Shown piece by piece: positions 1 through 39,543 of a DNA stretch of 39,543 bases. How positions within the stretch are numbered: the stretch's first letter is position 1; each line of letters starts with the position of its first letter. The notes under the pieces were generated by a model. It saw only the letters and a list, made by a program, of their open reading frames with translations, did no database searches and was not told where the DNA came from. The stretch comes from a virus (lineage: Duplodnaviria; Heunggongvirae; Uroviricota; Caudoviricetes), in IMG/VR virus record IMGVR_UViG_2541047868_000004, one strand, 5' to 3'. Both the position numbers and the translations under genes were made by a program.

Positions 1-1158
1 ATGCTCACCGTTAAGCAGATTGAAGCAGCAAAGCCGAAAGAAAAACCATACCGCCTACTCGATGGTAATGGCCTGTACCTTTATGTCCCTGTGTCAGGGA
101 AAAAGGTATGGCAGCTTCGCTACAAGATTGACGGTAAGGAGAAAATCCTGACCGTAGGAAAATATCCGCTAATGACTTTGCAGGAGGCAAGAGATAAAGC
201 ATGGACCGCGAGGAAAGACATCTCGGTTGGCATCGATCCGGTAAAAGCGAAAAAGGCTTCGTCTAACAACAATTCCTTTAGTGCCATTTACAAGGAATGG
301 TACGAGCACAAGAAGCAAGTCTGGTCAGTAGGCTATGCAACTGAACTTGCCAAAATGTTTGATGACGACATTTTACCCATCATCGGCGGTCTTGAGATTC
401 AGGATATTGAGCCGATGCAACTGCTGGAAGTAATCCGCAGATTTGAAGATCGCGGTGCAATGGAGCGAGCCAACAAAGCCCGCAGAAGATGCGGCGAGGT
501 TTTCCGTTACGCTATTGTCACCGGCAGGGCTAAATATAACCCGGCACCTGACCTTGCTGACGCCATGAAGGGGTACCGCAAGAAGAACTTCCCGTTTCTT
601 CCTGCAGACCAGATCCCGGCATTCAATAAAGCACTGGCAACATTTTCAGGAAGTATCGTATCGCTCATTGCCACCAAGGTTTTACGCTACACTGCCCTAA
701 GAACGAAAGAGCTTCGTTCCATGCTATGGAAGAACGTCGATTTTGAAAACAGAATTATCACCATCGACGCCAATGTGATGAAGGGACGCAAAATTCATGT
801 GGTCCCGATGTCAGACCAGGTGGTTGAACTTCTCACTACGCTAAGCTCAATCACCAAACCAGTATCAGAGTTTGTTTTTGCCGGGCGCAACGATAAGAAG
901 AAGTCAATCTGCGAGAACGCGGTACTGCTTGTGATCAAACAAATCGGCTATGAAGGTCTGGAAAGCGGTCACGGATTCAGGCATGAATTCAGCACGATTA
1001 TGAACGAGCACGAATGGCCTGCTGACGCTATTGAAGTGCAACTGGCACATGCCAACGGCGGATCTGTGCGAGGGATTTACAACCATGCTCAGTATCTCGA
1101 TAAGCGCAGAGAAATGATGCAGTGGTGGGCGGACTGGATTGATGAAAAGGTGGAGTGA
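1..1158 (+). CDS. int: Tyrosine integrase (P4/IntS-like site-specific recombinase)
   Basis: 385-aa ORF starting at the window's first ATG; recalled as near-identical to E. coli IntS-type integrases that sit next to tRNA-Arg argW; catalytic domain at C-terminus. Confidence 0.9.
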   Translation: MLTVKQIEAAKPKEKPYRLLDGNGLYLYVPVSGKKVWQLRYKIDGKEKILTVGKYPLMTLQEARDKAWTARKDISVGIDPVKAKKASSNNNSFSAIYKEWYEHKKQVWSVGYATELAKMFDDDILPIIGGLEIQDIEPMQLLEVIRRFEDRGAMERANKARRRCGEVFRYAIVTGRAKYNPAPDLADAMKGYRKKNFPFLPADQIPAFNKALATFSGSIVSLIATKVLRYTALRTKELRSMLWKNVDFENRIITIDANVMKGRKIHVVPMSDQVVELLTTLSSITKPVSEFVFAGRNDKKKSICENAVLLVIKQIGYEGLESGHGFRHEFSTIMNEHEWPADAIEVQLAHANGGSVRGIYNHAQYLDKRREMMQWWADWIDEKVE

Positions 1159-1294
1159 TCCACCTTAACCACTATCGGATAGTACAAAGCCTTGCAATCC
1201 AGTGCAAAGCTTTGTGTGTTTCAGTTCCCTCACAATCACTATAATGTTCATTACGGTAATCATAAAACTAATGTATAGTTACATATTGTTTTCT

Positions 1295-3469
1295 TCATTT
1301 CACCACCCAACCAGAATTCCAGCGACCTGATTCTTTGATGTAGAGTCTTCCATTTACGATATCTCGATACTCGCTTCCAGGTGTGGCTATTTGTACTCCT
1401 TCAGGATTTCCAGTGCCAGCAATTATACTGTAACTAACGTCTGTGGCTAAATTCCTAACAATGTTAGCAGGAGGGTAAACGTTATCTGCAACAATAATAT
1501 TTGAGCAACTTGCTGTTACATCTACAAAAAACTCATTGCTTATCGAGTTGTGATAACAGTTGTTACTAATCACACCATTTTTAGCAGATGAATCAATACC
1601 TATAACTGCGTCTCCAGCTACAGATTCAAATGAATTTGATGTCACAGTGAATCCGTGGCATTCGCAGTTAATATGGACAGCTCTTCTTCCGTTCATTGCT
1701 GTATTACCTACAATTGATATGTTTCTACTTAACAAAGTTCCTTTGTATTCGCCATCATCCTCAAATATATAGAATATCGCCTTAGCCGTATCAACTTTAT
1801 TGTTGCTTGCAATCACATTAGCAATGTAATTCCCTCTAAGGAATATCCCATTACATGAATCGACTGTGTTTCCAGTGATGGAAACTCCGTCAACCCATCT
1901 CATATCAAGAATGAAGCCATCACAGGACTCAAAATTATTTCCTGATATCCTCCAGTCTCTGTGAAATATTCTACTACCTTCCAATCCGCTCTCAATAAAT
2001 GTTGGTGTAAGGCATGATATCACAGACTTTCCAGTGCAATTTTTAAATGTATTATGATGTATACACACATCTCTTGATGTTTCCCGAAGAGTTGTGCTTA
2101 CTTTCCTCCCGGTAAATATTATTGCTGGATTAGTGAAATTTATAAATGTGTTTGAACCAATGTCAACATTTTCCCACCTAGAAAAGCCACGAATGCCAGA
2201 ATAAGAATTACCATCAAAAGTACAATGGTGGATTTTTATATCAATAACTGGCTGCGCTCCATCTGTTGAACCGTGATTCCCTACGCCAACAGCCCATGAC
2301 GGTAGAGATTCTGACGGTCCAAAATAACAACCAGACACTTTAATGCTAGCGATATTATCATTGCTGGACAATGGTGTTTCAATCTGAATAGCATCTGAAA
2401 AACCTCTGTTACCTGCCCAATCCATAAACCCCATAAAACGGCAGTTTTCAATATTAACATTTCTCACGCGAGACAAGTCTATAGCATGCGCCCCTGAAAC
2501 ATTAAGGAATGTGCAATCCCGAAATATAATCCCATTAGTAAAAACAAATTCAAATATACTGGCTTGGTTTTTGTATATATTGCCATTGTTATTAAAAACA
2601 CCACCAAATACAGATATATTATTACCACATTCGACTTCAGATGTGTATATGCAAGCAAATGTATTTACACCTGTGTCTGAATTATCAAAAGCACGAATAA
2701 TAGTTGCACCTCGTAGATGTAAACTTGTGTTTGAGTATATCATTATTTTTTTTGTTATTTTTATAAGCCATTCACTACGAAAAGTTAAATTCAAACATCC
2801 GTTTATCTTTGCGATATTTAAAGCATTCTGTAAGGCATCGCTATCGTCGCTTACACCATCACCTGTAACCCCAAACCATGACGGTGAAACCTCATTCCCG
2901 TAAACCCTCTTCCACCTTCTACCGTTAAAACCTACAAGAATTGTTCCGTCATTATCTTCTGATGTCGTATCTGTTGGGTCAGCATAGAACACCCCATCAC
3001 CGCCATCGAACAAATTATTTCTTCCATAACAGATTATTTTGTCATTTGTGCCATTATATGAACGTATGTCTGTATAATTACCACCTCCTAAATACGATAC
3101 CCCGTCAATCTGATTTAGTTTCTGCTGAAACATGTCTGGATCATACTTCAGCACATTAGGAAAATAGAATTGCTGCGCACCATACGCATCATAAACAGCC
3201 ATAGAATGGCCTTGCACAGTTACGAACTTGGCAATCTGTCCGTTATATACCGGATATCCAGCAGCGTTAATGATGATTGGTTGAGAAACAGGAACGTGAG
3301 ATCCATCTTCGTTCTCTACATAAACCTGAATCTGGTTTTCAGGATTTACCGGGTCAGTATCAATTTTACCAATATAAATTTTGCCATTGGCTACAGCTTT
3401 AAAAGAACGAGCCATAGTGAAGAGTTGCGAAGGCATACTCACTACAACATTGGCTGTAATGTCTGTCAT
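1295..3469 (-). CDS. Tailspike protein: P22 gp9-like N-terminal head-binding domain plus divergent beta-helix receptor-binding domain
   Basis: 724 aa; first ~110 residues ([11 protein letters not shown]...[15 protein letters not shown]...NVLKYDPD) closely match the P22 tailspike head-binding domain; the remainder is Gly/Asn/Ser-rich, consistent with a parallel beta-helix. Confidence 0.85.
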
Positions 3470-3537
3470 TTAATTTGCTCCAGATACAAGGAATCGCCGC
3501 AGCATTGCTACAGTGATGCATTATTAATCAAACAAAG

Positions 3538-3553
3538 AGACCACTGTGGTTTT
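3538..3553. promoter_or_regulatory. Mnt-operator-like palindrome (AGACCACTGTGGTTT) between tailspike and mnt
   Basis: Palindrome ACCAC-T-GTGGT seen in sequence; resembles the P22 Omnt core (CCACGGTGG) recalled from literature; lies in the divergent promoter region. Confidence 0.5.
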
Positions 3554-3615
3554 ATTGAGGATGCAACCAGCAGATAATAAGATGCCGATCCACTCACAAA
3601 AGCGAGGCATCAAGA

Positions 3616-3867
3616 ATGGGAAGAGATGACCCGCAATTTAATCTGCGGCTACCTTACGAATTAAAGGAAAAACTAAAACAGCGAGCCAAATCCAATGGCC
3701 GCTCTCTTAATTCAGAATTAGTTCAGATAGTGACTGATGCTGTATCAAAGCCATCCAAAATTTCAGGCTATCGAGACGATGCGGAACGCATCGCTGATGA
3801 GCAGTCCGAACTTGTTAAGAAGATGGTGTTTGATACGCTGAAGGATTTGTACAAAAAACCCACCTGA
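3616..3867 (+). CDS. mnt: Mnt repressor (ribbon-helix-helix, Arc/MetJ family)
   Basis: 83 aa; strong similarity to P22 Mnt including C-terminal ...DAERIADEQSELVKKMVFDTLKDLYKK. Confidence 0.85.
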   Translation: MGRDDPQFNLRLPYELKEKLKQRAKSNGRSLNSELVQIVTDAVSKPSKISGYRDDAERIADEQSELVKKMVFDTLKDLYKKPT

Positions 3868-3883
3868 TGGTGGGTTCCATTTA

Positions 3884-4303
3884 TTAGTCGTGCTTTGTTG
3901 ACGGTATAAGGGATGCATTTGCCTCTTTAGGCTTCAAGGTATACATCCCACCATTAAATGGATCTACAGCAAGCCAACCAATTAACCCACCAAACACAAG
4001 GTTTCCACCAATATACCAACCATTAGCATTGGCTTTGATTGGCAGGGTAACTGGTTCGTACCCATCCTTCTCCATAGTGATCTGGTAGCTCTTTTTGCCA
4101 AAATAACTACCATCTGACTTGGCAAGAGTTACTCCTTGCGGGGTCTTACCTTGCGCAACAATCACGCCTGATTCGTCTTTTACCTTAAAGCTCGCACCGG
4201 AAGGATTGCTGTTCACTTGCACAAGCTGTGTTTCGTCACCAACAATAGTTGCGCACCCAGATAACAATATAGCGCCAGCAACGACGCCGATAATCCTCTT
4301 CAT
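3884..4303 (-). CDS. Putative lipoprotein (moron)
   Basis: 139 aa; signal peptide with lipobox LLSGC; SD GGAAAG upstream; occupies the position where P22 carries sieA. Confidence 0.6.
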   Translation of the reverse strand: MKRIIGVVAGAILLSGCATIVGDETQLVQVNSNPSGASFKVKDESGVIVAQGKTPQGVTLAKSDGSYFGKKSYQITMEKDGYEPVTLPIKANANGWYIGGNLVFGGLIGWLAVDPFNGGMYTLKPKEANASLIPSTKHD

Positions 4304-4437
4304 ATTACTTTCCGTTTTGTTAGAATCAGAAAGATCTTAATAATAAAAAGTATTTTCGTGAAGATATTGTCGATTGAGTTAATAACTCATTTACACCCAA
4401 CAGTGCCATGATGGCAAAGATAAGGAGAGTTAATCAT

Positions 4438-4962
4438 ATGAAAAAATCACTGTTAATTATCCCGCTTCTGCTGGCAGGGTGTGCAAAGGTTAGCGACTAT
4501 CAGGCAAGTTGCGAACAACGCTATCCAAAGCTTAGCGATATGGCTAATTGCCTTGATGCTAGCGTGAAGAGCGACTCACGCATGGCATCAGCACCAACAC
4601 CTAAGTTATATGTCCTTGCTGCGAAGATGCTCGGGCAAGGTGTCGATGATGGCAAGATAAGTGACGCGCAGGCAAGACTTGAGCTTCAGAATCTTTATGT
4701 TCAATTACAAAGCCAAGAACAAGCCCAACAAATAGCACAAAGCCAAGCATTCCAGCAGGCTTTATTGAATTATCAGGCTGTAAACACAATGCAAGCTATC
4801 GAGCAAAAAGCGCGCCAGCCTGTTATAACTCAACCTTACCCAACACGCGTTGACACTTCACAAACTGCAATTCAGGGTTTGGAAATACAGTCACATGCAA
4901 CAGTAGCAGTAACATCAGATAACAATCAGCAAAGGTATCGCCTATGCAGAGGGATACGATAA
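4438..4962 (+). CDS. Putative lipoprotein with Gln-rich central region (moron)
   Basis: ORF 4408..4962; likely start at ATG 4438 (MKKSLLIIPLLLAGC) preceded by AAGGAG; lipobox LLAGC. Confidence 0.55.
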   Translation: MKKSLLIIPLLLAGCAKVSDYQASCEQRYPKLSDMANCLDASVKSDSRMASAPTPKLYVLAAKMLGQGVDDGKISDAQARLELQNLYVQLQSQEQAQQIAQSQAFQQALLNYQAVNTMQAIEQKARQPVITQPYPTRVDTSQTAIQGLEIQSHATVAVTSDNNQQRYRLCRGIR

Positions 4963-5012
4963 ACCTCGCGTTCTACATATTTGGTTTTTGCACGTTCCTG
5001 GTGTTTGAAAAG

Positions 5013-7010
5013 CTATTCTGACAACGCATCAGACTTAGCCCCCTGAGTAAGGGCGTTAATGGCCTTTTGCGCCTGCTGCATGGCTTTCTCAAACGCTGTT
5101 GATCCGCGTGGGGTGTTTGCCATTCGGAGCATTGCATTTCTGAATGGCTCGCTCTCATAGGCGCGAGTAAGAAGTCCGTAGCTTACTGCTGCGCCAGTTG
5201 TAGCCGGGTTCATTGCCGTCCCATACCCAATTATGAACGGGATAGTTTGCTGCCCTGTGGGTGTTGTTACTGCCGCTTTTGCAGCCTGCTGCGTGGATTG
5301 CAGGTAGTTTTTTAATCCTTTCAGATAAGCAGCGTCCTGCCCCTTAAATGTGATGCCAGTCTGGTTTTGCAGGATGTTAAGCTGCCGAAGGAACTGGTCA
5401 GGGGATCCGCCAGATTTCTCCATCGCCTTTCCAATGATGCCATTGCGCATTTGCGTCCTGCCAACACGACCAACTGAGTTATACAGAGTCTTAATTTCCG
5501 ATTTGTTCTTGCTGAATAGCATGTTGTTGACAACTTCCGGCGTCAGGTCGCCTTTCATGAGAACATTCTTCAGCCTGGTATTCTTTAGTTTCGCCGCTTC
5601 GTCAGCGTAGACGGCATTGGCCTGCTGATATTTACGGAGAGTATCGTTGCCAAGATTCTGACCAATGGCACCATTGATATCGTCGGTCATTGCCTTGTAA
5701 ACGCGCTGAATGGCAGCATCGGAACGGTTTGGTAACACTGGTCGCTCACCTTTCACGTCCATTCTGAACTGGCTGCGCAGGTCGCTTAATTGCTTCAAAT
5801 CCAGATTTACCGGACCATCAGGACCAGCATTGCGAACAAGTTCATCACGATATGATTGAAGTTTTGAAATAGTCTCGTTATCAGCAACCTTACCAAGCTT
5901 CTGCAGGTTAGATATCTCAGTATCAATCTGCTGAATTGCTCGCGCAGGCTGGATATTGACTCCCGCCATTGCATTCTGAACCTGCTCAAGACGGTTCCCT
6001 GCAGCACGACGAATTCCTGATGTTTTCGCTTTAAGGCTGTCAATAACAACAGCTGGATCATACTCACCGAATTTATCAGCAAATCTCTGCACCAACTGGC
6101 TTCTCGCTTCCTGTTGCGTTGCTCTCATTCCGCTTGTGCCAGCCAGGGGGATATTTTCCGCTGTCGTCTGCGCCATTTTCCCGACGCGGGAAGTAGGCTG
6201 TAACAGGTCTGTGGTGTGCAGAGGAACTCCTTCACGCTCTGCAAATCTGATAGCCTGCTGCGCTTCTGGCGCAATAGCACCACTAACGCCACGATAAGCA
6301 GCACCTAATCCACGTCCAGCAGCGTTAATAGCGCCGCCTGCCAGAACGCCAACACCTAAATCGGTGGCGAGGGCTTCCGCATCATCTTTCGCACTATTTG
6401 CAGCAAGTGACCCGACTGCGTTTTCAGCGAGAAGGCGAGTTGCACCCTGAGCGATTCTACCAGCGAGTGTTGGTGCCTGTGTTGCCGCTCTCTCAATGCC
6501 AGCAGGAGTGAGGTAAGGCAATGCCTCAGCAAATACCCTGCCCTCTGTAGTTTGTGGAGTCAGCGCGCCTTGCTGAAGGCCAAAGTCCTGCTCTAATCCC
6601 TGCGTTGTTACTCGTGGCGCTGGGTGATATGTCCCATCGCCAATTCCGAGTTTACCGCCAGCCCAAGCCGCCGCGCTTGTTACAGCATCGGCAACTGATG
6701 CAGGTATGTTTGCCACGTTCACGCCAGCCTGCACCAGTCCGCGACCAGTTTCTTTCACGGCTTCACCAAGATCAGACATAAATCCACTTTGCTGTGGTTG
6801 TTGCTGTGCTACTGGTTGCTGTGTATCCACTGGCTGCACAGATGGCAATGGATAGGCAGCATAGAAAGCTTGCTTAGCCTGCTCTGCATTTTCTCCGGCT
6901 TGCGGGGCCACGACTTCATTGAAGTATTGCTCCTGAGCCTGCGCTTTTTGTTCTGGTGCTAACGCCTGATACTGTGGAGAGGCGATAACATCTTTCCATG
7001 CTTTAGCCAT
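5013..7010 (-). CDS. Ejection (internal virion) protein, P22 gp16-like
   Basis: 665 aa; last gene of the gp7-gp20-gp16 triplet by order; Ala/Gly/Gln-rich low-complexity composition. Confidence 0.7.
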   Translation of the reverse strand: MAKAWKDVIASPQYQALAPEQKAQAQEQYFNEVVAPQAGENAEQAKQAFYAAYPLPSVQPVDTQQPVAQQQPQQSGFMSDLGEAVKETGRGLVQAGVNVANIPASVADAVTSAAAWAGGKLGIGDGTYHPAPRVTTQGLEQDFGLQQGALTPQTTEGRVFAEALPYLTPAGIERAATQAPTLAGRIAQGATRLLAENAVGSLAANSAKDDAEALATDLGVGVLAGGAINAAGRGLGAAYRGVSGAIAPEAQQAIRFAEREGVPLHTTDLLQPTSRVGKMAQTTAENIPLAGTSGMRATQQEARSQLVQRFADKFGEYDPAVVIDSLKAKTSGIRRAAGNRLEQVQNAMAGVNIQPARAIQQIDTEISNLQKLGKVADNETISKLQSYRDELVRNAGPDGPVNLDLKQLSDLRSQFRMDVKGERPVLPNRSDAAIQRVYKAMTDDINGAIGQNLGNDTLRKYQQANAVYADEAAKLKNTRLKNVLMKGDLTPEVVNNMLFSKNKSEIKTLYNSVGRVGRTQMRNGIIGKAMEKSGGSPDQFLRQLNILQNQTGITFKGQDAAYLKGLKNYLQSTQQAAKAAVTTPTGQQTIPFIIGYGTAMNPATTGAAVSYGLLTRAYESEPFRNAMLRMANTPRGSTAFEKAMQQAQKAINALTQGAKSDALSE

Positions 7011-8311
7011 TAATCACCCCATAGTGAAGAAAAATTACTGCCAGTAGTAGGTTGTTGCGCTGGCGTATTCTGTACTGGCTCCTGATAATCAAACTGTTTT
7101 TTAACAGTGCTCAACTTGCTTTCAAGCTGATTTCTAATCTTTCCGATAGAGTCACGAAAAGCCTTTTCACTCATTTTGGGGCTTAGGGCACCAACCGCAT
7201 CGGATAATTTTTTACCCTCAGCATCTGAAAGAGCGCCCATACCCTTCAGGGACTGCACCATAGGAAGGAATGTTTGAGCTTTAAAGGTGTCGAGCCTTGC
7301 TTCAAAGTTAGCCGCATCAGAGCCAGGGACTGTCGGAAACGCTGAGCGAATTCCTACTGCTTTTGAAAGGCCGGGGCTTTGCTCTATCTCGTTGAGAGAA
7401 TCAAGCGCGGTGCTGAACGTATCAACTGCACCCTGAGCGGCGGCCTGCCTGTCAGCGCGGGCTATGTCAGCCTTTTGCCGAACATCTGCCTGTTTCTGTT
7501 TTAGCTCTTCAAGCTTTAACTGATTGCTTTCTCTGGCTATCTGTCTGTCCAGAGCCTTTTCTTGTAATTCTGCTCTTTGTATTTCGCGGGAAAGAGCAGC
7601 ATTCTGTGCGCTGATGTTCTGTCCACGTATCTGGATGTCCTGACCACGCGCTGTTAGTGCTTCTCCAGCCTGATTGCTGCGGATTGTCTCTGTCAGCCTG
7701 CCTCGGTCAATTTCACGACCAGCCATCTTGTCCTGAACATTGAAGTAATCAATCGGACCAAGAGCAGCCATTCCAAGGTGATCAACAAACTCACCAAATC
7801 CTGAAGGGTTCTGCTGATACATCTGAGCAACGCTGTTAGGGTCAACACCGACGCGAGTCAGTTCCTTGGCGTTGTTTTGCAGCCATGATTGCATCGCTTC
7901 TGGAGACGATGCCGCAAGGCGAGCGCCAGCCGCTAAGGTGCCGATAGAATTGCGCTGGTCTTCGTCTGTCCACTTCATACCAGACTGAATCTTCTCTAAT
8001 TGACCAGGATATTTGGTCATCAGATCTCGCACCTGCTGTCGATCACCTGACTGGATGGCTGCCGCATATTCTTTTTGGAATGCAGCATCCGCTTCCTGTT
8101 GCTTTGCGGCTTTATATGTTTGAGCGACACTACCAAGTCCCTGCAACGCCTGAAGGCCGATGTTATTGCGACCTGAACGCTCCATTTCGTTGTTCTGGCG
8201 AATATAGGCCAACGCCTCACTTACATCACTTGCCTTTGGCGCATTTGAGTTTTGCCCACCGATACCAGCAAGAAAACCGCCTGAGTTGATTCCTTGTTGC
8301 CAAGTAGCCAT
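7010..8311 (-). CDS. Ejection protein, P22 gp20-like
   Basis: 433 aa; position between gp7-like and gp16-like; coiled-coil-rich. Confidence 0.65.
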   Translation of the reverse strand: MATWQQGINSGGFLAGIGGQNSNAPKASDVSEALAYIRQNNEMERSGRNNIGLQALQGLGSVAQTYKAAKQQEADAAFQKEYAAAIQSGDRQQVRDLMTKYPGQLEKIQSGMKWTDEDQRNSIGTLAAGARLAASSPEAMQSWLQNNAKELTRVGVDPNSVAQMYQQNPSGFGEFVDHLGMAALGPIDYFNVQDKMAGREIDRGRLTETIRSNQAGEALTARGQDIQIRGQNISAQNAALSREIQRAELQEKALDRQIARESNQLKLEELKQKQADVRQKADIARADRQAAAQGAVDTFSTALDSLNEIEQSPGLSKAVGIRSAFPTVPGSDAANFEARLDTFKAQTFLPMVQSLKGMGALSDAEGKKLSDAVGALSPKMSEKAFRDSIGKIRNQLESKLSTVKKQFDYQEPVQNTPAQQPTTGSNFSSLWGD

Positions 8312-8320
8312 ATTCCCACC

Positions 8321-8995
8321 TTAAAACAATGATCCAAGACCACCGATAATGCCGCCACCAATAGCGCCAACAGCCGTACCTATTCCTGGCACCACAGAGC
8401 CAATCATCGCCCCTGATGCCGCACCGCTCATGGCACCTCCCAAGGCTGATTGCAGTCCTGAAGGTCGGTTAGCATTCGCCGCAGATGCTGCCGCCTGCTG
8501 TTGATACAATTGGCTGACGTTGTTAGCGTAGTTCTGTCCGGCGTTTGCCTGACCGGTAAGAGCACCAAGGCCGATATTTGCCAGATTGTTGTAGTTGTTC
8601 ATCTGACCTGACAGCCAGTTTTGACCGAGTGTAGGTGCGATTGCTGCCAACTGGTTTCCTGTTGCTGTAGAGCCTAATCCACCCGTTGCCTCTGCTGCTG
8701 CCAGACTCTGATAGCGCGCCTGCCCTGCAAGGTCTTTATACTGCTGAGAGTTGTAATACTGGTTAAGCGCCTGACCTTGCCCCTGAAGAGAGGAAAGATT
8801 CTGCAACTGTGATACGTACTGCTGAGCGAGTGGCGTGAACGGTGCAAGGTTCTGCATGTTCGTTTGCCACATTTCGCGTTGCAATTCGATACCCTTTTCA
8901 GTTGCGCGTGCCTGGGCTTTTGAACCGCCATCACTGCCGCCTTTGCAGTAAACAGCTTTGCTGAGGTGCTTATTGGCAATCTGGAAAATTAACAT
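8321..8995 (-). CDS. Ejection protein, P22 gp7-like
   Basis: 224 aa; Gly/Ala/Gln-rich with C-terminal glycine zipper; position after gp14-like; true start may be an internal ATG because the ORF overlaps the upstream gene. Confidence 0.6.
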   Translation of the reverse strand: MLIFQIANKHLSKAVYCKGGSDGGSKAQARATEKGIELQREMWQTNMQNLAPFTPLAQQYVSQLQNLSSLQGQGQALNQYYNSQQYKDLAGQARYQSLAAAEATGGLGSTATGNQLAAIAPTLGQNWLSGQMNNYNNLANIGLGALTGQANAGQNYANNVSQLYQQQAAASAANANRPSGLQSALGGAMSGAASGAMIGSVVPGIGTAVGAIGGGIIGGLGSLF

Positions 8996-9452
8996 TCTTT
9001 AGCTCCTCGTATTTTGAGCGCGGTAACTGATAAATCGTGATGCCTACAGGCTTTCCATTGCTGGTATAAGCATCATCAAGGTGACCAACACGGGTAGCGC
9101 CAAGCAAACGGATAATTGCCCGTCCGTATTTGGTGATGTCAGGAACCATGGTGATGCTGTTAAGGAATGGTGAGTTTTCGAGAAGCCATTTGCAGAATAA
9201 TCGATGCCCTTGCAGTGCATATTCGCCTCGGAATCCGGGGTCGTACACAGCATGGCATTCAACAACGCTATGCCAGAAGTTACGCACTTCATGAACCCCA
9301 GCCAGCACTAATCCTTCGTAGATGCCGAGATATACCGCATCAGGCTTGATGTAGTATTTATCTCCACTGTCTACGATATTTCCCGTGTTTGCCGGGTTGT
9401 TGAGGAATTCTGCAAGCTTCACCGGATTATCGATGAGCTTTATTTCCATCAC
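8970..9452 (-). CDS. Head completion / DNA stabilisation protein, P22 gp14-like
   Basis: 160 aa; position between tail needle and gp7-like, as in P22. Confidence 0.6.
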
Positions 9453-10402
9453 TGCTCCGCAATGATTTTGATGGTTGTGGCAGTAAACGCCGCACCATTC
9501 GACTGAATGGTTAACGTACTGCCATTTGTGGCAAGAAAGCCGTCTTTATCCACGCTGAAGAACGTAGCTAACAGGATGTTATCGGTCGTTGTCGCCGAGT
9601 TGCGGCTGCTTACCAGTGTGTCAGGAACAGAGCCGGAAAAGGTTAGCTGCATTGACCTGTTGGCTGTTCCGCTGGGCCACGTCCCGACGATCGCCAGCTT
9701 GAAGAACAAGGTTTTGTTCTCGTTGAACACAACCATCTTGTTGTTAACGGTGTCGAAGAATGGTGCCAACGTGCCGGATGACGGCGTGAGCGTTTTCAGT
9801 AGGCTAACAAGGTTGGTCGGCGCTGTTGGAATGGTTACTGATACTCCTGAGTAAACAACCTCTGATTTCTTGCGCGTGGTGGCATACTCAAGCGCAGATA
9901 TTCTTGTTGAGTGATCACCAACTGTGCTTTGTAGCGTCGAAATACTTCCCTCTGCCGCTGTGAGCCTGGTATCAAGTGCGTCGATATCAGTTGTATTCTG
10001 AGTTATGCGCGCATCATGGTTTGCTAACTCAGATTCATTGGCAGCAATTCGCGTCTCGTGATCAGCCAGCTCTGTTTCAGCAGCCGTAATCCTTGTTTCA
10101 TGATCTGCAAGAGTGCTTTCCGCTGCTGCAATTCTATTTTCATGATTGATGAGAGTTGCTTCAGCAGCTTCAATTCTGGATTCATGGTCTGCAAGGGTGA
10201 CATCCTGCTCATCATTCTTCACCTGTGCATCATAAGCCCCCTTCCCTGCTTCGTTGGCCTTGTTAGCCACGTTACCAACATCAGTGCCCTGTGCGATAAC
10301 GTAAAGCAGATACGACTGCGAGAAGATATTGCGTGGAAGGACTGATGTGTCGAGTCGTGTAGTCTGAATGATTACCGGCTCATTGAGATTCGAATCAGCC
10401 AT
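9449..10402 (-). CDS. Tail needle protein (P22 gp26-like) with extended C-terminal domain
   Basis: 317 aa; central trimeric coiled-coil heptad repeats ([35 protein letters not shown]...), followed by a ~140-aa Thr/Ser-rich C-terminal domain. Confidence 0.8.
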
Positions 10403-11820
10403 TACTCAATCCTTATCTGGCAGCCAGACAGAGTGACAGGTGACTTCGTGATAACGCGCAATTTGAAGCCGACATTTTTCCTGATTCGCCCGACACGCTT
10501 CCACAAAACGCGTTTGTCGTAAACGAACGGTTCATTCTGCTCAATCATCTGCTCACGCCCGTAATTGATGCCGTCAGTAGTTGCAGAGAGGAACAGGCGG
10601 TCAGCATACTGCGCAACGCCAGTTGAAGATTCAACTTCAAGGTCGAAAACTCTGGCGTTATCCGCTTTGAACAACGGAGTAAACAGCAGGTGTTCCTGTT
10701 GCTTGTCGTACTGGCTGCTGATATCGAATTGCAATTTCCCGGTCACGGACTCCAGCTTATCGCCGCACGTTATCTGATTGCCTTCGTAAATGAAGTCGAT
10801 AGCGCGGTACACATCGTCATACAGGCCTGTTTTCAGCACACACCATTGCGGACCATTGGCACTTGAAGATGCGTCGTACACGAGGACGTGACGCGGAAGA
10901 TGGATAATCAGCAACTCATGCGCATCAAACCGCAACGATTCCATCACGCCATCAGCCAGTTCATCAGCAGTGTAGGAGCGTAGTATTTTCTCAATGCTCG
11001 CGCTGGCGATTGGTGATACCTGACCGGAGCCGATGATATACACAGACGGCGCACCTGTTGCCGGATTGCTGATAAACGCATAGGAATCAGCAAACGGCGT
11101 TTTGCAGTAAGTTCCGGCGATGCCTTTTTGCACCATCAGCGATGGCTGTGCGACATACAAAGCAGCACCAACGGTGGTTGCACCAGTCAGGGAAAAATAC
11201 TCAATCGTCGATGAACCAAAACAGACGATGAAGTCTCGCCATGTTCCGATGCCGATGATGCCGTCAGGCTGAGACTCAGCACGATATTGTGCGCTGTAAC
11301 GGTCAGGATGTGATTCGTCTTCAAGGTCAGTGATGAACCATGAATCAGTACCATCTTTTGACCACGCATAACGCCCACGTAAGCGAGTAATGTCGCGAAC
11401 TGAACCTAACTCATACTGCGTGAATCCACTGTCTGTAGGCCAGTTTGAGACGGTTTTAACCGTGCCATCATAACGATACTCGACCAGTTGACCATTAACG
11501 CCTACAGCCTGTGATGTTCGACCATGCGCCATTGATACGCGACCACTTCCGGCGACGTCACCGACTTCACTTTCTCCTTTGTAGAGCTTCCCACCACACA
11601 CACGATAAACAGCATTCTGCGCCATGTTGTACTCGACGCCGCGCGATACACCGTTCACATCAGAGCGTTTGGCAATGCCCGGGAATGAGCGAAGATATCC
11701 GCTGCTGTTCAGGATTTCTTTGGGTGTAGCCAGCATATTCACTGGCAGATAGTCGATATAGTCGGCATTTCGGAAGTCTTTGCCGACACCTTTCATGAGC
11801 GGAAGTTGCTGAATCGGCAT
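10402..11820 (-). CDS. Tail accessory factor, P22 gp10-like
   Basis: 472 aa (P22 gp10 is the same size class); order gp4-gp10-gp26. Confidence 0.75.
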
Positions 11821-11829
11821 TTATTCACC

Positions 11830-12291
11830 TCACGTACTCGGATCATCTTTCTCGATGTAAAACCGATTCCACGTAAACGCGCTTTTGTTACCACTACCGC
11901 GAGGCATGTCATTTCGCCGCTCAAGTGGTGGTATTTTGGTTAAAGCGATGCAGATTGTCTGATATGCACTGTCAGCAGCGGCAAGGAGAGCGTCTGACGG
12001 CTGAATGACGTTATCCATGCACACTTGCACAGCGAGCTTCAAAGCGACGCCATCATTTGCCCATGCAGGGATACCTGAATCATCGTCAGGTAACGGCATG
12101 ATGCCGTTTTCTGTATCCGCAAACTGATATCCAAGCTCGATACCTTTCGCCTGCCATGCTGCCATCATGTCTTCGAGGTCATTAATGGCATCTTCAATTG
12201 CCTGAGGGTCGGCATCTGTCAACGTGGCATTGGAATACAGCCCGGCTTTTCGTAAAGCCTTAAGAACGAGATCACCCTTCGTTTTCGCCAT
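11830..12291 (-). CDS. Tail accessory factor, P22 gp4-like
   Basis: 153 aa; first gene after coat/small ORF in P22 order. Confidence 0.7.
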   Translation of the reverse strand: MAKTKGDLVLKALRKAGLYSNATLTDADPQAIEDAINDLEDMMAAWQAKGIELGYQFADTENGIMPLPDDDSGIPAWANDGVALKLAVQVCMDNVIQPSDALLAAADSAYQTICIALTKIPPLERRNDMPRGSGNKSAFTWNRFYIEKDDPST

Positions 12292-12460
12292 CTTCTTCCG
12301 CCTTAGCCACTTTTTGCTTCGTTGCGGTTTCTTCAGGAGTTTTTACCCAGCCTTTTTTCAGGTGAGATTTAACTTCTTCGTCATCAACAATGATGTAATC
12401 GACAGCAAACTGACCACAGGTGATCATGTTGCCCGGCTTATAGAGCATTGTTCGTGCCAT
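12272..12460 (-). CDS. Small hypothetical protein between coat and gp4-like genes
   Basis: ORF 12272..12499; likely start at ATG 12460 (MARTMLYKPGN...) preceded by GGGAGAAG; the upstream part of the ORF overlaps a hairpin. Confidence 0.45.
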   Translation of the reverse strand: MARTMLYKPGNMITCGQFAVDYIIVDDEEVKSHLKKGWVKTPEETATKQKVAKAEEDGENEG

Positions 12461-12471
12461 TGTCTTCTCCC

Positions 12472-12497
12472 AATAAAAATGGGGCCGAAGCCCCACC
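12472..12497 (-). terminator. Hairpin plus U-run immediately after coat gene (partial terminator)
   Basis: Minus-strand GGGGCTTCGGCCCC followed by ATTTTTATT. Confidence 0.5.
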
Positions 12498-12501
12498 AAA
12501 A

Positions 12502-13755
12502 TTACTGCCCGGCAATAACGATGCCCGTATATTCAGGAACAAGTACAGAGCAACCGTACAGGGTGGTGAAACGCGCAGTGGTTACACCTTTGATGTGGTC
12601 GAAGGCGTAAGACATGATCAGCGTAGCGCCCTGCTCGGTGGTTGCTGTCATTACTTGTGGACCCTGACCAGTTGGGAACGCCAGCTTGCCGTACATCAGT
12701 TCAACAGAACCATCAGCCCAGAACAGGTTAGCCGGTGCGGCATTTTTGTTGAGAATGGTGATTGCTGCGCTACTTGCCGCATTAGCATCAACGTTTGCAT
12801 ATGGTCGGCTGGCGACATCCGCGTTGTCAGGCGGCAGAATTTTCGGGGAGATAGTTACTGTCGTTCCGCTTACTGCCAGAACGCGGAATACCTGCGGCTG
12901 CCCGGTGGTATCTTTGGTGATCTGGTGTACAGAATTCACCCCTGCGATGGTAAACGCATCGCCAACCTGCAAACCTTCAGCAGATACCGTAATGGTCCCC
13001 TGCCGGTTATCCACTGGCATATCGTTAGCATCTTTCGCTTCAACCTTGTGCGCAGGTGCTGCTGCCAGCGTAATGGAAGTTGCTGTACCCTTCGGAACAC
13101 GACCAGAAATATCGGTCTTGTAGCTATCGAAGGACGCAACCGGAGGGATTTGCGCTTTTTCGTATGCTGTCAGGGTTGCGCCCTGAGCATAGGCACGGTG
13201 ACCAAGCTCGCCAGCAAGGTCTTTGTAGTTGAAGGGGTTCCAGAAAGAGCGACGGTTGATACCCTGAGGTACACCAATCGCCGTCATGGTGGCATCAATA
13301 CCTGCCGCACAGTTCCACAAATCACGGCCCTGTGAACCTGTGGTTGAGTCAGCCATCGTGATCACGTTAGTAGCACGCTGCGTAACCATGGAAATCAGGT
13401 CAGAGTCAATCTGTGCAGCAAGGCGCATACCTGCGGCGCGACCAGCTTCAGTTTTATGTTCCGGGTCACGCATTTCACGCGCATCCAGAGTGTACAGAAT
13501 GTTTTTCGGCTCCTTGAACACAGAAGGAACAAGGCGCTGAACCAGTGCTGTTGGCGTTTTGCCGCTGAGGTCTAGGCCTTCCTCAATGTTCATGTGGTAA
13601 TGCTGCGGACGATACAGAACATCACCTGCTCGCTGCATTGCTGTATCACCGGGACGGAATTTTTTAGCGTTACGGGAAACTACGCAGGCGGCCTCAAAGC
13701 CTTCAACGTAGTTTTCGAACATGATTTCAAGGTCTTTTGCTAATTGGTTAGCCAT
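12502..13755 (-). CDS. Major coat protein (P22 gp5-like, HK97 fold)
   Basis: 417 aa; C-terminal similarity to P22 coat (…NLFWADGSVELMYGK…); position after scaffold. Confidence 0.85.
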   Translation of the reverse strand: MANQLAKDLEIMFENYVEGFEAACVVSRNAKKFRPGDTAMQRAGDVLYRPQHYHMNIEEGLDLSGKTPTALVQRLVPSVFKEPKNILYTLDAREMRDPEHKTEAGRAAGMRLAAQIDSDLISMVTQRATNVITMADSTTGSQGRDLWNCAAGIDATMTAIGVPQGINRRSFWNPFNYKDLAGELGHRAYAQGATLTAYEKAQIPPVASFDSYKTDISGRVPKGTATSITLAAAPAHKVEAKDANDMPVDNRQGTITVSAEGLQVGDAFTIAGVNSVHQITKDTTGQPQVFRVLAVSGTTVTISPKILPPDNADVASRPYANVDANAASSAAITILNKNAAPANLFWADGSVELMYGKLAFPTGQGPQVMTATTEQGATLIMSYAFDHIKGVTTARFTTLYGCSVLVPEYTGIVIAGQ

Positions 13756-13773
13756 GCTTAATGCTCCGATAGG

Positions 13774-14667
13774 TTATTTTTTTGCCTTTTTAGCGGCGAA
13801 ATACGGCGTCCAGTCACCAGTTTCCAGCGCCTTGGCTTTCAGTTTGTCGAGGTTGTTGATTACTGCGCCGTTGCTCCCCTTAACTGTCGGGGTTGTGGCT
13901 GCCGTGGTTTTTGCTTTTGGCATGATTCTGGCCTTCGATTCGATACGTTCCAGCAGACGACCAATTGCTACGGGGTTGGTAGCTTCTGCCAGTTGCTTGC
14001 GCAGTTCAGCGTTGCGACCGAGTGCCAGAACAACGATTTCCGGCTTCTCTGACTCAAACAAGATCGCGTTTTGTGTCTCGATGGGGATTTCCTCGAGTAC
14101 GGCCTGCTCAGCTTCCTGATAGCCAGGAACTTTGAGAGCCTTAACACGTTGCTGATATTTGGATAATCGCTCTTGATAAGCAGCCTGAAGCTCCTGCTCC
14201 TTCTGCTTGCGAGCCATCTCCTGTTGCTGGTACTTTCCGTTATCCTCTGCCCACTTAGCCATGCGTTGCTGATAGATTTCTTCATCGAAACCGATGTCCT
14301 CATCATCCAGTTTTGGCATTCGCGGTGGTTGAGTGATTACCGGCTGCTGCTCGACGGGTTTCTGAGACTGACGCATCAGCTCTTTCAGCTCGCGGTCTTT
14401 CTCTTTAATCGTCTTGCGCAGGTGTTTTACCAGTCCATGCTCTGCGCTATCTTCGCTGGTTGGCGAATCCAGCTTTTCGTCACCAAAGTAGAATTCCTGT
14501 TCTGATTCGTCGTCATCAGTTTCAGTAGCTTCCTCTGCATCATTGCCAGAGGACTCACCGCCATCTTCTGTTTCGACTTCTTCAGCCAGTTCGACATCAT
14601 CAGGAATCTGCTCTGACGCGTCGGTTTCGATTTCAACTTCTGGTGTGTTTTCTGCCATCTGGTCCAT
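13774..14667 (-). CDS. Scaffolding protein (P22 gp8-like)
   Basis: 297 aa; acidic N-terminus, extensive coiled coil, basic C-terminal helix-turn-helix (…KAKALETGDWTPYFAAKKAKK). Confidence 0.8.
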   Translation of the reverse strand: MDQMAENTPEVEIETDASEQIPDDVELAEEVETEDGGESSGNDAEEATETDDDESEQEFYFGDEKLDSPTSEDSAEHGLVKHLRKTIKEKDRELKELMRQSQKPVEQQPVITQPPRMPKLDDEDIGFDEEIYQQRMAKWAEDNGKYQQQEMARKQKEQELQAAYQERLSKYQQRVKALKVPGYQEAEQAVLEEIPIETQNAILFESEKPEIVVLALGRNAELRKQLAEATNPVAIGRLLERIESKARIMPKAKTTAATTPTVKGSNGAVINNLDKLKAKALETGDWTPYFAAKKAKK

Positions 14668-14757
14668 TTGTTACCCCTGTTTACTCGATGTTCAGCCCAT
14701 CGGAAGGCAATAGGGTGCCAGGCCTCATAAAAACAGCCATTGCACGTTATGGGTTAA

Positions 14758-16956
14758 TTACTGCTGTGGTTGTTGCTGGGTTGATTTTTGCAGGATGCTG
14801 CTGATGTCCATGCGTTGTGCATGTCCCTGCGCCTGACTTTTCAGGACAAGCTCTGCATCAGCACGGGCATTGTCTCCTTGCTGTTGCTGGAACTGTCCGA
14901 GCAGTTTCAGAGCCTCACGGATATCAGATTTCTGCTGGCTATCGGCAGATGCGAGGATTTTCACAACATTTGCCGCTGCAACCTGAGCATCAGTCTGTGC
15001 CTGGAATGCTTTAACCTGAATGGCTGCCTGTTCGTTCTGCGCTTTCTGCAATTCAGCCTGACCAGCAAGAAGCTGACCTTGCGCTGCAACCATAGCCGGA
15101 TCTGGCTGACTGGCCTGTTGTTGTTTCGCCTGCTCAACCATCTGCTGCTCTTCTGGCGTTCTCGGCTTGATAACTCCAGACAGAAGCAACTGATTGCGGT
15201 TGTATTCTTTAAGGTCGTCCATCCCTTCGCCATCCATATTGTCGAGAATCATCGACGATACAAGGTCGTGCTTCGGCGTTCCCGGCGGGATAAGTGCCAG
15301 CATGGAAAGTAACGACTTAACAGTTGCATCACGGCGAGTAGCGAACGACTGACCGACATCGACAGTCACTTCATAGTTACCCTGCGAAAGGTCGTTAAGC
15401 GCGATAACCTGCCCTGTCTGACGGTCAACCACTTCACCAGTCATCAGCGCCACGTCATCGCTGCCGTCCTCATTAACGATACGCATCGGCGTATCACTGC
15501 CATAGACCTCACGCGCCATAGAAAGCCACACAACGCCAGCGCGGCGCATGGATTTAGCCATGTTGTCCATGTAGATATAGGACTGCGTGTCCATCCGGTT
15601 AAAAATGCTATCAACGGTATCGGTAGCGACGTTGCTCGGCATGTTCTCAAGCTGCGACGCACCTGTAATTTGCTGAATAGCCGTTCCGGTGTACTGCAAT
15701 AACCCGGCAAGAGCAGGAGGCATTTGTGTCGGAGGTGTCCAGCCAGCAACCTGAGCCTCTGAAATGACCGTTCCGTTTTTGTCCTTCTTGCTGGTCATGG
15801 GAAGAACTGCAGGTCTTTTCTTATTCCTCTCTGCCCAGTGATTCATTAATGGACCGGGAATGAAATCAACATCCACGATAGGAATGCCATCACCGCCAGC
15901 CTGAGTAGCGTTATCTGCAATCATAGAAACCATCAGGTTCTCAAGACGCTGTGCATCCATCGCTTTTGCTGCGTGGCCTTCGATTCGCTCCTGATTATCA
16001 ACAAATGAGCGACGCCCATATACCGGGATGAGAGGAATATGTTCGCCCGGAATACGCTTCGGTTCTTCCAGCCATTCAGCGCCAGACAGAAGACCGCAAT
16101 AAACGCGGCGCTTCTTCACCGTTCGCTCGCCAATCAGTTCGAATGCATCATCGGTCAGCTCGTCGACAATATCTTTGATTTGCTCTTCATCATAGATTGC
16201 CGTTTCTCCGCTGACAGGGTTACGCCATGCTGTGAGCTTCACCTTCTCTATGCGGACTTCGTAGTAACGTCCAACATAGATGGCATCGGGCGTTGACCAG
16301 TCATATTGAGTGCCAGTGTCATCACGAGAAAGGCTTGCCGCGATGGAATCAGGGTATTCAGCCTCGAACGCTTTAGGTGTCATGGAGAACATTTCCAAAG
16401 CCCACATAGCATCAGAGCGGTCATATTGCTTGCTGTCCTGATCGAAGAAGACGCATGTCGCTGGGTCGTAAACCGGGAGAAGGCTTATACGGCGTTGCTC
16501 GTTACTCGGATCCATTTCATCTTCGTAATCGGCACACATGCGGAAACAACCGAATCCGCCCGTTACGGCATCATCAAATGCGTTATCACACGCTTCGCCA
16601 CCGGATGTTTCCTGATAGTCAGCGCGGAATTTGCCGTTCATCTTTTCGGCTAACGCTTCCGATGCCTTGTCATCCTTCGGCCTGAATTTAACGCTGATGC
16701 GATTCTGTCGATACTCGCCAATGATGCGATCACATTCACGGGCAATCTTATTCAGCTCAAAGCGCGGGTAATGCTCAAACCTGCCTTCATCAAATGAGTA
16801 ACCAGCGTTTGTGCTGCCTTCCCACTGTGCGCCGGACACCCGGACGAAACGTTGAGCTTCAATAATCTGCTCACGCATATCCTGCGTTGCTGACCAGGCA
16901 TTATCAAAGTTGCACAGCACCTTGCGATGCCAGTCAGTCATCTTTTTTTCTGCCAT
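14758..16956 (-). CDS. Portal protein (P22 gp1-like)
   Basis: 732 aa; motifs shared with P22 portal (RRVY, GEHIP, PETPEEQQ, DPAMV, long C-terminal Gln-rich barrel helix). Confidence 0.9.
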   Translation of the reverse strand: MAEKKMTDWHRKVLCNFDNAWSATQDMREQIIEAQRFVRVSGAQWEGSTNAGYSFDEGRFEHYPRFELNKIARECDRIIGEYRQNRISVKFRPKDDKASEALAEKMNGKFRADYQETSGGEACDNAFDDAVTGGFGCFRMCADYEDEMDPSNEQRRISLLPVYDPATCVFFDQDSKQYDRSDAMWALEMFSMTPKAFEAEYPDSIAASLSRDDTGTQYDWSTPDAIYVGRYYEVRIEKVKLTAWRNPVSGETAIYDEEQIKDIVDELTDDAFELIGERTVKKRRVYCGLLSGAEWLEEPKRIPGEHIPLIPVYGRRSFVDNQERIEGHAAKAMDAQRLENLMVSMIADNATQAGGDGIPIVDVDFIPGPLMNHWAERNKKRPAVLPMTSKKDKNGTVISEAQVAGWTPPTQMPPALAGLLQYTGTAIQQITGASQLENMPSNVATDTVDSIFNRMDTQSYIYMDNMAKSMRRAGVVWLSMAREVYGSDTPMRIVNEDGSDDVALMTGEVVDRQTGQVIALNDLSQGNYEVTVDVGQSFATRRDATVKSLLSMLALIPPGTPKHDLVSSMILDNMDGEGMDDLKEYNRNQLLLSGVIKPRTPEEQQMVEQAKQQQASQPDPAMVAAQGQLLAGQAELQKAQNEQAAIQVKAFQAQTDAQVAAANVVKILASADSQQKSDIREALKLLGQFQQQQGDNARADAELVLKSQAQGHAQRMDISSILQKSTQQQPQQ

Positions 16957-16957
16957 A

Positions 16958-18373
16958 TCAACCTACACCACAAGGAATTGAGTAACTGGAATAGTCGGGT
17001 TGCGCAGCCGACTCCGGGCAATGCATACACATCATCAACGCATCAGCCAGGTTAGGAGATGGAATACCGAGCTTCTGCTTCATTTCGACCTTAGTCATAA
17101 GCTCCAGCTTCCCGTTGTTATTGAATTTGCGCTGAATCTGCGTCAGTTCTGCAAACAGCTTCTCCAGCATCTTCTCGCCTATCGCTTCTTTGTCGAAACT
17201 CAGCATGTCGTCGGGGTCTGCATACTCACCGTAGACAACCGCCCGATATGTCAGATACAGCCTGTCAGCCAGCGCGTAATAGAATTGCGCTCGCTTATTG
17301 CGGAACACATCACCAATAGTGCGAACGTTGTCTCCCTGTACGACTTCATCAGCCCATGCTCCGGCCTGATATGGTGCATCTTCATCAAATGGCGATTCGC
17401 TGCCCTTGAACATCGTGGCGGTTATTTTCTTGCCGGAGAACGCTTCCGTTGTCTGTCTGCGTAGCCCGGCACCAACACCATCACCATCCCACAGGTAGTG
17501 GTCAGCGCCGTCTTCAATCGCCAGAGAAGTAGCCCAGTCAGCGCCCTCGTTGATGTCCATCAGCAGACCTTCGGCAATGCGCTTAACTACCGAACCGTGA
17601 CGCGATGCATAACCTTTAGCATCCGGCCCTGTATCTGATGGGTCATGTGCAGAGACAACAGCGCCTTTCGCTTTCCATCCGAGTTTCTTGTGCGCATCGG
17701 TTGCGGCTTCAAGCCATTCACGTTTGATGATTGCCATATCACTTGCGCTTACTGGCTCACCAAGCCAGATGTGACGATACAGTGTCGGATTTCTGCGTTT
17801 ACACTCTTCCATCTCCAGACGGAGAACTTCAGGAAAGTGCGGGTTGTCGGTGTAGTTCACCGTCAGCAGACAAATATCATCAGGAGGATTTACGACGAAT
17901 CGCTGATAGGTATCGTCGAGGATGTTCTTCGGGTTGAAGCTCACCCATATTTCGGAAAATGGCTTACGGATGGTTGGTATCAGGATATCCCATGATTCCT
18001 TTGTTACCGCTTCCGCTTCTTCCACCCAGCAGATATCAATGCCTTCGAGCGATTTAATCTTCGTCGGGTTGTTTTTGATGCCGTAGAACATGAACTCAGC
18101 ATTCGTTCCGAGATGACGAATCATTGAACGCTGAATTTCAAACTCAGCCGAATACCCTTCACGCTCGATGGTATCTTCAAGCAACCGGATTACCGAATCG
18201 CTGATACTGTTTTGCAGTTCACGAGCGCAGAGAATACGCACAGGTTGCCGACGCGCCGCCTCAATAAGCAGCCTCGCAATTGCCCATGACTTACCGCTAC
18301 CTCGACCGCCTTTGGCGACTTTGTAGCGATGCGCCTCAATGAACGGTTCAAAGATAGGATTAATCGAGGTCAT
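16958..18373 (-). CDS. terL: Terminase large subunit
   Basis: 471 aa; Walker A GGRGSGKS near N-terminus; position between TerS and portal. Confidence 0.9.
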   Translation of the reverse strand: MTSINPIFEPFIEAHRYKVAKGGRGSGKSWAIARLLIEAARRQPVRILCARELQNSISDSVIRLLEDTIEREGYSAEFEIQRSMIRHLGTNAEFMFYGIKNNPTKIKSLEGIDICWVEEAEAVTKESWDILIPTIRKPFSEIWVSFNPKNILDDTYQRFVVNPPDDICLLTVNYTDNPHFPEVLRLEMEECKRRNPTLYRHIWLGEPVSASDMAIIKREWLEAATDAHKKLGWKAKGAVVSAHDPSDTGPDAKGYASRHGSVVKRIAEGLLMDINEGADWATSLAIEDGADHYLWDGDGVGAGLRRQTTEAFSGKKITATMFKGSESPFDEDAPYQAGAWADEVVQGDNVRTIGDVFRNKRAQFYYALADRLYLTYRAVVYGEYADPDDMLSFDKEAIGEKMLEKLFAELTQIQRKFNNNGKLELMTKVEMKQKLGIPSPNLADALMMCMHCPESAAQPDYSSYSIPCGVG

Positions 18374-18810
18374 TTTCCGAACAGAGTGCTCATCGGTGAT
18401 GTTTCAATCTGGATTGCGCCGCCGTCTTTGCCTGTTAGCTCGTGATCAACCTTGTCGCGCCATTTATCCTTCTGTCTGTTCTTAAGCCAGAAGATGGCGG
18501 CGGTTGTATCAGGCGGGTAATACTTCTCAAGCGGAGTTTCGACAATTCTGTTTTCAATAACACGAATATCGATGTCTGGAGCCACGAAGCCCATAGCGCG
18601 TTGATAAAGACGATCACTAACTTCTGCATCAGCGACGGCCTTACCCTTTTTTATGGACTCCGAAAACTCAGGATAATCAAGCTTCCACTTGTTAATAGTT
18701 GACTCACTGACTTCGAAGAAATCAGCAAGCTCTGCATCGGTGTAGCCCAGCAAGCACAGTTTGCGTGCCTGTTCGGCGTACGCCTCTTGATACTTTGTTG
18801 GGCGCGCCAT
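18370..18810 (-). CDS. terS: Terminase small subunit (Sf6 gp1-type)
   Basis: 146 aa; C-terminal …GKDGGAIQIETSPMSTLFGK recalled as Sf6 TerS; overlaps terL start. Confidence 0.8.
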   Translation of the reverse strand: MARPTKYQEAYAEQARKLCLLGYTDAELADFFEVSESTINKWKLDYPEFSESIKKGKAVADAEVSDRLYQRAMGFVAPDIDIRVIENRIVETPLEKYYPPDTTAAIFWLKNRQKDKWRDKVDHELTGKDGGAIQIETSPMSTLFGK

Positions 18811-18812
18811 GT

Positions 18813-19055
18813 TTATGCTCCGGTAGTGAACAGGTCTAACGCTTCCTTCGATTTACGCACCGCTTCGATAGTGCGGGTCGTGATATCTGAATTAGCGCCG
18901 CCTGACTGGAAGTGAATTTTGAATAGCTCAAGCTTCAGCTCGTCAGTGCCAATGAACTGAAATGCTTCTTCTGCGGCTGCGTTCTGGTTCATGACCAGTT
19001 TGTAAATCTCTAACTGGAATTTCTGTTCTTCAGTCATGGGAATAATCTCTGCCAT
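18813..19055 (-). CDS. Small hypothetical protein upstream of terS
   Basis: ORF 18813..19067; probable start at ATG 19055 (MAEIIPMTEEQ…) with GGAG upstream. Confidence 0.45.
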   Translation of the reverse strand: MAEIIPMTEEQKFQLEIYKLVMNQNAAAEEAFQFIGTDELKLELFKIHFQSGGANSDITTRTIEAVRKSKEALDLFTTGA

Positions 19056-19381
19056 TGTTGGCTCCATTTATCCGTTAAAAGGGATATCAGTTAAGTTATC
19101 CCGTGTAGGGTATAAGCCATTGTCGAGACCACTCATTGAATGGCCTCTGCAATAACCGATGTCTTTCCATCAGTCCGCCACCACAAAGAATCTTTTTTGC
19201 CATCAGGCAGGAGGTTCATCTTTCAGTGGCTGCCAGTGTTATTTCCCCACTTACTGGCTTGGGTTGTTTCGTGGTACTGCCGTAACTGGTTGCCCAGAAT
19301 AAATTCCGGTTTCATTATCAAGCCCACCCGTAGATGGGCTTTGTAATGAAGAGCTGTTATGAAAATTGCTCTAAACAAGCA

Positions 19382-19870
19382 TTAATAGCCATCAGAAGTA
19401 AGCGCTACAGATTTCAACCCCTCAATGTCATCCTTGGACAGGGCGAACCATTCACCGTGCTTTCTCTTTGCGGCAAATTTGCGATGAAGCATGTTTTCAG
19501 TTTCTCTTCCGCCAGGGATCAGGCACTCAAGCTTCAAACAGTCTGGTCCAGAGTTGCCAAGCGATTTGATGCGTTGTGGAATGTTGGATGAATACCCAAT
19601 TTTGGTTAGCCCAGTTTTCTTCGATGACAAAACGTATACCTGAGGAGGTTCTTTTCTCTGGTCTTCCATTACACGTCTCATTGTTGCCATAAGTCCGCCG
19701 TGCATCAGCATTTCAACAAAGAACGCTGACCGAACACCTGACGACTTAAGCATGCCAGAAAATTCACTTGCCAATTCCATTAACTCTGCGATGTTTTCAG
19801 GAACTTTTTGGCAGTTATCTTCCTTGTATAAGGAAATCATTCTTTGAAGCTTTTCTTCTAATTGGTTCAT
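19382..19870 (-). CDS. T5orf172 (GIY-YIG-like) domain protein with N-terminal helical domain (moron)
   Basis: 162 aa; C-terminal motifs VYVL…TGLTKIGYS…RIKSL…LHRKF…GEWFAL typical of T5orf172/MUG113; located between lysis genes and terS. Confidence 0.6.
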   Translation of the reverse strand: MNQLEEKLQRMISLYKEDNCQKVPENIAELMELASEFSGMLKSSGVRSAFFVEMLMHGGLMATMRRVMEDQRKEPPQVYVLSSKKTGLTKIGYSSNIPQRIKSLGNSGPDCLKLECLIPGGRETENMLHRKFAAKRKHGEWFALSKDDIEGLKSVALTSDGY

Positions 19871-20015
19871 AGCGTCTTTACCTTTTAGAAAGTGAGCCTG
19901 TTCGCACAGAAAAGCCGCCCCGAGATGGTCGCCACCATATACGGCAGTTCTCAGGCTCAGCTTTCTGAAAGACTCGGGATTGTTACGCGCTGCGATGCGC
20001 GGTTTACTGCAGATG

Positions 20016-20040
20016 TAAAAAAGCCCCGCAAATGCGAGGC
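20016..20040 (-). terminator. Intrinsic terminator-like hairpin downstream of Rz
   Basis: Minus-strand CCTCGCATTTGCGGGG followed by CTTTTTTAC. Confidence 0.45.
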
Positions 20041-20214
20041 TAAATCCTGGTGTTTGTGATGACTGGCTCTTATCTCAACGCAGCCCCTTACCGCGCGCCA
20101 GATGCTCAATATCAAGCATCAGCAATGAGATGTTTAATCTGGATTCACTCCAGAAGTGATCACCATCCTGTCTACAGAGCCAGATGTGAAGGATGATGAG
20201 TAAAATTATCGCTA

Positions 20215-20652
20215 TCATCGAAGGCATTGCGTCCTGATGTATTCCTGCAGATAGTTAACTTGCGCGGTTATCTTGTCGATTCCACTTCGGAGACGGTAAT
20301 AATTGAGTTCAGCATCTGCTGTAAGTCTTGGGCTTTCTCCATCGCCCATGCTGCTGGCTCCGGTCGTTGACTTTGCACAGGTGGCGGCGACTTGCAGGCG
20401 CTTACGCCCAGCAGAAACATCAGCACGGAGACTTTCGATAGTCGCGTTAGCATCAGCAAGCTCCTTTGTGTATCTGGCGTCGAGTTCTGCTACATCACGT
20501 TGACGCTTCTGCATGTCAGCGATAGTGGATGCGGCTTTGTCGCGCTGCTCTTTGTAGGTCATGGCGTTATCACGGTAATGATTAACAGCCCATGACAGAC
20601 AGACGATGATGCAGATAACCAGAGCGGAGATAATCGCGGTTAACCTGCTCAT
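20215..20652 (-). CDS. Rz: Spanin, inner-membrane subunit (Rz)
   Basis: N-terminal TMD, coiled-coil periplasmic domain; ATG 20652 overlaps endolysin stop (ATGA); ORF track extends to 20664. Confidence 0.8.
20268..20459 (-). CDS. Rz1: Spanin, outer-membrane lipoprotein subunit (Rz1), embedded in Rz in another frame
   Basis: Embedded ORF with lipobox LLGVSAC followed by Pro-rich segment ([13 protein letters not shown]); actual start probably the internal Met preceding the lipobox. Confidence 0.6.
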
Positions 20653-21152
20653 TGCTGCCCCCACAAACAGACTTCACGCTCAATATCGCGACGGGTCATC
20701 AGCCCTTTCCATTGCTTACCGCCAGCGTATGTCCAGCGGCGCAGCTGGTCACATGCGCCCTTGATATCGCCCTGGTTGATTTTGCGAAGAAGCGTCGATG
20801 TTCTGAAATTGCCAGCCCCCACGTTGTAGACGAACGAGTAAAGAGCGCCGCGCGTTGTTTCCGGTATATCGACTCTGATGTACGGGTTAATTTGTCTGGC
20901 GACAGTGGCAAGGTCTTTATTCAAGAGTGCTTTGCATTCTGCTTTGGTATACGTTTTACCGAGCATGATGTCTTTTCCTGTATGCCCGTGACATACAGTC
21001 CATACACCAACAATATCTTTGTATGGTATGTAGCTGACACCTTCCAGACCATCGTTACCACTTGGTCCAGTGATTAACACAGATGCTATAGCAATAGCCC
21101 CGCCACTTATCGCCGCTATTACGCTATTTCGTAGTGCCGGTGACATTGCCAT
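20649..21152 (-). CDS. SAR endolysin (T4-lysozyme-like muramidase, phage 21 R-type)
   Basis: 167 aa; N-terminal signal-anchor-release domain ([17 protein letters not shown]) then lysozyme catalytic region; near-identical to P21 R as recalled. Confidence 0.85.
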
Positions 21153-21327
21153 TCAATCTGTCCTCGCGCTCTTTGCGCTTGTAGTACCAGTTGATGCCAA
21201 ATGTGCCGACAGTACAAAGAATACCAATGATGACAGCCCAGTCATTCAGGGAGAGAATGCCACCCATCGCAGTCAGTCCTCCGAAGCTGTAACTGAACCA
21301 TTCTCTGATTTTGTCCATACGGTACAT
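21124..21327 (-). CDS. Pinholin (class II holin, S21-like) with dual-start motif
   Basis: 67 aa; MYRMDK dual start; two TMDs; basic C-terminus; paired with SAR endolysin. Confidence 0.75.
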
Positions 21328-21818
21328 GCTCTACCCCTTCATTGAGGGGATTTGCTCTATTTAATTAGGAATAAGGTCGATTACTGATAGAACAAATCCA
21401 GGCTACTGTGTTTAGTAATCAGATTTGTTCGTGACCGATATGCACGGGCAAAACGGCAGGAGGTTGTTAGCGCAACCTCTTGCTACCCGCTTTCACGAAG
21501 GTCATGTGTAGAAGGCCGCAGCGTAACTATCACCGATGAATTCATGATAGCCAGTGGCTACGGCTCAGTTTGGATTGTGGCGACCGGTGCTGATCTCCGG
21601 TTTGCTGCAACTGCCTACAGCGGGCTACGTGGCCACACCGAATCCAGCGAAAGATTCTTGCCCTTACACATCAGCCTGTGCATTCACCACAACGATAAGA
21701 GCACTGCGCGGCACCTTTCACCAATTCCGCGAGGTCTGCGGGTTCAATGCTCTTACCTGTTGTGCAAATAAAAAAGCCACCGTTGCAACTTAAGAGTCAC
21801 TAACGGCAGCTTACATCT

Positions 21819-22331
21819 TTAAACGGTATGATATTTCATTCTGGCGGCCTCAAAAGCCGCAGCGGCAAGTTCGGCAGTATCATGGTATCCAAGGTTAATA
21901 CACTTTCCAGACGCATTAATTCTTGCTCTCCATTTCCCGTACTTAGCATCCCAAGACACGCCACGGTATCCAGATTTATTATTCTTCTGAATTTTCCTGT
22001 TCTGCATATTTTCGGAATGAGTGACAAGACGAAGATTTGATATCCGGTTATCTGTTCTTACCCTGTTGATGTGATCAATAAAACCATCGGGCATGGTGCC
22101 ATAAACAATCAACCATGCCAGTCTGTGAGCAGGGTATGCTTTACCATTAATCATAATCATTAAATACCCATCAGAATTTATTGATGAGCATTTCTTGAAA
22201 GCAAAACGAGAGTTCCATGTCAAAGTGGTCCTCTCTCTTCCCCGCCTCCATCTCCAGTGAAAGTCGCCTGATGATGGATTGTAATCAACAACAGAAAGCA
22301 CCATTTCTGGCGTTAATTTTATTTCTTTCAT
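21819..22331 (-). CDS. Free-standing HNH endonuclease with AP2 DNA-binding domain
   Basis: 170 aa; HNH motif (AHRLAW…DHINR…DNRISNLRLVTHSEN) and AP2 region (SGYRGVSW…KWRARI); between Q/tR-prime and lysis cassette. Confidence 0.8.
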   Translation of the reverse strand: MKEIKLTPEMVLSVVDYNPSSGDFHWRWRRGRERTTLTWNSRFAFKKCSSINSDGYLMIMINGKAYPAHRLAWLIVYGTMPDGFIDHINRVRTDNRISNLRLVTHSENMQNRKIQKNNKSGYRGVSWDAKYGKWRARINASGKCINLGYHDTAELAAAAFEAARMKYHTV

Positions 22332-22453
22332 CGCTTTACCTTAGGGATAGAGCCTGTTCGCGTAGATATGACAGCCAAGAGCGGAGCGATGTTTCCACCA
22401 CCATATCTCAGGCCCATATCACTAAGACTCTTGTTTTGATTGCACGCGAATGC

Positions 22454-22478
22454 AAAAAAGCCCACAGGAGGTGGGCTT
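22454..22478 (-). terminator. Intrinsic terminator ~50 nt downstream of Q (tR-prime-like, end of short late leader RNA)
   Basis: Minus-strand AAGCCCACCTCCTGTGGGCTTTTTTGC, perfect 6-bp GC stem plus U-run. Confidence 0.7.
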
Positions 22479-22525
22479 GTGATGGTTGCTGAATGCAAAA
22501 GCAGCAGCATATGTGAATATTATGG

Positions 22526-23044
22526 CTAAATGGCTAATTGCATGTCAAGGCTTTTAACAGCAACATGCTTAACTTTCTCAACACGTTTACGCATTTTGAA
22601 AGCATTTTGCATTGGTTGGTACAAAACAAATAACGACGCTTTCAGGATGTCGTCAATTTCGTTTCTACAGGTTGCCAGTGAAGGTTTTCTCCATCCCTCG
22701 CCACCACGTCCACACATCTTGCGTGGCTTTGCAGTCGCGTGATAGTAGGATGCAATTGCTCGCTTAGATGAACCATGAGCGTAGTAGCTGAGGAGGATGC
22801 CAAAGGCTTTCTTGTCAATGTACATGACGGAATCGACGACCTGAGAAATCAACATTCCATCATCATCATTACACATTGGCCTTGTCATAACTCTTCCCGG
22901 CTCTACGCTCTCCATGAACTTCGCTATTACGCTGCTCATGCGCTTTTCCAGACGACCTGAATAAACCCATGCGCCCCACAGCTCAAGCCAGCCATTCAGC
23001 CAATCGTGCTGTTCTTTGGTGAGGTTTAGCTCTCTTATGCTCAT
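22526..23044 (-). CDS. Late-gene antiterminator Q-like protein
   Basis: 172 aa; position after ninH and before late terminator and lysis genes; Cys-containing basic protein; family assignment by position and general resemblance, not verified. Confidence 0.6.
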   Translation of the reverse strand: MSIRELNLTKEQHDWLNGWLELWGAWVYSGRLEKRMSSVIAKFMESVEPGRVMTRPMCNDDDGMLISQVVDSVMYIDKKAFGILLSYYAHGSSKRAIASYYHATAKPRKMCGRGGEGWRKPSLATCRNEIDDILKASLFVLYQPMQNAFKMRKRVEKVKHVAVKSLDMQLAI

Positions 23045-23229
23045 CGTCTTCCCTTTTTTCCTGGCGTGACCATCAGGACGCCGTTAACTATTACATGACG
23101 CTCGCCTTTGCTGTCTCGGTTGTACTTGAGCACTGTTCCTCTTGCGCAGGAAAGCATCCTTGCCACTTCGGTCTGATTGCCTCGTGTCTGGATAAGAAGC
23201 TCTGGTATCGTTTGAATTGTGGCGTTCAT
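23041..23229 (-). CDS. ninH: NinH
   Basis: 62 aa; strong similarity to lambda NinH (…TIPELLIQTRGNQTEVARMLSCARGTVLKY…). Confidence 0.85.
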   Translation of the reverse strand: MNATIQTIPELLIQTRGNQTEVARMLSCARGTVLKYNRDSKGERHVIVNGVLMVTPGKKGRR

Positions 23230-23588
23230 ACGTTCTCCAGTTCGGTGATTTTTATTCCAAGCCGTCCGCCTGGTACTTTCACACCACGAATTACGCGAAT
23301 GTCATCGAATTGCTCGTCGTCTTCCGCAAATCCGGCGTGGATAAGAGAGTCGAGTAAACCTTTCAGGATGTTATCGAGGTCGCGGCGGCGGGAGTCTGGA
23401 ACGTCTGCGATGACTTTGATGCGGAGCCGTGATTTGGTGAAAATATCTAACTTGAGTTGGTGGATGATTTGCTGAACGTCTTTTCGGTATTTCTGGCCTT
23501 TATCGCTGATGTAGTATTGGCTTCCCCGTCTTCGCCAGTAGGTATTCACCGACGGCGGGTATGGAAGCACAAACTGATATTCGTTCAT
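23226..23588 (-). CDS. rusA: Holliday junction resolvase RusA
   Basis: 120 aa; RusA motifs (LPYPPSVNTYW…DVPDSRRRDLDN…GGRLGIKITE). Confidence 0.85.
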   Translation of the reverse strand: MNEYQFVLPYPPSVNTYWRRRGSQYYISDKGQKYRKDVQQIIHQLKLDIFTKSRLRIKVIADVPDSRRRDLDNILKGLLDSLIHAGFAEDDEQFDDIRVIRGVKVPGGRLGIKITELENV

Positions 23589-23875
23589 GACTTAATCTTC
23601 CCCTCCTTCAGCAGTATCGCCTGCGTCCTGATCACGCCTTCGAGGTGGTAAAGTCTGGCGTCTTTGTTGTCGAGGTTATGGGTGCGTCGGTCGATTTCAT
23701 CGTGACACGCGCTACAAGCCCATGCGCCGATCAGGTCGTCAGGCTTCATTCCCGTTCCGCAAATTCCAGCCATCCGGTAATGTGCCAGAACTGTAGTTTC
23801 AGGATTACCATTGCATACGCCGTAAATACGTACCTGGCATTCTCTGCCGCGTGCTTCTTTGCGTAGGTTAGCCAT
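23585..23875 (-). CDS. YbcO-like protein (DUF1364, putative nuclease)
   Basis: 96 aa; close to E. coli DLP12 YbcO as recalled (MANLRKEARGRECQVRI…CSACHDEIDRR…). Confidence 0.75.
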   Translation of the reverse strand: MANLRKEARGRECQVRIYGVCNGNPETTVLAHYRMAGICGTGMKPDDLIGAWACSACHDEIDRRTHNLDNKDARLYHLEGVIRTQAILLKEGKIKS

Positions 23876-24080
23876 TTACCTTCCCTCGCAATTGAAGAAT
23901 TGACTGAAGGTCTTTTTTAATAAATATGCGAGTGCGAATTGAGCAGTAGTTTTCCTTCATTCTGGCGTAGTAATAGTCCTTTCGTTGCTTAAGCTTGTTG
24001 GCATCCGCTGTCATCCAGTCTTTTACAGCAAACTTAATTAACCAGCGGTGGCAGAGATACCATTTCATGTAATCACTCAT
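23868..24080 (-). CDS. Hypothetical nin-region protein
   Basis: 70-aa ORF translationally coupled between ninF and ybcO-like genes. Confidence 0.45.
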   Translation of the reverse strand: MSDYMKWYLCHRWLIKFAVKDWMTADANKLKQRKDYYYARMKENYCSIRTRIFIKKDLQSILQLRGKVNG

Positions 24081-24249
24081 CGTCTTCTTCCTCGTACATT
24101 GAGCTATTCGGATCGCTCATCAGTTCTGCGCAGCAGTGCTCACACACGTGAACTTCCAGCACATGCAGCTTCTGACCGCAGTTAGCGCACGTTAAAGCTC
24201 GCTCGACGCTTTCTTTCTGGTATTGAAGGGATTGGGATGGGCTAAGCAT
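24073..24249 (-). CDS. ninF: NinF
   Basis: 58-aa ORF (below ORF-track cutoff) translated by hand: [43 protein letters not shown]…, essentially lambda NinF. Confidence 0.8.
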   Translation of the reverse strand: MLSPSQSLQYQKESVERALTCANCGQKLHVLEVHVCEHCCAELMSDPNSSMYEEEDDE

Positions 24250-24614
24250 TATTGGATTCTCTGCATCATGAGAAAGACAATCATGGCGGCGCGGAGGGGA
24301 TTTTCATGTATAGCTCGCTTAGATTTACAGTAGGCCACACCGCGTGCACCCCACTCGTCTTCATCGAGATTGATAATGCTAATCCTGTATTTTTCAATAA
24401 TCGGCCATGCGTCTGCTGGGTTTGCGCATGGGTTAAAGGATCCGCGCTCAACTTCTACTTCAACTGCGTCTCCGTTTACAATGTCTCCCTCAAATGAGAC
24501 AAACACCATATCGCCATTCTCACCTTCTTTGTAATCCGGTGATCCGTTATGAATGGCTTCGAATACCGCCACGTTAATTTCAAAATCACTTAACTGTGAA
24601 TAATCCATTGTCAT
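24249..24614 (-). CDS. Hypothetical nin-region protein (NinX position)
   Basis: 121 aa; between ninE and ninF; acidic. Confidence 0.5.
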
Positions 24615-24787
24615 TTCCTCGCACGTTCTCTAAGCCACCGGATATCCCACAGGTGAGCCGTGTAATTGAAGGTTTTTACGTCAGATTCTTTTGGGATTGG
24701 CTTGCGTTTATTTCTGGAGCGTTTCGTTGGAAGGTATTTGCAGTTTTCGCAGATTATGTCGGTGATACTTCGTCGCTGTCGTGCCAT
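24611..24787 (-). CDS. ninE: NinE
   Basis: 58-aa ORF translated by hand: [58 protein letters not shown], essentially lambda NinE. Confidence 0.8.
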
Positions 24788-24927
24788 ACGTCCTCCTTCG
24801 TCTCTGGCAGCGGGAAATTACCTACTGGCGACCGCTCACATCTGATACACCATTGGTGCCAATAAGGTTGATTTGGCCGGAATCGATAATCGTCTTTGCT
24901 TTCTCCGCAGCGGTAGCAGTGTTTCAT
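24754..24927 (-). CDS. ninD: NinD-like zinc-ribbon protein
   Basis: 57 aa from internal Met of ORF 24754..24984 ([18 protein letters not shown]…CIRCE…); ATG overlaps ninB stop (ATGA). Confidence 0.6.
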
Positions 24928-25349
24928 GCGGCGTCTCCAAACCTCGCTTTCCATTCCAGTGCTAACCGGGCTTCGTCTGACCACTTAACGCCGCGCTCTG
25001 TACCGAATGCCTGTATAAGCTCTAATAGCTCCGCAAACTCGCTTACACGCATCCTGCTGGTTGACTGGCCTATTACCACGAAGCCATTCCCGGAAAGGTT
25101 AGGCACCACGTCCTGCTGCTTTAATGCTGCGGTAAACACACACTTCCAGCTTTCTGCATCCAGCCAGCGACCATGCCATTCAACCTGACGAGAGACGTCA
25201 CCTAAGCAGGCCCATAGCTTCCTGTTTTGGTCTAAGCTGCGGTTGCGCTGCTTAAACTCGACAATGATGTCTAAATCGCATGTCCTAAGATACTGAATGG
25301 CGTTATATCTTATAGATTCATTAGTAAGGTGATATTTGACACATTTCAT
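24924..25349 (-). CDS. ninB: NinB recombination protein (full length, divergent N-terminal 30 residues)
   Basis: From residue ~30 (…[28 protein letters not shown]…) near-identical to lambda NinB; probable start ATG 25349, 1 nt after HNH stop; ORF track extends to 25436. Confidence 0.75.
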
Positions 25350-25350
25350 T

Positions 25351-25938
25351 TTAATACCTCGCAAATTCGCCGAAACATTCATCCGCTTTATTTGCATATA
25401 CTTTATGAGCTTCCTTTGGGTCATCGTAAAACCCAAGATTAACTTTCCTCTTGTTGATTACGATTTGCGCCCTCCATTTTCTTGATTTCTTATCCCATGA
25501 AACGCCTTTATATCCTGATTTGTTATTTGCCTTTTTGTTTACGTTTTGGATGTTTTGAGATCGAGTTGCCAATCTAAGATTTGCTATACGATTGTCATCC
25601 CTAACGAGATTTATGTGGTCGATATCACTTTTTGGTAGACTGCCATTCATATAGAGCCACGCCAGCCTGTGTGCCTTATAAAGTTTTCCATCGACTTTTA
25701 TTACCCAGTAGCCTTCGCTACTCTTATGCCCTGCGATATCCCCAGCATTCATTCTCTGGCATTTCTTTACTTTCCATGTGAATTTCCCTGTTAACTCATC
25801 GTAGAGAAGGACTTCTTTAAGTCTCTGCTGAGTTATTTGATTGATTGGTTTGGTTGGGTCTGGAAGGATTTGCTGTACTGCGTGAATAGCGTTTTGCTGA
25901 TGTGCTGGAGATCGAATTTCAAAGGTTATTTTTTTCAT
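25351..25938 (-). CDS. HNH-AP2 endonuclease fused in frame to a duplicated NinB N-terminal leader (32 codons)
   Basis: ATG 25938 with SD GAGAGGGAAG; N-terminus MKKITFEIRSPAHQQNAIHAVQQILPDPTKPI equals lambda NinB residues 1-32, then HNH motif (AHRLAW…DHINLVRDDNRIANLRLA) and AP2 region. Confidence 0.8.
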   Translation of the reverse strand: MKKITFEIRSPAHQQNAIHAVQQILPDPTKPINQITQQRLKEVLLYDELTGKFTWKVKKCQRMNAGDIAGHKSSEGYWVIKVDGKLYKAHRLAWLYMNGSLPKSDIDHINLVRDDNRIANLRLATRSQNIQNVNKKANNKSGYKGVSWDKKSRKWRAQIVINKRKVNLGFYDDPKEAHKVYANKADECFGEFARY

Positions 25939-25954
25939 GACTTCCCTCTCACCC

Positions 25955-25986
25955 AAATAAAAAGGCCTGCGATTACCAGCAGGCCT
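25955..25986 (-). terminator. Intrinsic terminator upstream of the ninB-leader/HNH gene
   Basis: Minus-strand AGGCCTGCTGGTAATCGCAGGCCT (8-bp perfect stem) followed by TTTTTATTT. Confidence 0.65.
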
Positions 25987-26011
25987 GTTACAAGCTCAGT
26001 GATGTAGATGG

Positions 26012-26281
26012 TCATTGCTTCATCTCCCTTTCCATTTCATCAATGTCAACATCATCAGGAAGATGGGAACAATACGCTGCTATACCATGATGATTTATCT
26101 CATACCCTTTGAACGTTACCATCTGGTGCGTAATCTCAACTTCGTTCAGGAATCCTTCATCGCATAACTGCCTGGCTATTTTCGATTTGGTCTGGATTAT
26201 TGGTAGTGCCTGTTCTTTCAAAGCGCATGATATTTGTGCATCCCATGCCTTTTCGAGAATGGCTAATTGTTTTTTATTCAT
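26012..26281 (-). CDS. Hypothetical protein between helicase and ninB
   Basis: 89-aa ORF with ATGA coupling to helicase stop. Confidence 0.45.
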   Translation of the reverse strand: MNKKQLAILEKAWDAQISCALKEQALPIIQTKSKIARQLCDEGFLNEVEITHQMVTFKGYEINHHGIAAYCSHLPDDVDIDEMEREMKQ

Positions 26282-27732
26282 CAGAATCCTCCTTTCTTCT
26301 TGGACTGCGGTTCCTCGCGTTCACGGCGGCGCATTTCAGCAGACTGTTGGTCTGTGTCATAAATAGCGCCATTTGCCTGAATGCAATACACCGTGCCGGT
26401 ATTGCCATGACGATTGAGACGAAGGATTAGTTCGGTTTCACCAGGAGGAACACTGTCATCAAAAGCACCTTCACGATGGATCCCCACCCAATAATCGCAA
26501 TCCTGTTCAATCTGCCCTGTATCTCGTGAGTCACTTGGTAATGGGCGTTTATTGGTTCGGCTTTCCAGTGCGCGGTTAAGCTGTGTCAGAAGCACAACAA
26601 CGCAATCAAGCTCTTTGGCAAGGTTCTTCAGTCCTTTGGTGATCATGCCGTAAGCAAGGTCGTTGCGATCGGCCTTCTCAGCAGTCATTAGTGTCAGGTA
26701 ATCGACCAGAATCATGCCAACACATCCTTTTTCTCGCTTGATTCGACGGCTTTCGCTGACGATTTGAGCCAGAGATAATCCCGGCGTGTCGTCGATGTAA
26801 AGCATGTCGATTTCACTCAAGCGATTGGCTGTTTCGATCGCCCTGTTGAAGTCACCATCGTAATCACCCTGATAGCCGTCATCAGCGTCATTTGTCGCCG
26901 GAAGGTAAAAAATATTCGGGTTAACACCAGACTTCTGCCCTACCAGTTTTTCCAGTATCTGGTCACCTGGCATTTCAAGGCTGAACATCAGAGCAGGCTT
27001 TTTCTCATGCACTGCACAGTTGATTGCCATCTGGCTGTATAGCGTCGTTTTCCCCATCTTAGGGCGAGCGCCAATGACAAACAGAGAGCCTTTCACCAGA
27101 CCTTTCGGTGACAGCATCCTGTCCAGCGATGGGATCCCCGTGCTCATTCCTCGTTGTTCGCCTGACGGGTCAAATCGCTTCTCAAGGTCGCTAACCCAGT
27201 CTTCCATGACCTCACCAAATGAGCGAAGGCCGCGACGCGATCCGGTTTTTGCATGGTCTGTCAGTTGCGTGAAAATCGCCTGAATAGCTTCGTACTTCTG
27301 CGTTGCAGTCATTCCGTTGCGGGAATAGAGCAATTCCGTCGCTTCAGTCATGCGGTTGATGGCGTAGCGTTCCATTGCGGTTTCACGAACCTGCATTGCA
27401 TAGGCAACGATGTTTGCTGCGCTTGGCGTGTTCTTTGCGATCTCAGCGATATAAGCAAAACCGCCAACAGACGCCGTTAACGATTTACGCTCCAGTTCAT
27501 CGAAAAGCGTCAGGCCATCTACTGGCTTTTGTTCCCGGTGCATTCTGGTTATTTCTTCGAAAAGGATTTTGTGTGGTCGGCTGTAAAATGAATCAGGCTT
27601 CAGCATCGCCAGAACTTTCCGGACGCGCTCACTGCTGTCATCATCCAGAAGCAATCCACCAATCACCGCCTGCTCTGCCTCGATGCTATGGGGCGGCGCA
27701 TAAAAATTATCGGTCATCGTGTTCACCCTCAC
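26281..27732 (-). CDS. Replicative DNA helicase (DnaB family, P22 gp12-like)
   Basis: 483-aa ORF; N-terminal SIEAEQAVIGG, Walker A GARPKMGKTT; start may be the internal ATG at 27717. Confidence 0.9.
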   Translation of the reverse strand: MRVNTMTDNFYAPPHSIEAEQAVIGGLLLDDDSSERVRKVLAMLKPDSFYSRPHKILFEEITRMHREQKPVDGLTLFDELERKSLTASVGGFAYIAEIAKNTPSAANIVAYAMQVRETAMERYAINRMTEATELLYSRNGMTATQKYEAIQAIFTQLTDHAKTGSRRGLRSFGEVMEDWVSDLEKRFDPSGEQRGMSTGIPSLDRMLSPKGLVKGSLFVIGARPKMGKTTLYSQMAINCAVHEKKPALMFSLEMPGDQILEKLVGQKSGVNPNIFYLPATNDADDGYQGDYDGDFNRAIETANRLSEIDMLYIDDTPGLSLAQIVSESRRIKREKGCVGMILVDYLTLMTAEKADRNDLAYGMITKGLKNLAKELDCVVVLLTQLNRALESRTNKRPLPSDSRDTGQIEQDCDYWVGIHREGAFDDSVPPGETELILRLNRHGNTGTVYCIQANGAIYDTDQQSAEMRRREREEPQSKKKGGF

Positions 27733-28606
27733 GAACTTTCAGGTAGGTATTGTCGTTAAGCAGGAAATCAAATCCCTTTTTGTGCCAGACGGTTCCGCGT
27801 TGATGGTTTGGGCGCTCTTCGAACATCCATCGGCAATTTTCGCCAACGTAGCTCAAATAATTTCTCCAGTCCTGCATCGTGAACCCATGCCCGTCAAGCT
27901 GGCGGGTTATCACTCCGGCTTTGCGCCAGAACGTTCGGATCTGGTTTTTACGCTTGTCATTCAGTGCGCGGATTCTTGGCGCTTCAGGAAGGATTTCGTG
28001 GTAAGCATCGACAACATCCTGACAGCTAACGGGAGGTTTTTTCTTGTCAGACTTTTTGTCTGCTGTGGCACTCTCTAATACGTCAGTATTAGAGATAATA
28101 TTATTATATTCTTTATCTGTGGTAATTTGCTGGTAATCTGCTGGTACAGTATTGCTTGCAGGCATTGGTATTGCTGGCTTTGAGGTGGTAATTTGCTGGT
28201 AATCTGCTGGTACAAAATTTGACTGATAATCGTCATATTTCTCTACCGAGAAAACTGAGAATTTACCGTGTGAAACCCAGTCAATCATGCCGAGTTTTTT
28301 GAACTTTCTAAGCAGGTACTGAACGCGATCTGGTTTGAGTCCTGTTTCAAACGCCAGAGAGTTTCTACCGCCAAGTAGCTTCCCTCTGCCTACCAGAATT
28401 TCTCCTGCGTCAGTCATTACATACTCAGGCGTATGCTTTGCTTTGAGGATTAAGTGAACCCACAGATGCGCTGCTTCTGCGTCCTTGTAAAACGGCACAT
28501 CCATAATTTTACGGTGCAGCAAGGCATACCCCTTACCGCTGCTTTGATGCGGTTGTTGTAGCCTTCTGGCCTCTCTGGCTTCGGCTAGATTAGATATGTT
28601 ACTCAT
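27707..28606 (-). CDS. Replication initiator (O-like / P22 gp18-like) containing the origin
   Basis: 299 aa; iterons lie inside the coding region and encode repeated PADYQQITT; directly upstream of helicase. Confidence 0.7.
28118..28213. repeat. Origin-of-replication iterons with adjacent AT-rich segment
   Basis: Two 30-bp direct repeats GTGGTAATTTGCTGGTAATCTGCTGGTACA (28118..28147, 28184..28213), each with tandem TGCTGGTAAT-like units; AT-rich stretch at ~28090..28115. Confidence 0.7.
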
Positions 28607-28745
28607 GACCTTTCTCCTTCTGCATCAGCTTCACCTTTTCCAACTCAGCCCGGAATCGACCAGGCTGCTTGAAGCTGGACAGGAAGCGATCACGTAGTAT
28701 GTGTTTGTGAATTTTGTCCTGGTAAGGACTGAGTTGTTTTGTCAT
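28599..28745 (-). CDS. Small protein between cII and initiator gene (P22 orf48 position)
   Basis: 48-aa ORF translated by hand ([21 protein letters not shown]…); stop overlaps initiator start. Confidence 0.45.
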
Positions 28746-28777
28746 AATGACTCCTGTGGATTGATCCAGTAATGACC

Positions 28778-29071
28778 TCAGAATTCCATCTGGATTTGTT
28801 CAGAACGCTCGGTTGCCGCCGGGCGTTTTTTATTGGTGAGAATCGAAGCAACTTGTCGTGCCAATCGAGCCATATCGTCGTCAACGACACCCCATTCAAG
28901 AACAGCAAGCAGCATTGAGAACTTTGGAATCCAGTCCCTCTTCCACCTGCTGATCTGCGACTTATCAACTCCCACAGCTTCCGCTGTCTTCTCAGTTCCA
29001 AGCATTGCGATTTTGTTAAGCAACGCACTCTCGATTCGTAGAGCCTCGTTGCGTTTGTTTGCACGAACCAT
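28778..29071 (-). CDS. cII: Transcriptional activator CII (lambda-type)
   Basis: 97 aa from ATG 29071: [24 protein letters not shown]…, essentially lambda CII; ORF-track entry 28778..29131 includes a non-coding extension. Confidence 0.9.
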
Positions 29072-29150
29072 ATGTAAGTATTTCCTTAGATAACAATTGA
29101 TTGAATGCATGCAAATAAATGCATACACCATAGGTGTGGTTTAATTTGAT

Positions 29151-29182
29151 GCCCTTTTTCAGGGCTGGAATGTGTAAGAGCG
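29151..29182 (-). promoter_or_regulatory. nutR (boxA CGCTCTTAC, boxB GCCCTGAAAAAGGGC) between cro and cII
   Basis: Minus-strand sequence matches lambda nutR as recalled. Confidence 0.8.
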
Positions 29183-29190
29183 TTGATAAC

Positions 29191-29421
29191 TTAAGCAGCC
29201 ATTAATTCAGGCCAGATGCTTTCCCAATCAACCGGATGAAGGTCTTTGCGAGTCACTTCACCATTGCTGAACTTCTCAATCAGAACACAAAGTGCTGCGC
29301 CCAATTCATGATTACGGCTAAGTGCTTTCCTCAAATAGCCGATAGAAGTTCCGCACTTGGTGGCAAATTCTCTCTGCTCTTCCAGTGAAAGGGAGTTCAG
29401 ATACAAGCGGAGTTCTTCCAT
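29191..29421 (-). CDS. cro: Cro-like repressor (non-lambda immunity type)
   Basis: 76 aa; transcribed divergently from cI across the operator region; HTH-like segment TKCGTSIGYLRKALS; call is positional. Confidence 0.6.
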   Translation of the reverse strand: MEELRLYLNSLSLEEQREFATKCGTSIGYLRKALSRNHELGAALCVLIEKFSNGEVTRKDLHPVDWESIWPELMAA

Positions 29422-29455
29422 TTGCTATCTCCTTCCCGTTGTTGAATAAGGTGAG

Positions 29456-29511
29456 TTTACCTGCAGGTAAAAAACAAATCAATACCCACAGGTTATTTAC
29501 CGATAGGTAAT
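29456..29511. promoter_or_regulatory. OR operators / divergent pRM-pR region
   Basis: Perfect palindrome TTTACCTGCAGGTAAA (29456..29471) and related ATTTACCGATAGGTAAT (29495..29511) between cro and cI. Confidence 0.65.
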
Positions 29512-29529
29512 CAAAGATAGAATTAAATC

Positions 29530-30216
29530 ATGGATAAATACGAACAAAGACGACTAAGGCTGATAGAGATAAGAGACCGATTCTGTAATGGAAAGGCCTC
29601 AGAGTTGGCTCGTCGAATAGAAAGGGAACCATCATACGTTTCCAGAATGCTGTATCCGGAAGGAAAAAGCGGAAAAAAACGCATTGCTGACGATATGATG
29701 GAACTAATTGAAAAATCTTTTAATCTCCCACGCGGATGGATGGACATGCTTGCAGATAGCAAAGTTGGATCTGCAGACCATCTTGAGTTTGCGGGTAACG
29801 TTCGTGCGGGTTTTGTTCCGGTAATTGGTGAAGCCGTTTTGGGAGTTGATGGCTCAGTGGATATGATTGAATTCAGATCCGGTTGGTTAAGCATCTACAG
29901 TGGCGATAAAGATGCTTACGGTCTGAAGGTTAAGGGTGACAGCATGTGGCCAAGGATTCAGTCAGGAGAATATGTTGTTATTGAACCAAATACGCCAGTA
30001 CATCCAGGTGATGAAGTCTTTGTAAGGACCAAAGATGGTCATAACATGATAAAGATCATGAACAAAACAAGAGACGGAGACTATCAGTTTAGTAGTATAA
30101 ACAGCGATCACCGTCCAATCACTCTTCCTGTTGAAGAAGTTGATAAAATGCATTTTGTTTCAGCTATTGTGAAACACACTAGGTACGTAGACCAGGACGA
30201 TCTGCCAAAATTTTGA
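29530..30216 (+). CDS. cI: CI-type prophage repressor with C-terminal S24 (LexA-like) autopeptidase domain
   Basis: 228 aa; N-terminal DNA-binding region; C-terminal GDSMWP…K motifs of S24 peptidases. Confidence 0.8.
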   Translation: MDKYEQRRLRLIEIRDRFCNGKASELARRIEREPSYVSRMLYPEGKSGKKRIADDMMELIEKSFNLPRGWMDMLADSKVGSADHLEFAGNVRAGFVPVIGEAVLGVDGSVDMIEFRSGWLSIYSGDKDAYGLKVKGDSMWPRIQSGEYVVIEPNTPVHPGDEVFVRTKDGHNMIKIMNKTRDGDYQFSSINSDHRPITLPVEEVDKMHFVSAIVKHTRYVDQDDLPKF

Positions 30217-30230
30217 GGATAAAGCAGCAA

Positions 30231-30527
30231 ATGTTTATACCAGGTATAGTGGTCGCTGTTGTAATCATCTGCTTCATATGGGCAAAGTTATCTCCTGTAA
30301 GCTCTAAGCATACAGCTGAACTCATGAAGAAGAAGCATCTTATACATGAGGCAGAAACGATAATTAAGAAGTTCAAAGGCATGTCATATGACGACATGTC
30401 ATCAGATCAGATTGCTATGTATAAATGCGCCATTGAGCGTCTTGACTACTTAAACGGACTCAAACCCAAACACACCCCGGTAGAATCAAAATTGCCGCAA
30501 TGGCCAAGCAATCCAAATAGCTTCTGA
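30231..30527 (+). CDS. Small single-pass membrane protein co-transcribed with cI (moron)
   Basis: ATG 30231 with SD GAGGA; N-terminal TMD (FIPGIVVAVVIICFIW); followed by a strong terminator; ORF track starts at a TTG (30213). Confidence 0.55.
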   Translation: MFIPGIVVAVVIICFIWAKLSPVSSKHTAELMKKKHLIHEAETIIKKFKGMSYDDMSSDQIAMYKCAIERLDYLNGLKPKHTPVESKLPQWPSNPNSF

Positions 30528-30537
30528 CATCTCCTTT

Positions 30538-30560
30538 CAGCCCGCAAAGCGGGCTTTTTT
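30538..30560 (+). terminator. Intrinsic terminator after the cI operon
   Basis: AGCCCGCAAAGCGGGCT followed by TTTTTT. Confidence 0.8.
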
Positions 30561-30580
30561 ATATCAATCCAAAAAATTAA

Positions 30581-30661
30581 TTACCTGAAAATTCAAACAG
30601 GTAAACTCTCACACCAATTTTATTTACCTGCAGGTATAGACAACAGTTTTACCTGTAGGTA
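30581..30661. promoter_or_regulatory. OL operators / pL region
   Basis: Operator-like repeats TTTACCTGCAGGTA (30623..30636) and TTTACCTGTAGGTA (30648..30661), same consensus as OR; TTACCTG…CAGGTAA at 30581..30607. Confidence 0.6.
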
Positions 30662-30705
30662 TATTTTAAGCCATCAGCAGGACGCACTAACCACCATGAA
30701 GGTGA

Positions 30706-30736
30706 TGCTCTTAAAAATTAAGCCCTGAAGAAGGGC
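30706..30736 (+). promoter_or_regulatory. nutL (boxA-like TGCTCTTAA, boxB GCCCTGAAGAAGGGC)
   Basis: Matches lambda nutL as recalled; upstream of N. Confidence 0.8.
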
Positions 30737-30893
30737 AGCATTCAAAGCAGAAGGCTTTGGTGTGTGTGATACGAAACGAAGCATTGGCCGGAAGTGCGAA
30801 TCCGGATTAGCTGCCAATGTGCCATTGCGGGGTGTTTTCGTTCAGGACTACGACTCCCACACACAACCAAAGCTAACTGACAGGAGAATCCAG

Positions 30894-31791
<898 letters not shown>

Positions 31792-31914
31792 TTAAAAGAC
31801 AGGCATACTAATAAACACTGCACTGTGTATTCATTCCAACGAGTGAATACACGGAGCAATGTCGCTCGTAACTAAACAGGAGCCGACTTGTTCTGATTAT
31901 TGGAAATCTTCTTT

Positions 31915-31941
31915 GCCCTCTAATGTGAGGGCGATTTTTTT
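31915..31941 (+). terminator. Intrinsic terminator (tL1-like) in early-left operon
   Basis: GCCCTCTAATGTGAGGGC followed by GATTTTTTT. Confidence 0.75.
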
Positions 31942-31953
31942 GACGGAGGAATT

Positions 31954-32370
31954 ATGGAAATTGCAGATATTCTGGTTAATCCAGATAATTACGACCAATT
32001 CAATATCTCTACTCAATCAGTTGATTTGGGATGTGCAACTGTCAGCGCATGGCTACTTAATGGTAAACAGTTGGATAAATGCCTTGATGCACATATGACG
32101 GTTAACAGCTTCCTTGCAGAAAAAACACACTGGCAAGATGCAGGAGGGAAATATGCTGGATGGCTTGAAAGCATGGGATTTGAATATCAATCTGATGAAG
32201 GTTGGTGGAGCCTTATAGCTGTAACTCCTGAGACAATAGAATGCTTCGTTAAATACTCAAACGACGATGACTATAAACACCAGGTAGACTCTGCGATAGA
32301 AAGATATAAAAGAAAATCATTCAACCACGAAATATCATCAGTTCTTGATTTCATAGAAGTCTTCAAATAA
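31954..32370 (+). CDS. Hypothetical acidic early protein
   Basis: 138 aa; SD GGAGGA upstream; Asp/Glu-rich; first plus-strand gene after tL1-like terminator. Confidence 0.55.
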   Translation: MEIADILVNPDNYDQFNISTQSVDLGCATVSAWLLNGKQLDKCLDAHMTVNSFLAEKTHWQDAGGKYAGWLESMGFEYQSDEGWWSLIAVTPETIECFVKYSNDDDYKHQVDSAIERYKRKSFNHEISSVLDFIEVFK

Positions 32371-32453
32371 GCCGCCAAGCGCGGCTTTACCGCACACCAA
32401 TAACGCTTCACTTGAGGCGTTTTCGTTATGCAATCAAACAGAAGGAGCATCCT

Positions 32454-32624
32454 ATGCAACAGTTCGCTATTGCAGGGGCGGCATCGGTTCGCCCTTTCAA
32501 CCCAATTTTATCGGTGCAGCATTCACGAAAAAATATTTTAACCGGAGCAGACTTTAAACAACCTCGCGTTAAGAGCTTGCTGGATCGTCTTGTTGAGTTT
32601 CTGAATCAAAAGGTACATCCATGA
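32454..32624 (+). CDS. Small hypothetical early protein
   Basis: ORF 32412..32624; likely start ATG 32454 (MQQFAIAG…) with AAGGAG upstream. Confidence 0.4.
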   Translation: MQQFAIAGAASVRPFNPILSVQHSRKNILTGADFKQPRVKSLLDRLVEFLNQKVHP

Positions 32625-32785
32625 AAAAACCAACTTACGAGGAACTGGAAGAAGCCCTGAAAGAGCTTAGAAGAATGGCTTTCGCCAGACGCACTAACTC
32701 TCACAACTGCGGCCCATTTCAGTACTCTGATTTATGCGAGGACATCATTGAGGTAACTCAACTGATTAAGGTCGTTAAGCAATGA
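32621..32785 (+). CDS. Small hypothetical early protein
   Basis: 54-aa ORF (MKKPTYEELEEALKELRRMAF…) translated by hand; ATGA coupling with upstream gene. Confidence 0.35.
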   Translation: MKKPTYEELEEALKELRRMAFARRTNSHNCGPFQYSDLCEDIIEVTQLIKVVKQ

Positions 32786-32866
32786 GCGTTGCGGATACAT
32801 GGTCAGACGAAGAATTCATTCGTCAGATGAACAAAATGCTCAATCAGCACAAAGAACAGGAGAAAG

Positions 32867-33178
32867 ATGATGATTCTGACTCTGAATGATAAGCGTGAAA
32901 TATCGCAAATAATCGCAAGTTTTACCGATGATGATTACGAACGAATCAACAGTGAAGTTGATCGTCTCTGCAAACGTTGCGACCCAATAAGCGAAATGCT
33001 TCGCTCATATAAACCAGATGAACACACTAAGGACGCTATCGACTGGCTGGAAGATGATGACTGTAACTATCAGGAAAAAGCCGCTGAATGGTTCTGGGAT
33101 GCAATAACCGAAAGAGTTAAGGCTGAATATGCCTTCGCAATATTCAAACGCAGACACATTTATGGAGAAGCAGCATGA
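32867..33178 (+). CDS. Hypothetical early protein upstream of recT
   Basis: 103 aa; acidic; ATGA coupling to recT. Confidence 0.5.
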   Translation: MMILTLNDKREISQIIASFTDDDYERINSEVDRLCKRCDPISEMLRSYKPDEHTKDAIDWLEDDDCNYQEKAAEWFWDAITERVKAEYAFAIFKRRHIYGEAA

Positions 33179-34086
33179 GCAATATCGTTGAATTCGTTAA
33201 ACAGCAGGAGCAGTTATTCTGCGGAGCATTGACTGAACAGACGGTGACATGGGCTAAGGAAAGCCAGTTTGCAATTCAGTATTTCCAGAAAAATGATTGC
33301 CTGGCTAAAACAGCACTGGCAAATCCAACCAGTGCACAGAACGCCATCATCAATGTTGCGGCGATCGGCATCACCTTAAACCCGGCCAGCAAACTGGCTT
33401 ATCTGGTTCCGCGCGACGGCATGGTTTGCCTTGATATCAGTTATATGGGATTGCTCCATATTGCAATGGAGTCTGGTGTTATCTCATGGGGTCAGGCAAA
33501 ACTTGTTCATGCTAACGATACCTATGAGTCAAACGGGCTTGATAAAGCACCAACCCATAAATACAACGCCTTCGGTGATCGTGGTGATATCGTTGGCGTT
33601 TACTGCACAGTTAAGACGCCGGCAGGTGATTATCTAACGGAAGAGATGAGTCTGGCTGAAATTGAGGCTGTAAGGAAAACAAGCAAGGCGGCATTCAGCG
33701 ATAAAGGACCATGGGTAAATCACTGGAATGAGATGGCGCGAAAGACGGTCGTAAAGCGTGCAAGCAAGTATTGGCCTAAGGCATCACGTCTTGATAGTGC
33801 TATTCACGTACTAAACGAAGAAGAAGGTGTGTGGACTGAACCAGTTATGCCGCACAAATCAGAGGAAGATATCCGCGAAGATGAACGGAAACGCCAGCAG
33901 GAAATAATGGATAAAGCACAACTTCTTTGCGATGAAATGGCTCAGGCAGAAAACATGGACGATTTGAAGCGATATTTTGCAGAAGCATATCGCCTGACAT
34001 CTGGAATGAAATTGCAGCAGAACGTACAAGCCATTTACGCAGAATGCAAAGCGAAACTGGAGGTTGCCAGTGAGCAAACTATATGA
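33175..34086 (+). CDS. recT: RecT-family single-strand annealing protein
   Basis: 303 aa; motif …GPWVNHWNEMARKTVVKRASKYWP… resembles E. coli RecT (…GPWVTHWEEMAKKTAIRRLFKYLP…). Confidence 0.8.
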   Translation: MSNIVEFVKQQEQLFCGALTEQTVTWAKESQFAIQYFQKNDCLAKTALANPTSAQNAIINVAAIGITLNPASKLAYLVPRDGMVCLDISYMGLLHIAMESGVISWGQAKLVHANDTYESNGLDKAPTHKYNAFGDRGDIVGVYCTVKTPAGDYLTEEMSLAEIEAVRKTSKAAFSDKGPWVNHWNEMARKTVVKRASKYWPKASRLDSAIHVLNEEEGVWTEPVMPHKSEEDIREDERKRQQEIMDKAQLLCDEMAQAENMDDLKRYFAEAYRLTSGMKLQQNVQAIYAECKAKLEVASEQTI

Positions 34087-34552
34087 AATTGCCAATGAAT
34101 ACGCAAAATTGATGGATTCAGATTTAGAACCAGAGATGATTGCTGACACAATAGAAGGCATGGAAGGAGAATTTACCGATAAAATAGAGCAACTTCTTTC
34201 CATTATTAAAAATGAATCTGGTTATGCCGAACGCCTCAAGGAAGAGGCAAAGTCACTGAATGAGCGAGCCGCAGTAATTCAAAATAAGATTGACAGCATC
34301 AAATCATATATAGCGTCATCGCTTGAAATGGTTGGCAAGAAAAATATTCGAGCAGGTATTCACCAGGTAACAATCCGCAAACCGTCAGAAACTGTAGAAA
34401 TCATCGACTCAAGCGCCCTTCCTCCTGAATACGTTGAGTTTGAAACGACAATTAAAGCCGACAAACTGGCAATCAAACACCAACTAAAAGCAGGAATAAA
34501 TATCCCCGGCGCTCAACTCAAAGTTGGGAAACCTTCACTTCTTATCAAATAA
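34070..34552 (+). CDS. Gp157-like protein (recombination-module associated), function uncertain
   Basis: ~160 aa; probable GTG start 34070 with GGAGG upstream; coiled-coil; immediately after recT. Confidence 0.45.
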   Translation: MSKLYEIANEYAKLMDSDLEPEMIADTIEGMEGEFTDKIEQLLSIIKNESGYAERLKEEAKSLNERAAVIQNKIDSIKSYIASSLEMVGKKNIRAGIHQVTIRKPSETVEIIDSSALPPEYVEFETTIKADKLAIKHQLKAGINIPGAQLKVGKPSLLIK

Positions 34553-34563
34553 CGGTATCGCCT

Positions 34564-34878
34564 ATGAAAAAGACTCCATGGGAGAAATGGGAAGTCGATT
34601 TCTTGCGCGAAGTAGCGGCGACAATGCCAGTTGAAGTTATCGCTGAAAAACTGGAAAGGACTGAAAAAGCAGTAATGGCGAAAGCAACAAGGATTGGCGC
34701 TGACATTGTTAGCCGACTTCGTGGAAGACGCTGGACAAGAGCCGAAGTATCACTTTTCGGTAAGTTCTCCGCAGAAGAAATAGCAATTGCAACCTGCCGC
34801 TCAATTTATTCAGTAAGAGCTATGCGATACAAGCTAAAAAAACTCGATGAAGAAAGAGAAGGCATACGAATAAATTAA
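34564..34878 (+). CDS. Hypothetical early protein
   Basis: 104-aa basic ORF in early-left operon. Confidence 0.45.
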   Translation: MKKTPWEKWEVDFLREVAATMPVEVIAEKLERTEKAVMAKATRIGADIVSRLRGRRWTRAEVSLFGKFSAEEIAIATCRSIYSVRAMRYKLKKLDEEREGIRIN

Positions 34879-34894
34879 CATGGAGTAATTAACA

Positions 34895-35176
34895 ATGAAG
34901 CTAAACATCGACCTAGGCAAATACGTTATTACCGGAACAAAACACGATCTGATTCTTAGTGAAATAGGAGTTATCAAAGAAGGTGATAATGCAGGGAAAG
35001 AAACATTAAGTCGTATCGGTTATTACAGCAAGTTTGAGCATCTGGTAAAAGAGTTATGCAACCGTGAAATCCTGTTATCTCAGGCGCAGACGCTACAGGA
35101 TATTCAGCAGCATATCGAGACTTTAGGTGTATCACTTAGCATGGCTATTGACCAGTTCGTGGAGAGTAAATCATGA
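34895..35176 (+). CDS. Hypothetical early protein
   Basis: 93-aa ORF with GGAG upstream. Confidence 0.45.
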
Positions 35177-35337
35177 GAGGACTTGCATACAATCCCGGCA
35201 TTCTTCCGGCAGAAATGATTATTCGCCAGCGCGTAAAGCCAATGCCATCGAGAGAGGAATTGCTTAAGAGAAATTCTTTTCCGTCAGTGAATCAAAACAA
35301 ATATCTGAATGCGATGTGGTGGAGTGGAAAGAAATGA
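35173..35337 (+). CDS. Small hypothetical early protein
   Basis: 54-aa ORF ([20 protein letters not shown]…) with GGAG upstream and ATGA coupling. Confidence 0.35.
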
Positions 35338-35732
35338 AACAAATGACACTAATTGAGATGGATGGTTTTCTGAAAGGTAAATGCATCCCACGAGATTTAA
35401 AGGTTAACGAAACAAATGCTGAGTATCTGGTGCGTAAATTTGCTGAAGCGGAGGCCAAGTGCGCGGCGCTGGCTGCTGAAGTTGAGGCTGTGAAATCAGC
35501 ACATCAAGATGCTGTAAACACCATCATGTATACCGCCAATCGAACGGGTGTTTTATACACTGAGAAGGCAATTCAAATGTCCTGCAAAACCCCGGCCACC
35601 GACGCTTTCCTGGCTGAAGTACGGGCGCAGGGGGTTGAGATGATGCGCGAACACCCATCAATCAAACTTTGCTCTTTGACGCACATATGTGACGAGTTAG
35701 CCGCCCAGCTTCGCAAAGGAGTTCAGTTATGA
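35334..35732 (+). CDS. Hypothetical early protein, paralog A (shared C-terminal module)
   Basis: ORF 35316..35732; probable start ATG 35334; C-terminal 43 aa nearly identical to gene at 35959..36444. Confidence 0.5.
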
Positions 35733-35962
35733 GCATCCGAACTGAACATGGATTTGGTCCGTTAACGGTCGAAGTCGAATGGCTTGATGATTGCCCTAAG
35801 TGCCAGCACGGCAAAGCCAAGGTAACAGGATGGTCGGTAACCAAAGATTCTTTGTGGGCGGGTGATGAGGCCGTCTGTTCCAAATGCGGTCACAAAGGTG
35901 AAATCGATGCTGATGGAGAGAATGCCTGGGTGGAATGGGACGAAATCGAGGAGGCACAATGA
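35729..35962 (+). CDS. Small zinc-ribbon protein
   Basis: 77 aa; CPKCQHG…CSKCGHKG four-Cys motif; ATGA coupling. Confidence 0.5.
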   Translation: MSIRTEHGFGPLTVEVEWLDDCPKCQHGKAKVTGWSVTKDSLWAGDEAVCSKCGHKGEIDADGENAWVEWDEIEEAQ

Positions 35963-36444
35963 GCAACATCGACACACTGGCGCTGCGTGAGGCGGCAGAA
36001 GCAATAAAAGTCGTGGCAACGCCGCAAAAATTGCTTGCGTTTCGTATGAAGGTCACACCGCAGGTTGTGCTGGCGCTACTGGATGAAATTAAGCGGCTGG
36101 AGGACACAAATATTGATGCAATGTGCCGAATTGCAGAGCTTGAGACTAATCTCGCGGCGCTGTCGGCGGAGAGTGAGCTGGCTCGTAAAGCAGTTCAGGC
36201 ATTTTGCGATGTTGTTGGCGACAGCACCGAGGTTATCTGTGAGGAGATTGGGAGAGATGGCGTTCTGGTTATTTTGGAGGCCATGAAGGCAACAGGAAAT
36301 ATGCCAGCCACTGATGCTTTCCTGTCTGAAGTGCGGGCACAGGGGGTAGAGATGATGCGAGAACACCCATCAATCAAACTTTGCTCTTTGACGCACATAT
36401 GTGACGAGTTAGCCGCCCAGCTTCGCAAAGGAGGCAGCCAGTGA
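35959..36444 (+). CDS. Hypothetical early protein, paralog B (shared C-terminal module)
   Basis: ORF 35935..36444; probable start ATG 35959 with GAGGAGG upstream; C-terminus matches paralog A. Confidence 0.5.
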   Translation: MSNIDTLALREAAEAIKVVATPQKLLAFRMKVTPQVVLALLDEIKRLEDTNIDAMCRIAELETNLAALSAESELARKAVQAFCDVVGDSTEVICEEIGRDGVLVILEAMKATGNMPATDAFLSEVRAQGVEMMREHPSIKLCSLTHICDELAAQLRKGGSQ

Positions 36445-37160
36445 GCAAGATTGACTATCAGGTACTGCGTGAAAAGGCAGAGAAAGCAACGTGTGGTGTG
36501 TGGTCGCTCGAATATGGAGAGGGCCGATTTGATGGTGATGATGCACTAATTCATCGCGAGGCTGCTGGATATATTCCAATTTGCAGAATTGAAGGAGCGC
36601 ATCCAGAAAGCGGTTTCGATGAAGATTTCCAAATGGAACAGCAGGCCAATGCTGAATTCATCGCCGCAGCCAATCCGGCTACCGTCTTGGCGCTGCTGGG
36701 CGAGCTGGAAACAGCAAAAAAGCGCATAGCAGAACTGGAAGCCGAACCTGTAAGCCAAGCTTACAACTTGCCAGAATTAATCGAAGGCATGGAAGTTTCC
36801 ATTGATGTAAGTACTTGTGATGCTGATTTAGGTAATCGCTATTTCGGCACCGTCACCGAGGCGTTAGAACTTGATACTGCCAAGAATGGTTACATCCTCC
36901 TGGTTCAGGACGCAGAGCCAAACTTCGATGTAAATGGCAACTCTCCGGTAACTCCGGATGGTTGGATAAGCTGTAGTGATCGAATGCCGGATACCAAAAC
37001 AGCCGTTCTTGTTGCCGTGGAGTTTGACAGGAAAGGTGACTGGCGAATGAAATGGGCGACTTACATCCCGGGTCATCCTGACGCTAATGATGGGTGGATA
37101 ATTCCTGGTGCGTCGTGGAAACCGTCACACTGGATGCCGCTACCAGAGCCTCCACTTTGA
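36441..37160 (+). CDS. Hypothetical early protein with DUF551-like C-terminus
   Basis: 239 aa; GTG start with AAGGAGG upstream; C-terminal …WKPSHWMPLPEPPL resembles DUF551 endings. Confidence 0.45.
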   Translation: MSKIDYQVLREKAEKATCGVWSLEYGEGRFDGDDALIHREAAGYIPICRIEGAHPESGFDEDFQMEQQANAEFIAAANPATVLALLGELETAKKRIAELEAEPVSQAYNLPELIEGMEVSIDVSTCDADLGNRYFGTVTEALELDTAKNGYILLVQDAEPNFDVNGNSPVTPDGWISCSDRMPDTKTAVLVAVEFDRKGDWRMKWATYIPGHPDANDGWIIPGASWKPSHWMPLPEPPL

Positions 37161-37256
37161 AAGCGAAGCTTATACATATCTTTTACATCAGCAATCTATT
37201 GTTAATCTCCAATCAATGTTACGTTGTCATCTCACTCATGCTTTGGAGGTAGTGAT

Positions 37257-37436
37257 ATGTCTTGTCCAAAATGCGGTTCTGGAAATATTGCAAAAGAAAA
37301 AACAATGCGTGGATGGTCTGATGATTATGTGTGCTGCGATTGCGGATACAACTACTCTAAAGACGCATTTGGAGAGCGTGGTAAAAACGAGTTTGTCAAA
37401 ATTAATAAAGAACGCGAAGGCAACGAAAAAAGCTAA
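37257..37436 (+). CDS. Small zinc-ribbon protein
   Basis: 59 aa from ATG 37257 with GGAGG upstream; CPKCGSG…CCDCGYN. Confidence 0.45.
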   Translation: MSCPKCGSGNIAKEKTMRGWSDDYVCCDCGYNYSKDAFGERGKNEFVKINKEREGNEKS

Positions 37437-37500
37437 TTTATTTATTCATATATGAAAACAATGTAACCAATATTCGAATTGAAGAACTGAAAGAACACCA

Positions 37501-37525
37501 AGCCGCCTGATGGCGGTTTTTTATT
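37501..37525 (+). terminator. Intrinsic terminator before xis
   Basis: GCCGCCTGATGGCGG followed by TTTTTTATT. Confidence 0.75.
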
Positions 37526-37567
37526 GCCTGATTTGCAGGTTCGATTCCCTATTCGGAGATAGCACTC

Positions 37568-37768
37568 ATGCAACACGAACTACAACCTGATTCACTGGTT
37601 GATTTGAAATTCATCATGGCCGATACTGGCTTCGGTAAAACCTTCATCTACGACCGGATTAAGTCCGGCGACCTGCCAAAAGCCAAAGTTATCCACGGGC
37701 GAGCAAGATGGTTATATCGTGACCATTGTGAATTCAAAAATAAGCTCTTAAGCCGCGCCAATGGGTAA
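37568..37768 (+). CDS. xis: Excisionase / AlpA-family DNA-binding protein
   Basis: 66 aa; AlpA-like HTH region (…FIMADTGFGKTFIYDRIKSGDLPKAKVIHGRARW…); last phage gene before att core. Confidence 0.65.
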   Translation: MQHELQPDSLVDLKFIMADTGFGKTFIYDRIKSGDLPKAKVIHGRARWLYRDHCEFKNKLLSRANG

Positions 37769-37840
37769 AATAGCGGGTAAAATATTTTTCACATCTAAAA
37801 AACACCATTCCAATCAATCCCCTGCCGCGTCAAGTAGATG

Positions 37841-37856
37841 TCTGCAGGGGACACCA
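37841..37856 (+). other. Prophage attachment-site core (attR): duplicated 3' end of tRNA-Arg (argW)
   Basis: TCTGCAGGGGACACCA matches the 3' end of argW (…TTCGATTCCTGCAGGGGACACCA) as recalled from memory; located 73 bp after xis. Confidence 0.6.
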
Positions 37857-38295
37857 GATACCCTTCAAACGATATCTACCTTCACCCCGTAAAAGATAAG
37901 TTTGGCAGCACATTTGCCCTATCTACTCATTTTTCCTGCAACAGGTTGAAATCTCAACACGGTCAGAAAACGCTGATGACTAAACAGCCCTGGGCTGGGC
38001 GATGTAACCATCACACACAATCCTGATCGCGAAATATGGCGTGACTTGATACTTCACTCCACAATGCTTTCCTTGATGAATTCGCAGGCCCGTGATACAC
38101 GGGACAGGTCGCTGAATTACGACAATGCCCTGGAAATCAGCGAGCCGTGTATCCGGAGTACATTTGAGCGACTGTACCAGAACATGAATGAGGCGTTTGG
38201 ATTAGGCGATTATTAGCAGGGCTAAGCATTTTGGTATTATTATTTTCCGGTTGAGGGATATAGAGCTATCGACAACAACCGGAAAAAGTTTACGT

Positions 38296-39543
38296 TTATA
38301 TTGCTGAAGGTACTGGCGTTTCCATCACTATTTGCTCACGTTTTTTACTCAGGAAGAAAATGCCAAATAGCAACATCAGGCAGACAATACCCGAAATTGC
38401 GAAAAAAACCGTCTGGTAGCCTGCGTGGTCAAAGAGTATCCCAGTCGGCGTTGAAAGCAGCACAATCCCCAACGAACTGGCAATTTGAAAACCAATCAGA
38501 AAGATCGTCGACGACAGGCGCTTATCAAAATTTGCCACGCTGTATTTGAAGACGGATATGACACAAAGTGGAACCTCAATGGCATGTAACAGCTTCACTA
38601 ATGAAATAATCCAGGGGTTAACGAATAGCGCGCAGGAAAGGATACGCAACGCCATAATCACAACACCGATAAGTAATGCATTTTTTGGCCCTACCCGATT
38701 CACAAAGAAAGGAATAATCGCCATGCACAGCGCTTCGAGTACCACCTGGAATGAGTTGAGATAACCATACAGGCGCGTTCCTACATCGTGGGATTCGAAT
38801 AAACCTGCATAAAAGACAGGAAAGAGTTGTTGATCAAAAATGTTATAGAAAGACCACGTCCCCACAATAAATATGACGAAAACCCAGAAGTTTCGATCCT
38901 TGAAAACTGCGATAAAATCCTCTTTTTTTACCCCTCCCACATCCGCCGCTACGCACTGGTGTTCCTGCTCTTTAAAACGCATGTTGATCATCATAAATAC
39001 AGCGCCAAATAGAGAGACCAACCAGAAGTTGATATGGGGACTGATACTAAAAAATATGCCAGCAAAGAATGCGCCAATAGCATAGCCAAAAGATCCCCAG
39101 GCGCGCGCTGTTCCATATTCGAAATGAAAATTTCGCGCCATTTTTTCGGTGAAGCTGTCAAGCAAACCGCATCCCGCCAGATACCCCAGACCAAAAAAGA
39201 GCGCCCCCAGAATTAAACCTACAGAAAAATTGCTTTGCAGTAACGGTTCATAAACGTAAATCATAAACGGTCCGGTCAAGACCAAGATGAAACTCATACA
39301 CCAGATGAGCGGTTTCTTCAGACCGAGTTTATCCTGAACGATGCCGTAGAACATCATAAATAGAATGCTGGTAAACTGGTTGACCGAATAAAGTGTACCT
39401 AATTCCGTCCCTGTCAACCCTAGATGTCCTTTCAGCCAAATAGCGTATAATGACCACCACAGCGACCAGGAAATAAAAAAGAGAAATGAGTAACTGGATG
39501 CAAAACGATAGTACGCATTTCTGAATGGAATATTCAGTGCCAT
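38296..39543 (-). CDS. cscB: LacY-family oligosaccharide:H+ symporter (sucrose permease CscB-like); host gene
   Basis: 415 aa; 12-TM MFS transporter; sequence recalled as essentially CscB; gene starts exactly at window end. Confidence 0.75.
   Translation of the reverse strand: MALNIPFRNAYYRFASSYSFLFFISWSLWWSLYAIWLKGHLGLTGTELGTLYSVNQFTSILFMMFYGIVQDKLGLKKPLIWCMSFILVLTGPFMIYVYEPLLQSNFSVGLILGALFFGLGYLAGCGLLDSFTEKMARNFHFEYGTARAWGSFGYAIGAFFAGIFFSISPHINFWLVSLFGAVFMMINMRFKEQEHQCVAADVGGVKKEDFIAVFKDRNFWVFVIFIVGTWSFYNIFDQQLFPVFYAGLFESHDVGTRLYGYLNSFQVVLEALCMAIIPFFVNRVGPKNALLIGVVIMALRILSCALFVNPWIISLVKLLHAIEVPLCVISVFKYSVANFDKRLSSTIFLIGFQIASSLGIVLLSTPTGILFDHAGYQTVFFAISGIVCLMLLFGIFFLSKKREQIVMETPVPSAI

Follow-up and report, generated by a model that had tools for sequence, protein, structure and literature searches.

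What kind of gene lies directly behind the cI repressor gene of a temperate phage, and what would its product do in the lysogen? The question is raised here by a P22-like podoviral prophage in which a small open reading frame, called ORF98, follows cI. The whole stretch of DNA that was analysed, 39,543 nucleotides long, is called the window. The best reading of ORF98, with a probability of roughly 40%, is that of a lysogen-expressed, stand-alone superinfection-exclusion factor at the inner membrane. The case for it is made from position and evolutionary pattern, not from homology. The surprise is modest, since a specialist would expect an accessory gene downstream of cI. The new points are that the family is widespread and overlooked, that its members are found either in the cI slot or in the SieA slot, that its domain is predicted to be cytoplasmic, and that it evolves faster than the genes of the switch.

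The immunity region of the window is reversed relative to the usual lambda map. It holds the following features.

26281-27732, minus strand: DnaB-type replication gene.
27707-28606, minus strand: O-like gene.
29071 (ATG) to 28778-28780 (stop codon), minus strand: lambda cII.
29191..29421, minus strand: cro-like gene, divergent from cI, matching phrog_35 (transcriptional repressor, 7.5e-16) and 100% identical to mEp043 Cro.
29458..29509: OR region, with three 12-bp operators TACCnnnnGGTA at 29458, 29483 and 29498, from a pattern search.
29496..29523, plus strand: putative PRM-like promoter TTTACC-16 nt-TAGAAT, from a promoter scan.
29530..30216, plus strand: cI repressor, a LexA-like S24 peptidase (Pfam Peptidase_S24, 1.4e-17), with 98% amino acid identity to mEp043 cI.
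30215..30219, plus strand: GAGGA Shine-Dalgarno sequence of ORF98, overlapping the cI stop codon TGA (30214-30216).
30231..30527, plus strand: ORF98, 98 codons, with ATG at 30231 and TGA at 30525-30527.
30539..30561, plus strand: intrinsic terminator AGCCCGC-AAA-GCGGGCT followed by T6; stem at 30539-30555, 7 bp, 6 of them G-C.
30581..30665, plus strand: OL/PL region, from scans and a pattern search.
30625-30636 and 30650-30661: OL operators, TACCTGCAGGTA at 30625 and TACCTGTAGGTA at 30650.
30637-30665: PL-like promoter TAGACA-17-TATATT, overlapping the OL operators.
30722-30736, plus strand: nutL boxB hairpin, at the start of the PL operon.
30894-31217, plus strand: lambda-type N gene, from ORF translation.

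ORF98 sits within the OR-to-OL unit as an accessory gene of that unit would: it shares the strand of cI, falls in the interval from cI to OL/PL, shows no promoter of its own in the scan, and is followed by a terminator ahead of OL. A sequence-only reading of the locus had described a 98-residue frame after cI, with a Shine-Dalgarno sequence upstream and a terminator at its end, in the position that rexAB occupies in lambda. All of these elements were recovered. The GAGGA motif stands 11 nt before the ATG, a scan returned the hairpin and T6 tract, and the position between cI and OL/PL is indeed that of rexAB.

The start codon can be placed by comparison. Homologs of ORF98 all begin with M/V-[FYW]-I-[PS]. 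In the cassette of locus L008 an in-frame stop codon lies directly upstream of the homolog's start, and the copies in P22-like phages have a perfect TAAGGAGGT Shine-Dalgarno sequence 5 nt before the start codon. These three observations indicate that the 98-residue start is correct. A 104-residue version read from an upstream TTG (GenBank PV340537) was rejected, because the comparative evidence favours the shorter form. The L008 and L046 cassettes, too, have Shine-Dalgarno-like motifs equivalent to GAGGA in front of the homolog's start. The start codon itself alternates between ATG and GTG at one position (30231 in the window), swapping across independent lineages (L001, L016, L045, L046 and most P22-like copies).

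Transcription of ORF98 would begin ahead of cI. In the PRM-like promoter the -10 element stops 7 nt short of the cI ATG, which would leave the cI mRNA with little or no leader, as in lambda. The middle operator appears to be centred near -42 of the PRM-like start, which would be the lambda geometry for activation by repressor. Operator sites form clusters confined to OR and OL, and they are kept in three diverged cassette lineages. Only 14 nt separate the cI stop codon from the start of ORF98, and the promoter scan gave no promoter-like site in this gap. A precedent comes from BTP1, a P22-like prophage: its cI and bstA genes form an operon that is read from the start site of cI and strongly expressed during lysogeny (PMC7067206). 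Given the short gap, the lack of an internal promoter, the PRM-like promoter and this precedent, it can soundly be inferred that ORF98 is transcribed with cI from the maintenance promoter in the lysogen. Its product would be made continuously there, and the shared transcript would halt at the terminator ahead of OL.

The terminator folds at -12.6 kcal/mol (z = -2.2 against shuffled sequences), and the order cI, ORF98, terminator, OL is repeated in mEp043 and in six E. coli prophages. The GC-rich terminator 3' of the small gene occurs in the cassette of the window and mEp043 only; between the small gene and OL, no similar hairpin is seen in cassettes of the L008 and L046 types. An inverted repeat, TTACCTG-N10-CAGGTAA (30581-30604), lies just upstream of the OL operators; all three diverged cassette lineages keep it, and it could be an additional, third binding site of the repressor with odd half-site spacing, or else serve another protein. 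The boxB hairpin and the N protein were recognised by eye, and we take both to be lambda sequences; N is annotated at the equivalent position in mEp043 and in E. coli genomes. Rfam gave no RNA family anywhere in the window. The small RNA svsR, which is reported from inside the cI gene of another prophage, was set aside as belonging to a different locus.

The cassette can be found in more than one kind of phage. The window itself is a P22-like podoviral prophage, with a P22-type coat protein, portal, gp7, gp20 and tailspike head-binding domain. Its gp16 homolog, which has no Pfam match, is assigned by position and by tblastn to the gene-16 proteins of P22-like loci. From cro to OL, the window is 97% identical to mEp043, a lambda-like siphovirus. 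Strain K56-43-un also has this cassette, with a 100% identical ORF98; there it is part of a P22-like prophage of different assembly, at the bio/ybhC site. Since it occurs both in P22-like podoviruses and in the siphovirus mEp043, the immunity cassette moves as a unit between virion types; for the same reason, its carriers do not reveal the target of ORF98.

ORF98 belongs to a protein family, phrog_10450, which is listed with 'unknown function'. The match covers residues 1-98 of 98 (E = 1e-55). Four distant homologs (P0022, P0010, P0008 and P0006) fall into this family too, at 1e-24 to 5e-38, and there are weak PHROG matches besides, to phrog_1077 (E = 0.003) and phrog_10423 (E = 0.02). Relatives of 97-114 residues at 31-43% identity came from an exhaustive HMMER search, which covered 1.84 billion representative proteins, and a profile search gave 21 clusters. 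The exact ORF98 protein is present on 339 contigs and the variant of phage N7 on about 1,000. Hosts include Escherichia, Salmonella, Citrobacter and Cronobacter, and the family's carriers are all temperate phages of Enterobacteriaceae. Every database name for its members is 'hypothetical protein', and the literature search found no paper that mentions the family. ORF98 has no match in Pfam, NCBIfam, PADLOC or the PDB, or by fold comparison. In PADLOC-DB v2 there was likewise no match for P0010, P0008 or the L008 homolog, and P0022 gave chance-level matches only (E = 0.025-0.037). In sum, phrog_10450 is a widespread, overlooked and uncharacterised family of a familiar kind of gene.

Could ORF98 nevertheless be no functional gene, but a fortuitous or decaying frame within a spacer that carries the terminator of the immunity operon? 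Annotation gives this view some support. The RefSeq pipeline PGAP leaves ORF98 unannotated in most genomes, including all five prophages that were fetched individually (L012-L016), and names it in only a few, such as K56-43-un; in phage mEp043 it is deposited as hypothetical protein mEp043_049. Likewise, the substitutions inside the mEp043 clade are few and mostly non-synonymous. Against this, comparing the window allele with the mEp043 clade gives a dN/dS of 0.10-0.16, where cI in the same comparison has 0.11-0.14, and the value is about 0.1 on the longer branch. ORF98 is present in 52 of 5,426 complete E. coli genomes; it is intact in 52 of the 52 that have this cI, and 52 match the whole cI-to-OL stretch in one piece. 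Homologs at 29-45% identity agree in length, in where they start, in having an N-terminal membrane helix and in the C-terminal motif, and they are intact, with invariant residues and a Shine-Dalgarno sequence, in two unrelated contexts. The invariant residues of the family are L37, I38, E40, A41, M56, C66, A67 and L71, while S52, R70, L74, H81, W91 and P92 are nearly so. Together with the full-length PHROG match, the comparative data already contradict a non-functional frame, which is very improbable. By this evidence, ORF98 is a real, selected protein-coding gene.

The product had been described as a single-pass membrane protein, and this holds. ORF98 has one hydrophobic segment only, at about residues 3-20, and the mean Kyte-Doolittle value of residues 1-19 is 2.4. 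A membrane topology prediction, which the sequence-only reading had suggested, gave a single helix oriented N-out/C-in by charge distribution. In eight of eight representatives of the family there is no Lys or Arg before the helix and there are 2-7 in the following 20 residues. The signal-peptidase AxA motif is not conserved across the family. Because Lys and Arg follow the helix only and no cleavage site is conserved, the positive-inside rule predicts an uncleaved N-out/C-in anchor with a domain of about 75 residues in the cytoplasm. A cleaved signal peptide of Sec type, with export to the periplasm, was rejected from the same eight representatives, which lack a positive n-region as well as a conserved AxA.

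An AlphaFold2 model, made from an alignment of 13 sequences, has a mean pLDDT of 77, with values of 84-89 over residues 31-70. It consists of a long helix at residues 5-47, a second helix at 58-76, and then a tail with the conserved WP. With the charge distribution, a cytoplasmic helical hairpin is predicted. The conserved motifs of the predicted hairpin region are LIxEA, SW.EM, Y.CAIERL..L and WP.

Where else does the family occur? It is too divergent for a single alignment, and related loci were gathered from subgroup alignments. Contexts were classified by tblastn with marker proteins in 36 fetched loci and the window, and there are two only. In the one, the gene stands directly 3' of a single cI lineage, 83-100% identical to the cI of the window. 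This is the case in the window, mEp043, E. coli prophages, L008-L010 and L044-L046; the gene is alone there, and the three cassette lineages concerned share the same operators and PL. The interval between cI and N is a hot spot for exclusion and defence cargo, examples being rexAB, bstA, the 933W kinase and hex (PMC8585504, PMC3564112). A comparison of the cargo downstream of cI in related prophages, also suggested by the sequence-only reading, found the slot to be variable and the ORF98 family to be tied, within this slot, to one cI lineage. The variability follows from cassettes with a 933W-type cI (L048/L049), which carry different cargo in this slot: in O157:H7 SS17 a DUF3024 protein, a hypothetical protein and a Ser/Thr kinase, and in an EPEC strain with a nearly identical cI a single hypothetical protein of 256 residues.

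The other context is formed by 30 P22-like loci, including coliphage N7. Here the gene is on the mnt strand, between mnt and the ejection gene 16, and in 29 of the 30 it is convergent with gene 16 at about 30 nt from its 3' end. This interval is the sieA slot in P22. Neither these loci nor the window gave a tblastn match to P22 SieA or contain the SieA motif, and the neighbours scanned in L005, L006 and L007 have no match to the SieA PHROG. Several of the loci have no mnt match, and the upstream neighbours fall into at least six arrangements. A conserved partner gene, sought in the loci with the gene in the SieA slot, was not found, as such variation of the neighbours implies. In both contexts the gene would be driven by the promoter of a repressor gene, or by one next to it, active in the lysogen.

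A leader of about 45 nt, TCATGGTATCCTGCnCAAAACTAAGGAGGTTGGTGTG, is shared upstream of the gene by L005-L007, L019, L028, L029, L031, L032, L036 and L037. It holds a strong Shine-Dalgarno sequence and a TGGTATCCT element, which could be an extended -10 promoter element. Further upstream the loci are unrelated in sequence, so the mobile unit apparently carries a ribosome-binding site of its own and perhaps an extended -10 promoter. Variants of the family and variants of gp16 occur in pairs; this was rejected as functional evidence, the simplest cause being physical linkage over 30 nt.

The family diverges faster than its surroundings. Between cassettes in which cI is 83-85% and Cro 82-89% identical, its members are only 35-42% identical, and inside the mEp043 clade ORF98 gains 1-4 non-synonymous changes against 0-1 in cI. 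This faster divergence could reflect weaker constraint instead of an arms race.

Among known systems, rexAB of lambda, an abortive-infection pair cotranscribed from PRM, matches the position of ORF98. Both stand on the strand of cI, in the interval from cI to OL/PL, and are followed by a terminator ahead of OL. Like ORF98, the pair includes an inner-membrane protein, and lysogens make it, as they probably make ORF98. rexAB differs in comprising two genes, with RexA as a sensor, whereas ORF98 is one gene with no second ORF before OL. RexB has 144 residues and four helices, against 98 residues and one helix in ORF98. Scans of ORF98 against Pfam, PHROG and PADLOC returned no family of RexB type or otherwise annotated for exclusion. 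The earlier claim that the two proteins are unrelated agrees with the single helix, the missing rexA partner and this lack of a family match.

SieA of P22 is a protein of the inner membrane and prevents the injection of DNA (PMC10883804). ORF98 resembles it in being small, stand-alone and located at the inner membrane, and thirty loci carry distant homologs in the SieA slot. SieA proteins of types A-C have three or four transmembrane helices and about 160-200 residues, in contrast to one helix and 98 residues, and SieA lies between genes 16 and 9, whereas ORF98 of the window is at cI and only its thirty distant homologs are in the 16-to-9 interval. P22 SieA maps to phrog_7745, not phrog_10450. 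ORF98 was rejected as a SieA homolog, as the hhalign probability is 0.9% and the motif FxRYPxEAxxFNK is absent; among all loci and the window, this motif was found in P22 itself only.

BstA of BTP1 is again the product of the gene that directly follows cI in a P22-like prophage; this gene uses the cI promoter and has its own terminator. The protein is soluble, binds DNA and is much larger, and it comes with an embedded anti-BstA DNA element. The contrast with ORF98 is one of descriptions (larger, soluble).

Hex of phage 434 is another small protein encoded directly 3' of cI. It is cotranscribed from PRM, excludes P22 and protects the repressor from RecA (PMC3564112). ORF98 was rejected as a Hex homolog (hhalign probability 0.1%). 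With a corrected start (L047, 1413-1817, minus strand, lambda imm434), Hex begins with MIRIAALLSILLTTSANSEC, which is signal-peptide-like, whereas ORF98 is predicted to have an uncleaved N-out/C-in anchor. An exported Hex would be hard to reconcile with the published protection of repressor in the cytoplasm.

Finally, there are small membrane-anchored proteins by which a resident phage blocks genome entry without a partner. HK97 gp15 and the lactococcal Sie2009 are of this kind, and so is T4 Imm. ORF98, too, is small and membrane-anchored, and all three lie in genomic slots unlike its own. ORF98 has no match among the PHROG families annotated as superinfection exclusion. More generally, neither homology nor fold similarity to known exclusion or defence proteins was found.

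How would an exclusion factor of this kind work? The N-terminal helix would insert ORF98 in the inner membrane, with one or two N-terminal residues facing outward and the predicted helical-hairpin domain on the cytoplasmic face. Acting alone, the protein would hinder the delivery of genomes by incoming temperate phages at the inner membrane, as P22 SieA does. The most obvious targets would be the conduits formed by P22-like ejection proteins. A cytoplasm-facing domain is unusual among the injection blockers of Gram-positive phages. On the other hand, the conserved SieA motif is also predicted to be cytoplasmic (PMC10883804). Superinfection exclusion fits better than the alternatives because ORF98 is a small membrane protein without a partner, because its family occupies both slots, because it diverges fast around a conserved core, and because it takes the SieA position in phages where no SieA was detected. 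The sequence-only reading had named superinfection exclusion or abortive infection as the usual functions of such proteins; the distant homologs in the sieA slot, the faster divergence and the lack of a partner gene strengthen this candidate function. Against it stands that the slot between cI and N also houses genes with other roles, such as Hex, which stabilises the repressor.

Those other roles have to be weighed. One is that of an abortive-infection effector, silent in the lysogen and triggered by infection, which would depolarise or permeabilise the inner membrane and kill the cell before phage release, much as RexB or SieB but with no separate sensor. The slot is shared with rexAB and bstA, both of which are abortive-infection systems, and a fast-diverging membrane protein that is probably made in the lysogen would suit this role. 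Yet a single membrane helix with a small soluble domain does not, and a sensor partner is conserved in neither context. ORF98 has no similarity to RexB, SieB or any PADLOC model, and a pore-former made constitutively from PRM would need a safety mechanism, of which no trace was seen. Abortive infection is thus unlikely. Another role is that of a modulator of lysogeny, adjusting how stable the prophage is or how lysis and lysogeny are chosen: ORF98 might shield its cI lineage from RecA-stimulated cleavage, for which Hex is a precedent at the same position, or act on membrane-bound FtsH and so on the turnover of CII and CIII. Its strict link to one cI lineage in the cI context (52 of 52 genomes and three cassette lineages) would be expected of such a modulator, and the predicted domain is on the cytoplasmic face, where FtsH works. 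This role is weakened by two facts. Thirty members are unlinked to any cI, adjoining gene 16 in the late region, where neighbours vary and several loci have no mnt match; and a regulator locked to its repressor is expected to co-evolve with it, which the much lower identity of ORF98 than of cI between cassettes contradicts. With the lack of similarity to Hex, modulation of lysogeny appears quite improbable.

A different possibility is that ORF98 is directed at the host and not at phages at all, as a lysogenic-conversion factor for envelope stress, transport, colonisation or antibiotic tolerance. Lysogen-expressed morons include such genes, bstA was first linked to virulence phenotypes (PMC7067206), and nothing in the sequence of ORF98 indicates a phage target. 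However, anti-phage cargo is what the cI-to-N slot and the SieA slot are both best known for, the family keeps to temperate phages of Enterobacteriaceae, and a fixed place beside the genes for ejection proteins in 29 loci is hard to explain for a gene aimed only at the host. A host-directed function is therefore judged improbable, and exclusion of other phages at the inner membrane is preferred.

A more specific form of this preferred role can be proposed for the family as a whole, though it is tentative and on balance doubtful. In this form, phrog_10450 would be an unrecognised family of stand-alone, single-pass exclusion proteins that act from the cytoplasmic face on the gp7/gp20/gp16 conduit of P22 type, and possibly on other conduits. 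It would stand in for SieA, and it would move between the cI/PRM and mnt/immI operons of temperate enterobacterial phages.

Prophage genes that are made in the lysogen set which other phages can infect a strain, which has consequences for phage therapy, phage typing and the spread of toxin phages. With 98 residues and no need for a partner, ORF98 would be a simple system for a block to DNA entry at the inner membrane. That one family turns up in the cI slot as well as in the SieA slot also offers a practical guide to further exclusion genes.

Some observations concern the remainder of the window. The integrase is at the tailspike end (1-1158), while a TorI-like excisionase, Eag and Ea22 are at the far end (36400-39543), adjoined by a host gene for an 'oligosaccharide MFS transporter' of the LacY family at 38296-39543. 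Mis-assembly as the cause of the odd integrase position was rejected, as this is a normal layout, which we take to be of the KplE1/HK620 type, with attP between xis and int. Three further genes are of interest beside ORF98.

3616-3867: mnt homolog.
4408-4962, plus strand: lipoprotein-like ORF, likely start 4438, matching phrog_6067 (unknown function).
31210-31713, minus strand: ORF of 167 residues, matching phrog_1244 (unknown function).

The ORF at 4408-4962 occupies the window's own SieA slot, the 16-to-9 interval, downstream of the mnt homolog and convergent with gene 16. It has no Pfam or NCBIfam match. Read from Met11 it begins MKKSLLIIPLLLAGC, a lipoprotein signal with a lipobox, and it is, beside ORF98, another candidate for an envelope or exclusion protein expressed in the lysogen. 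The ORF at 31210-31713 lies antisense to the PL operon; its overlap with the 3' end of N is 8 nt, and its place and orientation are those of lambda sieB. Near its C-terminus it has a CxxC...CxxC arrangement.

Follow-up and report, generated by a model that had tools for sequence, protein, structure and literature searches.

ORF138, a 138-codon open reading frame of the pL operon, is a genuine phage gene that belongs to a family found only in phages and sits, as a rare occupant, in a well-defined accessory hot spot. It lies in a 39,543-nucleotide stretch of DNA (IMG/VR record IMGVR_UViG_2541047868_000004; hereafter the window), a P22-like podovirus prophage of Escherichia coli whose nearest relatives are vB_EcoP-720R6, CUS-3 and Kapi1. 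The original prediction had singled out this frame as an acidic early protein, and its status as a real gene is borne out by a GGAGG Shine-Dalgarno sequence, by full-length homologues at 59-100% identity and by strong purifying selection (dN/dS 0.03-0.24 against 22 close alleles). The product is a plausible candidate for counter-defence or host takeover and resembles no known inhibitor; a component of bacterial anti-phage defence would be the single most probable class of target, with a probability that we put at a little under 40%.

Table 1. Features around ORF138 (window coordinates unless a locus is named)
Feature	Position	Strand	Basis or remark
cI-like repressor	29530-30216	+	
104-aa ORF	30213-30527	+	lambda rex position; overlaps stop of cI-like repressor; strong terminator after it, 30539-30555
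pL-like sigma-70 promoter, TAGACA-17-TATATT	30637-30665	+	promoter scan, 10/12 matches
nutL boxB hairpin	30722-30736	+	GCCCTGAAGAAGGGC on + strand; maps to annotated lambda NutL 35518-35534
Lambda-type antiterminator N, 107 aa	30894-31217	+	RefSeq homologues named 'antitermination protein N'
HkaP-like 164-aa ORF	31210-31704	-	convergent with N; lambda sieB position and orientation; RefSeq homologue
PreS/LPR1-like Hfq sRNA, putative	31854-31941 (5' end approximate)	+	3' hairpin and T7 correspond to tL2a; lambda identity, HK620 label, RNA fold
Shine-Dalgarno GGAGG	31945-31949	+	4 nt 5' of ORF138 ATG; read off the sequence
ORF138, PHROG 8967 acidic protein	31954-32370	+	138 codons, ATG start
Inter-cassette linker	32371-32398	+	GCCGCCAAGCGCGGCTTTACCGCACACCAAT; comparison of window, L008 and L058; follows ea10, orf82 and ORF138
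Linker copy, L008	3344-3385		
Linker copy, L058	2950-2985		
tL2b-like terminator hairpin	32402-32421	+	terminator scan; equals the hairpin that HK620 labels tL2B
cIII-like 56-aa ORF	32454-32624	+	MQQFAIAG...SLLDRLVEFLNQ; translation likened by eye to lambda cIII
orf103	32867-33178	+	overlaps RecT start by 4 nt

The pL operon and the tL2a-tL2b slot

Upstream of ORF138, the window carries a pL-like promoter, a lambda nutL boxB and a lambda-type N gene, a block that aligns with lambda 35583-35037 at 96.5% DNA identity. The boxB hairpin was placed on the minus strand by the hairpin scan. ORF138 is the first plus-strand ORF beyond N, and the DNA of the cIII-like ORF that follows it aligns with the cIII region of HK620 and with lambda 33544-33443.

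Two further genes of this neighbourhood were noted. The 104-aa ORF next to the repressor has a hydrophobic N-terminal segment (IPGIVVAVVIICFIW) and matches no family; it is likely a membrane protein expressed in the lysogen. The 164-aa ORF is a homologue of HK620 hkaP, which is annotated as a 'putative superinfection exclusion protein'. It overlaps the 3' end of N by 8 nt and carries a CxxC…CxxC pattern (YLCAQC…RCHRC) in its C-terminal half; searches of Pfam and NCBIfam gave no match to it, and PADLOC gave only a weak one (PDC-M53B, E = 0.012).

The hairpin immediately upstream of ORF138 (31913-31934) has the form TTGCCCTC-TAATGT-GAGGGCGA and is followed by seven T (31935-31941), the last of which is 12 nt before the ATG; 8 terminator-like sites were counted in the surrounding 3.1 kb, where shuffled sequences gave 2.2 +/- 1.5. 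This hairpin had earlier been labelled tL1-like. Its correspondences point elsewhere: lambda 34055-33925, the ral-ea10 intergenic segment, matches window 31810-31940 at 98.5% identity over 131 bp, the GenBank record of HK620 names the same hairpin tL2A and the next one tL2B while placing tL1 within hkaP, and a 2024 preprint on the small RNA PreS describes tL2a as the 3' end of lambda PreS/LPR1. By sequence, the hairpin is accordingly identified as the tL2a of lambda and HK620 and not as tL1, which makes the homologous slot that of lambda ea10, downstream of the ral position. The original prediction was thus right to place the gene in the pL operon, but not to place it after tL1.

According to the same preprint, the lambda segment encodes an Hfq-dependent sRNA (LPR1/PreS) of about 88 nt, processed to about 68 nt, which increases translation of host dnaN and aids phage replication. 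The PreS-like element is nearly invariant among the window, lambda, HK620 and two E. coli prophages, with similarity ending at the T-run, and a 90-nt RNA spanning it is predicted to fold at -30.2 kcal/mol (z = -3.7). No family for the element was found in Rfam. Of 5,426 complete E. coli genomes, 2,177 carry the tL2a module.

Comparison with related loci delimited the cassette precisely. The window matches the locus of E. coli GPEC60 (L001) over 30666-31940 and again from 32371, the base after the ORF138 stop, and homology to lambda also resumes at 32371; where the window has ORF138, the GPEC60 locus carries lambda ea10 (DUF2528). The ORF138 cassette therefore extends exactly from where the tL2a T-run ends (31940) to the stop codon (32371). 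Other occupants were observed at the same site. In HK620 and L005 tL2A adjoins tL2B, leaving an empty slot; L058 and L039 carry ea10 followed by ORF138; and L008 and L027 carry an 82-aa acidic ORF followed by ORF138. The flanks remain 97-99% identical while the content varies from empty to ea10, ORF138 or stacked cassettes. Across E. coli genomes, tL2a-ea10 junctions number 1,463 and empty tL2a-tL2b junctions 1,606, and ORF138 is found in 37 genomes (0.7%). ORF138 is thus a gene of a phage accessory region, carried as a hot-spot cassette.

Every cassette in the slot ends with a common linker (…GCGGCTTTA[A/C]C…CCAAT), part of which forms a 5-bp hairpin, and the linker is likely a recombination joint through which cassettes are stacked or swapped. 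The 82-aa acidic ORF (MIKTDYPAELKQ…EEEIE), located at 3096-3344 in L008 and also present in L027, lies between tL2a and ORF138.

The promoter scan found no promoter-like site in the 12 nt that separate tL2a from the ATG, nor elsewhere upstream short of pL, so that expression of ORF138 should depend on N-mediated readthrough of tL2a. On this view ORF138, a self-contained cassette inserted between tL2a and tL2b of the pL operon, would be a delayed-early accessory gene that depends on N, in an E. coli prophage of the P22-like HK620/CUS-3 type. Judged from this anatomy, it would be transcribed only when N-modified RNA polymerase passes tL2a during lytic growth.

Family distribution, conservation and predicted fold

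In profile searches, ORF138 matched phrog_8967 over its entire length (E = 3.2e-87, residues 1-138 on positions 1-138), a family of unknown function and the sole PHROG matched by its relatives (57 of 57). No match was obtained in Pfam (E up to 10), in NCBIfam, in PADLOC (0 families at E up to 1) or in sequence searches of the PDB with 9- and 57-sequence profiles. The earlier impression that the protein does not match Ral, Gam or Abc is upheld by the Pfam, NCBIfam and PDB searches, which gave no hit to Ral, Gam, Abc2 or Ea10, and the profile searches did not reveal a clear homologue with some unrelated known function either.

Among GenBank phage records, 115 entries contain a homologue, all at 60-80% identity; the genomes among the matches listed are about 130-143 kb, and those inspected are classed as Vequintavirus. 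The PHROG 8967 members bas54_0089 of MaxBurger and bas56_0086 of AlexBoehm share the full length and the conserved core of ORF138. The Vequintavirus copies follow the DNA polymerase gene of a lytic 135-kb myovirus, within a long series of small genes, whereas ORF138 lies in a lambdoid pL operon. An exhaustive HMM search of 1.84 billion representatives yielded 62 relatives, and all ten that were looked up were metagenomic singleton clusters. The distant relatives are found on phage-like contigs amid small early and replication genes; their neighbours are generic genes of these classes, with antirepressor-domain proteins in three contigs, and no consistent partner was found among them. In the plasmid database PLSDB the only match was CP057073.1 (137.6 kb), which resembles a Vequintavirus genome. 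The family is therefore confined to phages and is common to temperate lambdoids and strictly lytic Vequintavirus, and this sharing, together with the absence from real plasmids, suggests that it serves lytic growth.

Several individual records deserve mention. In L015 and L063, two divergent metagenomic contigs, the family gene directly follows a gene whose 307-aa product has a P22 antirepressor domain at its N terminus, and in L021 it is divergent from an antirepressor-type gene (Rha/KilAC). A 114-kb metagenomic phage contig (L006/L007/L043, 6001-6996) encodes a family member with a C-terminal extension of about 190 aa (331 aa in total), flanked by a YqaJ/RecT pair on one side and the gene for an RtcB RNA ligase on the other. 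CP057073.1 is labelled an E. coli 'non-mobilizable plasmid', a label that looks doubtful. Sixteen 'Campylobacter phage' records likewise carry an orthologue, and their host label looks doubtful too; in all these records the identity is that typical of Escherichia Vequintavirus. Two of the sixteen, MG065690 and MG065644 ('Campylobacter phage A135/A147'), are about 143 kb, unannotated and assigned to Campylobacter jejuni as host.

The acidity of ORF138 is real but moderate. The protein contains 23 Asp and Glu residues (16.7%) against 11 Lys and Arg, giving a net charge of -12 and a pI of 4.5; by acidity, ORF138 ranks fifth among the 51 window ORFs of at least 100 aa. A net negative charge is found in all 57 aligned relatives (median pI 4.69). 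The conserved core, at residues 62-99, reads D-W-G-G-x-Y-A-x-W-L…G…[ST]-[DE]-N-G-W-W-S…A-V-x-P-x-N-I…F, with N12 conserved in addition. Conserved positions are mostly aromatic residues or Gly, and no His, Cys, Lys or Arg is among them.

The most acidic window ORF of at least 100 aa is orf103 (23% Asp+Glu), which has no family match. Of the 28 related loci, all 11 with RecT+Gp157 carry it, and among the others a single short locus does; it probably belongs to the recombination module.

Structure prediction improved with the depth of the alignment. With nine close sequences, AlphaFold reached a pLDDT of 65.8, and a Foldseek search of the PDB with this first model was uninformative; with the 57-sequence alignment, pLDDT rose to 95.9 (pTM 0.87). 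The resulting model is built of six helices with short beta bridges, and it places the G…GWWS motif in the long loop that separates helix 63-73 from helix 92-103. Conservation is highest in this Gly/Trp-rich loop, D62-x-G-G-x-Y67...G75...G83-W84-W85-S86...A89...F98. The confident model matched no fold among solved structures. The product is accordingly predicted to be small, soluble, acidic and mostly alpha-helical, with an orphan fold and no enzyme-like signature, and D62, D/E81, N12 and N94 could possibly form a small-ligand or metal site, and hence imply an enzymatic role.

Candidate functions of ORF138

In early infection, the ORF138 product would most likely bind, stoichiometrically, a factor of the host or of a rival element. 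A defence component is favoured as the target because of the location beside Ral, the patchy horizontal distribution across unrelated phages and the conditional dispensability of the family. Loci of the family were retrieved with a DNA pattern drawn up by hand from the conserved core, and 28 lambdoid loci with ORF138 were compared. Ral, which is a proven anti-restriction gene, shares the variable region with ORF138 in 12 of these 28 loci; Kil is present in 13 and an Abc2-like anti-RecBCD gene in 11. Like ORF138, lambda Ral is encoded by a small, non-essential gene in the early-left variable region. The ral gene stands just upstream of PreS/tL2a, and its product differs in being basic (pI 8.8), 66 aa long and unrelated in sequence. 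Because Ral and the Abc2-like genes co-occur with ORF138, the latter is unlikely to be a substitute for either. ORF138 also resembles the accessory-region genes defined by Silas et al. (bioRxiv 10.1101/2023.04.06.535777) in its variable presence between conserved flanks, its proximity to a known counter-defence gene (Ral) and its horizontal sharing among unrelated phages, and it is absent from the 200 accessory genes screened in that study. Literature searched by accession, PHROG identifier and BASEL locus tag did not mention ORF138 or its orthologues.

That the gene lies in a variable region carries little weight as evidence, since ea10, which occupies the slot in lambda itself, is still without a known function. 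Lambda Ea10 (DUF2528, PF10800) shares with ORF138 the tL2a-tL2b slot, a small size (122 aa) and an acidic composition (net -14, pI 4.3); it is N-dependent and non-essential. The two were considered as possible relatives and this was rejected: none of the 57 family members hit PF10800, and the hhalign probability was 0.8% with one sequence and 0.3% with a 25-sequence alignment. Their tandem arrangement in L058 and L039 further indicates that they are not alternatives for one function.

Published data are available for bas54_0089 of the Vequintavirus Bas54 (MaxBurger), a full-length orthologue of 138 aa at 66% identity. In the HIDEN-SEQ preprint (bioRxiv 10.1101/2025.11.20.689424), the phage could do without this gene in E. 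coli K-12, disruptions being recorded at 25 of its 27 TA sites, as befits an accessory gene needed only under certain conditions. It was also undepleted in the clinical isolate CFE311 (log2FC +0.57, q 0.90), which carries DS-28 and Gao_Tmn, and the absence of a defect in this strain counts against a defence target, as does the low dN/dS of ORF138, with no signal of arms-race diversification among the 22 close alleles. In itself, the dispensability of bas54_0089 neither helps nor kills the counter-defence idea. In the Bas54 part of Supplementary file 9 of that preprint, the CFE303 and CFE311 sheets share a command line in which both name the 311 sample, and their values in the comparison with K-12 are identical for the rows bas54_0085-0090; as far as these rows go, the CFE303 table seems to be a duplicate and adds no independent information on bas54_0089.

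A more specific form of the defence-target reading, which we regard as rather unlikely, would make ORF138 the founder of a new orphan-fold counter-defence family of lambdoids and Vequintavirus, in which the invariant Tyr/Trp/Gly loop and the conserved Asp/Asn residues form a pocket that sequesters an immune signalling molecule, in the manner of Tad/Acb-like sponges, or clamps a conserved defence protein.

The strongest competitor, doubtful yet to be taken seriously, is a non-immune modulator of host takeover or housekeeping that favours lytic growth by acting on replication, recombination, transcription, proteolysis or division, like Kil, cIII or PreS. The neighbours of ORF138 are of this kind, with PreS upstream and the cIII-like gene and Kil downstream, and in large phages the copies belong to arrays of small early genes beside those for DnaB, DNA polymerase and methylases. 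A core retained even in very distant phages, together with strong purifying selection, would be easier to explain with a host target that is itself conserved than with an immune target that evolves fast, and the family is dispensable in the laboratory, as are Kil and cIII. However, ORF138 has no similarity to known modulators, and the patchiness seen here (0.7% of E. coli genomes, with distant relatives in singleton metagenomic clusters) would be unusual for a generally useful factor.

An accessory role in recombination, or inhibition of a host nuclease such as RecBCD in the manner of Gam or Abc2, appears improbable. Temperate copies always lie upstream of a single-strand-annealing recombinase module, namely RecT+Gp157 (the window and 10 other loci), ERF (5 loci), a Gp157-containing module (L021) or YqaJ+RecT (L006), and the pL operon of the window has no Gam or Abc2 homologue of its own. 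This adjacency is largely attributable to the fixed gene order of lambdoid phages, and ORF138 occurs independently of recombinase type; moreover, an Abc2-like gene already stands alongside it in 11 of the 28 loci, the copies in Vequintavirus and other large phages have no adjacent recombinase, and neither sequence nor fold resembles solved structures of Gam or RecBCD inhibitors.

We disfavour as very improbable a DNA mimic that counters restriction as Ocr and ArdA do, the mechanism for which the original prediction had proposed computing net charge and a structure. Like T7 Ocr and ArdA, ORF138 is small, acidic and expected to be early, its net negative charge is conserved and Ral lies in the same region. 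Its charge per residue, computed from net charge, is nevertheless only about one third of that of Ocr (-0.087 versus -0.239), conservation is aromatic rather than acidic, the confident model and the sequence show no similarity to any solved structure, and the family is absent from plasmids. Least likely of all is a moron expressed from the prophage to protect the lysogen by superinfection exclusion or defence, to which the low GC content (37.9% for ORF138 DNA versus 46.8% for the whole window) and the flanking terminators would be suited, but which is hard to reconcile with the want of a promoter-like site short of pL, with orthologues in strictly lytic Vequintavirus and with the empty PADLOC search.

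Implications for lambdoid phages and Vequintavirus

Like many early phage genes, ORF138 is so far uncharacterised, and nothing in it would come as a surprise to specialists; it is, however, cleanly delimited. It now has a precise address, the hot spot between tL2a, the terminator of the PreS sRNA, and tL2b, which is the slot of the long-unexplained ea10 and a compact site for mining and testing accessory genes. The main reasons to include ORF138 in anti-defence screening are that every Vequintavirus genome found here has an orthologue and that its fold has no assignment. Should ORF138 prove to neutralise a defence, the anti-defence repertoire would gain a new fold, and the result would bear directly on the Vequintavirus phages, themselves candidates for therapy.
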